Both the position numbers and the translations under genes were made by a program. Shown here one piece after another: positions 1 through 64,000 of a stretch of 64,000 nt of DNA. Numbering within the stretch: the first letter of the stretch is position 1; the number at the start of each line of letters is the position of its first letter. This DNA is from Acidiferrobacterales bacterium. GTDB lineage: Bacteria > Pseudomonadota > Gammaproteobacteria > Acidiferrobacterales > SZUA-150. Below the pieces are notes generated by a model. The model saw only the letters and a program-made list of their open reading frames with translations. It was not told where the DNA came from and ran no database searches. Where the stretch lies: positions 6,642 to 70,641 of the forward strand of contig CAMYII010000052.1 in NCBI GenBank assembly GCA_947258385.1, written 5' to 3'.

Positions 1-1
1 G

Positions 2-1120
2 CCGGAGCTCGCCGCCCGCTACGGCACACGCGCATTGATCGTGACCGGCGGCCAGTCCCTCCGGCAAACGGAACATTGGGAGAGTCTCGCCGGGGCCCTG
101 TCGGAGCGGGGGATGACCTGGAAAGACTTTCCGGTGAACGACGAGCCCTCGCCCAAACTGGTCGATCACGCGGTCCAGGACTTCCTTGACGAGCATATCG
201 AGGTGGTCCTCGGTATCGGCGGCGGCAGCGTGCTGGACGCGGCCAAGGCCATCGCTGGACTGCTGCCGCGCGGTGGTTCGGTCATGGACCACCTGGAAGG
301 GGTGGGTCCCGAGAAACCCTACCAGGGTCCGTCCCTGCCCTATATCGCCGTGCCCACGACCGCCGGCACCGGCAGCGAGGCCACCAAGAATGCCGTGTTG
401 AGCGAACGCGGGGCGCACGGCTTCAAGAAGTCCTTTCGTGACGAGCAGCTCGTGCCTCAGTACGCCGTGGTGGACCCGGAACTGCTGGCGAGCTGCCCAC
501 CGGATCTCATCGCCGCCAACGGCATGGACGCCCTGACGCAACTCCTGGAATCCTATGTCTCCCTCAAGGCCAATCCGTTTACCGACGCCTTGGCGCTGAG
601 CGGCCTGGCGGCGGCCCGCGACGGGCTGCTCGCCTGGTACGAGACCGGGCCCGCGGCGGCCGCCGCCCGCGGCCAGATGGCCTACGCCGCCTTGATCTCG
701 GGTATCACGCTTGCCCAGTGCGGCCTGGGCTCGGTCCACGGGCTGGCCTCGCCGCTGGGGGCGTTCTCGACCATTCCCCATGGCGTGGCCTGCGGCACCA
801 TGGTGTCGACCTGCACCGACATGAACATCCGCGCCATGCGCGAGCGCGAACCCAACCATCCGGCGCTCGGGAAATACGCCGCGGTCGGCGCCTTGTTCAC
901 CGGTAAACATTACGAACACCGGGAGGAAGCGTGGGTGGCGTTACTGGAGATCTTGAGCGACTGGACCTACCGCATGAAACTGCCGACGCTGTCGGAATAC
1001 GGCATCGGCGAGACGGACATGGGGCGCATGGTCGCCAACAGCCGGGGCAGCAGCATGAAGACCAATCCAATCGTGCTGACGGACGCGGAGATCGCCGAAA
1101 CCCTGCGCGCGCGACTGTAG
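2..1120 (+). CDS. Iron-containing alcohol dehydrogenase family protein (5'-truncated by window edge)
   Basis: GGGSVLDAAK and PTTAGTGSE motifs, plus metal-binding G-x-x-H...H-G (GLGSVHG...IPHG). The frame stays open to the window start (PELAARYGTRALIVTG). Confidence 0.9.
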   Translation, partial: PELAARYGTRALIVTGGQSLRQTEHWESLAGALSERGMTWKDFPVNDEPSPKLVDHAVQDFLDEHIEVVLGIGGGSVLDAAKAIAGLLPRGGSVMDHLEGVGPEKPYQGPSLPYIAVPTTAGTGSEATKNAVLSERGAHGFKKSFRDEQLVPQYAVVDPELLASCPPDLIAANGMDALTQLLESYVSLKANPFTDALALSGLAAARDGLLAWYETGPAAAAARGQMAYAALISGITLAQCGLGSVHGLASPLGAFSTIPHGVACGTMVSTCTDMNIRAMREREPNHPALGKYAAVGALFTGKHYEHREEAWVALLEILSDWTYRMKLPTLSEYGIGETDMGRMVANSRGSSMKTNPIVLTDAEIAETLRARL

Positions 1121-1217
1121 TCCGGGCCCGCCAGGGTTTTCTTTACGCCGCTGCGGTAATGCGTGCGCGCGCGGGGATCGATCAAACGGGCCACCCCACC
1201 CCTTTGATGGCGCGGCC

Positions 1218-2069
1218 TCAGGCCTCGGCGACGATATAGCAGATCCAGGACTCCTGGTTTTCGACCTCGGTCTGCTCGTAGTACTCGCCGGTGCCTTCGA
1301 GCTCATCCTCCTCATCATCGTCGTCGTCTGAGTCTTCGAACTCCTCCCAGTAAACGCGTACCTTGCTGAAGCCCGCCTCCTCCAATAATTCACGGATCTC
1401 CGGAATGCCCCACACGCGCCAGTCGTAGCTGAAGGCCCGGTCGATGCGCGAATCGTCCTCGAAGGCGAAATGGATAAAACAGCTCATCTCATGGGTGATG
1501 GGATTGAAGCGGTCCTGGTCCCAGATGTAAGTGAAATCCTCGTCGTCCACCTCCCGCTCTTCTTCCAGGGCGTCCATGGTCTCGGTACCGCCGATCAGAT
1601 CGAGCACCAGCAAACCATCGTCTTTCAGTCCGCGGCGCGCGTTTTCGAAATAGCCGCGCAATTGATCGCGTGTCTTGAAACAGCAATAACTGAAATTCAT
1701 CGCGCAGGTGACGTCCACTTTCTCTTGCGGCGCATCCAGCACGTTGCCATGGATCAAGGTGACACGATCGGCCGTGTCGGCACCGGCGAACATAACATTG
1801 TGCTCGCGGCCCCAGTCAAGCGTCTCCTCGCACAGGTCCACGCCAATGGCGCGGCGCTCCGGATCAGTCTTGCACCATTCAACCGACAATAAGGCGGTCC
1901 CGCAGAAATCCTCGCGCAGCACCATCGGTTTCTTGCCGCGGAGCTGCCGGTAGGTCTGATCATAGAATTCGATATCGCTCTCCGGCGACTGCACCGCTTT
2001 TTGATATAACACGAAGCGATCGGCCTGCTCGGCCAGGGTCGGAGTTGGCGCTTTTTGTGGTTTGCTCAT
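1218..2069 (-). CDS. Class I SAM-dependent methyltransferase
   Basis: LREDFCGTA motif I variant, GVDLC motif II, AMNFSY; acidic tract near the C-terminus. Confidence 0.8.
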   Translation of the reverse strand: MSKPQKAPTPTLAEQADRFVLYQKAVQSPESDIEFYDQTYRQLRGKKPMVLREDFCGTALLSVEWCKTDPERRAIGVDLCEETLDWGREHNVMFAGADTADRVTLIHGNVLDAPQEKVDVTCAMNFSYCCFKTRDQLRGYFENARRGLKDDGLLVLDLIGGTETMDALEEEREVDDEDFTYIWDQDRFNPITHEMSCFIHFAFEDDSRIDRAFSYDWRVWGIPEIRELLEEAGFSKVRVYWEEFEDSDDDDDEEDELEGTGEYYEQTEVENQESWICYIVAEA

Positions 2070-2120
2070 GAGTGATTGCTGCCTGTCGTCTGGTTGAATA
2101 AGAAAATCTGCCTGCGCCGC

Positions 2121-3431
2121 CTATCTGGCGACCTCGCCCTTCCACAGTGGCGCCACCACGATATTGAGGCAGGCGTGGGCCGCGCGCAACGCGCTCTCCG
2201 CCTGCTCCGCCGTCCCGGCCCGGGCAAAGATGAACCCGAGATAGCTGGACCCCTCGGGCAGGGGCACGAGCTCATAGCCCTCGCGCACCTCAATCGAAAC
2301 CTGCTCGATGCCGGGCACCCGCTGCGCGGCCGTCACGCCCTCCACGCGGCGAAGGATCCCTGCCTTGGGCGTCGGGATCATCAACACGCCCGCGCCACCA
2401 AGTCCGGATTTCGCTTCTGCTCTCTGGCCCATGGCATGGGCAAGCACCACTTGCTCCAGGCTGTATCCCGTTCCAAATTGGAACAGGCGGCTGCACAGCC
2501 CGCCAATAGTACGCGCAGCGACTTCCAGAATCCACACGCCGTCTTCATTGATGCGACATTCCGCGTGCACCGGGCCTTCGCGCAGCGCGTAGGCATCACA
2601 CACCTCGGTGATACGGCCGATAATGTCCGCCTGCACCGACCGGTCAAGGCGCGAAGGCGTAATGTAATAGGTTTCTTCGAAATACGGTCCGTCCAACCGG
2701 TCCGGCTTATCAAAAATCGCCAACCGCTCGAAACAGCCACCGTACAGCATGCCTTCGACCGCGACTTCCGCACCCGGAATGAATTCCTCGACCAGGAGAT
2801 AATCGCGCGCCTCGGACTCTGACTGGGAGGCACCGATGGAAGCCAGGATACGTTGAACGCGGCCACAGGCGTGCAGCAGTTGCCGCGGGCTATCGGCCCG
2901 GATCACGCCACGGCTGGCCGAAAGACCAACCGGCTTTAACACGCAAGGAAAAGACTGACCTTCGATCTGCGGGGCCAAGGGCCGGGACAGATCGATCCGC
3001 CGATGGCGCGGCACCGGCACGCCGGCCTGGGCCAGGCGCCGCCGAGCCAGGTCCTTGCGCCGGGCGAGGCGCACCGCCTGCGGGTCATTGTGGGGCAGGC
3101 CAAGGGCACGCGCGGCCAGCGCGGCCAGTTCCGTGGTGGTGTCGTCGGTGGCGATCACGCCGGCAAATGGCCGCAAACGGGCCTGCCGGAGGATGCTCGA
3201 CAGCGCAGCGTCCTTGTTCTCGTGCCGGATGTGAAGACCCTCGGCATACGCGGCAACAAGCGAATGTTTGCCTTCCGAGGCCACCAGCACGTCGATACCC
3301 AGTGCTTGCGCGGCCGTCAGAAAAGGCGCGGTGCGGTAACTGCTGTGCGGGGCGATGAGCAGCACACGCGGCCGGTCACCGAGGCTGGCAGCGGAGCGCT
3401 CTGGTTCTATGGCCCGGGGAAACGCGTGCAA
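2121..3431 (-). CDS. ATP-grasp domain protein (carboxylate-amine ligase-like)
   Basis: FPCVLKP..LSASRGV, LVEEFIPGAEV, GPVHAECR and ILEVAARTIGG motifs are typical of ATP-grasp ligases. Exact start uncertain. Confidence 0.85.
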   Translation of the reverse strand: MHAFPRAIEPERSAASLGDRPRVLLIAPHSSYRTAPFLTAAQALGIDVLVASEGKHSLVAAYAEGLHIRHENKDAALSSILRQARLRPFAGVIATDDTTTELAALAARALGLPHNDPQAVRLARRKDLARRRLAQAGVPVPRHRRIDLSRPLAPQIEGQSFPCVLKPVGLSASRGVIRADSPRQLLHACGRVQRILASIGASQSESEARDYLLVEEFIPGAEVAVEGMLYGGCFERLAIFDKPDRLDGPYFEETYYITPSRLDRSVQADIIGRITEVCDAYALREGPVHAECRINEDGVWILEVAARTIGGLCSRLFQFGTGYSLEQVVLAHAMGQRAEAKSGLGGAGVLMIPTPKAGILRRVEGVTAAQRVPGIEQVSIEVREGYELVPLPEGSSYLGFIFARAGTAEQAESALRAAHACLNIVVAPLWKGEVAR

Positions 3432-3437
3432 AAGCGC

Positions 3438-3818
3438 TTAGAACCCGCCTCCGCCGCAACCGCCGCAGGCGCCGGATCCGCCGACGGCCTGAAAGACATT
3501 ATTGAATACAAAACTCTCGTTCAGCCCGTTGGCCGCGTAATCGATCTGGCAACCCTGCATATAGTTCAATGCGACGGGGTCGACCACGACCCTGAAGCCC
3601 TCGCCTTCGATCACACTGTCGTACCCGGTGGCCCCCTCGGCAAAGGTCAGGCCGTACTGCATGCCGCCACAGCCGCCACCGGTGACAAAAATACGAACGG
3701 CCATAAGCTCCGGATCCGCCTCCGCCATCAATTCGGCCAGCTTCGCCTTGGCGGCATCGGTCAACATGATTTCCACATCGCTCAAGGTCGTGGGATACGC
3801 AACCGCAGTCTGTGCCAT
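3438..3818 (-). CDS. HesB/IscA-family Fe-S cluster carrier (atypical C-terminus)
   Basis: LTDAAKAKL..VRIFVTGGGCGGMQYGL..VVDP..IDY..FVFNN; ends CGGCGGGGF. Confidence 0.85.
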   Translation of the reverse strand: MAQTAVAYPTTLSDVEIMLTDAAKAKLAELMAEADPELMAVRIFVTGGGCGGMQYGLTFAEGATGYDSVIEGEGFRVVVDPVALNYMQGCQIDYAANGLNESFVFNNVFQAVGGSGACGGCGGGGF

Positions 3819-3989
3819 CTTTTAACGCCCCCTAAAAACGCTACAGGAATATTACTGACTCTATCTGTGCAGATATTCATGCTTCGCATCTGCACGGCAC
3901 CTCCGTTAGAATATAACTCAAATCTTAGCACCCAACCATCGGCTCCCCAACCGATGGATTGCGTGATAACCTCTGAATCGGTGAGCCAA

Positions 3990-4274
3990 ATGGCGCGTAT
4001 TGTTTATTGTCAGGTTTTAAAACGTGAGGCCGAAGGCCTGGAACGGCCGCCGCATCCGGGCGCCTTGGGCGAACGCGTCTACGAGAACGTCTCCAGGGAA
4101 GGCTGGCAGAAATGGTTGGAAAGGCTGACCACCATCATCAACGAGAACCATATCAGTACGGCAGACCCCGGCAGCATCGAGCTGATCGAGCAGCACATGC
4201 GGGGCTTCCTGTTTGGCGAGGGCGACCTGGGTAGCCTGCCGCCGGGTTTCACCGCGCCCGGCCAGAAAAAGTAA
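3990..4274 (+). CDS. yggX: YggX-like Fe(II)-trafficking / oxidative damage protection protein
   Basis: MARIVYCQVLKREAEGL..PG.LG.R.YENVS.E.W..W....INE..FLFGEG with the conserved Cys7. True ATG at 3990 lies inside the 3003..4274 ORF. Confidence 0.85.
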   Translation: MARIVYCQVLKREAEGLERPPHPGALGERVYENVSREGWQKWLERLTTIINENHISTADPGSIELIEQHMRGFLFGEGDLGSLPPGFTAPGQKK

Positions 4275-4317
4275 CCTCGTCCTGCATGCCGCTGAATCGC
4301 CCGGACCCGATACCGGG

Positions 4318-4941
4318 TCAATGCGGCGTGGGCACGATCGCGATCTCGTCCTTGTTGGTCAGGCGCGTGTCGGGGTCCACAAACTGCTTGTTCACGGTGA
4401 TCTTGAGCGCGGTTCGACCCAAGGCGGCGTCCCACTGGCCGCCGCGCTGTCGCAACCAGATGATCAGGGATTTTACGTCCCGCACCGAGGTGGGTAATTC
4501 CACTTCCTCGGACGCGCGACCGAGGTCGTCCACGAGGTTGACGAAATACAGCAATTTGACCTTGAGCGGACCGTCATCAGCGACCTGCCGGTCCGCGGCC
4601 TGCGAACGGTCCAGGTACACCTGCCAGTTCTTTTCCCGATTCACGCCCAGTTCATAGAGCCTCTTCCAGGAATAGACACCGGTGTCATGGCTATCGTCGA
4701 AATAGAGCTGAATGGCGTAATTGCCCACTTGCGAGATGCGTTCGATGTTGACATTCTGCTTGCCGGTCACCCATTCGCCGCGCTTTCGCGCCGCCTGCAC
4801 CTCCGCCGAGGGTGAGAATACCCGTAAATATTCGCAGGGTAATTTGAAATGCGCGCCGTCCTCAAAGCTGATCTCCAGCAGCCGCGACTTCTGGTGCAGC
4901 TGAATCTCGGTCGGGACGGGGTCGTGTTGTCTGTCGGTCAT
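4318..4941 (-). CDS. DUF971 (GBBH N-terminal-like) domain fused to a MoaD/ThiS ubiquitin-like domain
   Basis: N-half LPCEYLRVFSPSAEV..VGNYAIQLYFDDSHDTGVYSW is DUF971. C-half VKLLYF..L...G...E..VN........L...DEIAIVP is MoaD-like but lacks the terminal GG. Confidence 0.8.
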   Translation of the reverse strand: MTDRQHDPVPTEIQLHQKSRLLEISFEDGAHFKLPCEYLRVFSPSAEVQAARKRGEWVTGKQNVNIERISQVGNYAIQLYFDDSHDTGVYSWKRLYELGVNREKNWQVYLDRSQAADRQVADDGPLKVKLLYFVNLVDDLGRASEEVELPTSVRDVKSLIIWLRQRGGQWDAALGRTALKITVNKQFVDPDTRLTNKDEIAIVPTPH

Positions 4942-5132
4942 GAACTGCTTGCCTGCCGGGTTAGCCTTGCCGGCTGACGTTTTACACCGCCGCCGGAAAC
5001 TTATCCACCTTTAAATACTGGGGAAAGAGCGGTTTGCCCGGCCAGGCGCAACCGGCACGAGTGGGTCCCGCCGCCGCGGCGGCCTGGGGAGGGTCCCCAG
5101 CCCGCGCGGTGGCGGACTGCAGACGACCGGGG

Positions 5133-5636
5133 TCAAGCCGCGGGGAATCGTCGCGGCGGTACGAGGTTCTCCCGGGCCAGATGTTCATGGACCTGTTGCG
5201 GCGAGAGCTTGCTCAGATCCTTGGTAATGGCCTGCAGCGCCACCCCGGTCTTGGCCAGGGGATCCAACTCGGAGCGGAGAAACCCGAGCATGCGCTTTTG
5301 GGAGGCCAGAATGACGTTCTTGGAGCCATTGTCCTGTATCAGGCGAACCGCTTCCCGCGCGATTCCACGGGCAAAACGGCGCCTCAATTCATCCGAATGG
5401 CCGCTGCGGTGGTCATCGTAACCATGGGCCTGGCCGCTGCCGGATACGCGATTGCGTCCGCTTTTCATGTCACTCCAGAGCTCGTCCCCGTGCAGCTCCT
5501 CCTCCGGGTTCACCAGGTCCCGTTGTTCCTTGAGGTTCGGCCCACCTTCGGTACTGTGTTTATCGGCCGGTTCAAGTGTGAAAAAACGGGCGCGGGCGCC
5601 ATTGACGAGGACGACGCAATAATCGCTCATGGGCAA
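5133..5636 (-). CDS. Host attachment protein family (AtsE / baeRF-like)
   Basis: VLVNGARARFF..LVNPE..SD..G..FAR.IA..VILA..RMLG.LR..KDLSKL pattern. Confidence 0.7.
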   Translation of the reverse strand: MPMSDYCVVLVNGARARFFTLEPADKHSTEGGPNLKEQRDLVNPEEELHGDELWSDMKSGRNRVSGSGQAHGYDDHRSGHSDELRRRFARGIAREAVRLIQDNGSKNVILASQKRMLGFLRSELDPLAKTGVALQAITKDLSKLSPQQVHEHLARENLVPPRRFPAA

Positions 5637-5943
5637 TACCTCCTGAATGTACGCGGTAAAGAAACCACTACTGATATGTGTAATCCTTTCCCGTTATGGA
5701 ATCGTGCGGATCATATTGTGCGGAATATTCTATGACCATCATACCACCGCCGCTCTTTGCACGCAGCTTCCCTTTCAGTTCATCGCTTTCCATTCCATAA
5801 CCACCGAAATAGCCATTGCTTTTATTATTTACGTACAAAATTCAAGCACATTCCGAGAGACGGCAAAATGATCAGAATCAAATCAGCGCACCTTGATATA
5901 CCGGCAGTACGCCGCGAGCAACACGGCAAGAACTCGAAATATG

Positions 5944-5982
5944 CAACTTACACCCATTCTAAACAACTTACACCGATTCTAA
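5944..5982. repeat. 19-bp direct repeat, period 20 (CAACTTACACC[C/G]ATTCTAA)
   Basis: Copies at 5944-5962 and 5964-5982 differ at one base. Confidence 0.8.
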
Positions 5983-6130
5983 TATAAGAGCGGCGTTGCC
6001 CGGATGGCGCTCATCTTTGACTGCCGCGCTGGATGTGACAAAGCCCCATGCCATCGCTGCGCCGGTGGTCAACCGCGTGCGTCCGGACGGGCTTGTTGGC
6101 GTCAGGGCAATGACTGGGACGGCTGACTCG

Positions 6131-6227
6131 CCGGGTGTTGAAAAACACCCTTAATAACTACCGCAGGGCTGCGCCGGGGTAAAGCGCGTTAAAAAAAGGC
6201 CATGAACGGGCTGTTTTCAACATCCCG
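6131..6227. mobile_element. Degenerate MITE-like element (~97 bp)
   Basis: Imperfect terminal inverted repeats CCGGGTGTTGAAAAACACCC (6131-6150) and GGGCTGTTTTCAACATCCCG (6208-6227), about 15/20 matches; non-coding. Confidence 0.45.
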
Positions 6228-6554
6228 TCAGATACTGGCGATGGAAATAAAATAGGGCACCCAAGAGACCAGCATTCCAATGGTTAAGAGCAAATCCAAA
6301 TTGACAATGAACTTGAAGCGCTTGCGCTCATCACCCTGCTTGTCCACCATGAATACGCTCGCCATCATCATATCGAGCAATAACACAAAGAACACAATGG
6401 GTGCGACGGCCGGCGCAATGAGCGTGGGTATCATCGCCCAACCGGAATACGCCGCCTCGTCCCCGGTAAATCGAGAGGCCAGAATGAAAATCGCGACTAA
6501 GGTTACAAGCAAGAACCTTAACACGCCGATGCGCTTGATGAGTGTGGTAACCAT
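6228..6554 (-). CDS. Hypothetical membrane protein (~108 aa, 3 TM)
   Basis: Three hydrophobic segments; ATG at 6554 lies immediately after the methyltransferase stop. Confidence 0.7.
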   Translation of the reverse strand: MVTTLIKRIGVLRFLLVTLVAIFILASRFTGDEAAYSGWAMIPTLIAPAVAPIVFFVLLLDMMMASVFMVDKQGDERKRFKFIVNLDLLLTIGMLVSWVPYFISIASI

Positions 6555-6555
6555 G

Positions 6556-7335
6556 TTAGGCCATGATGCCTTTTGATTCCAGAAACTCATCAGGAACATC
6601 TGAATTTTTCCAACCTGCAATGGCAAAATAGTACAGCGGCTCTCCCTCAATTGATAACCTATGCCGATAGCGTTCAATGTAATAAACATCAAGATATTTC
6701 GAGAATATTAATTCCCGAATCATTTTTGAGAACCCTGATTCATCGCTTATATCAAAGAAGGTTTCCTTGATATTAAACGCTACCCACGCCTCGCTCTTGA
6801 TTATATTAAACGCCTCTATAAATGCCTTTGCCGGGATGTCACCGAAACCGAGTGCGGCAACCGTTACCATGCAATCACATTGCCATGAACGTATTTCTTC
6901 TTTTTTGTCATCGTCCAGCTTCGTGAAATCCTCAACGTAATATGCATCATATATCCCTGGCCTATCCCGGATAGTTGCATCATAAGCTTCAGGAATTATG
7001 TCTACGCCTATTAAGCGCGAAACGCCGTGTTTTTTTAGCTCCTCCCCCATCATGCCATTGCCTGCACCTAAATCTAATATTCGAAGCTCAGTAAAATTAT
7101 CTTGATACTGCTTTACCGCTGATTCGAGTATTGAGGCTACTTTACTTGGAGATGTGCATTTCAGGCGGTCATAAAAGATTTGCTCATACAGACCTTGTAC
7201 CTGATAAATTTCATCGTAGTCGTGGAACCTTATTTTTCTCTTTCCGCCTGATCCTTGAAGATAGAAATAGGCTTCGTCTTGATTGAGATCGGATGATTCG
7301 GCCTTTGGAAATTGTATTCGATGTCTTTTGTTCAT
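6556..7335 (-). CDS. Class I SAM-dependent methyltransferase (AT-rich)
   Basis: ILDLGAGNG motif I, LIGVDI motif II; GAGGA RBS upstream; low GC. Confidence 0.85.
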   Translation of the reverse strand: MNKRHRIQFPKAESSDLNQDEAYFYLQGSGGKRKIRFHDYDEIYQVQGLYEQIFYDRLKCTSPSKVASILESAVKQYQDNFTELRILDLGAGNGMMGEELKKHGVSRLIGVDIIPEAYDATIRDRPGIYDAYYVEDFTKLDDDKKEEIRSWQCDCMVTVAALGFGDIPAKAFIEAFNIIKSEAWVAFNIKETFFDISDESGFSKMIRELIFSKYLDVYYIERYRHRLSIEGEPLYYFAIAGWKNSDVPDEFLESKGIMA

Positions 7336-7366
7336 TGCTTCCTCAGTTTGGATTGGATGCTTATTG

Positions 7367-7448
7367 GCTTAACGTGTTAATAACCGGTGCGCGCATTTTG
7401 CGCATCCGAATGATGCGATAGCAAATGGTGTTGATTCTGTTGTTAGGT
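7367..7448 (-). mobile_element. Integron attC site (attC-1)
   Basis: Minus strand reads R'' ACCTAAC, 5-bp spacer, L'' AATCAAC ... L' GTTATT, 5-bp spacer, R' GTTAAGC. It has an extrahelical C in L'' and an internal hairpin, is 82 bp long, and starts 3 bp after the stop of the 7452..7745 gene. Confidence 0.88.
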
Positions 7449-7451
7449 ATT

Positions 7452-7745
7452 TTATACTTCTTTATCTTCATATTTTACCCATTCTTCTCCAACCGCCTTT
7501 CTTTCAGCAGACCAGCATGGTTCGAGTGATGCAATTTCCATAACTGTAAAATCAATTTCAACAATTTTCTCCATTGATACCAGTTGAGTCTCTTCCATTG
7601 TTATAGGATCACCAGACAGAAATGCCCAATCATGATCCTCGGAATAGTGTGAAACCAAGAGAATAGGTTTATTTTGTTGTGTAATATGTACAGAAGTCAC
7701 AGCCGCCGCATTTTTTGGTTGATCAAATTCCCAATTAGATTTCAT
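7452..7745 (-). CDS. Gene-cassette hypothetical protein (~97 aa; loosely DUF2185/immunity-like)
   Basis: AT-rich ORF bounded by GTTAGGT (7760-7754) and the complementary ACCTAAC (7448-7442). The family guess rests only on PILLVSH..D..W.FL. Confidence 0.75.
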   Translation of the reverse strand: MKSNWEFDQPKNAAAVTSVHITQQNKPILLVSHYSEDHDWAFLSGDPITMEETQLVSMEKIVEIDFTVMEIASLEPCWSAERKAVGEEWVKYEDKEV

Positions 7746-7760
7746 TTTTATATACCTAAC

Positions 7761-7975
7761 GAGACTGTAGAAAAACCCCAGAAATCGACATTTTTTCAAT
7801 ATTTCGCCTGGATGGGTTTTTCTCTGTTGGATAGTAAAATTCGTTCATACGTTGATTCAAGCCTCTATGCAGGATCTTTTCAAACATTTAATCAAATGTA
7901 TTAAAAAATATTTTTAGCCACCTTAAATCGTCTCTAATTAAAATTTCTAAAATTTGGGGGTTTTTCTACAGCCTC
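7761..7975. mobile_element. 215-bp MITE with 19-bp terminal inverted repeats and a 3-bp AAC/GTT target duplication, inserted in attC-2
   Basis: Left end GAGACTGTAGAAAAACCCC, right end GGGGTTTTTCTACAGCCTC (18/19 match). AAC occurs on both flanks (7758-7760 and 7976-7978). No transposase. Confidence 0.88.
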
Positions 7976-8049
7976 AACGTATTAATAACCGGTGCGTAGT
8001 AGCGAATCCGAATGAGCGAGAGCGAATGCTGTTGATTTTCTTGTTATGT
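7972..8049 (-). mobile_element. Integron attC site (attC-2), R' interrupted by the MITE
   Basis: Minus strand: ACATAAC-AAGAA-AATCAAC...CGG..CCG-GTTATT-AATAC-GTT|MITE|GTTAGGT. Clearly homologous to attC-1. Confidence 0.88.
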
Positions 8050-8058
8050 GTTTTAACT

Positions 8059-8358
8059 TCACTTTGCTAGTTTCCATGCTGTATGAGCTCCTTTTACCAG
8101 TAAAAACACCCATAATGGCTCAATAATTATAACCACCAACCAAAACCCTGTAACACCAGATATAAGGCCTAATTCGCTTAGAGCATACAGAGGCATCAAT
8201 AAGAAAACACCAAACCAGAATAAGTATATGTTTCCAGGCCCAGCATGAACATTACTAAAATATGCGCTAATGAGATAAATAGGGACAATAGCAATAGCAG
8301 TGATAATTAGATGCTGCTTAGTATTATCGCTAATAGAATCATGATATTTTTTACACAT
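8059..8358 (-). CDS. Gene-cassette hypothetical membrane protein (99 aa)
   Basis: Three hydrophobic segments; AT-rich. The ATG lies inside core site GTTATGT (8361-8355), matching ACATAAC (8049-8043) downstream. Confidence 0.75.
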   Translation of the reverse strand: MCKKYHDSISDNTKQHLIITAIAIVPIYLISAYFSNVHAGPGNIYLFWFGVFLLMPLYALSELGLISGVTGFWLVVIIIEPLWVFLLVKGAHTAWKLAK

Positions 8359-8557
8359 AACAGCTGGATATACGGCTATAGCGGTAATGTTTTACCGCCA
8401 TGTCGGTTATATTGCCTTATTAATCCCTTGAAAACAAAGCGTTCTTGGTATTAAAGCCGCTAATTATTTGAGCGGCAAATGCCGCTTGCGCGGCATTATT
8501 CAATTTAATCGCTGTGTGACGAATATTGTCCGCCGCAGCCGGTATATTGAGTTAGTA
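8355..8557. other. Candidate attI/leader region of the cassette array
   Basis: First GTT core of the array (AGCCGTATATCCAGCT-GTTATGT, minus) is mirrored by AGCCGGTATATTGA-GTTAGTA on plus. Three short internal hairpins; no intI nearby. Confidence 0.4.
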
Positions 8558-8686
8558 AACCGCCGGTTCACCAAGGTTTCAAGCGAATTTCTACTGGCTT
8601 TGAGACCGCCGCTGTCCCGCCACGCCGGGGATAATCACGACAGGGTACGGATCCGGCAGTAATCCAACTCTTAGGGTGGTGTCGAA

Positions 8687-9100
8687 TCAGGACTTATCTG
8701 CGCGATTGCGAATATCGCTGACGTCACCGGGGCCGTGGTGATCTTGCTCGGCCAGGCGCTCTGTCAGTATCGCCTCGACATCGGCGAACACGGTGTTGAG
8801 GATCATGCCGGCATGGGCGTGAAAAAAACGCTGTTGGCAGCGGACCGGCTGATGCAGGCCGGCGCGCGTTGTGTTCGCGAAGGCGGTCCAGGCGACGACC
8901 GGCAGATCCTCCGGGGTGCGATCCACGCAGACCCACGCCTCGTCGTCCAACAGGATATCGAGGCCGCGCAGGCTCGGCAGGCACAAACGCAGCGGGCTTT
9001 GCAGCCGGGATAACGCCAGCCGCACGCGATTGTAGTGCTCCGCTTCCACCACGGCGAGGCTGACTTGAAAGGCAGGTATATCTTGGAGTCTGGACCTCAT
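8687..9100 (-). CDS. Hypothetical protein downstream of cbbO
   Basis: Host-like codon usage, globular composition, fills the gap. Start is ATG 9100 or GTG 9109. Confidence 0.7.
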   Translation of the reverse strand: MRSRLQDIPAFQVSLAVVEAEHYNRVRLALSRLQSPLRLCLPSLRGLDILLDDEAWVCVDRTPEDLPVVAWTAFANTTRAGLHQPVRCQQRFFHAHAGMILNTVFADVEAILTERLAEQDHHGPGDVSDIRNRADKS

Positions 9101-9486
9101 CGCTTCCACCCCATAGTCGCAAACGGCTGCAAGGTTGGCATTCGGATCTGCGCCGTTTCCAGACCAGTATCTTTAGAGACTCTGCTTAAAGTATGGCCCC
9201 TGGGGTCGGGTCGATCAACATCCGCGGATTGTGGTTATCGCGGCAAGGAAAATACACGATTGTTGCGTCTGCTCCGAGAAATAGTAGATGTTGCCCGGAC
9301 CTACGGCTGCGGCCCCGCGGTTATCCACCGCTGACCCTCGATAAACGTATCCGTCACACGAAATATCCGGGATTTGATGCCGACAGCCGCAGCATGACCT
9401 GCGGCGCGGGAGCCGGCGTTTATCGCAAGACTGGTTGTTTAGCAGTTTGTTGCATGACAGGTTTTTCATCAACCTGCCGGATACGC

Positions 9487-11823
9487 TTACTTGGTCAGAG
9501 ACATGAACAGACGCGGCAGGCGCTCGGGCAGCCGCTGCACATGGTCCACGATGGAATAGCCGTTGACGCCGAAAATGCGGGAGACGTATTCGTCGGCCTG
9601 CGGATCCAGGGTGAGGCAATAGCTGGTCACGCCGCGGGTAACCAACTCCTCGACCGCCTTTTTGGTGTCGTGGCGCAGGTACTGCGGGTCGCGCTCGTCG
9701 ATATCGGCGGGCTCGCCATCGGTGACGAGCAAAATAAGCTTCTTCTGCTGCGCTTGGCGTAACAAAAGACTGCCGGCGTGGCGCAGGGCGGCCCCCATGC
9801 GGGTCGACAGTCCGCCCCACATGCCGGCGAGGCGTGCCTTCACCTCATCGTCATAAGGCTGGTCGAAATCCTTGAAACGGTAATACTGCACGTCATGCCG
9901 GCCGTCGGAGGCGAAGCCGTGGATCGCGAACGGATCCCCGATCCCGTCGATGGCCCAGGACAGCAGCGCGGTGGCCTCGCGCGCGAGCTGCAATACGGGG
10001 CGGTCGGTGCCGGGTATGGTTTCATTGGTGCTCTCGGAGAGGTCCAGCAGCACCAGCACCGCGAGGTCGCGGGTCTTACGGATGTAGCGCACATTGACCC
10101 GCGGGTCCGGGGTCTCACCCATGCGCAGATTGACCATGGCACGGATGGCGGCGTTCAAGTCGATCTCATCGCCGTCTTCCTGATGCCGCTGGCGTATGAG
10201 GCCCTGGGGCTGCAGGGCATCGATAATGTGGCGGATGCGCGAGGCCAGGGGCCTGTGCTCCGTCAGCGCCCGGTCGATGTCCGCGGGATCGCCCTTGGGC
10301 TGACGCTTCTCCAGCACCGTCGCCCAGTCGGGGCGGTGCAGCTGCACTTGATAGTCCCACTCGTGGTAATGGTAAGGCTCACTGGCCGGTTCCTTACCCT
10401 CCAGCTCGTTAATGGTGCAGCCCTCCTGATCCAGCCAGAACGGCGTCTCCAGGCGCCAGATCTCCTGGGCGTCGTCGCCGGCCAGCTCGCAGTCGAGCTC
10501 GTTGGCCATTTCAATGACACTGACGGTCTTGCGCACCTGGCGGTGGCTCGCGGGCATGTATTCGGCGTCGCGCCAGTCCGCCTCATCGAAGGCCCAGATG
10601 TAGCGATTATCGTCGCGATAGGGGATGGCGATGGACTCGAGGATGCGCAGACTCGGAATGGCGCCGCGTTCGCCGAGTGTATTGAAAAACGTGACCCCCA
10701 GATCCCAGCTCAAGGCGTTGTCCTCGGGTCGCGCCTCGAATTCGGTTCGAAACGCGGCCACGGCTTCGCTTATCCAGGGATCCGAATCCTCATAGGTGCC
10801 ATCCAGCAGGGCATGCGCCAGGCGTTCCAACAGGTCGACGACCTCGTGCTCGGGATTGTTGACCTCGTCGGCCTGTTCGTGAAACTGCGCCCATAATTGT
10901 TTCAGCCCCGGAAACTCCCTGATCGCGAGATGCTCGATGCGGGCGTCTTCAAAGAGGCCAATGAGGAACATCTGCACCGGCGTCAGCGCCTCGGCGGAAA
11001 TGGGTTCGTGGCCGTATGCCATGTGTGCGGCCGCATGCGTGCAGCTGGCGCGGTATAACTCGCCACCGGGGATGCCGCCGTAATCGTCATAGGCATCGGG
11101 GACATGAATGACGCGGTCCTCGATGTACGGCTTGAGCCCTTCACGGCTCTCGTAATCCCCCGCCGTCGGACGCAGAAAAAAGTCTCGCCCCCACAAGGCG
11201 CGCAGGTAAAAGTTGAGCTTGCGCTGATTGTCGACGAACAAGGTGCCGCGGCGCTCCTTTTGCAGCACCGCCTGGCTGTCGGCCGACTCCAGGTTGAAAT
11301 AGGCGGCCTGCGCCTGGAAATCGCGTCCGTGGGCCTGGGCGCCCCATAGCGCCCAGCGGCGCAGACCCCCGAGCGTGAGCTTGGAAAACAGTTGATCCAG
11401 ATGCACCAGCATGGGCCGCAGGCCGCGTGGCACCTTGGCGGAGAGCTGGTGCAGCAGCTGCAGATAGGCGCGCAACAGCTCGGCATCGCCCAGGCGCCGG
11501 GCCGCCGTCGGCAGGCTGGAAAAAATCAGGCTGATGACCTGGCCGCTGACCATGGAGGCCAGCTGCATGGCGGCGGTGACGCAATCCTTGATGACCTCCT
11601 CGCCGACTTCCTTGACCACCGCGGGCATTTCCTGCAGATAGGCGACTTCCAGATCGGTGCCGCGCCCCAGGCTGGTCAGGGCCTTGGCGCCTTCCATGTA
11701 GTTATTGAGCCCGCGCGGTGACATGACCTTGGCCGCTTCGGCAAAGCTGGCCTCCAGGGTGTCGTGCACGTGCGGCTCGGCCTGTTCGAGGAATTCGCGA
11801 TAGTCTTCGAGATTAACTGTCAT
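9487..11823 (-). CDS. cbbO: RubisCO activase adaptor CbbO (vWA domain)
   Basis: C-terminal vWA with MIDAS DLSES, STRMGAALRH and VTDGEP; follows cbbQ. Confidence 0.95.
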   Translation of the reverse strand: MTVNLEDYREFLEQAEPHVHDTLEASFAEAAKVMSPRGLNNYMEGAKALTSLGRGTDLEVAYLQEMPAVVKEVGEEVIKDCVTAAMQLASMVSGQVISLIFSSLPTAARRLGDAELLRAYLQLLHQLSAKVPRGLRPMLVHLDQLFSKLTLGGLRRWALWGAQAHGRDFQAQAAYFNLESADSQAVLQKERRGTLFVDNQRKLNFYLRALWGRDFFLRPTAGDYESREGLKPYIEDRVIHVPDAYDDYGGIPGGELYRASCTHAAAHMAYGHEPISAEALTPVQMFLIGLFEDARIEHLAIREFPGLKQLWAQFHEQADEVNNPEHEVVDLLERLAHALLDGTYEDSDPWISEAVAAFRTEFEARPEDNALSWDLGVTFFNTLGERGAIPSLRILESIAIPYRDDNRYIWAFDEADWRDAEYMPASHRQVRKTVSVIEMANELDCELAGDDAQEIWRLETPFWLDQEGCTINELEGKEPASEPYHYHEWDYQVQLHRPDWATVLEKRQPKGDPADIDRALTEHRPLASRIRHIIDALQPQGLIRQRHQEDGDEIDLNAAIRAMVNLRMGETPDPRVNVRYIRKTRDLAVLVLLDLSESTNETIPGTDRPVLQLAREATALLSWAIDGIGDPFAIHGFASDGRHDVQYYRFKDFDQPYDDEVKARLAGMWGGLSTRMGAALRHAGSLLLRQAQQKKLILLVTDGEPADIDERDPQYLRHDTKKAVEELVTRGVTSYCLTLDPQADEYVSRIFGVNGYSIVDHVQRLPERLPRLFMSLTK

Positions 11824-11848
11824 GTGACTTCGATATGCATCTTCAGGT

Positions 11849-12002
11849 AACGCAAAGTGCGCGGAGGCGCAAAGGACGCAAAGAAAAACAATTTTCTGTT
11901 AAGAGACACGATTGACCTATGCAATACCTTTTTGACGCCAAAGGGAGAGCATTATTATTAGTAAAAACTCTGGTGCTTCGCGTCTCTGCGTCCTCTGCGT
12001 TT
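11849..12002. repeat. Palindromic pair of ~9-bp repeat arrays (REP-like)
   Basis: AACGCAAAGTGCGCGGAGGCGCAAAGGACGCAAAG ... TGCTTCGCGTCTCTGCGTCCTCTGCGTT flank an AT-rich spacer. Confidence 0.7.
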
Positions 12003-12012
12003 TCAACCCGCG

Positions 12013-12813
12013 CTAGAAATAAGTCCCCACCGCGGCATCGAGGGTCTCGCGCATGTCCGGGTCGTCGGTAATGGGACGCACGAGCGTCATCCGGCAGGCC
12101 GGTTTCGGCTCGATGCCCTTGGCGATCAGGTTACCGGCGTAGACCAGCAGGCGGGTGGAGATGCCCTCGTCCAGGCCGTGGCCCTTGAGGTTGCGCGCGC
12201 GGTGAGCGACCTGCACCAGCTTGTTGGCGGTATCGCTGTCCAGCCCGGTTTCATGGCTGACGATCTCGGCCTCCACGGCCGCCTCCGGGTAGACGAAGTC
12301 CAGGGCCCCGAAACGCTGCTTGGTGGACTGCTTGAGGTCCTTCATCAGGTTCTGATAACCGGGATTATAGGAAATCACCAGCTGGAAATCCGGATGGGCG
12401 TGCACCAGCTCACCCTTTTTATCTAACGGCAGGTTGCGCCGGTGGTCGGTGAGCGGATGGATCACCACGGTGGTGTCCTGCCGCGCTTCGACCACTTCAT
12501 CGAGGTAGCAGATGGCGCCGATACGTGCGGCGATGGTCAGCGGACCGTCCTGCCAGCGGGTGCCCTGGGCGTCGAGCAGAAAACGGCCGATCAGGTCCGA
12601 GGCGGTCATGTCCTCGTTGCAGGCCACCGTAATGAGCGGACGCCCAAGCTTCCAGGCCATGTACTCCACGAACCGGGACTTGCCGCAGCCGGTCGGGCCC
12701 TTCAGCATGATCGGCATGCGCGCCGCATAGGCCGCTTCGTACAATTCGATTTCGTCCGATACCGAGCGATAATAGGGTTCTTCGGTAATCTTATATTGGT
12801 CAATGTTTTCCAT
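12013..12813 (-). CDS. cbbQ: RubisCO activase CbbQ (AAA+, CbbQ/NirQ/NorQ family)
   Basis: Walker A GPTGCGKS, Walker B YLDEVVE, SYNPGYQ, LKQSTKQRF, STRLL. Confidence 0.97.
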   Translation of the reverse strand: MENIDQYKITEEPYYRSVSDEIELYEAAYAARMPIMLKGPTGCGKSRFVEYMAWKLGRPLITVACNEDMTASDLIGRFLLDAQGTRWQDGPLTIAARIGAICYLDEVVEARQDTTVVIHPLTDHRRNLPLDKKGELVHAHPDFQLVISYNPGYQNLMKDLKQSTKQRFGALDFVYPEAAVEAEIVSHETGLDSDTANKLVQVAHRARNLKGHGLDEGISTRLLVYAGNLIAKGIEPKPACRMTLVRPITDDPDMRETLDAAVGTYF

Positions 12814-12881
12814 TACTTAAACTCTCTGACATTCGCTGACTTTAACGCGCGACCGATAATCGCGATCCGATTCTTCACTTG

Positions 12882-12977
12882 GATACAAGATACAAGATGC
12901 AAGATACAAGATACAAGATACAAGTAAATGGTCCCAGATAGGCCCTCAACCTGTATTCAATTTGTATCTTGTATCTG
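12882..12977. repeat. Heptamer arrays (GATACAA)6 ... (TTGTATC)2 in inverted arrangement
   Basis: Six units at 12882-12923 (one is GATGCAA); reverse-complement units at 12962-12975. Confidence 0.9.
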
Positions 12978-12981
12978 AAAC

Positions 12982-13018
12982 AAAAAGCCCCTGTCCGAGA
13001 ACCGGTCAGGGGCTTTTT
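12982..13018. terminator. Intrinsic terminator after cbbS
   Basis: AAAAAGCCCCTG-loop-CAGGGGCTTTTT. Confidence 0.8.
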
Positions 13019-13045
13019 GCACAATACCACCTACCGGGAAGACGA

Positions 13046-13405
13046 TCAGGTCTTGATCGGACCGCGATAGATCACCATGGCCGTGCCCTGGGACTGGGCG
13101 TAATTGTCGTAACCGATCAGGCGCACATGATTCTTCGGATGCGCCTTGTGGCAGGCTTCGGCCTCGGCCAGGATCTTGTCCACGTCAGTCTCCCCGAACA
13201 TCGGCAGCTTCCACATATACCAATAGTGGTCAAAAGCGTTCTCCGGCTCGGTGTGCTCAACCGCTGGATTCCAACCCTTGGAGACGATGTACTCGACCTG
13301 CTTGCGGATCTTGTCCTTGTTCATCTCCGGCAGGTAGGAAAAGGTCTCGAACTTACGGCTGGCCGAATCGGTCAGGCTCGATTTGTAGTCTTGCATTTCG
13401 CTCAT
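13046..13405 (-). CDS. cbbS: RubisCO small subunit, form IA
   Basis: [33 protein letters not shown]. Confidence 0.98.
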
Positions 13406-13471
13406 TGGTTTAACTCCAAAATTTAATGTTCAAATTCAAACAGTTCAACTGTCAGAAAGGCCCTGGGATCG

Positions 13472-13574
13472 AGTAGCAAGTCTCAAGTTACAAGTCGCAA
13501 GATAAAACATTCTTTCCTTGCAACTTGGAGGGAGCGGCGGCGTCCGCCGCTCCCGTCCTTGCCACTTGAAACTT
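13472..13574. repeat. Degenerate inverted heptamer (CAAG/CTTG) arrays enclosing a GC hairpin, cbbL-cbbS spacer
   Basis: AGTAGCA AGTCTCA AGTTACA AGTCGCA AG ... CTTGCAACTTG, then GGGAGCGGCGG-cgt-CCGCCGCTCCC, then CTTGCCACTTGAAACTT. Confidence 0.75.
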
Positions 13575-14994
13575 ATTTATGAGCCACATCCAGCTTGTCG
13601 ACGGTGTCGAACTCGAACTTGATTTCCTTCCAGGTCTCCATCGCCATCTTCAGCTCGGGGCTGGACTTGGCGGCCGCGGTCAGGATCTCCTTGCCTTCCT
13701 TCTCGATGGGACGGCCCTCGTTACGGGCCTCGACGCAGGCCTCGAGCGCCACGCGGTTGGCCGCGGCACCCGCAGCATTCCCCCAGGGGTGACCCAGGGT
13801 ACCGCCGCCGAACTGCAAGCAGGCGTCATCACCGAAGATCGCGACCAGTGCCGGCATGTGCCAGACGTGGATACCACCGGAGGCAACCGGGAACACGCCA
13901 GGCATGGAACCCCAATCCTGATCGAAGAAGATGCCGCGCGAGCGATCTTCCTTGATGAAAGAATCGCGCATGGTGTCGATCCAGCCCAGGGTCGCTTCAC
14001 GATCACCTTCGAGCTTGCCGACCACGGTGCCGGAATGCAGGTGGTCGCCACCGGACAGGCGCAGGGCCTTGGCCAGCACCCGGAAATGGATACCGTGTTT
14101 GGGGTGACGATCCAGCACCGCGTGCATGGCACGGTGGATATGCAGCAGGATACCGTTGTCGCGGCACCAGTTGGCCAGGCCGGTGTTGGCGCAGAAGCCG
14201 CCGGTCAGGTAGTCGTGCATGATGATGGGCGCGCCCAGCTCTTTGGCATGCTCGGCACGCTTGTACATTTCTTCCGGAGTCGGGGCGGTCACGTTCAGGT
14301 AATGACCCTTGCGCTCACCAGTCTCTGCCTCAGCCTTATGGATGGCTTCCATCACGAAATCGAAACGCTGACGCCAGCGCATGAACGGCTGCGAATTGAT
14401 GTTCTCGTCGTCCTTGGTCAAATCCAGGCCACCACGCAGACATTCGTACACCGCGCGGCCATAGTTTTTGGCGGACAGACCCAGCTTGGGCTTGATGGTG
14501 CAACCCAGCAGCGCACGGCCATATTTGTTGAATATGTCACGCTCAACCTGAATACCGTGCGGCGGGCCACCACAGGTCTTGACGTAAGCGATGGGGAAGC
14601 GCACGTCTTCCAAACGCAGGTGGCGCAGGGCCTTGAAGCCGAAGACGTTACCCACCAGCGAGGTGAAGACGTTGACCACCGAGCCCTCTTCGAACAAATC
14701 GATGGGATAGGCAACGAAGGCATAGAACGACTCGTCGTCACCGGGGACGTCCTCGATGGCGTAGGCGCGGCCTTTGTAATAGTCCAGATCGGTCAGCAGG
14801 TCGGTCCACACCGTGGTCCAGGTGCCGGTGGAGCTCTCCGCGGCCACCGCAGCGGCAGCCTCTTCACGGGGTACGCCCGGCTGCGGGGTGATCTTGAAGC
14901 AGGCCAGAATATCCGTGTCCAACGGGGTGTACTCCGGCATCCAGTAGGTCTCGCGGTAATCCTTCACACCCGCGCTATAGGTTTTTGCTGCCAT
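13573..14994 (-). CDS. cbbL: RubisCO large subunit, form IA
   Basis: [20 protein letters not shown] catalytic motif, [10 protein letters not shown]; green-type N- and C-termini. Confidence 0.99.
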
Positions 14995-15159
14995 GTGCAG
15001 TCCTCCTGATCAAGTTTTCGAAAAAATCGGTCGCAACGTCCGGGCCGGCCAATCCGGCGAAACAAAGCGTCTCTCAGCCTCGATGGTCCGCCCTGCACCG
15101 CCCTGAAGACCGCGGCGGTTGAGAAGCATCCCCCTAAGGAGCTCGAAATTATATGCCCC

Positions 15160-15220
15160 GTTTATATAAAGTAAACTAAATAATAATGATTGATATCATA
15201 AGCTATTACTTATATTATTA
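15160..15220. promoter_or_regulatory. AT-rich cbbL/cbbR divergent promoter with probable CbbR site
   Basis: Inverted repeat ATAAG-ctatta-CTTAT (15198-15213), a TNA-N8-TNA type site, just upstream of the LysR gene. Confidence 0.6.
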
Positions 15221-15224
15221 GGGC

Positions 15225-16163
15225 ATGGCTCTGAACGTAACTTTTCGCCAACTCAAGGTCTTCGACGCGGTGGCCCAGCACCTGAGCTACACCCGTGCGG
15301 CCAAAGCGCTTTTTCTCACCCAGCCGGCAGTGTCCATGCAAATCAAACAGTTAGAGGACAATGTCGGCCTGCCGCTGTTCGAGCAGTTGGGTAAGCGGAT
15401 CTATCTGACGGAGGCCGGGCGTGAGCTCCACAATTACAGTCGCGCCATCGCCCAGCAGCTCGACGAGGCCGACACGGTCCTCAAGCAGCTCAAGGGCGTC
15501 AAACGCGGGCGTCTCGCCGTCTCGGTCGCCAGTACGGCCAATTACTTCGCCACCCGCCTGCTGGCCACCTTTAGCAAACGCCACGGCTCGGTCACTGTGA
15601 GCCTGGATGTCACCAACCGCGAGAGCCTGCTGCGCCAACTGGCCAACAACGAGCAGGACCTGGTGATCATGGGCCGGCCGCCGGCGGACGTGGACCTGGC
15701 GGTGGAGGCGTTTGCCAAGAATCCACTGGTGATGATCGCTCCCCCGGACCATGCACTGGCCAAGGCAAAAAAAATCGCCCTTGCCCGTCTGCAGGGAGAG
15801 ACCTTCGTGGTCCGCGAGCACGGCTCGGGTACGCGCATCGCCATGGAACGTTTCTTTGCCGATAAAGGCGTCAAGCTCACCACCGGCATGGAGATGAACA
15901 GTAACGAGGCGATCAAACAGGCCGTGGAGGCGGGCCTGGGCCTGGGCATTGTCTCTATCCATACGCTCGAGCTGGACCTTGAGGCCGGCAGGCTGGTCAC
16001 CCTGGACGTGAAGGGTTTCCCCATTCTGCGCCACTGGTACGTGGTGCATCGCCAGGGCAAGCGCCTCTCACCCGTCGCCCAGGCCTTCAAGGAATTCGTG
16101 TTGCAGGAAGGCTCCAGCCTGCTGCCGTATGGCTTAGAGAAGCTGCACCGGGCGTCAGGCTGA
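15225..16163 (+). CDS. cbbR: LysR-type RubisCO operon regulator CbbR
   Basis: LysR HTH (SYTRAAKALFLTQPAVSMQIKQLE), REHGSGTR, SNEAIKQAV; divergent from cbbL. Confidence 0.95.
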   Translation: MALNVTFRQLKVFDAVAQHLSYTRAAKALFLTQPAVSMQIKQLEDNVGLPLFEQLGKRIYLTEAGRELHNYSRAIAQQLDEADTVLKQLKGVKRGRLAVSVASTANYFATRLLATFSKRHGSVTVSLDVTNRESLLRQLANNEQDLVIMGRPPADVDLAVEAFAKNPLVMIAPPDHALAKAKKIALARLQGETFVVREHGSGTRIAMERFFADKGVKLTTGMEMNSNEAIKQAVEAGLGLGIVSIHTLELDLEAGRLVTLDVKGFPILRHWYVVHRQGKRLSPVAQAFKEFVLQEGSSLLPYGLEKLHRASG

Positions 16164-16315
16164 GCAATCGGCCGGGCAGGGGGTGTATTGCCTTGGCGGG
16201 CATTTTGTGTCATCACTATGCGCCGCAACGAGAACCCTGAATCGAGCATGGGCCGACGGACCAACACGCACCTGTTTGACTGCCCTCCGCTTTCGCGCTG
16301 TCTTGAAGGAGAACA

Positions 16316-16882
16316 TTGATGAAAAAGATCGTAATTGCAATGACGATGATCGTCTGCCAATCCGGTATCGCAGTGGCCGCCGATACGCAGGATCGCACCG
16401 CAGCGAGCCGCGCAGTCGTCAAGTCCTTCATGCAGGAGCTCAAGGGCGAGTTGCAACAGGCCATGAAAGCAGGCGGCCCCACCAATGCCATCGAAGTGTG
16501 CAAGACCAAGGCGCCGAAGATTGCCGCGGATCATTCGAACAAGCAGGGTTGGCGTGTGGCCCGCACCAGCCTGAAAGTGCGCAATCCCGGAAACGCGCCG
16601 GATGCCTGGGAACGCAAGGTGCTGAAGTCCTTCGAGGCGCGTAAGGCCAAGGGGGAACATATCACAAAGATGGAGCATACCGAGGTCGTGACCCAGAATG
16701 GCAAACAGACCTTCCGCTACATGAAAGCCATCCCCACCGGCCAGGTCTGTGTGAACTGTCACGGCGCCAAGATCGACGCCGCCACCGAGGCCAAGCTGAA
16801 GCAGGTCTATCCCACCGATAAGGCACGCGGCTTCAGCGTGGGTGATATCCGCGGGGCCTTCACCATCAGCCAGCCGATGTGA
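16316..16882 (+). CDS. Exported DUF3365 / Tll0287-like monoheme c protein
   Basis: Signal peptide, AIEVC, RTSLKVRNP.NAPD.WE, CVNCH heme motif, GDIRGAF. Confidence 0.85.
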   Translation: MMKKIVIAMTMIVCQSGIAVAADTQDRTAASRAVVKSFMQELKGELQQAMKAGGPTNAIEVCKTKAPKIAADHSNKQGWRVARTSLKVRNPGNAPDAWERKVLKSFEARKAKGEHITKMEHTEVVTQNGKQTFRYMKAIPTGQVCVNCHGAKIDAATEAKLKQVYPTDKARGFSVGDIRGAFTISQPM

Positions 16883-16903
16883 GGACCGGTGCGGCCCTCA
16901 ATG

Positions 16904-16931
16904 AAAAAGGGCGGGGAAACCCGCCCTTTTT
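16904..16931. terminator. Bidirectional intrinsic terminator
   Basis: AAAAAGGGCGGG-gaaa-CCCGCCCTTTTT between convergent genes. Confidence 0.88.
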
Positions 16932-17024
16932 CTGCCACTTCTTTCTTAAGGTGCGCTGATTAGCGAGGCGGTACAGGAATGTACCGCCTGCGGAGCTAAA
17001 AATGCAAAAAGTCCATGGATGGCT

Positions 17025-18089
17025 TTAGTTCACCCGCGGATCGAGCTTGCCGCTCTCATACTCGCTGACCATGCCCTCCAGCGAGACGGGCTTGATCTTG
17101 GAGGCGTTGCCGGCAGTACCAAAGGCCTCGTAACGCGCCTTGCAAATCTCCTTCATGGCCTGGGTCGCGGCCTTGAAGTATTTGCGCGGATCGAAATTCT
17201 TGGGGTTGTCGGCCAGGTGCTTGCGGATGGCGCCGGTGGAAGCCATACGCAGGTCGGTATCGATATTGACCTTGCGCACGCCATTTTTGATGCCTTCCTG
17301 GATCTCTTCGACCGGCACGCCATAGGTCTCGCCCATGTCACCGCCGTAGTCGTTGATGATCTTGAGCCAGTCCTGCGGCACGGAGCTGGAACCGTGCATT
17401 ACCAGATGGGTGTCGGGGATGCGGGTGTGGATTTCCTTGATGCGCTTGATGGCCAGGATGTCCCCCGTCGGTGGGCGGGTAAATTTGTACGCGCCGTGGC
17501 TGGTACCGATGGCGATGGCCAACGCGTCGACCTTGGTCTGCTTGACAAAGTCGGCGGCCTGCTCGGGGTCAGTCAGCAGCTGATCGTGAGAGAGCTTGCC
17601 CTCGGCGCCGGAGCCGTCTTCCTCGCCGGCCATCCCGGTCTCCAGGGAACCCAGGCAGCCCAGCTCACCCTCGACCGACACGCCCCCGGCGTGCGCCATA
17701 TCCACCACCCGGCGCGTGACATCGACATTGTATTCATAGCTGGCCGGGGTCTTCATGTCTTCCATCAGAGAGCCGTCCATCATCACCGAGCTGAAACCGA
17801 GCTGGATGGAACGCTGGCACACCCCCGGCGAGGAGCCGTGATCCTGGTGCATAACCACCGGAATGTGCGGCCACTGCTCGATCGCCGCCAGGATGAGATG
17901 GCGCAGAAAAGGCGCGCCGGCATAGCTGCGGGCACCGGCCGAGGCCTGCACGATCACGGGGCTATCGGTTTCGTCGGCCGCTTCCATGATGGAGTGCATC
18001 TGCTCCATGTTGTTAACGTTGTAAGCTGGCACGCCGTAGCCGTGTTCCGCGGCATGATCCAGCAATTGGCGTAGTGAAATCAGGGCCAT
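17025..18089 (-). CDS. fba: Fructose-bisphosphate aldolase class II (CbbA subtype)
   Basis: [49 protein letters not shown]. Confidence 0.97.
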
Positions 18090-18140
18090 AATTCCTCCTA
18101 AAGATACTAGATACGTTTACTCTCAAAAACCAAAAGAAAA

Positions 18141-19580
18141 TCAGTCGTTGCGCAGACTGCCCACCTTGGCAATCTTCATCGCGTTGGTGCCGCCCATCAT
18201 GCCGGTGAGGTCGCCCTTGGTGATAATCACCAGGTCGCCGTCGCGTACCGTGCCCCGGCGGCGTAATTCATCGATAGCCTCCTTGTTCACTTCCGCGTGA
18301 TCGGAGGTAGTGATCTCGAAGACCACGGGATAGACACCGCGGTAAAGAGTCACCTTTCTACGCGTCTCCACCTGGCTCGTCAAGGCATAGATCGGCACCC
18401 CGGAACTGATGCGCGACATCCATAAGGGCGTGGCGCCGGACTCGGTCAGGGCGGCGATCGCCTTCACCTTCAGGTGGTTGGCGGTATACATGGCCGCCAT
18501 GGCGATGGCCTCATCGGTACGCTCGAACATGACGTCCATCCGGTGCGTGGACTGCGTCATCTCACGCGTTTGTTCCGCGACGCGGCACACCCTGTCCATT
18601 GCCGCGACCGCGGCCACCGGGTATTTGCCGGCCGCGGTCTCGGCCGAGAGCATGACCGCGTCGGTGCCGTCGATGACGGCGTTGGCCACATCGGAGACCT
18701 CGGCCCGCGTCGGAATCGCTTTTTCAATCATGGATTCCATCATCTGCGTGGCGGTGATCGTGACCACGTCCATGCTGCGGGCGAGCTTGATAATGCGTTT
18801 CTGGGTGGGCGGCACGGCGGCATCGCCGATCTCCACCCCGAGATCACCACGGGCGATCATGATTGCGTCCGAGGCCAGGATGATCTCATCGATGCTCTTG
18901 ACCGCCTCGGCGCGTTCTATCTTGGCAATAATGCCGCCATGCCCGCCGGCCGCGCGCAGCAATTCCCGCGCCTCGTTCACATCGTCGGCGCTGCGCGGGA
19001 ACGAAATGGCAACATAATCCGCCTTGATCTCGGCGGCCGTCCTGATGTCCTCGCGGTCCTTGTCGGTCAGGGCATTGGCCGAGAGCCCGCCGCCCTGCCG
19101 GTTGATGCCCTTGTTGTCCGACAACTCGCCGCCGACGACGACACGGCATGTCACCTCGCTGCCTTCGACCTGATCGACCCACAGCGCAATGCGGCCGTCA
19201 TCGAGCAGCAAGGTGGAACCGCGCTCGACGTCATCGGGTAACGCCTCGTAGGTCGTACCCACGCACTCTTCGCTCCCTTCGTCGAGGGGATGATCCACGT
19301 CAATGGTGAACTTATCGCCCTCTTGCAGAGTGATTTTCTTGTCCTTGAACCGGCCGATGCGGATCTTCGGGCCCTGCAGATCCACCAGCACGCCCACCTC
19401 GCGGCCGTGCGCTTTGGCGCGATCCCGCGCATCCTCCGCGCGGCGCATGTGCACCTCGGGCTTGTCGTGGGAGAAGTTCAAGCGCACCACATCGGCGCCG
19501 GCATCGATAAGCTTATCGAGCACCTTGGGGTCGTCGGTGGCGGGGCCCAGCGTCGCAACAATTTTGGTTCTGCGTAGCAT
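18141..19580 (-). CDS. pyk: Pyruvate kinase
   Basis: RRTKIVATLGP, DLQGPKIR, MIARGDLGVE, ATQMMESM, PTRAEVSD. Confidence 0.97.
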   Translation of the reverse strand: MLRRTKIVATLGPATDDPKVLDKLIDAGADVVRLNFSHDKPEVHMRRAEDARDRAKAHGREVGVLVDLQGPKIRIGRFKDKKITLQEGDKFTIDVDHPLDEGSEECVGTTYEALPDDVERGSTLLLDDGRIALWVDQVEGSEVTCRVVVGGELSDNKGINRQGGGLSANALTDKDREDIRTAAEIKADYVAISFPRSADDVNEARELLRAAGGHGGIIAKIERAEAVKSIDEIILASDAIMIARGDLGVEIGDAAVPPTQKRIIKLARSMDVVTITATQMMESMIEKAIPTRAEVSDVANAVIDGTDAVMLSAETAAGKYPVAAVAAMDRVCRVAEQTREMTQSTHRMDVMFERTDEAIAMAAMYTANHLKVKAIAALTESGATPLWMSRISSGVPIYALTSQVETRRKVTLYRGVYPVVFEITTSDHAEVNKEAIDELRRRGTVRDGDLVIITKGDLTGMMGGTNAMKIAKVGSLRND

Positions 19581-19605
19581 AATTTAGGGTTCAAGCACTC
19601 ATGAT

Positions 19606-19676
19606 CAAGTTGAAAGTCTGCAAGTCACAAGAAGTGTGGGTATTACTTGTTGCTTGCCACTCGTTACTTGCCACTT
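19606..19676. repeat. Degenerate inverted heptamer arrays, pgk-pyk spacer
   Basis: CAAGTTGAAAGTCTGCAAGTCACAAG ... ACTTGTTGCTTGCCACTCGTTACTTGCCACTT, abutting the pgk stop. Confidence 0.7.
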
Positions 19677-20853
19677 ATTTTGCCCGCTGTTCCAGCATCG
19701 CGACCGCGGGCAGCTTCTTTCCTTCGAGGAACTCCAGGAATGCGCCGCCACCGGTGGAAATATACGAGACCTTGTCGGCGATTCCGTATTTGTCCACCGC
19801 CGCCAGTGTGTCGCCGCCGCCAGCGATCGAAAATGCGCTCGACTCGGCGATGGCCACGCCCATGACCCGGGTGCCCTCGCCGAACTGATCGAATTCGAAT
19901 ACGCCGACCGGTCCGTTCCAAACGATAGTACCGGCCTTCTTGATCAATTTTGCGTAGGCCTTGGCGGTTTCCGGACCGACGTCAAAGATCATGTCGTCAT
20001 CGGTCACCTCGGTGACCTTCTTGGTCTCGGCGGCCGCCGACTCGGAAAATTCCTTGCCGCACACCACATCCGTGGGGACCGGGATCTCACCGCCCTTGGC
20101 CTTGGCCGCCCCCATCAGTCGTTTCGCTTCATCGACAAGGTCTTTTTCGTACAGGGATTTGCCAACGTTGTGGCCGGCCGCCTTGATGAATGTGTTGGCA
20201 ATACCGCCGCCAACAATGAGCTGATCGACAACTTTTGACAACGAATCCAGCACGGTCAGCTTGGTCGACACCTTGGAGCCGCCAACGATTGCCATCATCG
20301 GCCGTTTCGGATTGTCCAGCGCCTTGCCCAGGGCCTCGAGCTCGGCGGCAAGCAATGGGCCCGCGCAGGCCACCGGCGCGTACTTAGCCACTCCGTGGGT
20401 GGAGGCCTGAGCGCGATGGGCGGTACCGAAGGCATCCATGACATAAATATCACACAGCGCCGCCATCTGCCTGGCGAGTGCCTCGTCGTCCTTTCCCTCG
20501 CCCTTGTTGAAGCGCACATTCTCGCACATGACGACATCACCGTCGTTCATGTCGCCGACCCCGTCGAGCCAGTCCCGCACCAGCGTGACCTTTTTTCCCA
20601 ACAGTGAGGATAAATGTTCGGCCACCGGCCACAGCGAATACTGCTCGTCATACTCACCTTCGGTGGGACGGCCGAGGTGCGACATCAGCATCAGCTTGGC
20701 GCCGGCCTTGACGGCGTGCTCGATGGTCGGAAGCGACGCCCGGATACGCGTATCGCTGGCAACCTTGCCGTCCTTGATCGGGACATTCAGATCCTCGCGG
20801 ATCAGCAGCCGTTTCCCGGCGAGATCCAGATCGGTCATTTTGATTACGGACAT
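19675..20853 (-). CDS. pgk: Phosphoglycerate kinase
   Basis: [40 protein letters not shown]. Confidence 0.98.
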
Positions 20854-20916
20854 CTAACGCTCCATAACTGTATTAAAGTATTTAGCCAACATCGATGACC
20901 CGGCTTTTTGTGATTG

Positions 20917-20987
20917 AGTAGCAAGTGACAAGCAGCAAGTGACAAGTAAAACTTGCCACCCGCCCACCCTCTTTTAACTTGCTACTT
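20917..20987. repeat. Degenerate inverted heptamer arrays, gap-pgk spacer
   Basis: AGTAGCA AGTGACA AGCAGCA AGTGACA AG ... ACTTGCCAC ... AACTTGCTACTT, abutting the gap stop. Confidence 0.75.
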
Positions 20988-21999
20988 ATTTCGCATTCAT
21001 CAGCGCAACGGTGGTATCGAGCATCCGGTTGGAGAAGCCCCACTCGTTGTCGTACCACGAACACACCTTGACGAGCTTGCCGTCAATCACGCGCGCCAGG
21101 CCCGCATCATAGGTCGAGGATACGGTGGTGTGATTGAAGTCTATCGACACCAGCGGCTCATCGTTATAGGCCAAAATGCCCTTCAGCGCGCCCTCCGCTG
21201 CACCCTTGACGATTTTATTGACCTCGTCAACGCTGGTTTCCTTCGCCGCTTCGAATGTCAGATCAACCACCGAGACATTGATGGTGGGTACGCGAATGGC
21301 AAAACCATCGAGCTTGCCGTTGAGCTCCGGCAGCACCAGCCCGACAGCGGCGGCCGCGCCGGTCTTGGTGGGAATCATCGACTGCGTGGCGGAGCGCGCA
21401 CGACGCAGGTCTGAATGGTATACGTCGGTCAGGACCTGGTCGTTGGTGTAAGAGTGAACCGTGGTCATCAGACCGCGCACCAAACCGATTTTTTCATGCA
21501 GCGGCTTGACCATGGGCGCCAAACAATTGGTCGTACACGAGGCATTGGAGATGACCGTGTCAGATGCCTTCAGCGTATCGTGGTTGACGCCGTAGACTAT
21601 GGTCGCATCCACATCCTTGCCGCCGGGCGCGGAGATCACGACCTTCTTGGCGCCGGCGCTTAAGTGAGCCGAGGCCTTCTCCTTGGTGGTGAACAGCCCG
21701 GTGCACTCCATTACGACATCGACACCCATGTTACCCCAAGGCAGCTTCGAGGGATCACGCTCGGCGACGACCTTGATCTTGTCGCCATTCACAACCATGT
21801 TTTCGCCATCAACCTGGACGGTGCCGTTAAACCTGCCGTGCACCGTGTCATAACGGGTCAAATGGACATTGGTGTTGGCATCACCGAGGTCATTGATTGC
21901 CACAATCTGGATCTCTTTGGTGCGGCCGGCCTCGTACAGGGCGCGCAGGACATTACGGCCGATGCGGCCGTAACCATTGATTGCAACTTTAATCGCCAT
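20986..21999 (-). CDS. gap: Glyceraldehyde-3-phosphate dehydrogenase type I
   Basis: [28 protein letters not shown]. Confidence 0.98.
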
Positions 22000-22155
22000 T
22001 CTGATCTCTCCCGAAGTTACTATTGGAAATGAAAATAAAATCTGTCCTTTGATGAAAAAACACGCCGCGCATTCCCGCCCATTTAGCGGAAGGCGCAGCG
22101 GTGCGACACGGTTAGGTTAAGACTTCCCAACTGTCTTTAGTGTGCTTCTGATGAT

Positions 22156-24177
22156 TTACTTGAGTACCGCCTGAACAGTCTTAGCAACGTTATCGGCGGT
22201 AAAGCCGAACTGCTTGAACAGCTCGCCGGCAGGCGCCGACTCCCCAAAGCGGTTGATACCAACGACCGCCCCGTCCAAACCGACGTATTTCAGCCACAAG
22301 TCTGTAACACCCGCCTCGACCGCCACACGCGCGGTGACCGCCGCCGGCAGAACTGACTCGCGATAGGCCTCATCCTGGGCGTCGAACACATCGGTCGAGG
22401 GCATGGACACGACTCGCACCTTCTTGCCTTTCGCGGCGAGTTGCTCGGCGGCCTCGACCGCCAGGGCAACCTCTGACCCCGTGGCCATGATAATGGCATC
22501 GGGCTGGCCGTCGCAGTCGCGCAGGATATACCCGCCGCGCGCGATGTCCGCAATCTGCTGATCGCTTCGATTCTGATGCGGCAACCCCTGGCGCGTTAAG
22601 ATAAGCGACGTCGGACCGTCCGCGCGCTCAATGGCGGACTTCCATGCAACCGCTGTCTCCACCGTGTCGCACGGACGCCACACGAACATATGGGGAATGA
22701 TGCGCAGCGAAGTGACGTGCTCGATCGGCTGATGGGTCGGGCCGTCTTCGCCCAGACCAATCGAATCGTGGGTGTAGACAAAGATGGAGCGCGCCTTCAT
22801 CAACGCCGCCATGCGCACGGCGTTGCGGGCGTAATCCGAGAACACCAGGAAGGTGCCGCCATAGGGGATGAATCCCCCGTGCAGGGCGATACCGTTCATG
22901 ATGGCGGACATGCCGAATTCCCGCACACCGTAATGCAGATAATTGCCTTCGCTGTCGGTGTTGGTCAGCGCACGGGAACCCTTCCAGTTCGTGTTATTGG
23001 AGCCGGTCAAGTCAGCGGAGCCGCCCAGCATCTCCGGCAACAACGGCCCGTAACCGTCCAGCGCAATCTGCGAGGCCTTGCGGGTGGCCACCTTTTCACC
23101 CTTGGCCGCGAGCGATTTGATAAACGCCTCCGACTGCTTGGCCCAATCCGCGGGCAGCCTGCCGCTGATGCGGCGTTCGAACTCGGCCGCGAGGTCCGGG
23201 TGGGCCTTTTTGTAGCTTGCGAATTTGTCGTTCCAGCCCTTCTCAAGCTCCGCGCCCTTCTTGCGCGCGTCCCAACCGGCATAGATCTCCGCCGGCACGT
23301 CAAACGGCGCATGCTTCCAGCCCAGGTTCTCGCGGGTGGCGGCGATCTCGTCCTCACCCAGCGGGGCGCCGTGACAATCATGGCTGCCGCACAGATTGGG
23401 GGCGCCGTAGCCGATGACGGTCTTGCAGCAAATCAGTGACGGCTTGTCGTTCACCGAGCGGGCTTCCTTGATCGCTTTCTTGATGGCTTCTGGATCGTGA
23501 CCGTCCACACCGCTGACCACATGCCAGCCGTAGCCCTTGAAACGCATGGGCGTGTCATCGGTGAACCAGCCCTCCACGTGCCCGTCGATGGAGATGCCGT
23601 TGTCGTCATAGAAGGCGATCAATTTGGCGAGCCCAAAGGTCCCGGCCAGGGAACAGGCCTCATGAGACACGCCCTCCATGAGACAACCGTCACCCAGAAA
23701 TGTATACGTATAATGATCGACAATATGGTGGCCGTCCCGGTTGAACTGACCTGCCAGGACCTTCTCGGCGAGGGCCATACCGACCGCATTGGTGACTCCC
23801 TGTCCCAGCGGTCCGGTCGTGGTCTCCACGCCTGGCGTATAACCATACTCCGGGTGCCCCGGGGTCCTGGAATGCAGCTGGCGGAAATTCTTGATGTCGT
23901 CCATGGACAAGTCATAACCGGCGAGGTGCAGCAGCGAGTAGACCAGCATGGAACCGTGTCCGTTGGACAGCACAAAACGGTCGCGGTCTGCCCATTTGGT
24001 GTTGGCCGGATTGTGCTTGAGAAAATCGTTCCATAAGACTTCGGCGATATCCGCCATGCCCATGGGCGCGCCCGGGTGGCCCGAGTTGGCCTTTTGCACC
24101 GCGTCCATGCTCAGCGCACGGATGGCATTGGCAAGGTCTTTGCGGGAGGGCACTGCGTCTTCGGGTTTCGCTGACAT
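22156..24177 (-). CDS. tkt: Transketolase
   Basis: [35 protein letters not shown]. Start placed 7 nt after GAGGA. Confidence 0.97.
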
Positions 24178-24631
24178 AACCATATCCTCGTCAAAATTTA
24201 GCAATCTGTCTCGTCAAAACCGCCTCGGTACCCGGCATGGACCAGGCTCGTCGTACGTGCGCGCTTTGACGGTAGTAAACAACCGGATGTCTGTCGCTCC
24301 CTGACCCATGATCATGCGGATTGGCAGCTCACAGGGTTTCCAGCGGGGCACTCGTGCTCTCAACAACCATTTCACCGGCTGCAAAAAGGGCCGTGTATGC
24401 TAATGCTTTATGCTTAATAAATAAAGAAATTCAACACCTGCGGCCCCCCGTGACCAAAGGCATGGACCCTGAGACAGGCGCGTATTCTCCCTCACGAACC
24501 GGATTTCGGCAACTGCTGTGCGTTCTTTAATAGATTTCCAGGGCTTCCGCCACCGGGTAATAAAATATTCTTAGTGAGGCATAAGTCATGTGCCCTGTCT
24601 CACACGATGATACCGCGCGTTCCGGGAAACG

Positions 24632-25426
24632 TTAACCGCCGAGCCACGCTCGCCAGTCGGCCAACAGCCGCGTATCCTGGGCGGCCATAACGGAACGATC
24701 GCCCAGCTCCGGGGCGATAAGCGGCTCCCCGGACAAGGTTACGGCATGGCCGCCCGCCTCGCTCAGGATCAAATAGCCCGCCGCGTAATCCCATAGCTTC
24801 TGCCTGCCGTGAACGTAGAGCTGATAACGCCCCGCCGCCAACCAGCACCATTCCAGTGCTGTGGAGCCGAAGTTGCGTTGTGATCGAAAGGGCGGGGCTT
24901 GGCCCAGGCGAGCCCCGAGAGCGGCTGGCAGACGTTTGAAGTCGACAACCGCGATGCTGGCGGATAGCGTCGTCGCCGACGGTTGGAGCGTAAGCCGGCT
25001 GCCGTTAAGCCAGGCGCCCTTTGCTTTCAATGCCGTGAAACACTCCCCTCTCACCGGGTCGTAGACCAATCCGAGCACCGGCTGCCCGTGCTGCAGCAGG
25101 GCAAGCGAAACCGCAAAGAACGGGAGCCCGGTGATGAAATTGCTGGTCCCGTCGAGCGGGTCCAGACACCAGAGCCCCTCGCCGGCGGCGGACAGCAATT
25201 GCCGCTGCTGCCCGGCAGTCATTTCCTCACCGAGAAACGCGTACCCGGGCCATGTCGCAGCGAGCGCCCGCTGCAGGTGGCGTTGCATGGCAGTATCGGC
25301 CTCCGAAACGAGACTGCCATCCGATTTGTCGCGATAAGCGGTCTGGGCAAAACGGGGGCACAACTCGTCCTGTGCAGCCTTGATTACAATCTTAGATAAT
25401 TCGTCGCTATCCGGTAGCTGAGCCAT
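24632..25426 (-). CDS. Inositol monophosphatase family protein (SuhB-like)
   Basis: LGEE, WCLDPLDGTSNF, R.FGS.AL, WDYAAG. Confidence 0.9.
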   Translation of the reverse strand: MAQLPDSDELSKIVIKAAQDELCPRFAQTAYRDKSDGSLVSEADTAMQRHLQRALAATWPGYAFLGEEMTAGQQRQLLSAAGEGLWCLDPLDGTSNFITGLPFFAVSLALLQHGQPVLGLVYDPVRGECFTALKAKGAWLNGSRLTLQPSATTLSASIAVVDFKRLPAALGARLGQAPPFRSQRNFGSTALEWCWLAAGRYQLYVHGRQKLWDYAAGYLILSEAGGHAVTLSGEPLIAPELGDRSVMAAQDTRLLADWRAWLGG

Positions 25427-25711
25427 ATTTGTCCACCGCCTCCTGTGCCAAATGCCAACAATCACCCCGTCTCCCGCACCCGAGCCGGCGCGCAGCCAAC
25501 CGTGCGCCTCCGGCGCCCCACCCGTCTATTCCTAGTGTTGTCGCTGAATGCGTCCTGCAAATAGACCCTGATCGTGCAGGATGCTAACAAAACCCGAGCA
25601 AGGGTTTAAGCAGATGCACCCGGCTACCCTAAGGCCCGCCTCCTTGCTATGTTTATCAATAGGTATTGAACGCATGGCTGCGGGTCATCCGATCCGTCGC
25701 CGACACGTCTG

Positions 25712-26629
25712 ATGGCTGACTCGAATACAAAAAAACGTACAAACTCGTCAATGGCCCGGTTCCGCCCACGACGGTCGATCGTGAGCGCGAGGCTATTTCT
25801 GGGACGGTTTTTACCACTTCTACGGTTTTTACCACTTCTATTGTGCGTTTTTCATTGGCCAGCGATCGCGGCCAGTCCCAGTGCAACACAGCTGACATTA
25901 GCTGTCCAGCCGATCCTGGACATGGAGAGCACGAAAAAAGATTTCCTACCACTGGCCGACTATCTCGGCCGTGTAACGGGCAAACGGGTCGTAATCCACG
26001 CCCTGCCAAATTTCCTCTCATACTGGAATGCTGTTCGCAAGCCCAACAGTTATGACCTCATTTTCGATGATGCGCACTTTACTGATTACCGGGCAACAAA
26101 GCTCGGCTATGACGTGCTCGCCAAGGTACCAGGCTACATCAGCTATAGCCTCATCGTTGCACAGGACAGCCCGATAACGGATCCACACGAACTGGTCGGT
26201 AAACGCATCGCCACCATGGGTGCGCCAAGCATGGGCGCCATGCGCCTTCAGTCCCTGTATCCCAATCCCCTGCGCCAGCCCAACGTCGTGGAGACCGGCA
26301 GCCCGGACAAAGCCCTGGCGCTGCTGCTCGGCAAGAAAAGGGTACGTGCAGCCATCCTGCCGACACCCTATGTCAGCAGCAGAAGGAATCACGGAGACAA
26401 ATTCAGGGTGCTGATCTCCACTGAACCCATCCCCCACATGGCGATTTCGGCGGCGCCCTCCGTAGACCCCCTCATTCGTACCGCCATCCGCAATGCGCTG
26501 ATCAACGCCAACAGCACGCCCGCGGGGGAACGCATGCTTGAGGAACTTGGTCTTGCAAGACTCGAACCGGCGGATACGACGGTCTACCGGGGCCAGGCGC
26601 GTATACTCGAGAAGTATTGGGGATATTAA
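25712..26629 (+). CDS. PhnD/SsuA-like periplasmic substrate-binding protein (orphan)
   Basis: Signal peptide; LAVQP..F.PLADYL...TG..V; L.GKRIA; two-lobe SBP pattern. Start uncertain. Confidence 0.7.
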   Translation: MADSNTKKRTNSSMARFRPRRSIVSARLFLGRFLPLLRFLPLLLCVFHWPAIAASPSATQLTLAVQPILDMESTKKDFLPLADYLGRVTGKRVVIHALPNFLSYWNAVRKPNSYDLIFDDAHFTDYRATKLGYDVLAKVPGYISYSLIVAQDSPITDPHELVGKRIATMGAPSMGAMRLQSLYPNPLRQPNVVETGSPDKALALLLGKKRVRAAILPTPYVSSRRNHGDKFRVLISTEPIPHMAISAAPSVDPLIRTAIRNALINANSTPAGERMLEELGLARLEPADTTVYRGQARILEKYWGY

Positions 26630-26704
26630 AAAAAAGCAGATACAAGGTCCAAGAGGCAAGATACAAGTTAAAAATGCGCAATCAGATATTGCATCATCAT
26701 GTTT

Positions 26705-26776
26705 TTGTATCTTGTATCTTGTATCTTGTATCTTGTATCTTGTATCTTGTATCTTGTATCTTGTATCTTGTATCTT
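26705..26776. repeat. Perfect tandem repeat (TTGTATC)10 with an upstream inverted partner array at ~26637-26670
   Basis: Ten exact units at 26705-26774; GATACAAGGTCCAAGAGGCAAGATACAAG upstream. Confidence 0.95.
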
Positions 26777-26783
26777 CCCATTT

Positions 26784-28130
26784 ATGGACAACAAATCCCT
26801 GGTCCAACGTGATCTTGGCGTCGTGTGGCACCCCTGCACGCAGATGAAGGATCACGAGTCCTTGCCTCTTATACCGATTCGCCGCGGGCAGGGCGTATGG
26901 CTGGAAGACTACGACGGCCATCGTTACATCGATGCGATCAGCTCCTGGTGGGTCAATCTCTTTGGGCACGCCAATCCGCGAATTACCCGAGCGGTCCAGC
27001 AACAGGCGCAGGAGCTTGAGCATGTCTTACTGGCGGGATTTACCCACGAGCCGGTCGTACGATTGTCGGAAAGACTGGTCAGGCTGGCGCCGCACGGGCT
27101 GACACGCTGCCTCTACGCCGACAGTGGTTCATCGGCTGTGGAGATCTCACTCAAGATGAGTTTTCATTACTGGCAGAACATGGGGCATCACGATAAAACT
27201 CGCTTCATCAATCTAAGCAATAGCTATCATGGCGAAACCCTCGGCGCACTTTCGGTGGGGGATGTGGCCTTATATAAAAGCACATATAAACCGCTGTTGT
27301 TCGAGCCAATATCAGTCCCATCACCGGACTGCTATGACAGGGAAGCCGGTGAGACATGTGCGCAATATTCCACGCGCATGTTCGAATTGATGGACCAGAC
27401 GCTGGCAAGATATGCCGATGAAACCTGTGCCGTCATTATTGAGCCCCTGGTGCAATGTGCGGGTCACATGCGTATGTATGATCCTGCCTACTTATCCCTG
27501 CTCAGAGGCGCATGCGATCAATATGGCGTACATCTGATTGCCGATGAGATTGCCGTTGGTTTTGGCCGGACCGGCACGATGTTTGCCTGCGAACAGGCAA
27601 GCATTACACCCGATTTCCTTTGCCTCGGCAAAGGACTCACAGGCGGGTATCTGCCCCTGTCCACGGTACTGACCACTGACGATATCTACCAGGCCTTCTA
27701 CGATGATTACGTTACGCTTAAGGGCTTTATGCATTCACACAGCTACACCGGCAATCCGCTCGGCTGCGCGGCGGCATTGGTAACGCTGGATATTTTCGAT
27801 CAAGATAAGGTGATCGAGGATAACAAGAAACTGGCCGCGCACATGGCCTATGCATGTGCGGAGCTGAGCGAGCACCCCCATGTCGCCGAGGTCCGGCAAA
27901 GTGGCATGATCCTGGCGATAGAAATGGTAAAGGATAAGCGGAGTCGAGAACCCTACCCCTGGCAGGAACGACGGGGGCTGCGGGTATACCAGCACGGCCT
28001 GAACAACGGCGTGCTGCTCAGACCCTTAGGAAACGTCGTCTACTTCATGCCGCCGTATGTAATTAACGAGAATGAGATTGACCAGATGGTGAGGGTTGCT
28101 CACGAGGGTATCAACATCGCAACCGCGTAA
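26784..28130 (+). CDS. bioA: Adenosylmethionine-8-amino-7-oxononanoate aminotransferase
   Basis: VWHPCTQM, DAISSWWVN, YHGET, IADEIAVGFGRTG, GKGLTGGY, HSHSYTGNPL. Confidence 0.95.
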   Translation: MDNKSLVQRDLGVVWHPCTQMKDHESLPLIPIRRGQGVWLEDYDGHRYIDAISSWWVNLFGHANPRITRAVQQQAQELEHVLLAGFTHEPVVRLSERLVRLAPHGLTRCLYADSGSSAVEISLKMSFHYWQNMGHHDKTRFINLSNSYHGETLGALSVGDVALYKSTYKPLLFEPISVPSPDCYDREAGETCAQYSTRMFELMDQTLARYADETCAVIIEPLVQCAGHMRMYDPAYLSLLRGACDQYGVHLIADEIAVGFGRTGTMFACEQASITPDFLCLGKGLTGGYLPLSTVLTTDDIYQAFYDDYVTLKGFMHSHSYTGNPLGCAAALVTLDIFDQDKVIEDNKKLAAHMAYACAELSEHPHVAEVRQSGMILAIEMVKDKRSREPYPWQERRGLRVYQHGLNNGVLLRPLGNVVYFMPPYVINENEIDQMVRVAHEGINIATA

Positions 28131-28138
28131 CACAACCC

Positions 28139-28579
28139 CTAAATCATTACTTGCATCTTGCATCTTGGAATGCCAACGAGCGTATCGCCGAATTTCAGGC
28201 AGGTGGCAATATATCGGCTTTCGGGCGGCTCTGTTACCAGACCTTCAGTGCTATCGATGGTGCGGGGTTGGGGCTCGGACGATGTCAGTATGCCAAAAAA
28301 CTCCGATTCTTTGCGGCCAGGCAATGGAAAAAATATCATTACCTTTGAGTGAAGACCGGGGGGAGTTACGCCCGCACCCATCAGCGCCTCAAACGAAATC
28401 ACCGGCACTGCACGCTGGCGCCAACCGACGACGCCAAGCACCCACTGCGGGCTGAACGGTACCGGTACCAACTCGGGGACATTGACCACCTCCGCAATGA
28501 TCGCGCTCGGCACGAGCAGCGGAATTCCGCCGATTGGAATAATCAGGGTATGAATGGGTCCATGTGCGTGCTGATCCAT
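28139..28579 (-). CDS. chpC: CheW-like protein (ChpC-like), C-terminus possibly clipped
   Basis: LIIP....LLVP..IIAEV..P.WVLG.V.WR...VPVISFE; last gene of the Pil-Chp cluster. Confidence 0.7.
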   Translation of the reverse strand: MDQHAHGPIHTLIIPIGGIPLLVPSAIIAEVVNVPELVPVPFSPQWVLGVVGWRQRAVPVISFEALMGAGVTPPGLHSKVMIFFPLPGRKESEFFGILTSSEPQPRTIDSTEGLVTEPPESRYIATCLKFGDTLVGIPRCKMQVMI

Positions 28580-28581
28580 CG

Positions 28582-29022
28582 CTACTCGCCCAAGGTACGC
28601 AAATATGCAACCAATCCCGGCGGCTGAAACGCAAGCGTAAGCTTGCTGCCTTGCACCCAAGCGCCCGAAAACACATGGCCGGACGATGCCGGTGGTGGCC
28701 CCAGCGGGGTAAACGGCTCAACGCGGACATCGGCCGCGGGCAAAAGCTGTATGTCGTCAGCGATCAGACCAAGTGGATACGGAGAAGCGTTAACAAAAAC
28801 AGCGCGCTGCCAGTTATGCCGTCGCAACAATGCCAGATTTCCATCCAGGCTATAGGCCGGCCATCGCCCCGTCTTCACCAACCGCCATGCCGTCACATGG
28901 CTGGCAGCATCGTCATTCACCAAAAGGCTGTCACGCTGCTCGATCGCCAGGCTTACCGAGCTCGGCAACAGATAGTCCATGCCGCCTATGTTGATACGTA
29001 GATATTGTTCTGTTCCTGTCAC
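28582..29022 (-). CDS. Divergent CheW-like protein
   Basis: YLRI.IGG..YLLP..LGLIADDI pattern; sits between chpA and the chpC-like gene. Confidence 0.55.
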   Translation of the reverse strand: MTGTEQYLRINIGGMDYLLPSSVSLAIEQRDSLLVNDDAASHVTAWRLVKTGRWPAYSLDGNLALLRRHNWQRAVFVNASPYPLGLIADDIQLLPAADVRVEPFTPLGPPPASSGHVFSGAWVQGSKLTLAFQPPGLVAYLRTLGE

Positions 29023-29101
29023 AATATTGATTCCGGGGCTGCGGAAAATTATCTCGCGTGAGCCATATATCCTTGAGTTAATAAAATAACTTAGTAGAAC
29101 G

Positions 29102-32100
29102 CTATTGGTTAAGCAGTTCGTTAATGCTCCGGGTCAACTCGTCTTCCTGGTATGGCTTGCTCATATAAACGTTGACACCAAGTTCCATGGCCTTGTCCTT
29201 ATGTTTGATGCCGGCCCGCGAGGTAATCATGATAATCGGGATATGCTTGAGCGCCGGATCGGAACGTACTCGCTTGGTCAGCTCGTAACCATCCATTCGC
29301 GGCATCTCGATATCAACAAGCATCAGGTTCGGCACGCGTTCGCGCAACTGCTCAGCCGCATCCAGGCCGTCTTTGGCAGTAATCGCCTCGATGCCAAGCT
29401 TCTGCAGATACTTGGTTGTGATCTTTCGAACAGTCAGCGAATCATCCACGATCATCACGGCCGGACGCCGGCTTGCTTTCGTCTCCGCACGTTCAGCCGC
29501 GACAGGCGCCGCCGCGCGGGTGACATGCATCATGTCGTCTGACATCCACAGACTGGCGATATCAAGAATCAGAACTACTTTACCATCGCCGAGAATGGTC
29601 GCGCCCGCAAGACCTTTGACCTCGTTGAGCTGGGCGCTCAGAGGTTTTATGACGATTTCTCGCGTTCCGACCAGTCCGTCGACTTGCATTGCAACTTCAC
29701 GGGAACCGCTTCTGCCCAGCAGAACCGGGGCCTTATTAGTGCTGGCTGTTGTTCCATGCACTATCCCAAGATGCGAGGCCAGGCTCATGAAGGGGTAGAC
29801 TTGATCGTTGTGATTAAGCAGCGGTCTATCGCCCACGTAAATGTTAGTCAACTCCTCGGTCGGAATCTCAAGAATATTTATTATCGACGACAAAGAGAGA
29901 GCAAACATCTGGTCGCCCGCGTAAACCATCAATGCCTGCGTGATGGACAAGGTCAGCGGCAAGCGAATGACAAAGGTCGTACCCGCCCCCTTTTCGGTAT
30001 CCACCGACATGGTACCGCCAAGCTGCCTGACCTCATTGTGTACCACGTCCATGCCGACACCACGGCCTGAAATATGTGTGACGTGATCGGCCGTGGAGAA
30101 GCCGGAGACCAGAATAAACTGCATTGTCTCTTCTTCGGACAGCGCGGCATCCACCGGCATCAAGCCGCGTTCTATGGCCTTGTCGCGAATCTCGGCAATA
30201 TCCAGGCCGGCGCCATCATCGGAGAATCGCATGATGATCTCATTGCCCTGGTTTCTTGTATCGATCGTTATCTTGCCGATCTTTGGTTTTCCAAGGCGCT
30301 TACGGGTCTTCTCGCTCTCTATGCCATGGTCCAATGCATTACGGACCATGTGCTCAAACGGGGCTATCATACGTTCCAGCACATTCCTGTCGACCTCGAC
30401 GTTCCCGCCTGTAATTTCAAGCTGCGCGTTTTTGCCAAGCTCGCGCGCCGTCTGACGCACGATATGGCGCAATCTGGCCGCCTGGGTGTTGAAATCCACC
30501 ATGCGGGTGCGCATCAGGCCTTCTTGCAGCTCCGTGTTCACACGCGCCTGTTGTTGCAGTACGGATTCGGCCTCGCTGGCGAAATTCCCCAGATTCGTCT
30601 GGATTGTCGACAAATCGTGCAGGCCCTCTGTCAGACCGCGGGAGAGCTGTTGCAGCTTGCTGAATCTATCGAACTCCAATGGGTCGAAATCAGTCCCTGC
30701 CGTCGAGCCTTCTTTCTGGGCGCGGTAAAGAATCTGCGATTCAGATTGTATTTCCAGCTCTCTTAGTTGTTCACGGAACCGCGTGACGCTGCGTTGAAGC
30801 TCGGTGATATTTTCGTTAAAACCGTAAATCTGCTGCTCCATGCGCGAGCGCGAGATGCTCACTTCGCCTGCGTAATTCGCGAGCTCATTCAACAAATCGG
30901 TGCGCACCCTGATCTGCTCGCGCCGTTCCCATTTCTCTTGCGGCGCGATGCGGTCAGCGGCGTCCTCCCCACCGGGAGTATCGTCCTTGCGACGACCGCG
31001 GATCATTGCATCGGCCGCCGGACGTTGCCCGGATACAGCGCCTGAGCGGGAGGACGTGGATTCCGCGACTGCGTAAGCCGGGATCGGCGGGTCCTCGTGC
31101 GGCACAGCGGACACCGGGATTGAGGATAGATCCGCGCTGGTGTCAGGCTGTGTCGCACCGACAGCGGGTTGACTCCCCTCTGACCCACCCGACATCATGC
31201 TGCCGAGCCTAGCGTTAAGTGCGTCAACGCCGCTCGCCGGTTGACCATTACGCACCTGCTCGATGGCCGCGGCGAGGGTGTCGTGAATTTCATCCAACAA
31301 ATCGAGCAGCTCCGCATCGGGCTGAACCAAACCCTGCTCAACACGGCCGAGCATCGTCTCGGTGTGATGCGCAAGCTCGCCGAGCGACATGGCGCCTGAC
31401 ATACGCGCGCCACCCTTAAAGGTGTGTAATGCGCGTTTGAGGTCCTCAACTGCGCTTCGGTCACCCAGATCACCATGCCAGCGGGCAACCGCCTCGTTGA
31501 TGGTATGCAAAATGTCAACGGCTTCCTCATAAAAGATCTCAATGAGATCGGCATCAAGATGATCCTTGATTTGACCGGTGGCGTCGGGTCCAGTCCCTTG
31601 TACCGTAATTGGTTGCGCGACGGTTGGAATTGGATCGCCTTCGTCAACGACAATGGCGTCGACCGCGACGCTGCCCACGTCGAGCAGATCCGCAGACAGC
31701 GAGGTCTCAAGTTCCCTGTACACGGAGATAACGCGCTTTGTGATCTCGTTGAAACGCTCACTGGTGACGCGGGAGGTGTTACCGCGGTCACTCAGCTCAT
31801 CAACTACCGCACCAACGCAATCCCTGATCTCTTCCAAAAGGCCGAGGTGGCGTTCGCCCAGCATTATCTGCTGCGCCTCCATCTCCAGCAGCAGTTTTTC
31901 CATCGCCTTGCACGCGTCCGACATGGGCAGAAGACCGACTGACCGCGCGCTGCCCGACAACGTATGTGCCGCACGAATCAGGCCTGCAGAAGGAAAACAA
32001 CTGCCGGATTGCTCGCACCCGGCCAAACCCTCTTCAATGGTCCCGACATGTCCTTGCGCTTCGCTGATGAATATCTGCAGTAGGGTGGCATCCGCCCTGG

Positions 32101-34765
32101 GGATATCCCCCACGTCGTTTACCTGCATGTCCACCTCCGCAACGCGTGAGGGACTTTCGGCATCGCCCTGCGCCTCGTTGTTGCCATCGGCCAGCTCGTG
32201 CCCTTTGACGCGCAGGCCTTCGATATCCGCAGTCACGGCGGGACCGCCCCCGAGCTGGGCGATCATGTCAGGGAGCACGCCTCGGACTTCCTCGATATGC
32301 TCAAAGATCTCCTCGGTCGGGGCGATCTTATTCTCGCCGATCTTGTTAAGGATAGATTCGACTGACCAGGAAAATTCCGCGATCTCAGAAGCACCCACCA
32401 TCCGGCCGCTGCCCTTGATCGTGTGAAAGGCGCGACGGACTTCGAACATGGTGTCTCGATTGCCGGTATCCTCACGCCACAGCGGAAAATTCTTGTTTAT
32501 GGTATCAAGTGAATCCCTGGCATCTTCGATAAAGATCTCCATGATTTCTTCATCGAAGTCGTCGTCATCATCGCCTGTCGCCTGCTGCGCCGATACAGGG
32601 GCAGCCGCTTGCGCATTATCGCGCACCGTTGTCTCAGCCGGCGCCGGACTGGAAATCGTCTCCCCCCGCGCTCTGGCAACATCTATCGGCACCACTTCCG
32701 CCTGCGGGGGCGACATCAGAGTCTGGCTCACGATGCCGGCCAGCGTATCCAGCGATTTATTAAGCGTGTCAATGACTTCCGCGGTGAGCTGCGATGGATC
32801 ATCAGCGACGATCTGCAACAAATTGAGCATCTCCTGACTGATTTTGCCCAGCTTTTCCTGCCTTTTCTGCGATGCGATTAACGTCATGTCCTGCAAGTGC
32901 TGCTGCAGATTATTCAAGGCAGCGCTGTCATCTCTGTCTCCCAGCCACGCGCTAAGATCATTGTGAATCACCTCAAGCAACGCCGACGGATTTGCCGCAT
33001 AATCACGCTTTTGGCTGGTTGCCAGTTCCATCTCCTGCAGCGCGAGATCAACCAGCGCGTCGAGATTGGGGCGATTGAATTGCAAGCCGTCGACATACGC
33101 CCCTATCGTGCCGATACACACCGCCAGCGGATCCATCACGTCCTCATCCGGCGCAAGGACACCCTTGCTGATATCCTCCACATACCCGGCGGTCTTCTCA
33201 GCGAGCCTCGCCGCGCTGTCCTGGCCAAGAATCTGCAACGCCCCTTGTATCTGGCCAAGATGCTGCATCACATGTTCCATCTGCCCGGTCTGGCTGGTAT
33301 CGGCGACAAATATCTCTATCACCTCTTCGATGTTCGCCAAATTCACGCGGATCTCATCTGCAACCACGTTGAGCAACTGTTTGTAGTCGGACTCGGTGAG
33401 CTCGGCATCCGACACCTCCAGACCCTCAACCGAAGGCGTCCCCTCATCACCGCCGGAAGCCAGCCCGCGCAACATTGCCGTCGCATCGTCCAATTGCCGC
33501 TTCCAGTCTGTGGCTGAAGCGTGAATGTCACGGGAACTGCTTTCGATTAACAACAACGCACTTGCCATTGCCATTGAGACTGTCTCGTTACCTTCCAGCT
33601 TACCGTCAGTAATGGCCTCACAGGCCTGCCGCAGGGCATCGACTAAAGACTTCAGTATCGGGACGTCGAGCATATCCATGGTACTGGACATTTTGCCTAA
33701 CAATTTGTCCAACGGCTCAAGCGAATCGACCGCTTCCTGCTCCGGATCGAAATACGCAGCCAGCACGTCCTGCGCGGCTTCGATTTCCCTGACGAGTGCC
33801 GTCGATACCGACTGCAGGATTTCAGGGGTTGGCAGTTCACTGAGATCCGGCTCGGGTTCGGCGGCGACATTGCCCAGCAACAGATCGAGATCAAACGCCT
33901 GCTTTAATTGCGTGACCTTTGGGCTACCGGTCTTCGCCGTGGCGACGTGAAACAGAATCGATTTCACCAGCGCCTCGGTGGAACTGCGCAAATCGGTTTT
34001 GCCGGCACCCTCAACGAGTTTTCTGATCTGTTGATCCAATCTCGCAAGAAGCTTCTTTCTCTCGTTGGTCGGCTCAAGATCGCTCGACATCATCGCTTCC
34101 AGCAGCCCACTGGCAACCCAGAACAACTGCTCTACCACGCCCAGGTTTGCCTCTTGCTCCAGTTGATCCAGGATTGCGACCATATTATTCATGGCTTGTG
34201 TGCTGCCGGTATCGCGCAGCCAGGCAAGCAACGCGACCTGAAAGATGGGGCGCAACTTTCTGGCCATTGCCCGGTACTCGTCCGGCGACAACCCCTTCGT
34301 GGCTTGCTCTTGTCTTGGGGGGCGGACGGTAAGATCTGGATTGAACAGCTCGAGCTCGGAGATCGGTGACGTATTTCGCACAGTCCGCAACTCATTGAGC
34401 AGCGGAAGCAACCGCAGCGGCACATCGCGGTTACCGAACTGGAGACGCGCCAGGTAGTCCGGCAACGTCAAAATGCCCCGTATCAGGACATCGTAGATAT
34501 GCTCATCGGGCTTGAGTTCGTCGCTCAGAATGGCTTCGGCGAGGGCTTCGATCTCCTTCGCCAGCATTGCAGCGCCATCGAGCTCGACCATCTCAAGGGT
34601 ACCGACGACTTGATGCAGATGTGTGGTGCAGAAACGCAGTTGGGAATCATCACCCGGATTCCCGGCATAGGCCTCCAGCGACTGACGGGCCTGCCTGAGG
34701 CTTTCGTCAATCTCTGTCTTGACCCATCCCAGGGTACTGATATCAACTGTGCTGGTCGTAGCCAT
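29102..34765 (-). CDS. chpA: ChpA (PilL): CheA-like kinase with multiple Hpt domains, CheW and receiver
   Basis: Hpt motifs HQVVGTL, HTIKGSG, HTLSGSA, HTFKGGA; DPLEFDRF; EHMVRNALDHG; SGRGVGMDVV; C-terminal receiver. Confidence 0.95.
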   Translation of the reverse strand: MATTSTVDISTLGWVKTEIDESLRQARQSLEAYAGNPGDDSQLRFCTTHLHQVVGTLEMVELDGAAMLAKEIEALAEAILSDELKPDEHIYDVLIRGILTLPDYLARLQFGNRDVPLRLLPLLNELRTVRNTSPISELELFNPDLTVRPPRQEQATKGLSPDEYRAMARKLRPIFQVALLAWLRDTGSTQAMNNMVAILDQLEQEANLGVVEQLFWVASGLLEAMMSSDLEPTNERKKLLARLDQQIRKLVEGAGKTDLRSSTEALVKSILFHVATAKTGSPKVTQLKQAFDLDLLLGNVAAEPEPDLSELPTPEILQSVSTALVREIEAAQDVLAAYFDPEQEAVDSLEPLDKLLGKMSSTMDMLDVPILKSLVDALRQACEAITDGKLEGNETVSMAMASALLLIESSSRDIHASATDWKRQLDDATAMLRGLASGGDEGTPSVEGLEVSDAELTESDYKQLLNVVADEIRVNLANIEEVIEIFVADTSQTGQMEHVMQHLGQIQGALQILGQDSAARLAEKTAGYVEDISKGVLAPDEDVMDPLAVCIGTIGAYVDGLQFNRPNLDALVDLALQEMELATSQKRDYAANPSALLEVIHNDLSAWLGDRDDSAALNNLQQHLQDMTLIASQKRQEKLGKISQEMLNLLQIVADDPSQLTAEVIDTLNKSLDTLAGIVSQTLMSPPQAEVVPIDVARARGETISSPAPAETTVRDNAQAAAPVSAQQATGDDDDDFDEEIMEIFIEDARDSLDTINKNFPLWREDTGNRDTMFEVRRAFHTIKGSGRMVGASEIAEFSWSVESILNKIGENKIAPTEEIFEHIEEVRGVLPDMIAQLGGGPAVTADIEGLRVKGHELADGNNEAQGDAESPSRVAEVDMQVNDVGDIPRADATLLQIFISEAQGHVGTIEEGLAGCEQSGSCFPSAGLIRAAHTLSGSARSVGLLPMSDACKAMEKLLLEMEAQQIMLGERHLGLLEEIRDCVGAVVDELSDRGNTSRVTSERFNEITKRVISVYRELETSLSADLLDVGSVAVDAIVVDEGDPIPTVAQPITVQGTGPDATGQIKDHLDADLIEIFYEEAVDILHTINEAVARWHGDLGDRSAVEDLKRALHTFKGGARMSGAMSLGELAHHTETMLGRVEQGLVQPDAELLDLLDEIHDTLAAAIEQVRNGQPASGVDALNARLGSMMSGGSEGSQPAVGATQPDTSADLSSIPVSAVPHEDPPIPAYAVAESTSSRSGAVSGQRPAADAMIRGRRKDDTPGGEDAADRIAPQEKWERREQIRVRTDLLNELANYAGEVSISRSRMEQQIYGFNENITELQRSVTRFREQLRELEIQSESQILYRAQKEGSTAGTDFDPLEFDRFSKLQQLSRGLTEGLHDLSTIQTNLGNFASEAESVLQQQARVNTELQEGLMRTRMVDFNTQAARLRHIVRQTARELGKNAQLEITGGNVEVDRNVLERMIAPFEHMVRNALDHGIESEKTRKRLGKPKIGKITIDTRNQGNEIIMRFSDDGAGLDIAEIRDKAIERGLMPVDAALSEEETMQFILVSGFSTADHVTHISGRGVGMDVVHNEVRQLGGTMSVDTEKGAGTTFVIRLPLTLSITQALMVYAGDQMFALSLSSIINILEIPTEELTNIYVGDRPLLNHNDQVYPFMSLASHLGIVHGTTASTNKAPVLLGRSGSREVAMQVDGLVGTREIVIKPLSAQLNEVKGLAGATILGDGKVVLILDIASLWMSDDMMHVTRAAAPVAAERAETKASRRPAVMIVDDSLTVRKITTKYLQKLGIEAITAKDGLDAAEQLRERVPNLMLVDIEMPRMDGYELTKRVRSDPALKHIPIIMITSRAGIKHKDKAMELGVNVYMSKPYQEDELTRSINELLNQ

Positions 34766-34857
34766 TTAGAATAACAATCGTTTCTTCCTGTGAGCTAACA
34801 CCACATCACCGGCACACGGTCCGAAGCAAAATGCGTTCATGCGCCCCCGAAGCCGCG

Positions 34858-36981
34858 CTACGCGGGCAATTTGAAGCCCGCCACAGACTCCTGCAGCTCG
34901 CGCGCCAGGTCCGACAGCTTGCCGATGGAATCCGCGGTCTGCCGTGTACCCGATGACGTGAGGGTCGTCGTTTCCTGAATCTTCGCCATACTCCCGGATA
35001 CCTGGGAGGCATTTTGAGACTGATCGAGCGCGTCTTTGGCGATTCGCACAATGAGGCCTGACAACTGCTCAGACACCGATTCGATCTCACCCAGTGCCTG
35101 ACCGGCGGCATCCGCCAGGCGCGTCGTTTCGACCACACCGTTGGTGGCCTGCTCCATGGACGCCACCGCTTCATTCGTATCCGCCTGAATGGTCTTCACC
35201 AGGTCGGAAATCTGCTTGGTCGCCTCGGCCGAGCGTTCCGCCAGCCGCTGCACCTCGTCCGCAACCACCGCGAAACCGCGACCTGCCTCACCGGCCATGG
35301 CCGCCTGGATGGCGGCATTCAGCGACAGGATGTTGGTTTGCTCGGCGATGTCGTTGATCAGCTCAACGATTTCACCGATTTGTTGTGAGCTCTCACCCAG
35401 CCGTTTGATCCGTTTTGCCGTCTCCTGGATCTGCTCACGCATCTGGTCCATACCGTGAATCGTGTTGCGCACGGCCTCGGCACCCATTTTAGCGGTAGAC
35501 ACTGAGCCCTGGGCCACTTCAGCGGATTTCTCCGCGCTTTGCGACATCTCTTCCATGGATCTGGCCATCGTCTGGACCTTTTCCGTAGTATCGGTAATCT
35601 GCGCGGCCTGTCGCAGCGCGGCCTCGGTAAGCTCTGTCGCCGTCTGACGGCTGCTCTCCGAAGCCATCGCCACCTGTTGTGCGGCGTTCTTTATGCGGTA
35701 AACCAGGTTGCGCATCTCTTTTACAGCGAAATTGATCGAGTCGGCGATGGCACCGGTGATTTGCTCGGTCACCTCAGGCTCCACCGAAAGATCACCATCG
35801 GCGAGGTTACCCATTTCGTCGAGCAGCTTCAGAATGGCGTCCTGAGTCGTCCGGCTTTCCTCGGCCGTAGCGCGGGCGCGCTCCTTCTCATCACTAAGCA
35901 GTCGCCACCCCATCGCCAGCAAAAGAAAGATCGACACGGCCGACAAAGCGACCGCCGCCCACACAAACATCTGCCGCTGTTCCGACAGGCGACCGTAGGC
36001 ATCGACCAGTTCCCGGACCTTGGTTGAGAGAAAGTCACTTTGCCCGAATACTTGTTGGCTGGCGCGTTGTGACACGAATAGCTCGGCGGCGTTGCCGAGG
36101 ATGCCTTCCACGTGGCTGTTCATCTCCTCGAAGACCTCGGCGGCCTCGTTCAACTTGGAACGAATCCCGGGCGGTGCGACCTTGCGCAACCGTAACTCGG
36201 TATCCTTGAACAGCTTCGAATCCTTACCGAACTGGGCGGCTGCCACGGCCGCGTCATCACCACCCTGGGCGAACAGGTTGACGTCCTTGGCGATACGCTG
36301 ACTCAACATGCCCTGACGGCTGGCGATGTAGAGGTACTTCTGGCTCATCCCGGCATTCACACCGAGTTCCACGATTTCATCAGTGATAGACAACAGCAGC
36401 GGGCTTAGCTGGTTGATGGCGAGCACATGGTCACGCAGGGCGAACAGCGCCTCCTCCTGGCTGAGAATCTGATCAACCTGCGCGCGCGTACCGGCATTGG
36501 GTTTTGGCGCCCAGACTTTCTGCAACTCGAACAGCTCGGTACCCCGCACTTTGCTGGGGCTCGCCGGGATGCCGATCGTGGCGCTGCCATCTTTCAACCC
36601 ATTGATAATCGTCTCGAACTGCTTGCGCGATTCGGCAAGCGTTTTAAACGCGGTCTCCCGTCCAAGCACCGCCTCACGTGCGTCCTTGGCCAGGCGTTGT
36701 GAGAGCATCAGCATCTGGCTTGACTGCTCGATGTAGCGCGTATCACGCTCTGCCTGGCGGGCATTCTGAAAAAACAACCAACCAATCGCGATAACCGTCA
36801 AGAACAGCATAATGCCCAGTACCTTGAGGTCGAGCACCTTGGCCCGCCCGCCGGTACCGGCAGGTCTACGTCTGTCGCTCTCAGCCAGCGCAACTTCTGC
36901 GACAGCCTCCTCTGCAGACAGATCAATCACATCTTCGGAAGGCTGATCAATCAGGGTGTGCTTCTTTGCAAATAAAGCCAT
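34858..36981 (-). CDS. pilJ: Methyl-accepting chemoreceptor PilJ
   Basis: Two TM helices, LSQRLAK PilJ domains, [30 protein letters not shown]. Confidence 0.95.
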
Positions 36982-37081
36982 GACTCATACCTCGCATCCA
37001 GGAAGATTTGCCCATATCGGGCCGCCATTAATTCATCCCGTTGTAAAAAAATGGCCAAAGAGAACCCCGGCGTCTTTGGGT

Positions 37082-37624
37082 CTACGCAGCAACATGCCGA
37101 AATGCCGGGGTTTCCGCCAATAAATGCATGTCAAACACGCCCCACAGGACGTTATCATGCAAAAACGCGCCACGCGTATTCGCCATGGCTGGGTCATCCA
37201 GCCCGGCTAGATTCTGCCTCTCCTGTTCCTCGTCAAAGTGGCGCAGACCGTAGACTTCGCTGACCAGCAAACCGGTGCTCAAACCCTCGACATTCATGAC
37301 CAGGATCCTTGATCTCAGGTCGATGAAGACCGGCTGTTTGCCAAAAAACTCCGCTAGGTCGACTATCGTCAACAGGTTGCCGCGGACATTGGCGATTCCT
37401 TTGAGCCAGGACTTCGTTCGCGGCACATGCGTGACATCCGGACACAAGAGTACTTCAGTGACGTGATCAAGCGGCGTCACGAACCTGGTGTCGTCGACCC
37501 GGAAACCAACCCCGGACCACAGCTCTTTGGCCTGCACCTCCTCCGGCAATCCCGGCGCATTGGCGATCCCCTCCTGTTGCATCTTGTGCAACAGGCCAAG
37601 CGGGTCCTGTCTGGTCTGCATCAT
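37082..37624 (-). CDS. pilI: CheW-like PilI
   Basis: W.GVGFR, VP.TK.WLKGIANVRG.LL, GLRHF. Confidence 0.92.
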   Translation of the reverse strand: MMQTRQDPLGLLHKMQQEGIANAPGLPEEVQAKELWSGVGFRVDDTRFVTPLDHVTEVLLCPDVTHVPRTKSWLKGIANVRGNLLTIVDLAEFFGKQPVFIDLRSRILVMNVEGLSTGLLVSEVYGLRHFDEEQERQNLAGLDDPAMANTRGAFLHDNVLWGVFDMHLLAETPAFRHVAA

Positions 37625-37628
37625 AAGC

Positions 37629-37991
37629 TCACAATGCCTTGATCTTCGCGATCAGCGTCTTTTCGTCGATCGGTTTTACCAGATAGTCTCTGGCGCCTTG
37701 CCTCAAACCCCAGGCCTTATCGGTTTCCTGGTCTTTGGTCGAGCAGATGATTATCGGTATGTGCGAGGTTTCCGGATCTTTGGCGATGGCCCGCGTCGCT
37801 TCAAAACCGCTCATACCCGGCATCACCACGTCCATCAGCACCAGGTCGGGTTTGTCTGATTTCGCCTTTTCTATCCCGTCTTCTCCGCTCGCGGCCTGCA
37901 AGACATTAAAGCCGTTTTTCTTAAGCATTTCTGCCAGAACATGCGTATCGGTTGGGGAATCATCGACGACGAGGACGTTTTTAATGGCCAT
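37629..37991 (-). CDS. pilH: Single-domain response regulator PilH
   Basis: VVDDSPT, MDVVMPG..GF.ATR, KDQETDK.WG.RQGA. Confidence 0.95.
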   Translation of the reverse strand: MAIKNVLVVDDSPTDTHVLAEMLKKNGFNVLQAASGEDGIEKAKSDKPDLVLMDVVMPGMSGFEATRAIAKDPETSHIPIIICSTKDQETDKAWGLRQGARDYLVKPIDEKTLIAKIKAL

Positions 37992-38049
37992 TTTTCACTC
38001 CATGGTCTCAACTGGTTTGGTTGCCGTTAACCCTGCCTAAACAGGTGTA

Positions 38050-38415
38050 CTAGTGCACATATTTGTTGATCACATCAATCAACTCTTCCTGGGTAAATGG
38101 TTTATTGACATGCTCCTGCGAGCCCGCGATGCGCCCGCGCGCGCGATCAAATAACCCGTCTTTGCTCGATAACATAATCACTGGGGTATCTCTAAATTTT
38201 TTATTGTTTTTAATCAGTTGGCAGGTCTGGTAACCGTCGAGCCGCGGCATCATGATATCGACGAAGACGATATCGGGCTCGTTGTCCGTAATCATGGACA
38301 TGGCCTCAAAACCATCGGCCGCGGTGAACACCGTGTATCCGGCCTTCCTTAGCAGCGCCTCAGCCGTGCGCCGTATGGTGTTGCTGTCATCGATAATCAT
38401 GACTTTGATGGCCAC
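38050..38415 (-). CDS. pilG: Single-domain response regulator PilG
   Basis: IDDSNTIRRTAE, DIMMPRLDGYQTC, SSKDGLFDRARGR. Confidence 0.95.
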   Translation of the reverse strand: MAIKVMIIDDSNTIRRTAEALLRKAGYTVFTAADGFEAMSMITDNEPDIVFVDIMMPRLDGYQTCQLIKNNKKFRDTPVIMLSSKDGLFDRARGRIAGSQEHVNKPFTQEELIDVINKYVH

Positions 38416-38795
38416 AGGAACCTACCCCAATCCAATCTGAAGGTCTTGTCTGCTCGACACCAATCCGTTTCCGTCACGTGGCAACAGAAAACCGACACTA
38501 CTAAAGGTAAATTCTGCACTTTTCCGCCTAGGATAATGATTTGTTAGCACAAATAACACGGAAAATCCACGTCCTGGGATACCCGGCCAAACCTGCCCCT
38601 GCGCCGTTTACCGTGCCCGGCACCCGGCCCACAGGTCGATGCGGCTCAGCCGTGATGTCCCCATGGTGTCAAAACATCTCCAAATTAAGTATAAGCAGGA
38701 AATATGCCAATAGTAATGAATCCGCGCATATCGAGAAAAAACTGAGAAACCTGCAATATCACTGGTATAATTTGCCGGCTAAAGAGTGACAAATT

Positions 38796-40091
38796 ATGAC
38801 CATTGAGCACTTGCACGCGGTCCCGCATCTGACAACGGCGCTGACAGGACCGCTACAGGAAATCGAGGAACACCTGCTGGAACGCCAGGCCCGCATCGAG
38901 CACTGGTTTCGTAGCCAGTGGCTGGATACCCCTGCCCCGTTTTACGCCTCGGTCGATTTGCGCAACGCCGGCTTCAAGTTGGCGCCCGTTGACACCAATC
39001 TGTTTCCAGCCGGCTTCAACAACCTCAATCCGGCGTTCCACCCCTTGTCCGTGCAGGCAATCCAATCCGCGGCTGAGCGCGTATGCCCCACGGCCTGCAG
39101 GGTTTTGCTGGTCCCGGAAAGCCACACGCGGAATCTGTATTATCTGGAGAGCGTCGTTGCCTTGGTGAAAATGATGGTGATGGCCGGCTTCGAGGTCCGC
39201 GTCGGCTCGCTGATCGCGGAGCTGGCTGCTCCGCTGACGGTTGACCTGCCTTCCGGCCAGAGCGTGACCCTGGAGCCGCTCGAACGCCACGGCGACAAAA
39301 TCGCGGTCGCTGACTTTGAACCCTGCTTCGTCATACTAAACAACGACCTATCGGGGGGGCGACCAAGAATCCTGGAGGATCTCGAACAGCCGGTGGTGCC
39401 GCCGCTGGGTCTGGGCTGGTCGAACCGGCTCAAATCCGATCATTTTGCCCACTACCGGCGTGTCGCCAAGGAATTCGCCGAGCTGACCGCTCTCGACCCC
39501 TGGCTGATCGACCCTATCTTCCGCAAATGCGGCAAAATTGACTTCAAAAACCGGGCCGGAGAGGACTGCGTGGTCAGGAATGTCGAGGAGGCGATCGAGC
39601 AGATTCAGGCGAAATACGATCAATACGGTATAAAACAAAAGCCCTATGTCTTCATTAAGGCCGATGCCGGCACCTACGGCATGGGCATCATGACCGCGCA
39701 CAGCGGCGAGGAAGTGCGGGAACTGAACCGCAAGCAGCGAAACAAGATGGCGCGCGTCAAGGAAGGACAGGCCGTCACCGACATTCTGGTTCAAGAAGGC
39801 GTTTATACGTTTGAGACCTGGGGCAGCCAGCAGGCAGTGGCTGAGCCCGTCGTCTATATGATTGACCATTTCGTGGTCGGCGGCTTTTACCGGGTGCATA
39901 CCGGCCGCGGCCCGAATGAGAACCTCAACGCCCCAGGCATGCACTTCGAACCCCTGGCCTTCGCCGAATCCTGCACAACACCCGACCAGAACAAGGCGCC
40001 GGACGCCAACGCCAACCGCTTCTACGCCTACGGCGTCATCGCCCGCCTGGCACTGCTGGCGGCAGCGCGTGAACTGGGCGCCCTGCAGTAA
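38796..40091 (+). CDS. gshA: Glutamate-cysteine ligase
   Basis: VPHLTTAL.GPL, PFYASVDLRNAGFKLAPVDTNLFP, KADAGTYGMG; adjacent to gshB. Confidence 0.95.
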   Translation: MTIEHLHAVPHLTTALTGPLQEIEEHLLERQARIEHWFRSQWLDTPAPFYASVDLRNAGFKLAPVDTNLFPAGFNNLNPAFHPLSVQAIQSAAERVCPTACRVLLVPESHTRNLYYLESVVALVKMMVMAGFEVRVGSLIAELAAPLTVDLPSGQSVTLEPLERHGDKIAVADFEPCFVILNNDLSGGRPRILEDLEQPVVPPLGLGWSNRLKSDHFAHYRRVAKEFAELTALDPWLIDPIFRKCGKIDFKNRAGEDCVVRNVEEAIEQIQAKYDQYGIKQKPYVFIKADAGTYGMGIMTAHSGEEVRELNRKQRNKMARVKEGQAVTDILVQEGVYTFETWGSQQAVAEPVVYMIDHFVVGGFYRVHTGRGPNENLNAPGMHFEPLAFAESCTTPDQNKAPDANANRFYAYGVIARLALLAAARELGALQ

Positions 40092-41036
40092 ATGATCAAG
40101 CTCGGCGTTATCATGGACCCGATCGGGTCCATCCAACTCCATAAGGACAGCACCTACGCCATGCTGCTGGAGGCGCAGGCCCGCGGCTGGCAAATCCACT
40201 ACATGGAGCAAAGTGATATTTTTCTGCGCGACGGCAGCAGCCATGCACGCATGCGCAGGCTGGCCCTGTACGAGGATGAGCAACGCTGGTTCGATCTGGC
40301 TGAGGAAACCACCCAAGCCCTAAGCGTCCTAGATGCCATACTCATGCGCAAGGACCCGCCGTTCAATATGGAGTACATCTACACCACCTATCTGCTCGAG
40401 CTCGCGGAAGCGCAAAACGTGCTGGTAATCAATAAACCGCAGAGCCTGCGTGATGCCAACGAAAAGTTGTTCGCCGCCTGGTTCCCGCAGTGCATTCCGC
40501 CCACCCTGGTCAGCAGCCAGGCGCGGCATCTGCGTGCGTTCCTCGATGAGCATGGGGACATCGTGCTGAAACCGCTGGACAGCATGGGGGGCGCTTCCGT
40601 TTTCCGCGCGAGCCATCAGGACCCCAATGTCGCGGTGATCATAGAGACCCTGACCCGCAACGGCAGCCGCTCCATCATGGCGCAGCGCTTTGTCCCGGAA
40701 ATCAGCCATGGCGATAAGCGAATTCTCATGGTCGACGGGGAGCCGGTCCCGTATGCCTTGGCGCGCATACCGGCCACAGGGGAGTTTCGCGGGAATCTTG
40801 CGGCCGGGGCCAGCGGCGAGGGCATACCGCTCAGCGAGCGCGACCGCTGGATCTGCTCACAAGTCGGTCCGACGCTGCGCAAGAAAGGCTTGCTGTTCGT
40901 TGGCCTCGATGTGATCGGGGACTACCTCACCGAGGTCAATGTGACCAGCCCCACCTGCATTCGCGAGCTGGATAAGCTCTACGCTCTGAATATCAGCGCC
41001 GGCTTGCTGGACGTCGTGGAACGCAAACTGCAGTGA
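40092..41036 (+). CDS. gshB: Glutathione synthetase
   Basis: MDPI...KDST, MRKDPPF, RGNLAAG, TEVNVTSPT. Confidence 0.97.
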   Translation: MIKLGVIMDPIGSIQLHKDSTYAMLLEAQARGWQIHYMEQSDIFLRDGSSHARMRRLALYEDEQRWFDLAEETTQALSVLDAILMRKDPPFNMEYIYTTYLLELAEAQNVLVINKPQSLRDANEKLFAAWFPQCIPPTLVSSQARHLRAFLDEHGDIVLKPLDSMGGASVFRASHQDPNVAVIIETLTRNGSRSIMAQRFVPEISHGDKRILMVDGEPVPYALARIPATGEFRGNLAAGASGEGIPLSERDRWICSQVGPTLRKKGLLFVGLDVIGDYLTEVNVTSPTCIRELDKLYALNISAGLLDVVERKLQ

Positions 41037-42049
41037 GGCATCGCAAGACCTGGCTCGTGGGCGTTTGTCTTTTTGCGCTCGGCGGTTGCTCAGATGGGAC
41101 GGTGCAGCGGCAGGTCTGTGGGCCCTTCGACACCTGCGTCAAGGTCCAGATCATCGGCTATGACACCGCGAGCGCGCGCCGGGGGCTGGACACCCTGTTC
41201 GCCGATCTCAATAGGCTCGATGCCATCATCCAGCCCGGGCGTTCCAAGGGACTGCGGCGGATGAACGCGCTGCTGCAAACCCAGGAGTGGGCCTCGATCA
41301 ACCCCTCGCTGTATAAGCTGGTGAGAGACTCTATGGGCTTTTACCAGGCCAGCGAAGGCCTTTACAACCCCGCGATCATGGGCGCCCTGCTGGAACTGTG
41401 GGGTTTTGACCGTACGCCGCTGCCCAAGCAACCGCCCGCGCCGCAGGAGATCGAGGCAATCCTGCGGGCGCGTCCGCGTATGTCGGATCTGTCTTTGGAC
41501 GGCATCAGGATCCGAAGCAACAACGCCTTGGTCAAGATCGACTTCGGCATGCTGACCCACGGCCACGCGGTAGACATCGCCATCGCGTATCTGCAATCGT
41601 TGGGCATCCGCCAGGCGAGGGTGCAAATTGGCAACACCGCGCGCGTGCTGGGCCAAGACAGACACGGGCACTGGCAGCTCACGGTGCCGCGCCTGCTACC
41701 GGGCAACGGCGCGCTGACCCTTTATCTGCAAGACGGCGAGGCGGCCTGCAGTCTGCGGGCTGAGGACCGGGGTCAACGCTATCACAAGCTGCTGCACCCT
41801 GAGACCGGCAGGCCGGCGACAGCGAGCCGGGCGGTGGCCGTCATCCACGGCAGCGCCACCGAGGCAAGCGCAGCCTGTCACGCCCTGTTTGCCGCCGGCC
41901 CCGCATCCTGGCGGCGTATCGGCAGCCAAATGCGCATCAAAGACGCACTGCTGACGGCTGCCGACGGGACCGTCCACGCCCACGCGGCGCTGACAAACCG
42001 GCTGGTGGCGCCCTTGCCCGATGCTACCCAGGTGCAATGGGCACCCTGA
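41033..42049 (+). CDS. apbE: ApbE-family FAD:protein FMN transferase-like lipoprotein (divergent)
   Basis: Lipobox LGGC, S.G.YNP..G.L..LWGF, IDFG...GHAVD, RYH..LHP.TG.P; several canonical motifs are altered. Confidence 0.7.
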   Translation: MRHRKTWLVGVCLFALGGCSDGTVQRQVCGPFDTCVKVQIIGYDTASARRGLDTLFADLNRLDAIIQPGRSKGLRRMNALLQTQEWASINPSLYKLVRDSMGFYQASEGLYNPAIMGALLELWGFDRTPLPKQPPAPQEIEAILRARPRMSDLSLDGIRIRSNNALVKIDFGMLTHGHAVDIAIAYLQSLGIRQARVQIGNTARVLGQDRHGHWQLTVPRLLPGNGALTLYLQDGEAACSLRAEDRGQRYHKLLHPETGRPATASRAVAVIHGSATEASAACHALFAAGPASWRRIGSQMRIKDALLTAADGTVHAHAALTNRLVAPLPDATQVQWAP

Positions 42050-42195
42050 TGCTGCGCCCCCCGTCCTCCAACACCCCGCACCCTGGCACGACAAACACTA
42101 CAAGTCTTTACAGAGACGTTATAATTGTCATTAACCTGCCGTGACTTAACGATATGCAATTGCGGGATCTTTTAGTAGCAACGGATTAGTTCGCC

Positions 42196-43092
42196 ATGTC
42201 CACGGTGACAACAGATATACCTGGATTTACCCATAGCGACCGCCTGGGATTGAGCGTTTTCAGCTCGTTTCTCCTGCATATGGTCATCATCCTGGGTATC
42301 ACCTTCGCCTTCCCCAAGTTACGAGCCCTGGAGGGTCTGCCAAACCTGGAGATTACGCTCGTACAGACGCAGACCGAACAGGCGCCGGACAAGGCCGACT
42401 ATCTGGCCCAAGCGAACCAGGATGGCGGCGGTAACAGCGAAACCCCGGATATCGTTCGCAAGCCGCTGCCGGTACAGGAAATCAGCGATATGGACAATCC
42501 GCTCCCGGTGCACCAACCGACCCCACAAACCCCGGCACGGAGCGAACAGGAAATCATGGACCTGCTGGCGCTGGACCAAGCGGAAAGACAGATCAGATCG
42601 CTCGACCCGCAGCCCGAACAGCGGGACCCGGCCCTCGCGGCCCTCAGCCCCGGTCTGCTCAACACGGCGGACATCGAGTTTGAGCGGGCGCAGTTGAACG
42701 CCGAGATGGACCGCCGTTGGCAGGAATTTCAACAACGGCCCAAACGCAAGTACGTCAACGCCCGCACCCGCGAATACAAGTACGCCGCCTACCACGAGGC
42801 CTGGCGCGCGAAGGTGGAACGGGTCGGGCAGCTCAATTATCCGGAAGAGGCCCTGCGGCGGGGCCTTTCCGGACGACTCCTGCTCGATGTGGCGATCAAC
42901 ACCGACGGCAGCGTCAACTCAGTCACAATCCGCCAGTCATCCGGGCACAAACTGCTCGACGATGCGGCCGTGCGCATCGTCGCCCTGGCGGCGCCTTTCG
43001 CGCCGTTCCCTCCCGATATCCGCGCCGAGACCGATATCATGCACATCACACGCTACTGGCTGCTTAACAAAAACGGCTGGACCAGCGATTAA
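42196..43092 (+). CDS. tonB: TonB-family energy transducer
   Basis: N-terminal TM with His, AQANQ.GGG, C-terminal TonB domain (W..KVE.VG..NYP..SSG...LDDAA..AAPF.PF). Confidence 0.88.
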   Translation: MSTVTTDIPGFTHSDRLGLSVFSSFLLHMVIILGITFAFPKLRALEGLPNLEITLVQTQTEQAPDKADYLAQANQDGGGNSETPDIVRKPLPVQEISDMDNPLPVHQPTPQTPARSEQEIMDLLALDQAERQIRSLDPQPEQRDPALAALSPGLLNTADIEFERAQLNAEMDRRWQEFQQRPKRKYVNARTREYKYAAYHEAWRAKVERVGQLNYPEEALRRGLSGRLLLDVAINTDGSVNSVTIRQSSGHKLLDDAAVRIVALAAPFAPFPPDIRAETDIMHITRYWLLNKNGWTSD

Positions 43093-43180
43093 CCGGCACA
43101 TCAACGTGGGTTAAGAGGCCTCAGCAACTAATTGTTGGGACACCTTGCAACCGGCAGGACGCTGCCTGATACTATTTCCT

Positions 43181-43744
43181 ATGAACAGCGCACTGTCATT
43201 GAGCAATCATTTTCTGATCGCCATGCCCAACCTTGCGGACCCCAATTTCTCCCGCACCGTGACGCTGATTTGTGAACACAGCAGTGAAGGTGCCATGGGC
43301 ATCACTATCAATCGTCTGCTCAGCCTGACCTTGGGCGACATCCTGGCGCAGCTCAATATTAATACCGAACATGCGGCCAACCTGGACATGCCAATCTACC
43401 AGGGCGGTCCGGTACAGAACAATCGCGGCTTCGTCCTGCACGAGCCGCTGGGTAATTGGGAGTCAACTCTTTCGATTACCGAGACCCTGGGTGTATCGAC
43501 TTCGCTCGATATCCTGGCGGCCACGGCCGAGAACCACGGTCCGGCAAGCTGTCTCGTCACACTGGGTTATGCCGGTTGGGCCCCCGGGCAGCTCGAGGAG
43601 GAAATTGCCGCCAACGCCTGGCTTAACGGACCGGCGGACAGCGACATTATCTTTCACACCCCCATCGATCAACGCTGGCAAGCGGCTGTGCAACGCCTAG
43701 GCGTCGACCTCGCCACCCTCTCCACCGATACGGGGCATGCTTGA
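43181..43744 (+). CDS. yqgE: YqgE/AlgH family protein
   Basis: HFLIAMP...DPNF, GGPV...GFVLH, LGYAGW..GQLE.E...N.WL. Confidence 0.95.
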   Translation: MNSALSLSNHFLIAMPNLADPNFSRTVTLICEHSSEGAMGITINRLLSLTLGDILAQLNINTEHAANLDMPIYQGGPVQNNRGFVLHEPLGNWESTLSITETLGVSTSLDILAATAENHGPASCLVTLGYAGWAPGQLEEEIAANAWLNGPADSDIIFHTPIDQRWQAAVQRLGVDLATLSTDTGHA

Positions 43745-44175
43745 AGTCGCACACAGTGCTCGCGTTCGACTACGGTGAGAAATTCATCGGCGTTGCGGTC
43801 GGCAGCACCCAATCCGGCCTGGCACAAGCCCTGACGACCGTCAATGCGACGAAAAAAGGGCCGGATTGGGCTGAAATTACAGGCCTTATTGCCGAGTGGG
43901 AACCCGACTGGCTGGTGGTAGGGTTGCCGTTGAACATGGACGGCACGGAAAGCGAGCTTACGCGAGCCGCGCGCCGGTTTGGTGATCGGCTCAAGGGCCG
44001 GTACAATCTGCCGGTACATATGGTCGATGAAAGACTGACGACGATCGCGGCAAAAGCCATGCTCACGGATGCCGGACGCAACGGCAAACGCCAGCATAAA
44101 CCAGACATTGACAAACTGGCCGCCCAGGCCATTTTGCAGAGCTTTCTCGAGGATCGATCCCGGAGTCTGCCTTGA
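43741..44175 (+). CDS. ruvX: YqgF/RuvX pre-16S rRNA nuclease
   Basis: AFDYG...IGVAVG, VVGLPLNMDG, DERLTT, D..AA..IL. Confidence 0.93.
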   Translation: MKSHTVLAFDYGEKFIGVAVGSTQSGLAQALTTVNATKKGPDWAEITGLIAEWEPDWLVVGLPLNMDGTESELTRAARRFGDRLKGRYNLPVHMVDERLTTIAAKAMLTDAGRNGKRQHKPDIDKLAAQAILQSFLEDRSRSLP

Positions 44176-44687
44176 CTGACGAGATCGATATCCCGGCCAT
44201 ACTTCAGCGCACGGCGGAGATTCTGCGCCCGCAACTGGCTCGCAATCCCTTGATGATCGGGATCCACACCGGCGGCACCTGGATCGCCGGGTATCTGCAC
44301 CAGATGCTGGGCCTGAAAGAGCCCCTCGGCACCCTGGACATCTCTTTTTATCGCGACGACTTCACCCGCATCGGCTTCAACCCCCAGGTGAGAACCTCGA
44401 GCCTTCCGGTCAACATCGACGACCGCCATATCATTCTAGTGGACGATGTCCTGCACACCGGGCGAACCATTCGCGCCGCGATGAACGAGATCTTTGACTT
44501 CGGCCGGCCGGCCTCGATCAGACTCATTGTGCTGATTGAGCGCGATGGCCGGGAATTACCGATCCAGCCTGACGTAGCGGGAGCTTCCATGAAGCTCGAA
44601 CGCAACCAGCATGTCAAGCTGACCCGCACCGGAGAGGACGGCGGACCCGAAACGCTGCGACTGAGCATACAAGAGGTCGGCGCATGA
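44172..44687 (+). CDS. pyrR: PyrR regulator / uracil phosphoribosyltransferase
   Basis: [32 protein letters not shown]. Confidence 0.95.
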
Positions 44688-45667
44688 ACGAGGGCGAGGG
44701 GCTGCAGCTCGACGACGAGGGGCGCCTGCGTCATTTCCTGACGATTGAGGGACTTAACCGTCAAACGCTGCTCGATATCCTCGATACCGCCGAATCCTTC
44801 ATTTCCATCGGCGAGAGGGAAATCAAGAAAGTGCCGCTATTGCGAGGCAAGACCGTCGTCAACCTGTTCTTTGAAGCCAGTACCCGCACCCGCACCACTT
44901 TTGAGATCGCCGCCAAGCGCCTGTCGGCCGATGTCATCAATTTTAATGTCGGCATCTCGGCCACCAATAAAGGTGAAACCCTGCTCGATACCATCAACAG
45001 CCTGGAGGCCATGCATACGGACCTGTTCATTGTCCGGCACAGCGACAGCGGTGCCGCTTACCTCATTGCCAGATATCTGCCGCCGCATGTGCGCATCATC
45101 AATGCCGGCGACGGCCGCCATGCCCATCCCACCCAGGCGATGCTCGATACCTTTACCATCCGCCGTTACAAGGGCGATTTCACGCAGCTGAAGGTCGCCA
45201 TTGTCGGTGACATCCTGCACTCGCGGGTCGCCCGTTCACTGATCCACGCGCTCAATATCCTGGGTGTACCCGAGATCCGCGTCATCGCCCCCAAAACCCT
45301 GCTGCCAACCGCAGTGGAAAAACTGGGTGTGCATACCTTCCACGATATGAGCCAGGGCCTGGAGGGCGTCGATGTCGTGGTCATGCTGCGCCTGCAGCGC
45401 GAACGCATGCACGGCGCACTCATCCCCAGCGCACAGGAATATTTCAATCTTTTCGGTCTTACCCGCGATAAGCTGGCGGCCGCCAAAGACGATGTCATCG
45501 TCATGCATCCCGGCCCCATGAACCGTGGGCTGGAGATCGATTCGAGCATTGCCGATGGCCCGCGCTCAGTCATCCTACCGCAGGTCACCAACGGCATTGC
45601 CGTACGCATGGCGGTCATGGCGCTGATCATGGGCGGACAAACGGCGCGGAACAGGAGACCGGTCTGA
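44684..45667 (+). CDS. pyrB: Aspartate carbamoyltransferase catalytic subunit
   Basis: [38 protein letters not shown]. Confidence 0.97.
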
Positions 45668-46953
45668 TGGGCATGGTAATCACGGGCGGCCACCTGATTG
45701 ATCCGGCTCACAAGGTCAACGCCGTCACAGATCTTTATCTCGACAAAAAGGGATTTGTCGTCGGCGTGGGCGCGCCGCCTGAGGGATTCAAGGCGACGCG
45801 GACGCTCGATGCCAGCGGTAAAATCGTCTGTCCCGGACTCGTGGACCTGCGCTGCCGACCGCGGGAACCGGGGCTGGAGTACAAGGCCACCATAGAAAGC
45901 GAGGCACGCGCGGCCGTCTCTGCCGGGATCACCACCCTGTGCTGCCCGCCGGACACCGATCCGGTGATCGATACCCCGGCCATGGCACAGCTCATTCAGC
46001 AGCGGGCCTGGCGCTTTGGCATGGCGTTCATACACCCGCTCGGCGCGTTGACACGCGGGCTCAAAGGCAAACATCTTGCGGACATGGAAGCACTGGATGA
46101 GGCCGGCTGCGTCGGCTTCACCAATGCGCTTGAGCCCATTACGGATACTTTGGTCATGCGCCGGGCGCTGGAGTACGCCGCGAGCTTCGATCTCACCGTT
46201 TTTCTGCACCCCTCGGACCCCTGGCTGACCGGAGACGGCTGCGCGCACGAAGGCGAAGTGAGTACTCGCTTGGGGTTGCCTGGCATCCCCGAGGCGGCGG
46301 AGACAGTCGTGCTGGCGCGCGACCTTGCGCTGATTGAGCAAACCGGCGTGCGCGCCCATTTCTGCCAGCTCTCGAGCGCCAGGGCGATGACCATGGTCAT
46401 GGAGGCCCAGGCACGTGGCTTACGTGTGAGTACCGATGTGACGGCTCACCACCTGCATTTAACCGAGCACGATATCGGATTCTTCAACACCCAGTGCCAC
46501 GTGGTGCCGCCGTTGCGCAGTCACCGCGATCTTGAGGCACTGCGCCAGGCCGTTAAAGAAGGGGTGGTCGCCGCGATCTGTTCGGACCACCAACCGCATG
46601 AATCCGACGCCAAGCTTGCGCCCTTCAGCGCCTCGGAACCCGGCATTTCAGGCCTGGAGACCCTGTTGCCGTTGACGCTCAAACTCGTTGACAACCGGCT
46701 GCTCTCCCTGCCGGAGGCCATCTCACTGCTCACCGCCCAACCGGCGGCGATCATCGGTGTGGACAGCGGTCATCTCGGCATTGGCGCGACGGCCGATGTC
46801 TGCCTGTTCGACCCTGATGCGCACTGGACGCTGACGGAAGACAAACTGGCGAGCCGTGGTCACAATACGCCTTTCTTGGGCTGGGAGTTCCATGGCCGCG
46901 TGACCCACACCCTAGTGGGCGGCAAGCTCGTCTTCGAGCTCGTTCAGACATGA
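45667..46953 (+). CDS. pyrC: Dihydroorotase-like protein (PyrC', probably inactive ATCase partner)
   Basis: DHOase fold motifs (REPG, PPLR, SDHQPH, GHNTPF); the HxH metal site reads DLRCR. Confidence 0.9.
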   Translation: MGMVITGGHLIDPAHKVNAVTDLYLDKKGFVVGVGAPPEGFKATRTLDASGKIVCPGLVDLRCRPREPGLEYKATIESEARAAVSAGITTLCCPPDTDPVIDTPAMAQLIQQRAWRFGMAFIHPLGALTRGLKGKHLADMEALDEAGCVGFTNALEPITDTLVMRRALEYAASFDLTVFLHPSDPWLTGDGCAHEGEVSTRLGLPGIPEAAETVVLARDLALIEQTGVRAHFCQLSSARAMTMVMEAQARGLRVSTDVTAHHLHLTEHDIGFFNTQCHVVPPLRSHRDLEALRQAVKEGVVAAICSDHQPHESDAKLAPFSASEPGISGLETLLPLTLKLVDNRLLSLPEAISLLTAQPAAIIGVDSGHLGIGATADVCLFDPDAHWTLTEDKLASRGHNTPFLGWEFHGRVTHTLVGGKLVFELVQT

Positions 46954-47088
46954 TCACATCGCCCGCGAATGCCAGCACGTGAATTCCCCTCTGCTTGGTT
47001 TGATGCGCTGCGCGGAAGTTTACGGGGCCAGGGGAGGCGATCCTGCTGCAAGGCATCCCCGCCGTACACGCCCCAGAGCTGCTCTGGT

Positions 47089-47676
47089 TCAGTTCCTGGA
47101 CGGCGCAGCGTAGATTTTCGGAATGGGAAAGGTCCTCACTTGCCCAACAAGAAGTGCGAGATAATAGAGGTCGTCAGCTTTCAAGCCTCGGCCAACCCAC
47201 ACGCGGTTGGCCACTTCTGAATTCACACCGTTTAAGCAGATACCTTGCCGTTCATCGATACTGACATCTACGATCTCACGCAATGGCACTTTACGAACCT
47301 TGCCTTGCACACCGTGCGGTCGCACGGGCGTCATGGTAAGCGTCACCGGGGTCATATCGATTTTGATTTTTGCCCCTCGAACCTGGAATATTTTGACCAA
47401 TAGATACACGGTATGGACCGCAACAAGCGTGGCTAAGCCGACCACTAAGAGCACGCGTGCGGCTGGACCAGCAATCGGCAACCACGACGCCACTACAGTG
47501 GCGGCGACGAGCAGCAGCAGCCCTGCCGAGAGCGAGCTCCAGTACACCCAGCCACGACGATAAGGCATCACAACTTCGTACCCGGTACTGCGTTTCCACA
47601 CACCCAGCTCTGTTGCCGCCGGCAGATGGGGAGGCAAAACGGTGTTCTGCAAGTCCTCAATTTTCAGCTGCTGCAT
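47089..47676 (-). CDS. Hypothetical membrane protein (2 TM)
   Basis: Two hydrophobic helices followed by a beta-rich domain. Likely start is ATG 47676, because the longer ORF runs through the pilU terminator. Confidence 0.55.
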   Translation of the reverse strand: MQQLKIEDLQNTVLPPHLPAATELGVWKRSTGYEVVMPYRRGWVYWSSLSAGLLLLVAATVVASWLPIAGPAARVLLVVGLATLVAVHTVYLLVKIFQVRGAKIKIDMTPVTLTMTPVRPHGVQGKVRKVPLREIVDVSIDERQGICLNGVNSEVANRVWVGRGLKADDLYYLALLVGQVRTFPIPKIYAAPSRN

Positions 47677-47887
47677 AGGCACAGATAATGTTCGTATGTA
47701 TGTTTCGCGACCGTTGACACCAACGTGCAACGAGCACTCTTTAACAGATGTCTCGGGGGGCCGCAAGTCCGGTCCGGCCCAAGTCCCGGCCTGATCCGAC
47801 CTGCGGGTCGGCCGAGACAAAAAAATCCGCCTCACGACAGGCATCATAACAGCACTTTCTGCCGACAAGGCGTCCAGGTTCATAAAC

Positions 47888-47909
47888 AAAAGCCCCCGGC
47901 CGGGGGCTT
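47888..47909 (-). terminator. Intrinsic terminator after pilU
   Basis: AAGCCCCCGGCCGGGGGCTT palindrome followed by a T-rich tail on the minus strand. Confidence 0.75.
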
Positions 47910-47931
47910 GCCGACACCATGATTAACATCA

Positions 47932-49047
47932 TCAGGTATAGGTCACATTCTGCATCGAGTCGCCCAGGGCGCCTTTCTTCGCACCCTTGCTTTCCAGCTT
48001 GATGCGCAGGCGCAGATCGTTGATGGAGTCCGCGTTACGCAAGGCCTCCTCATAGGAAACGAGACCCGCCTCGTAGAGATTGAACAGCGACTGATCGAAG
48101 GTCTGCATGCCGGCCTCGGTGGACTTGGCCATGAGATCCTTCAATTCATGAACATTGCCTTCGAGAATAAGATCGGCGATCAAGGGCGAGTTGATCATCA
48201 CCTCCACCGCCGGGATACGGCCCTTGCCCGTTTTTATCGGAATCAGGCGCTGGGCGATCACCGCCTTCAAGTTGAGCGACATATCCATCAGCAACTGGTT
48301 GCGCCGGTCCTCGGGAAAGAAGTTGATGATACGGTCCATGGCCTGATTGGAGCTGTTGGCATGCAGCGTCGCCAGGCACAGGTGGCCGGTCTCCGCAAAC
48401 TGGATGGCATACTCCATGGTCTCACGGCTGCGGATCTCGCCGATCAGGATCACGTCCGGCGCCTGCCGCAAGGTATTTTTCAGCGCCGCATCAAACGATT
48501 CGGTGTCCACGCCCACTTCCCGCTGCGTGATAATACAGTTTTTGTGCTGATGAACGTACTCAATAGGATCCTCTATCGTAATGACATGCCCATAACTGTA
48601 TTCATTACGATAGCCGATCATCGCCGCCAGCGACGTGGACTTGCCCGAACCCGTCCCGCCGACAAAGATCACCATGCCACGCTTGGTCAACGCGATGTCT
48701 GCAAGCGTCTTGGGCAGGTTCAATTCGTCAAAACGGGGGATCTCGGTTTCAATGGTGCGCAAGACCATGCCCACGCGCTGCTGCTGCATGAAAATATTGA
48801 CACGGAAACGACCGATTTCTTGCGGCGCGATGGCGAAGTTGCATTCATTGCTGGCTTCAAACTGGCGCCGCTGTTCCTCATTCATGATCCCGTAGGACAT
48901 CGCCCGGGCCTGCTCCGGTGTCAGCGGCTGCTTGGTGACCGGCGTTACCTTGCCGTCGACCTTGATCGAAGGCGGCACACCGGCGGTGATGAACAGGTCC
49001 GACGCCTTCTTCTGTTTCATCAGCTTCAGAAGGTCACTGAAAACCAT
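47932..49047 (-). CDS. pilU: Type IV pilus retraction ATPase PilU
   Basis: ASDLFIT, GGTGSGKST, TIEDPIE, LRQAPDVILIGE, ETGHLC.ATLHAN. Confidence 0.95.
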   Translation of the reverse strand: MVFSDLLKLMKQKKASDLFITAGVPPSIKVDGKVTPVTKQPLTPEQARAMSYGIMNEEQRRQFEASNECNFAIAPQEIGRFRVNIFMQQQRVGMVLRTIETEIPRFDELNLPKTLADIALTKRGMVIFVGGTGSGKSTSLAAMIGYRNEYSYGHVITIEDPIEYVHQHKNCIITQREVGVDTESFDAALKNTLRQAPDVILIGEIRSRETMEYAIQFAETGHLCLATLHANSSNQAMDRIINFFPEDRRNQLLMDMSLNLKAVIAQRLIPIKTGKGRIPAVEVMINSPLIADLILEGNVHELKDLMAKSTEAGMQTFDQSLFNLYEAGLVSYEEALRNADSINDLRLRIKLESKGAKKGALGDSMQNVTYT

Positions 49048-50130
49048 TTACTTCTTTCCTCCAAACGAGGCGGCGGCTCCCGCCGCGCCGCTCGCCCCGA
49101 AGCTCTCCTTGTTCGCGGCCTTGGTCCGCGCTTCGTCCATGGTCACTTGATGGGCTTGTACCAGTTCCAGCAGGTTCTGATCCAGGGTCTGCATCCCATG
49201 GCCCTGGCCGGTCTGGATCGCGGAGTACATCTGCGCGATCTTGTTTTCCCGGATCAGATTGCGAATGGCCGCTGTGCCGATCATGATCTCGTGCGCCGCC
49301 AGGCGCCCGCCGCCGATTTTCTTGAGCAGCGTCTGTGCGATTACGGCGCGCAGCGACTCCGACAGCATGGCCCTGACCATGTCTTTCTCCGCGGCCGGGA
49401 ACACATCAACAATACGGTCTATGGTCTTGGCGGCGGAGCTGGTATGCAGGGTACCGAAGACCAGATGACCGGTCTCGGCCGCGGTCAGGGCCAGGCGAAT
49501 CGTCTCGAGGTCACGCATCTCGCCGACCAGAATAATGTCAGGGTCCTCGCGCAGGGCGGAACGCAGCGCCTCATTGAAACCCAGGGTATCCTTTCCGACC
49601 TCACGCTGGTTCACCAGGCAATTCTTGCTACTGTGCACAAACTCGATGGGGTCCTCAACGGTCAGGATATGCTCATGGCGGGTCTCATTAACATGATTCA
49701 CCATCGCCGCCAGGGTCGTCGACTTACCGGAACCGGTAGGCCCCGTCACCAGCACAATGCCCCGGGGCTGGTCGGAGATCTTTTTGAAAATTTCCGGCGC
49801 ATTGAGTTGTTCCAGAGTGAGAATCTTGGATGGAATGGTTCTGAAAACCGCGGCCGGCCCACGATTCTGATTAAACGCGTTGACACGGAAACGGGCGATA
49901 TTGGGCAGCTCAAAGGAAAAGTCGCACTCGAGGAACTCCTCGTAGTCCTTCTGCTGCTTGTCGTTCATGATATCGTAGACCATGTTATGCACGATGCGGT
50001 CATCCAGCGGGTCGACATTGATGCGCTTGACCTCGCCGTCGACGCGAATCATGGGCGGCAAACCGGCTGATAAATGCAGATCTGAAGCGTTTTGTTTATA
50101 GGCAAACGCCAGTAACTCAGCGATATCCAT
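49048..50130 (-). CDS. pilT: Type IV pilus retraction ATPase PilT
   Basis: MDIAELL, ASDLHLS, GPTGSGKST, LREDPD, AIRNLIRE. Confidence 0.97.
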   Translation of the reverse strand: MDIAELLAFAYKQNASDLHLSAGLPPMIRVDGEVKRINVDPLDDRIVHNMVYDIMNDKQQKDYEEFLECDFSFELPNIARFRVNAFNQNRGPAAVFRTIPSKILTLEQLNAPEIFKKISDQPRGIVLVTGPTGSGKSTTLAAMVNHVNETRHEHILTVEDPIEFVHSSKNCLVNQREVGKDTLGFNEALRSALREDPDIILVGEMRDLETIRLALTAAETGHLVFGTLHTSSAAKTIDRIVDVFPAAEKDMVRAMLSESLRAVIAQTLLKKIGGGRLAAHEIMIGTAAIRNLIRENKIAQMYSAIQTGQGHGMQTLDQNLLELVQAHQVTMDEARTKAANKESFGASGAAGAAASFGGKK

Positions 50131-50258
50131 GGTGGCTCCGGATAACTTACAATACCGACAATATTTTTGCTGGGCGGCTTTTTCTAGTATAACTGGCCGC
50201 AACGGACAAACAAGGGAACGCCAGCAGGCCAAACCCCTACAGACTGGACAACAACCCG

Positions 50259-50291
50259 ATCGCTGTCAGCGCGATTTTCGCCGCCCGCGAC
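50259..50291 (+). pseudogene. Possible 3' remnant of yggS
   Basis: Translates IAVSAIFAARD, resembling the YggS C-terminus (VRIGTAIFGAR), at the position where yggS normally lies. Confidence 0.3.
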
Positions 50292-50331
50292 GGCTTTCAC
50301 CAACGAGAACACGATTGCGCATGCGAGGCCT

Positions 50332-51162
50332 ATGAAAAACAAAACCATCGGTTTTATCGGTGCCGGCAATATGGCACGCAGCCTGGCTGGCGGTCTATTG
50401 GCCAATGGCTGGGACAGGTCACGGATCCTGCTGGCCGATCCCGACGCCGGCCAGCGCCAGACCATGAAGGAGCTTCTGGGGCTCGCCGCTTACGCCGACA
50501 ACGGCGCGGTCACCAGCCAGGCCGATGTCCTGCTGCTGGCCATTAAACCGCAGATCCTGAAATCCGTCGCCATGGAACTGGCGCCAGCGGTCCAGGAAAA
50601 GCAGCCACTTGTCATCTCTATCGCCGCCGGTATCCGCACCACGGACCTGCAACGCTGGCTCGGCGGAAAACAGGCCATCGTGCGGGCGATGCCCAATACC
50701 GCCGCCCTGATTGGCTCTGGCGCCACTGGGATGATCGCCAACGACCGGGTCGATGCAGGCGGTCGTGATGAGGCCGAGAGCATTCTGCGGTCTGTCGGGA
50801 TCGCCGTGTGGGTCAAAAACGAAGACCAGCTCGACGTCGTGACAGCGCTCTCCGGCAGCGGTCCGGCGTATTTTTTCCTGCTGATGGAGGCACTGGAGCA
50901 GGCCGCGGTCGAACATGGCCTCGGCCGGGAAACGGCCCGCCTGCTCACCCTGGAAACCGCCTTTGGGGCGGCTAAGATGGCATTGGAAGGCGGAGAGGAA
51001 CCGGCGCAGTTGCGGCGCCGGGTCACCTCGCCCGGCGGCACCACCGAGCGGGCGATCACGGTCCTGGAGGATGCCGGCATCCATGCGGCGCTTCGCAGGG
51101 CCGTCACCGCCGCGGTGGAGCGCTCGCGTGAACTGGCTGATATGTTTGGGGGTGAGCAATGA
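50332..51162 (+). CDS. proC: Pyrroline-5-carboxylate reductase
   Basis: IGFIGAGNMA, RAMPNT, ALSGSGPAY, VTSPGGTT. Confidence 0.97.
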   Translation: MKNKTIGFIGAGNMARSLAGGLLANGWDRSRILLADPDAGQRQTMKELLGLAAYADNGAVTSQADVLLLAIKPQILKSVAMELAPAVQEKQPLVISIAAGIRTTDLQRWLGGKQAIVRAMPNTAALIGSGATGMIANDRVDAGGRDEAESILRSVGIAVWVKNEDQLDVVTALSGSGPAYFFLLMEALEQAAVEHGLGRETARLLTLETAFGAAKMALEGGEEPAQLRRRVTSPGGTTERAITVLEDAGIHAALRRAVTAAVERSRELADMFGGEQ

Positions 51163-51737
51163 CTAATCCATTGGGACAGGCAATTGTGTACCTGATCCAG
51201 GTAGTGTTTGGCCTCTATATACTCGCGGTCATGCTGCGTTTTTTGTTCCAGTTGGTGCGCGCGGACTTCTACAACCCCATCTCCCAGGCCATCGTAAAGA
51301 TCACCAACCTGCCGTTAATCCAGCTACGACGCCTGATACCCGGTCTGTGGGGCGTTGATCTCGCATCAGTGGCGTTGTTACTGGCGCTGCAGGCGCTGGA
51401 AGTATTTCTTGTCGTGCTGATAAAGGATGGCTACGCCGGGCATCCATGGGGTTTGGTGGTTTTGTCATTGGCGCAACTGCTGCGCATGGCCATTTATATC
51501 TTTATTGTCGCCATGATCATCCGCATCGTTATCAGCTGGATCAACCCCGCGGCCGGCTACAATCCGGTGGTGGGTCTGCTCGCAAGCCTGACCGAGCCGC
51601 TGATGCGTCCCGCGCGGCAGATCATCCCTCCCGTATCGGGGCTGGACCTGTCACCCCTCATTGTATTCGTCGTGCTGCAGCTCATCTTAATCCTTCTGAT
51701 TCGACCGCTTGGCCAGATCGGCGCGGCGCTGCTATGA
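51159..51737 (+). CDS. yggT: YggT family membrane protein
   Basis: RADFYNPISQ, two YGGT repeats (LTEPL..P.R.IIP..GLDLSP). Confidence 0.93.
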   Translation: MTNPLGQAIVYLIQVVFGLYILAVMLRFLFQLVRADFYNPISQAIVKITNLPLIQLRRLIPGLWGVDLASVALLLALQALEVFLVVLIKDGYAGHPWGLVVLSLAQLLRMAIYIFIVAMIIRIVISWINPAAGYNPVVGLLASLTEPLMRPARQIIPPVSGLDLSPLIVFVVLQLILILLIRPLGQIGAALL

Positions 51738-52042
51738 ATTCGCCCGCAGCGCGCTGGTACCACTGGAACGCCGATGACCTCATTGTCCGGGTCCGGGTCC
51801 AGCCCCGTGCCGGTCGTGACGAACTCGCCGATGTGGTCGGCGATCACCTGAAAGTGCGGATTGCGGCGCCACCCGTGGACGGCGAAGCCAACGATCAGCT
51901 GCTGCGCTTCATGGCCAAACAGTTCGGGCTGCCTAAAAAACAGGTGCTTCTGCTGCAGGGGCAGAAGGGCAAAACCAAGGCGCTGTGCCTGCGCTGCCCA
52001 CAAAAGGTCCCGCCAGGGCTTGACGTCACCCGTCCCGGCTGA
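51734..52042 (+). CDS. yggU: DUF167 / YggU family protein
   Basis: VRVQPRA, LKVRIAAPPVDGEAN; ATG overlaps the yggT stop. Confidence 0.9.
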   Translation: MNSPAARWYHWNADDLIVRVRVQPRAGRDELADVVGDHLKVRIAAPPVDGEANDQLLRFMAKQFGLPKKQVLLLQGQKGKTKALCLRCPQKVPPGLDVTRPG

Positions 52043-52418
52043 GTCGCGCGGAAACCCGGGGCTGCGGATGTGACTTCGCGTCTGTTGGCGCCCGATTCCG
52101 CAACACGCTGTAGTGGTCGGCGACCACGGCTGCCGGGCAGCGCCAACCGGTTTTTTGTCCTAGAATCTGAATAGAACTACGGGGTCTTTGTGTACCACGG
52201 CACGGTTCTGGTCTAGACTTAAGACAAAGCATCATTAAACTAACTTAACTTTATGAATTGCTGATATATTTATTGTCAGCAGCGGCATGCAGATCTGGCA
52301 CATGGGGGCCGAACAAGATTTCTTGGCCAACCCAATTCAAGCGCTCCGCCTGTTTGCCCGCTTCCGCCTTATGCGCGAAAGATGATATTTTTCATAATTA
52401 CTGATTTTGGGTGCGGGA

Positions 52419-54392
52419 ATGACACAAAAGGGCATCGAAAAACACTTTGCGGCCTACAGCGACTGGCGGCGGATGCTTGCCGATGCCATCGGCGATTTCC
52501 GATCGTGGCTCCAGCAGCAAGAACTGAGCGAGGCCCGGATCGAGCAGCGCCTGGACTACATTCTAACCACGCTGCGCGATGACAAACTGTATATCGCCTT
52601 CATCGCAGAGTTCTCGCGCGGCAAATCCGAGCTGATCAACGCCATCTTCTTTGCCAATTTCGGCCAGCGCATCCTGCCGTCCAATGCAGGACGCACAACG
52701 ATGTGCCCCACCGAGTTGCTATATGATTCCGGGAGCCGGCCGTCGCTTCGACTGTTGCCGATCGAAACCCGCCGCAATGGCACAACCGTCGCCGAATACA
52801 AGGGCTTCGAGGACGAGTGGAAAACCATCAACCTCGACACCAAAACCCCGGAGAAAATGATCGAAGCCCTGAAGCACATCGTCGAGATCAAGGAAGTCGA
52901 GCCCAAGGAAGCGCAGAGTCTGGGTCTGCACGTGGCCGAGGACGAAACCCAGCAGGGCATGCTCAAGACCGAGGAGGGGAAGGTCGAAATCCCCAGGTGG
53001 CGTCACGCGATTATCAATTACCCGCATCCCTTGTTGGACAAAGGCCTGGTGATCCTCGATACACCCGGGCTCAATGCCCTTGGCGCCGAGCCGGAACTTA
53101 CCTTGAACCTGCTGCCCAGCGCGCACGCGGTGCTGTTCATCCTTGCCGCCGACACCGGCGTGACCAAGACGGATATCCAGGTCTGGCACGACCACATTGG
53201 TGACGGCAAGAGCGGTGCGGGAAAAGGGCGTATCGTGGTGCTGAATAAGATCGACGGCTTATGGGACGAGCTGCGCGACTGGGATGAAGTGCAACGGGAG
53301 ATCGACCGACAAATCCGCGAGACAGCAAAAATCCTGCGCATTCCGGATCAGAACGTCTATCCCGTCTCCGCCCAGAAAGGCCTGCTCGGCAAGATCAAGG
53401 GCAACAAGAAAATACTGGAGCGCAGCCGGATCCTGGCGCTGGAAGAGGCCCTGGGCAAGGAGATTGTCCCCAATAAGCAGGAGATCGTCAGCGACAATAT
53501 CGAGGATGATCTCAATAATATCATCAAGGCGATACGCATCCTCATCACCCAGCGCCTGAAAGGCGTCTATGAGCACGTCCAGGAGCTAAGCGGCCTCAAC
53601 GGCAAAAACCTTGACGTCATCGAGCATATGATGAAAAAGGTCAAGGCAGACAAGGACGTCTTCGAGAAAAGCATGCAGCGCTTCCAGGCCACACGCAGCA
53701 TCTTCTCCCAGCAGACCAACGTGCTCTACGGCCAGTTGAACCTCAAAAGCCTGGACAAGGTCATTGCCGAGACGAAGAAGGACATGAGAATCAGCATGAC
53801 CACCGGCGGGCTGAAGACGTGCATGCAGAATTTCTTCAAATACGCCATGGTCACCATGGAAGGGGTGTCAAAGCAGGCCCGCGAGATTAAGGAGCTGATG
53901 GAAGGGGTCTACAAGAAATTCCAGAAAGAACACGGCCTTACCAACATCAAACCGAGCAATTTTTCGGTCATGCGCTACGAGCGGGAGATCAAGCGGCTGC
54001 AGGACAGGCACGACCAGTTCGTCAAGGGCCTGTCCTTACTGATAACCGAGCAAAAGACATTGACCAATAAGTTCTTCGAATCATCCGTCGCCAAGGTCCG
54101 GGCCATTTTCAAGATGGCCAACAAAGACGCCGACAACTGGCTGAAGACGATCATGTCGCCGATGGAATCCCAGGTGCGCGAGCACCAGATCCAGCTGCGC
54201 CGGCGGCTGGAGAGCATCAAGCGCATTCACCAGGCCAGCGATACCCTGGAGGACCGGCTGCAGGAGCTCGAACACATCCGTGACGGGATTCGCGAGCAGG
54301 AAAAGGCCATGGAGAACCGGGTGGATGCCATCCTGCGATCGCTCAAAAAAGGCAGTGGCGGGGGCTCGTCATTGACCCGGGAAAGCGCCTGA
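52419..54392 (+). CDS. Bacterial dynamin-like GTPase
   Basis: G1 AEFSRGKS, G2 RTT, G3 DTPG, G4 NKID; long helical C-terminal region. Confidence 0.88.
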   Translation: MTQKGIEKHFAAYSDWRRMLADAIGDFRSWLQQQELSEARIEQRLDYILTTLRDDKLYIAFIAEFSRGKSELINAIFFANFGQRILPSNAGRTTMCPTELLYDSGSRPSLRLLPIETRRNGTTVAEYKGFEDEWKTINLDTKTPEKMIEALKHIVEIKEVEPKEAQSLGLHVAEDETQQGMLKTEEGKVEIPRWRHAIINYPHPLLDKGLVILDTPGLNALGAEPELTLNLLPSAHAVLFILAADTGVTKTDIQVWHDHIGDGKSGAGKGRIVVLNKIDGLWDELRDWDEVQREIDRQIRETAKILRIPDQNVYPVSAQKGLLGKIKGNKKILERSRILALEEALGKEIVPNKQEIVSDNIEDDLNNIIKAIRILITQRLKGVYEHVQELSGLNGKNLDVIEHMMKKVKADKDVFEKSMQRFQATRSIFSQQTNVLYGQLNLKSLDKVIAETKKDMRISMTTGGLKTCMQNFFKYAMVTMEGVSKQAREIKELMEGVYKKFQKEHGLTNIKPSNFSVMRYEREIKRLQDRHDQFVKGLSLLITEQKTLTNKFFESSVAKVRAIFKMANKDADNWLKTIMSPMESQVREHQIQLRRRLESIKRIHQASDTLEDRLQELEHIRDGIREQEKAMENRVDAILRSLKKGSGGGSSLTRESA

Positions 54393-54512
54393 ATTGGTCC
54401 CCACGACCGCTCACGCGGGCGCCTACTTCGGCGAAAACAGCACACTGAACCTCACCAGTTGAATTTTCTTACAGCGGGCACGGGATCGGGCTGCCGCCGG
54501 CAGCGGCGACGG

Positions 54513-56063
54513 CTATTTGACTTGTGCCAGGCCTTCACCCCGCGGATCGCTGGCCGCCTGTAGACGGTTTGCTTTTTTGTCCCAGTACACGGCTTGCATA
54601 TTGCCATAGCCGACCTCGCCGCGACCGTGGGCAAATTCCAGCGCGGCCAGCAAGACCATGGTAATGATGCGGCTGCCCCCGGGCGTTCCCAATACGACGA
54701 CGGCATCCTCGCTTTCCAGAAACGTCGGCGTCATGCTGGACAGCGGCCGCTTGCCGGGGACGATCGCATTGGCCCGGCTGCCGACGAGCCCGTAGACGTT
54801 CGGCACACCCGGCTTAATGACAAAATCATCCATTTCATTGTTGAGCACGACACCGGTACCCGGGGGCATAAAAGCGGAACCGAATGGATAGTTGATGCTC
54901 AGCGTGGCCGCCACCCGGTTGCCTGCCCGGTCGATGACGGAAAAATGACTGGTATCCTGCCCTGTCCCCCCGGCCGAAGGCATATCCGCCCCAAGGCCGG
55001 TGCTTGCGTTGGCTCGCCCGGGATCGATCAGACCCCGCAAGCCGTCCGCATAAGCCTGCGACAACAAGCGCTCGATAGGCGCATCGATATAATCGGGGTC
55101 GCCCAGAAAGCGGGCGCGGTCGCGATACGCCAGACGCATGGCCTCGATGACAAGGTGACGGCGCTGCCAGCTTGGCAGACCGTCGAGCGAAAAACCGCCG
55201 AGGATATTCAACATTTCCACCAACACAATACCGCCCGAAGACGGCGGGGCCGCGGAGGTAATGCGAATGCCGCGATAGCGCCCCTGCACCGGCCGCCGCT
55301 CCACTACGCGGTACTGTTGCAGATCCTTGAGCGTCCAGATTCCCCCGGCCTGGCGCACGCCCCGCACCAGGCGCCTGGCGACCACCCCGTCGTAGAACCC
55401 GCGCTTGCCCCTTTGAGCCAACTGTCTCAGGGTCGCCGCAAGCTCTGGCTGGGGGATGAGCGCACCCTCCGGCGGCACCTCACCATCGGCCAGAAATACC
55501 TTGGCCGCGGCCGGCGAGCGCCGTAACGCCTTCCGGCGCAACTGCGCCAGACGCTGATAACGCGGGCTCACGGCAAAGCCCTGTTCGGCGTAGTGGATGG
55601 CCGGGGCCAGGTTAACTGCAAGCGGCAGCCGGCCGTAGCGCTCGGCCAGATACACCAGGACCGCCGGTGTCCCGGGAATGGCGGCCGCCAGCGCCCCGTC
55701 CAAGGACGCGCGCGGGATAGGAACACCGTGGTGGTCGAGATACATATCGGCGGCGGCGGCGGCGGGCGCTTTCTCCCGGCCGTCAATCATGGTGTCACGA
55801 TCATCGGCGGCACGATGCAGCAGCCAGAAGCCGCCGCCGCCCAGGCCCGACCCCATGGGCTCGACCACGGCCAGCGCCGCGGTAATTGCCACCGCGGCAT
55901 CGAAGGCGTTACCACCGTGGGCCAGCACTTCATGTCCGGCGCGGGTCGCAAGCGGGTGGGCGCTCGCGATCGCGGCCGGCGGCGGCGACGCCGCCAGTGC
56001 CGCCCCCGGCGGTAGGACGAACCACCAGCAGGCGAGGGAGTACGCCAGCATCCTGATGGCCAT
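54513..56063 (-). CDS. ggt: Gamma-glutamyltransferase (apparent in-frame deletion in small subunit)
   Basis: GGNAFDAA, SGLGGGGF, DGREKAP, PPSSGG, catalytic T in DTSHFS, SSMTP, GTPGGSRI, DPR. Start uncertain. Confidence 0.9.
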   Translation of the reverse strand: MAIRMLAYSLACWWFVLPPGAALAASPPPAAIASAHPLATRAGHEVLAHGGNAFDAAVAITAALAVVEPMGSGLGGGGFWLLHRAADDRDTMIDGREKAPAAAAADMYLDHHGVPIPRASLDGALAAAIPGTPAVLVYLAERYGRLPLAVNLAPAIHYAEQGFAVSPRYQRLAQLRRKALRRSPAAAKVFLADGEVPPEGALIPQPELAATLRQLAQRGKRGFYDGVVARRLVRGVRQAGGIWTLKDLQQYRVVERRPVQGRYRGIRITSAAPPSSGGIVLVEMLNILGGFSLDGLPSWQRRHLVIEAMRLAYRDRARFLGDPDYIDAPIERLLSQAYADGLRGLIDPGRANASTGLGADMPSAGGTGQDTSHFSVIDRAGNRVAATLSINYPFGSAFMPPGTGVVLNNEMDDFVIKPGVPNVYGLVGSRANAIVPGKRPLSSMTPTFLESEDAVVVLGTPGGSRIITMVLLAALEFAHGRGEVGYGNMQAVYWDKKANRLQAASDPRGEGLAQVK

Positions 56064-56213
56064 GCGGCCGGTAAACGGCTGTCGCCACCACCGAGACCGG
56101 CGCCGGCCGCGCCCCGGAATCGAGGTCAGGGCAGGGCGCGCCGGTCTCGGGTCTACCATGCCGGGAGGGGATTTCATCTTAGTGTGCGCGCCATGCATCG
56201 AGAGGCCGAAACC

Positions 56214-56238
56214 AAAAAAAGCGGCATCCGCCGCTTTT
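56214..56238 (-). terminator. Intrinsic terminator after yfhL
   Basis: AAAAAAAGCGGC-atcc-GCCGCTTTT. Confidence 0.75.
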
Positions 56239-56260
56239 CTGGTCTCTGCGTGAAGCTCGC

Positions 56261-56539
<279 letters not shown>

Positions 56540-56560
56540 TCAGGATTGATACCGGCAATG

Positions 56561-57649
<1,089 letters not shown>

Positions 57650-57669
<20 letters not shown>

Positions 57670-58954
57670 CCACAGTCACGAGCTTGTCGGGATCGATGCG
57701 GCGGCGGAAGGCATCACGGATCTGTGCGGCGGTGACCGCCTGGACCGCCGGGATAAAGTCTTCCAGATAGCTCAGCGGCAAGTCATAGAAGCCGATCACG
57801 GCGAGGTATCCAACGATGTTCTGATTGCTGTCGATACGCAACGGAAATCCGCCCGTCAGGTTTTTCTGCACCGCGAGCAGTTCCTCTTCGGTGGGTCCGT
57901 TGTCTATGAATTCCTGCAGGGTCGTGCGCACCAGAGTTAAGGCCTTGTCACGTTCCGCGTTCCGCGTCTGCAAGCCCATTGTGAATGGTCCCTCGACGCG
58001 CATAGGCGCGAAATAACTGTAAACGCTGTACGACAATCCGCGCTTCTCCCGGATCTCTTCGGACAGGCGCGACACCAGTCCGCCCCCGCCCAGGATATGA
58101 TTGCCTATATAGAGCGGAAAATAATCCGGATCCTTGCGATGCATGCCTGGCTGGCCCAGGCGCAAGTGGGTCTGCGTGGAGGGAAACTCCATGCGCTGTT
58201 CAACGGCACTGTCTGGGCGCAAGACCTCAGGTAGCGCGGCCGCCGGCCTCCCCCGGGGCAGCCGGCCGGCCAGACGTCGGGCGAGGCGCTTTGCCCGCCG
58301 CGGGCTGAGATCACCGACCATCGCCAATACGGCATTGGCGCCGACGTAATATTCCCGGTGGTGTCGCACCAGGTCCTCGCGCGTAAGGGCTTTGAGCCCC
58401 TGCTCATCGCCGGCCGGATGATGCGCGTAGGGGTGTGAGCCGTAAAGCACCCGGAAGAAGGTCTTCTCAGCGACCGCGGCCGGCGATTCGGCCTCCTGGC
58501 GCAACGCGACCAGCGCGCGCTGCCGTTCCCGTTCCAGGCTGGACGCGGGGAAGGTCGGGGCCAATAGAATATCGCGCAATACACCAACCGCGGGCTTCAG
58601 CAACTCCGCCTGCGAGAGACTGCGCAGATTCAACAGTGTCATGTCCCGCTTACTGGACACGCTGAACTGGACCCCGCGATCTTCAAAGGAGCGCGCGATG
58701 CCATCCGCATCCCTATTTCCCGCGCCTTCTTTCAGCATCGCGGCAGTCATCCTGGCAAGCCCGTTCCTGCCCGCGGGATCACGGGCACTGCCTGCGTCAA
58801 ATACGACGCTGATCTGCAGCATCGGCAGTTCGTGGCTCTCAACGAAATAAACACGCACCCCGTTATCGAGGGTCCAGTGCTGAATGTCGGGCGAGGCGAG
58901 AGCGCCGGCGCTCGCCCACAGCAGGCAGAGCAGAACGAGGCGTTTAACGCTCAT
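57650..58954 (-). CDS. M16 peptidase, non-catalytic subunit
   Basis: Signal peptide, FDAGS.RD, no HxxEH, LGGGG..SRL...IREKRGL.Y. Confidence 0.9.
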
Positions 58955-60323
58955 CGAATCCTCCTTCAACGGGTTTGCGTTGCTCTTGTTGGTTGATCGG
59001 CTGAGGATCGAGCACAGTCCTTGTTAAGTTGGATTCCACCAGGTATTTCCTGGCGACCGCCTGCACCTGCGCGGCCGTAACCTTGTTGACCCGCCGCACG
59101 TAGCTGTCAATCATCCTGTGATCCAGTCCGACCGTTTCCAACTTACCGATGCGCATGGCCTGGGAAAACACCGAATCGCGACCGAAGACATCCGCGGCCA
59201 CCACTTGTGCCTTGACCCGTTTGAGTTCGGCCTCACTGATCCGCTCCTTTTGTAGGCGTTTGAGCTGTGCCTGGATCGCCTGTTCCAGCTCATCGATGCC
59301 ATGGCCCTTGGCCGGCGTACCGTCGATCATGAACAGGGTCGGGGCGCGCCCGGTGGCGCCATAGGATACATCGGTCTGCGCCGCGACCTGTTGACCTCTG
59401 ACCAGGTCACTGGCGAAACGCGCGCTGTTGCCGCCATCCAGCACGCCGGCCAACACGCTCAATGCATACGCCTCCCAGTCGTCGTCACCGCCGCCGCTTA
59501 ACACCGGGACGTGGTAACCCATGATCAGATAGGGCAGCTCCGCCGGCGCCGACACGCGGCTGCCGCGCAATGCTTTTTGCTGGGGTTCTGCCGGGAGCAC
59601 GGCGGGATTGAGCGAGCTCGGCTCCAACGGGCCGAAGTATTTCTCAGCCAGGGCGAATACCTCTTTGGGCTCAACATCGCCCACGACCACAAGGGTGGCG
59701 TTGTTGGGCGCATACCAGCGTTGGTACCAGTCTTGCAGCGCCTTGACGGTCAACCCTTGCAGATCGTCCATCCAGCCGATGATCGGATCCTTATAGGGGT
59801 GGACCCGGTAGGCCGTGGCCATGAATTTTTCATAGGCCAGCGCCTGCGGTTGGTCTTCGGTGCGCAGGCGCCGCTCTTCCATCACCACCTGCAGCTCCTT
59901 GCGGAACTCCTGTTCGTTAAGTTGCAGGTTGCGCATGCGATCGGCCTCCAGCTCGAAACTGATCGGCAGGCGCGACTTCTCCAATTGCTGAAAATAGGCG
60001 GTATAATCGCGACCCGTGAAGGCATTCTCGCGCCCGCCGTTCTCGGCGATAATGCGTGAGAACTCACCCGGCTCCAGCCGGCGGGTGCCCTTGAACATCA
60101 TGTGTTCCAACACATGCGAAATACCCGTCAGACCGCTGGGTTCGTCGATGGCGCCGACCTTGTACCAGATCTGCGAGACCACCACCGGTGCGCGGTGGTC
60201 CTTGCCGACAATGACTTTGAGGCCGTTGTCGAGGGTGGTTTCCTGTACGACGGGGCCCTTGGTGCAAGCGCCGGCCAACGCCACGCTGAGCAGGCCAATT
60301 ATCGGTAATACGTTTTTTATCAT
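58944..60323 (-). CDS. M16 zinc peptidase, catalytic subunit
   Basis: LDNGL.V, HVLEHMMFKGT (HxxEH), NAFT..D.T.Y, EERR.R; lipobox-like LAGAC. Confidence 0.93.
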   Translation of the reverse strand: MIKNVLPIIGLLSVALAGACTKGPVVQETTLDNGLKVIVGKDHRAPVVVSQIWYKVGAIDEPSGLTGISHVLEHMMFKGTRRLEPGEFSRIIAENGGRENAFTGRDYTAYFQQLEKSRLPISFELEADRMRNLQLNEQEFRKELQVVMEERRLRTEDQPQALAYEKFMATAYRVHPYKDPIIGWMDDLQGLTVKALQDWYQRWYAPNNATLVVVGDVEPKEVFALAEKYFGPLEPSSLNPAVLPAEPQQKALRGSRVSAPAELPYLIMGYHVPVLSGGGDDDWEAYALSVLAGVLDGGNSARFASDLVRGQQVAAQTDVSYGATGRAPTLFMIDGTPAKGHGIDELEQAIQAQLKRLQKERISEAELKRVKAQVVAADVFGRDSVFSQAMRIGKLETVGLDHRMIDSYVRRVNKVTAAQVQAVARKYLVESNLTRTVLDPQPINQQEQRKPVEGGFDER

Positions 60324-60461
60324 CAGGCTTCCTTTAACCATACTTCTCACCAATGCTAGGATAACGCAGTTGGTGGATTAAGGAAGCCCTGATTGACTCA
60401 GAGCTTCCGGTCGTTCACGAACTGCCTTTTTCAGTCGCTTCTTACAATATAACGATGCTTT

Positions 60462-61424
60462 ATGACCCATTCTCATACCAGAAAGTTCGACGAGGCCCGG
60501 CGCGGGGTGATGGGCCGGCTGACGGCCAAGCTCGGCGCGACGCGCGATGCCTTCGGCCGCGGCCTGGGTGACTTGCTGCTCGGCAGGCGGGAACTCGATG
60601 ATGAACTGATCGAGGCGCTCGAGGCGCTGCTGTTGACGGCCGATGCCGGCATCGAGGTCACGCAGGAAATCATCGAGACCGTTACCGAGCAGATAGCGCG
60701 CAGGCAACTGGCCGACAGCGCTGCGGTCTACGCACTGGTCAGACGGCGCCTGGGCGAGATCCTGCAGCCCTGCGCCCTTCCCTTGACCATCGCGAAGGAA
60801 TGCGCGCCTTTTGTCATCATGGTAGTGGGCGTCAACGGCGTAGGCAAGACCACTACCATCGGCAAGCTGGTACATCGGTTCAAAACTGAGGGCTACAAAA
60901 CCATGCTTGCCGCCGCCGACACCTTCCGCGCCGCCGCCGTTGAGCAATTGCAGGTATGGGGTGAGCGCAACGATGTACCGGTGATTGCGCAGCAGACCGG
61001 GGCGGATGCCGCCGCCGTGACCCACGACGCCGTACAGGCGGCGAAGGCCCGTGGCACGGATATCCTGATAGTGGACACCGCCGGGCGACAGCACACACAT
61101 GTTGATCTCATGCAGGAGCTGAAGAAGATCAAGCGCGTGATCGCAAAGATTGATGCGAACGCCCCGCATGAGGTGTTGATGGTGCTGGATGCCGGCACCG
61201 GGCAGAACGCCTTATCCCAGTTGCATCATTTTAATGAGGCCGTCGGCATCACCGGTCTCTGTCTCACCAAGCTCGACGGTACCGCCAAGGGCGGCATTCT
61301 GCTGGCCATCGCCAGAGATACAAGGCTGCCGATCCGCTTTATTGGCCTGGGCGAGGACCTGGACGATCTGCGTCAGTTCGACGCACAGGAGTTTGTCGAT
61401 GCCCTAATGCCTGAACAACAGTAG
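60462..61424 (+). CDS. ftsY: SRP receptor FtsY
   Basis: GVNGVGKTT, DTFRAAA, DTAGR, TKLDGTAKGG. Confidence 0.97.
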   Translation: MTHSHTRKFDEARRGVMGRLTAKLGATRDAFGRGLGDLLLGRRELDDELIEALEALLLTADAGIEVTQEIIETVTEQIARRQLADSAAVYALVRRRLGEILQPCALPLTIAKECAPFVIMVVGVNGVGKTTTIGKLVHRFKTEGYKTMLAAADTFRAAAVEQLQVWGERNDVPVIAQQTGADAAAVTHDAVQAAKARGTDILIVDTAGRQHTHVDLMQELKKIKRVIAKIDANAPHEVLMVLDAGTGQNALSQLHHFNEAVGITGLCLTKLDGTAKGGILLAIARDTRLPIRFIGLGEDLDDLRQFDAQEFVDALMPEQQ

Positions 61425-61583
61425 CAAGTTTCAAGATTCAAGTAGCAAGAATTCAAAACAGCCGTGCTGTAGCCAGTTTTTTCTTGCTACTTGCTACTTG
61501 CTACTTGTCACTAGCAACTTGTCACTAGCAACTTGTCACTTGTATCTTGTATCTGAATTTTTTGTATCTTGTATCTGAATTTT
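61420..61583. repeat. Inverted heptamer arrays plus a 22-bp tandem duplication, ftsY-ftsE spacer
   Basis: AGTAGCAAGTTTCAAGATTCAAGTAGCAAG ... (CTTGCTA)3, CTTGTCA/CTAGCAA units, then (TTGTATCTTGTATCTGAATTTT)2. Confidence 0.88.
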
Positions 61584-61584
61584 T

Positions 61585-62256
61585 ATGATTCATTTCAGCA
61601 ATGTCTTCAAACGCTACGAGAGCGGCTACGATGCGCTCAGAGGCGTCAACTTTCACCTGGAGCGCGAAGAGATGGCGTTTCTTACCGGCCATTCCGGCGC
61701 CGGCAAGAGCACTTTATTGAAGCTCATCACTCTGATCGAGCGCCCCAGCCGGGGTCACTGTGTCGTCAACAGCAAGAACCTACTGAAGCTGCCCCGCTGG
61801 CGCATTCCCTATTTCCGCCGCGACATCGGCTTTGTGTTTCAGGACCACAGGCTGCTGTTCGATCGTACGGTGTTCGACAACGTGGCCCTGCCCCTGGTCG
61901 TGTCCGGCGGCAACTACAAGGAAACCGTGCGGCGCGTGCACGCGGCCCTGGACAAGGTCGGCCTGCTCAACAAAGAAAAGATGTACCCGATCACGCTCTC
62001 CGGCGGTGAACAACAACGCGTGGGCATCGCCCGGGCGGTGGTCAACAAACCGCCCTTGTTGCTGGCGGACGAGCCGACCGGGAATCTCGATGAGGCCCTT
62101 TCCGATGAGCTGATCGACCTGTTTCAGGACTTCAATCACCATGGCGTGACCGTGCTGATTGCGACTCATGATCTGCGTCAGGTGCGCCGTCTGGACAGAC
62201 GTGTGCTGCAATTGGCGCAGGGGCAACTCATCTACGACAGCATCGCCGACGCCTGA
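61585..62256 (+). CDS. ftsE: Cell division ATP-binding protein FtsE
   Basis: [39 protein letters not shown]. Confidence 0.97.
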
Positions 62257-63170
62257 TGAAGAATTATCTGCTGCGGCATCTGCAGGTCTTTTTCTACACG
62301 CTTGGGCAACTGGCGCGCACGCCGTTTTCCTCGTTCATGACCATGGCGGTCATCGGCATCACGCTGGCCCTGCCCGCCGGGCTGTATGTGCTGATCGATA
62401 ATATCCAGACCGCGAGCGTGGGTTGGGATGGCAAGGCGCAGATATCGGTGTTCCTCAAACCGGGTACCACGCAGCAACAGGCACGGGCGCTGGAGACAAA
62501 AATCCGTCACCTGCGGCCGGTGGAGTCAGTGCAGTATATTTCACCCGAGGCCGCGATGGAGGAGTTCAAACGCCTGTCGGGCTTTGGTGGCGCCCTCGAT
62601 GCGCTGGAGCATAATCCACTACCGGCGGTGCTGGTGATCCGGCCCGGCGACGGCCACAGCGACCCGGAAAGCCTCCAGGGCCTGGTGGCGTCGCTGCGCG
62701 GCTTCGGCGACGCCGATCTGGTGCAGCTCGATCTGGAATGGGTCAAGCGGCTGCACCTGCTGCTGCGCCTGGCCGAGCGCGGCGTCTGGCTGCTGGCCGT
62801 GCTGCTGGGGCTGGCGGTGCTGCTGACCATCGGCAATACCATCCGCCTGGCCATCCTCAACCGCCGCGATGAGATCGAGATCATCAAGCTCATCGGCGGT
62901 ACGAATGCCTTTATCCGCCGGCCTTTCCTGTATTCGGGGCTGCTGCAGGGCCTGTTTGGCGCCGGCATCGCCTGGGTGCTGGTACAGACCGGCCTGCTCC
63001 TGTTGACTGGGCCGGTCCGGGAGCTGGCGACCCTGTATGCCAGTCCGTTTGGCGTCCAGGGGCTCGACACGCCGACCTCGCTCGCCCTGCTGGCCAGCGG
63101 CGCCCTGCTGGGCTGGCTGGGCTCACGGCTGGCCGTGGGGCGCCACCTGCGGGAAATCGAGCCCTCCTAG
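62256..63170 (+). CDS. ftsX: Cell division permease FtsX
   Basis: VIGITLALP, NPLP, GNTIRL.I..RR.EI...KL.G.T..FIRRPFLY. Confidence 0.96.
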   Translation: MKNYLLRHLQVFFYTLGQLARTPFSSFMTMAVIGITLALPAGLYVLIDNIQTASVGWDGKAQISVFLKPGTTQQQARALETKIRHLRPVESVQYISPEAAMEEFKRLSGFGGALDALEHNPLPAVLVIRPGDGHSDPESLQGLVASLRGFGDADLVQLDLEWVKRLHLLLRLAERGVWLLAVLLGLAVLLTIGNTIRLAILNRRDEIEIIKLIGGTNAFIRRPFLYSGLLQGLFGAGIAWVLVQTGLLLLTGPVRELATLYASPFGVQGLDTPTSLALLASGALLGWLGSRLAVGRHLREIEPS

Positions 63171-63286
63171 GCGATAAGTGCTGTCTATGGGCAACACAAT
63201 TATTTGATTGCCCGATTTGTGCAGGCTCAATGCGATTTTTCGGGATTTTTGGCAAAATCTTGTATAATTGAGAACTTCTCCGGGTA

Positions 63287-63313
63287 TTGGCACTCATATC
63301 CCGCGAGTGCTAA
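63287..63313 (+). promoter_or_regulatory. CIRCE operator (HrcA site) upstream of rpoH
   Basis: TTGGCACTC-N9-GAGTGCTAA, one mismatch to consensus; TATAAT at 63263-63268. Confidence 0.9.
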
Positions 63314-63359
63314 AATAAGCGCATATTAGAGGATACTTATACTAACCCTTAGGACAGCA

Positions 63360-64000
63360 ATGACAAAAGCGATGACACAGACATTCCCACTAGCGATCAA
63401 CTTCCATACGGAAGGAGGGCTGGCCACTTATATTCGGGCGGTCAATACCCTGCCGACACTCAGCGCCGAGGAGGAACAGGAACTGGCGCTGAGTTATCGC
63501 GAGAAGGGCGACCTGGACGCCGCGCGCCAGCTGGTGTTGTCCCAGCTGCGGACGGTGGTGCGCGTGGCCCGCGGCTTCGGCGGCTATGGCCTGCCCCAGG
63601 CCGACCTCATTCAGGAGGGCAATATCGGCCTGATGAAGGCGGTCAAGAATTTTGACCCGATGCGCCGCGTGCGCCTGGTTTCGTTCGCCATGCACTGGAT
63701 CCGGGCCGAGATCTATGACTTCGTCCTGAAAAACTGGCGCATCGTCAAGGTGGCCACCACCAAGGCACAGCGCAAACTGTTTTTCAACCTGCGCAAATCC
63801 CGCTCGCACCTGGGCTGGATGAGCCAGAACGAGGTCGAGGACCTGGCGGATAACCTCGATGTCTCCGAGAAGCAGGTGCTTGAAATGGAGTCCCGTCTGA
63901 GCGGCTCGGACGTGCCGTTCGACGCCAGCGACAGCGGCGACGATGAGGATTTTTTTGTCGCCCCCGCCGGTTATCTCCAGGACATGCGCTACAACCCCGA
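63360..64000 (+). CDS. rpoH: RNA polymerase sigma-32 factor (3'-truncated by window edge)
   Basis: Translated by hand (absent from the ORF track): [43 protein letters not shown] (RpoH box); follows ftsX. Confidence 0.97.

Follow-up and report, generated by a model that had tools for sequence, protein, structure and literature searches.

Introduction

The attC sites of integrons are targets of mobile elements, among them the IS1111-attC group of IS, for which the primary papers are said to be those of Tetu and Holmes in 2008 and of Post and Hall in 2009. Two kinds of attC-targeting element, the IS1111-attC IS and the group IIC-attC introns, are named in the available portions of two sources, where both are said to insert close to the 5' end of attC, in the orientation opposite to that of the cassettes (PMC3001079, PMC11187229). 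A further source, in the portion available, cites only two IS1111 papers for attC targeting (PMC12444791).

Folded targets are documented in the IS1182 family in the accessible parts of the literature: IS1272 and TnSha1 insert in hairpin stems (PMC4923244, PMC5678879), and according to a review cited in PMC4923244 some members of the family target palindromes. Cury et al. (2016) found IS among the cassettes in 23% of complete integrons and in 12% of clusters of attC sites lacking an integrase (CALIN), and the part of that paper available gives these counts without a breakdown by family (PMC4889954). In the full-text literature, ISfinder, TnCentral and supplements lying outside the scope, no paper was found that ties an IS1182 element or any element with terminal inverted repeats (TIRs) to attC; within those bounds, the view taken in a first-pass annotation of this DNA, that the system was undescribed, stands.

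Here, a 215-bp element lodged in an attC site is examined together with its relatives in other genomes. The data make it highly probable that it is a MITE of an IS1182-type group that uses a DDE transposase to enter attC sites at their conserved core, a reading that draws together the anatomy and family of the element, its target, the target duplication, its fixed orientation and its enrichment both in attC sites and in integron-bearing genomes.

Results

A cassette island with two attC sites

The window, meaning the whole stretch of 64,000 nucleotides that was analysed, contains a small island in which three small ORFs of low GC content share a strand with two attC sites; the GC content is 0.43 in 6001-8000 against about 0.6 around it and about 60% for the genome. 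No integron integrase is present near the island, and the two complete intI genes of the same genome lie on other contigs; the island is therefore a CALIN. The features of the island and of the element within it are as follows.

8059..8358, minus strand: cassette ORF upstream of attC-2, 99 aa, hydrophobic, without a Pfam match
7976..8049, minus strand: attC-2, with R'' ACATAAC (8049-8043), L'', loop and L' up to GTT
7976..7978, minus strand: left GTT of the duplication, which with the first four bases of the element forms the new R', GTTGAGG
7761..7975, minus strand: MITE of 215 bp, very probably a non-autonomous element of the IS1182 group that targets attC, assigned from its full-length relatives
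7957..7975, minus strand: left TIR, GAGGCTGTAGAAAAACCCC, on the side of the attC body; the same end is found on the autonomous IS
7761..7779, plus strand: right TIR, GAGACTGTAGAAAAACCCC when read inward on the plus strand, located by the end-motif scan
7754..7760, minus strand: right GTT plus AGGT, the original R' GTTAGGT and the start of the next cassette
7452..7745, minus strand: cassette ORF downstream of the MITE, 97 aa, with no Pfam match above the cut-off
7367..7448, minus strand: attC-1, the uninterrupted paralogue of attC-2, with R'' ACCTAAC and R' GTTAAGC
6556..7335, minus strand: third low-GC ORF, methyltransferase-like, with Methyltransf_11 above the cut-off

An attC site was taken to have an R'' of the form RYYYAAC and an R' of the form GTTRRRY, one bulge and unpaired spacers of 5-6 nt; R''/R' boxes, bulged L''/L' pairing, spacers and a length within 50-150 nt are all found in attC-1 and attC-2. 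The L''/loop/L' section of attC-2 is CCGGTTATT, after which come a five-base spacer and GTT. Candidate sites were scored with a home-made box test, in which an AAC must lie 36-145 nt upstream of a GTT. Points are given for pairing between R'' and R' and for agreement with the R'' consensus, and the pairs between L'' and L' are counted after a 5-nt and before a 5-6-nt spacer, with one bulge permitted. Sites with at least 6/7 L pairs that score 8 or more pass, a level attained by about 1% of arbitrary sites. In the island only attC-1 and attC-2 pass, and no attC was detected by this test after the third ORF. attC-1 folds into a canonical R-box stem, unpaired spacers and an L-box stem with a bulge; attC-2 is AT-rich and has a folding energy of -1.4 kcal/mol, folding energy being too weak to serve as an attC test here. 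When attC-1 was searched against its own genome with nhmmer, only the two window sites were matched, and the attC sites of this genome are heterogeneous.

Three further features of the window were recorded. A palindromic repeat lies at about 6127-6180 and recurs in at least 10 other places of the same genome (for example on contigs C10, C33, C40, C57, C61, C70 and C88); its core is CAGGGTGTTGAAAAACACCCTG, often with CTAAGCGC after it. It surfaced among 4-mismatch noise in the scan for TIRs and has the look of a REP-type element. An ORF at 5133-5636 (minus strand), beside the island, matches Pfam Host_attach / bacterial eRF1-like family 12, and a very long ORF of 1887 aa occupies 29102-34765 (minus strand).

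Anatomy of the inserted element

The element runs from 7975 to 7761 on the minus strand and is bounded by 19-nt TIRs that differ from each other at a single position (G/A at position 4). Read on the minus strand, with slashes at the element borders, the locus is ...GGTTATTAATAC GTT / GAGGCTGTAGAAAAACCCC ... GGGGTTTTTCTACAGTCTC / GTT AGGT, the two GTT copies being at 7978-7976 and 7760-7758. A repeat search gave the inverted arms as 7761-7801 and 7935-7975. With up to 3 mismatches allowed, the TIR end motif occurs twice in the 64-kb window against a mean of 0.02 in shuffled sequence, and none of the 100 shuffles attained two occurrences. To the left of the element, attC-2 (8049-7976) aligns colinearly with attC-1 (7448-7367), GTT included, and with the element in place attC-2 passes the box test using GTTGAGG as its R'. 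These results bear out what the first-pass annotation had read from the locus: that a TIR element sits on the attC GTT with GTT on both sides, that removal of the element and one GTT leaves an attC colinear with attC-1, here up to and including the GTT, and that the new R' fits the consensus.

The element has the hallmarks of a MITE. It is shorter than about 500 bp, has TIRs and has no transposase gene; no credible ORF of its own was found, and the ORFs present there only cross its borders. Copies occur at different sites with differing flanks and with GTT on both sides (quantified below), and autonomous elements with the same ends exist, namely the IS at L076:498-2257 and other IS with GAGNCTGTAGAAAAA ends. 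No visible derivation of the MITE interior from the autonomous IS was found. In the alignment of the MITE family the TIR stem is the sole conserved structure and co-varies at its inner end, internal structure beyond this stem has no support in the alignment, and comparison with Rfam returned nothing relevant. A three-way junction formed by attC-2 and the MITE on the plus strand does appear in the minimum free energy structure and was dismissed, its z-score of -1.26 being no evidence for it.

An autonomous partner of the IS1182 family

Through solo ends in many-copy genomes, the search led to a 1760-bp IS at L076:498-2257 which carries the same TIRs as the MITE and one ORF, a 521-residue frame (P0001). 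Its flanks read ...CCGGTTATTGCCGACGTT/IS/GTTAGC, its left flank passes the attC box test, and its transposase gene reads outward from the attC side, in the direction of the cassettes. In Pfam the transposase matches DUF772, DDE_Tnp_1_6 and DDE_Tnp_1, and against the NCBIfam model NF033551 (transpos_IS1182) it scores 274.5 bits, barely over the cut-off of 270. Public labels of its relatives are limited to "IS1182 family transposase" or "transposase". The layout expected of IS1182, a single transposase ORF between TIRs, is found in the 1760-bp element and in a second, 1839-bp element, each with one ORF; lengths in the IS1182 family are about 1.3-2 kb. The first-pass annotation had thus been right to suspect a non-autonomous element of the TIR/DDE type and to name IS1182 as a possible family, and the autonomous transposase that it had proposed looking for is provided by L076, with the same ends and the same GTT duplication.

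A 42%-identical IS in Pseudoalteromonas piscicida (NZ_CP074588) has the ends GAGGCTGTAGAAT... and the flanks ...CGTT/IS/GTTAT, and sits among attC sites of the same strand. Protein identity to IS1182 elements annotated on plasmids is about 24-26%. An annotated outgroup IS1182 on the P. fluorescens plasmid pPHE24 (NZ_KY503037; L109:486-2117), 25% identical, has ends (CAGGCTGTGTGAAAAC) similar to those of the attC-targeting group. It interrupts the loop of a palindrome that resembles a terminator (AAAAAACCCGCC ... GGCGGGTTTTT) and is bordered by TTAAT at each end. A script search for TIRs in a P. aeruginosa outgroup IS1182 (L110) gave none.

In the genome of the window itself no intact transposase of the attC-targeting group was found. 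What it holds is a decayed remnant of the 3' part of the IS on contig C115 (1393-1740; L111), with 62 C-terminal transposase residues and a degenerate right end followed by GTTATGC, and the window MITE is therefore an orphan.

Copies in other sites and genomes

The genome of the window contains a second full-length copy, on contig C37, that is 67% identical and has the flanks ...TAGTCGTT/.../GTTATGC; this copy lies behind a merR-like gene and outside any recognisable attC. Two partial copies, on contigs C102 and C49, lie against attC-like sequence. The C102 element (L007:184-383) is about 200 bp long. Its right end, ...CTACAGTCTC/GTTAGAT, is a good one. At the left, agreement with the TIR stops after 8 bases, and the sequence from there on looks like the ends of the outgroup IS1182; the attC-like sequence that the element adjoins has GTG as its last triplet.

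One genome per prokaryotic species was scanned with a pattern that comprised the inner 12 nt of each TIR and a spacer of fitting length, the outermost bases and the flanks being left unspecified. The scan returned 30 loci with 31 copies, nearly all in metagenome-assembled Gammaproteobacteria (Acidiferrobacteraceae, Sulfurifustaceae, Thiotrichaceae, Woeseiaceae and others). Adding the copies on C37 and in the window, a 585-bp derivative and two full-length IS gave a pool of 36 entries, of which 33 have GTT on both sides. The exceptions are a chance match without TIR ends in a Firmicute genome (L041), a copy whose right-hand GTT is absent (L019) and one whose left flank ends in GT instead of GTT (L044:2947). 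Among entries with enough flank, C precedes the GTT in 31/32, and A comes directly after the duplicated GTT in 28/32, with G (20) or T (11) as the next base. C and A are also usual at these positions in the unoccupied attC sites of the same genomes, so this flank logo is confounded with the attC consensus.

Elements were oriented by their flanks and their interiors compared after removal of the TIRs. All 73 pairs of significantly similar interiors are plus/plus and none is minus; insertion is therefore orientation-specific. In one locus (L017:1-242) two MITE copies lie head to tail with one GTT between them, and the junction made by an insertion is thus itself a usable target. No empty orthologous site was found when metagenome contigs were searched with each of two cassette proteins, neither of which had a relative there; occupied and empty paralogous attC sites do occur within one array at L092, at L024 and in the window.

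Several individual copies deserve mention in their own right. A MITE at L044:2947-3162 (G006:C12) lies 172 bp from the start codon of intI, at the junction of attI and the first cassette. A 585-bp non-autonomous derivative in an attC (L071:1498-2082; G006:C187) has kept the N-terminus of the transposase, and two 159-bp non-autonomous derivatives (L092:211-369 and L104:307-465; both G252) lie in attC sites.

Spread and association with integrons

Of 400 genomes sampled from the same class, 24 hold homologues of the transposase (E <= 1e-40, 37-100% identity). This search was made with the protein, so that ends and flanks played no part in it. Wherever element ends could be recognised in the published loci they abut GTT (37/37, read by eye). 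A transposase carried by about 6% of the sampled genomes of the class indicates that the phenomenon is not rare. An intI gene (E <= 1e-60) is found in 22/24 IS-positive genomes against 128/375 of the others, a comparison in which the genomes are interrelated and any p-value is overstated; with the four unpublished genomes (G150, G305, G048 and G317), on which none of the conclusions depends, left out, the figures are 20/22 against 126/373.

Insertion sites are enriched for attC

Twenty-nine of the 36 entries could be evaluated for their insertion sites, after three without the duplication and four with flanks shorter than 100 nt (L017, L030, L033 and L037) had been set aside. Once restored, 18 of these 29 sites pass the box test, against 22/2204 CGTTA(G/T) sites and 13/565 CGTTAKSY sites of the window's own genome (Fisher p ~1e-26). 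With the elements in place, 13 occupied sites still pass, that of the window included. For the IS set, left flanks were evaluated in the occupied state at L >= 6 and a score of at least 7.5, where 12/15 evaluable flanks pass and 39/2204 controls do. A perfect 6-bp stem upstream of the GTT is present at 9/29 sites and at 16% of controls, which makes it uninformative as a test.

A single case could not have excluded that the coincidence of the window insertion with the attC triplet was due to chance. With GTT flanks in 33/36 entries and at 37/37 IS ends, and with the enrichment just given, this explanation was tested and rejected, and its probability is negligible. The first-pass annotation had named, as what would count against attC targeting, other copies at unrelated targets with variable duplications, and had proposed examining flanks for enrichment of R' with a duplicated GTT. 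The flanks, the box test and the IS ends agree that the R' GTT is targeted with a 3-bp duplication, and its proposal survives on both counts.

The enrichment is not complete. In the MITE set 11/29 sites fail, and in the IS set 3/15 (L086, L090 and L096). About four of the MITE-set failures are attC-like by eye, with five or fewer L pairs and a clear R'' (L028, L029, L035 and L077). At least the copies at L026, L038, L042, L086, L090 and L096 and that on C37 of the own genome lie outside recognisable attC, from which it follows that the core-sequence component alone can suffice. Small inverted repeats directly before the GTT were seen at the C37 copy and at L026, as an anecdotal observation.

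These insertions bring in a simpler explanation, that the transposase reads a short core only (approximately C-GTT-A-K) and that the elements pile up in attC because cassette arrays tolerate insertions, those elsewhere having been selected away. The copies on C37 and at L026, L038 and L042, which lie outside recognisable attC and yet keep the core, speak for it, as do the copy at the attI junction and the tandem at L017, where the GTT follows the end of another copy. However, only 1.0-2.3% of the core sites of the own genome are attC-like, compared with 62% (18/29) of the insertions. Neutral intergenic core sites should far exceed attC sites in number, yet they make up a minority of the insertions, and intI is present in 22 of the 24 IS-bearing genomes. 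The core alone cannot explain the enrichment for attC, because only 1-2% of core sites are attC-like, and recognition of the core by itself is considered unlikely.

The element is very probably not a gene cassette

It could also be argued that the element is a non-coding cassette moved by the integrase, with the GTT pair representing cassette boundaries (G/TT) and not a duplication made by a transposase. Every cassette is bounded by G/TT, the elements share one orientation and are mostly found in arrays, and in 6/33 of them the 3' end itself passes the attC test. These six comprise only two distinct sequences, being five identical copies in one genome plus L077. Against this, the 3' end of the window element fails with a score of 5.5 and 3/7 L-box pairs, as do 27/33 in all, and the candidate assignment to integron gene cassettes was rejected for lack of an attC of the element's own. 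Furthermore, the ends are co-varying 19-nt TIRs held in common with full-length IS that encode a DDE transposase, the joined ends would place GTT in the loop of a perfect palindrome and not in an R-box stem, and copies are present outside arrays. A cassette origin is therefore very improbable, though not quite as remote as chance.

Discussion

Targeting of attC by a DDE transposase remains the favoured explanation, and the loci compared allow a model of insertion to be proposed. The target reads C-GTT-A(G/T) at the 3' (R') end of attC, where staggered cuts flanking the GTT would lead to duplication of the triplet; staggered joining on either side of GTT is implied by the 3-bp duplication. IntI crosses over between G and TT, and the joining point is one bond off this crossover. 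The same end of the element always faces the attC body, which makes the transposase gene of the full-length IS codirectional with the cassettes. After insertion the upstream attC retains R'', L'', L', the spacer and the GTT at the correct distance, with GAGG or a variant of it from the element supplying the last four bases of R' and the remainder of the old R' staying with the next cassette.

By analogy with other IS1182 members, which target hairpins, the transposase may read the core together with an attC-specific feature, either the adjacent L' arm or an extruded hairpin or cruciform. Such a mode of recognition would explain the fixed orientation, since the L' arm or hairpin lies on one side of the cut. 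The insertions outside attC, the tandem at L017 and the copy at the attI junction (L044:2947), attI not being a hairpin, argue against a purely structural reading.

Judging from the formal attC features that are kept, the interrupted attC may still recombine, and if the integrase uses the left GTT, the element would ride along as the 5' part of the next cassette. No trace of such co-mobilisation, that is, a shared element and downstream flank behind different upstream sites, was found among the loci compared. The suggestion in the first-pass annotation that the element might supply a promoter was not borne out: a simple scan found no outward promoter-like site on the cassette strand of the element, and the region has 4 promoter-like sites against 4.5 expected.

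A bolder possibility, offered tentatively and rated well short of an even chance, is that this IS1182 group has adapted to the integron, reading a folded or integrase-bound core, sparing the upstream attC and leaving the integrase to spread the IS or MITE as the front of a cassette. If true, this would be a transposon with integron cassettes as its vehicle. Recognition of attC by the transposase would give a new handle on how proteins recognise these sites, and occupied sites amount to a natural experiment on the parts of R' that the integrase requires. Such insertions may also explain a share of the transposases and "empty" cassettes that have been counted in arrays, and annotation tools would need to allow for the fact that GAGGCTGTAG... 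after an attC is not the start of a cassette.

Comparison with known systems

The group is a target-specific variant of a known IS family and constitutes a third kind of attC-targeting mobile element, with a different chemistry (DDE transposase, TIRs and a 3-bp duplication), a position at the crossover triplet on the 3' side, a sense orientation and MITEs spawned from it. The comparisons below draw, for the published systems, on the available portions of the sources.

The IS1111-attC elements (ISPa21, ISPst6 and ISKpn4) resemble the present group in being IS on attC with one position and one orientation (PMC3001079, PMC11187229). They differ in having a DEDD transposase with a seekRNA, subterminal repeats and a circular intermediate, and in their antisense insertion near the 5' end of attC (PMC3001079), whereas the elements described here have a DDE transposase, TIRs, a 3-bp GTT duplication, a location at the 3' R' box, a sense orientation and MITE derivatives. 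Membership of the IS1111-attC group was considered and rejected, given the DDE/IS1182 transposase, the terminal repeats and the sense insertion at R'.

The group IIC-attC introns offer a parallel: within a larger class of mobile elements they form a monophyletic lineage specialised for attC sites (PMC3001079). Unlike the present group they are retroelements. Their insertions go into the bottom strand, close to the 5' end of attC, and face against cassette transcription; some of the introns are described as carrying outward promoters, none of which was detected in the element here.

Integron mobilization units, the MITE pairs of class 1 integrons and TIMEs are, like the window element, short elements with TIRs (cited in PMC11602168). 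In contrast to it, they are described as flanking whole integrons or resistance genes and moving composite units, and not as lying in attC.

Closest in family are IS1272 and TnSha1, which belong to IS1182 as well and have hairpins or palindromes as targets (PMC4923244, PMC5678879). IS1272, however, is described as inserting in both orientations, without a target duplication and without a preference in primary sequence, with part of the stem being deleted (PMC4923244), whereas the group reported here has a fixed GTT duplication, a conserved target sequence, no deletion and one orientation.
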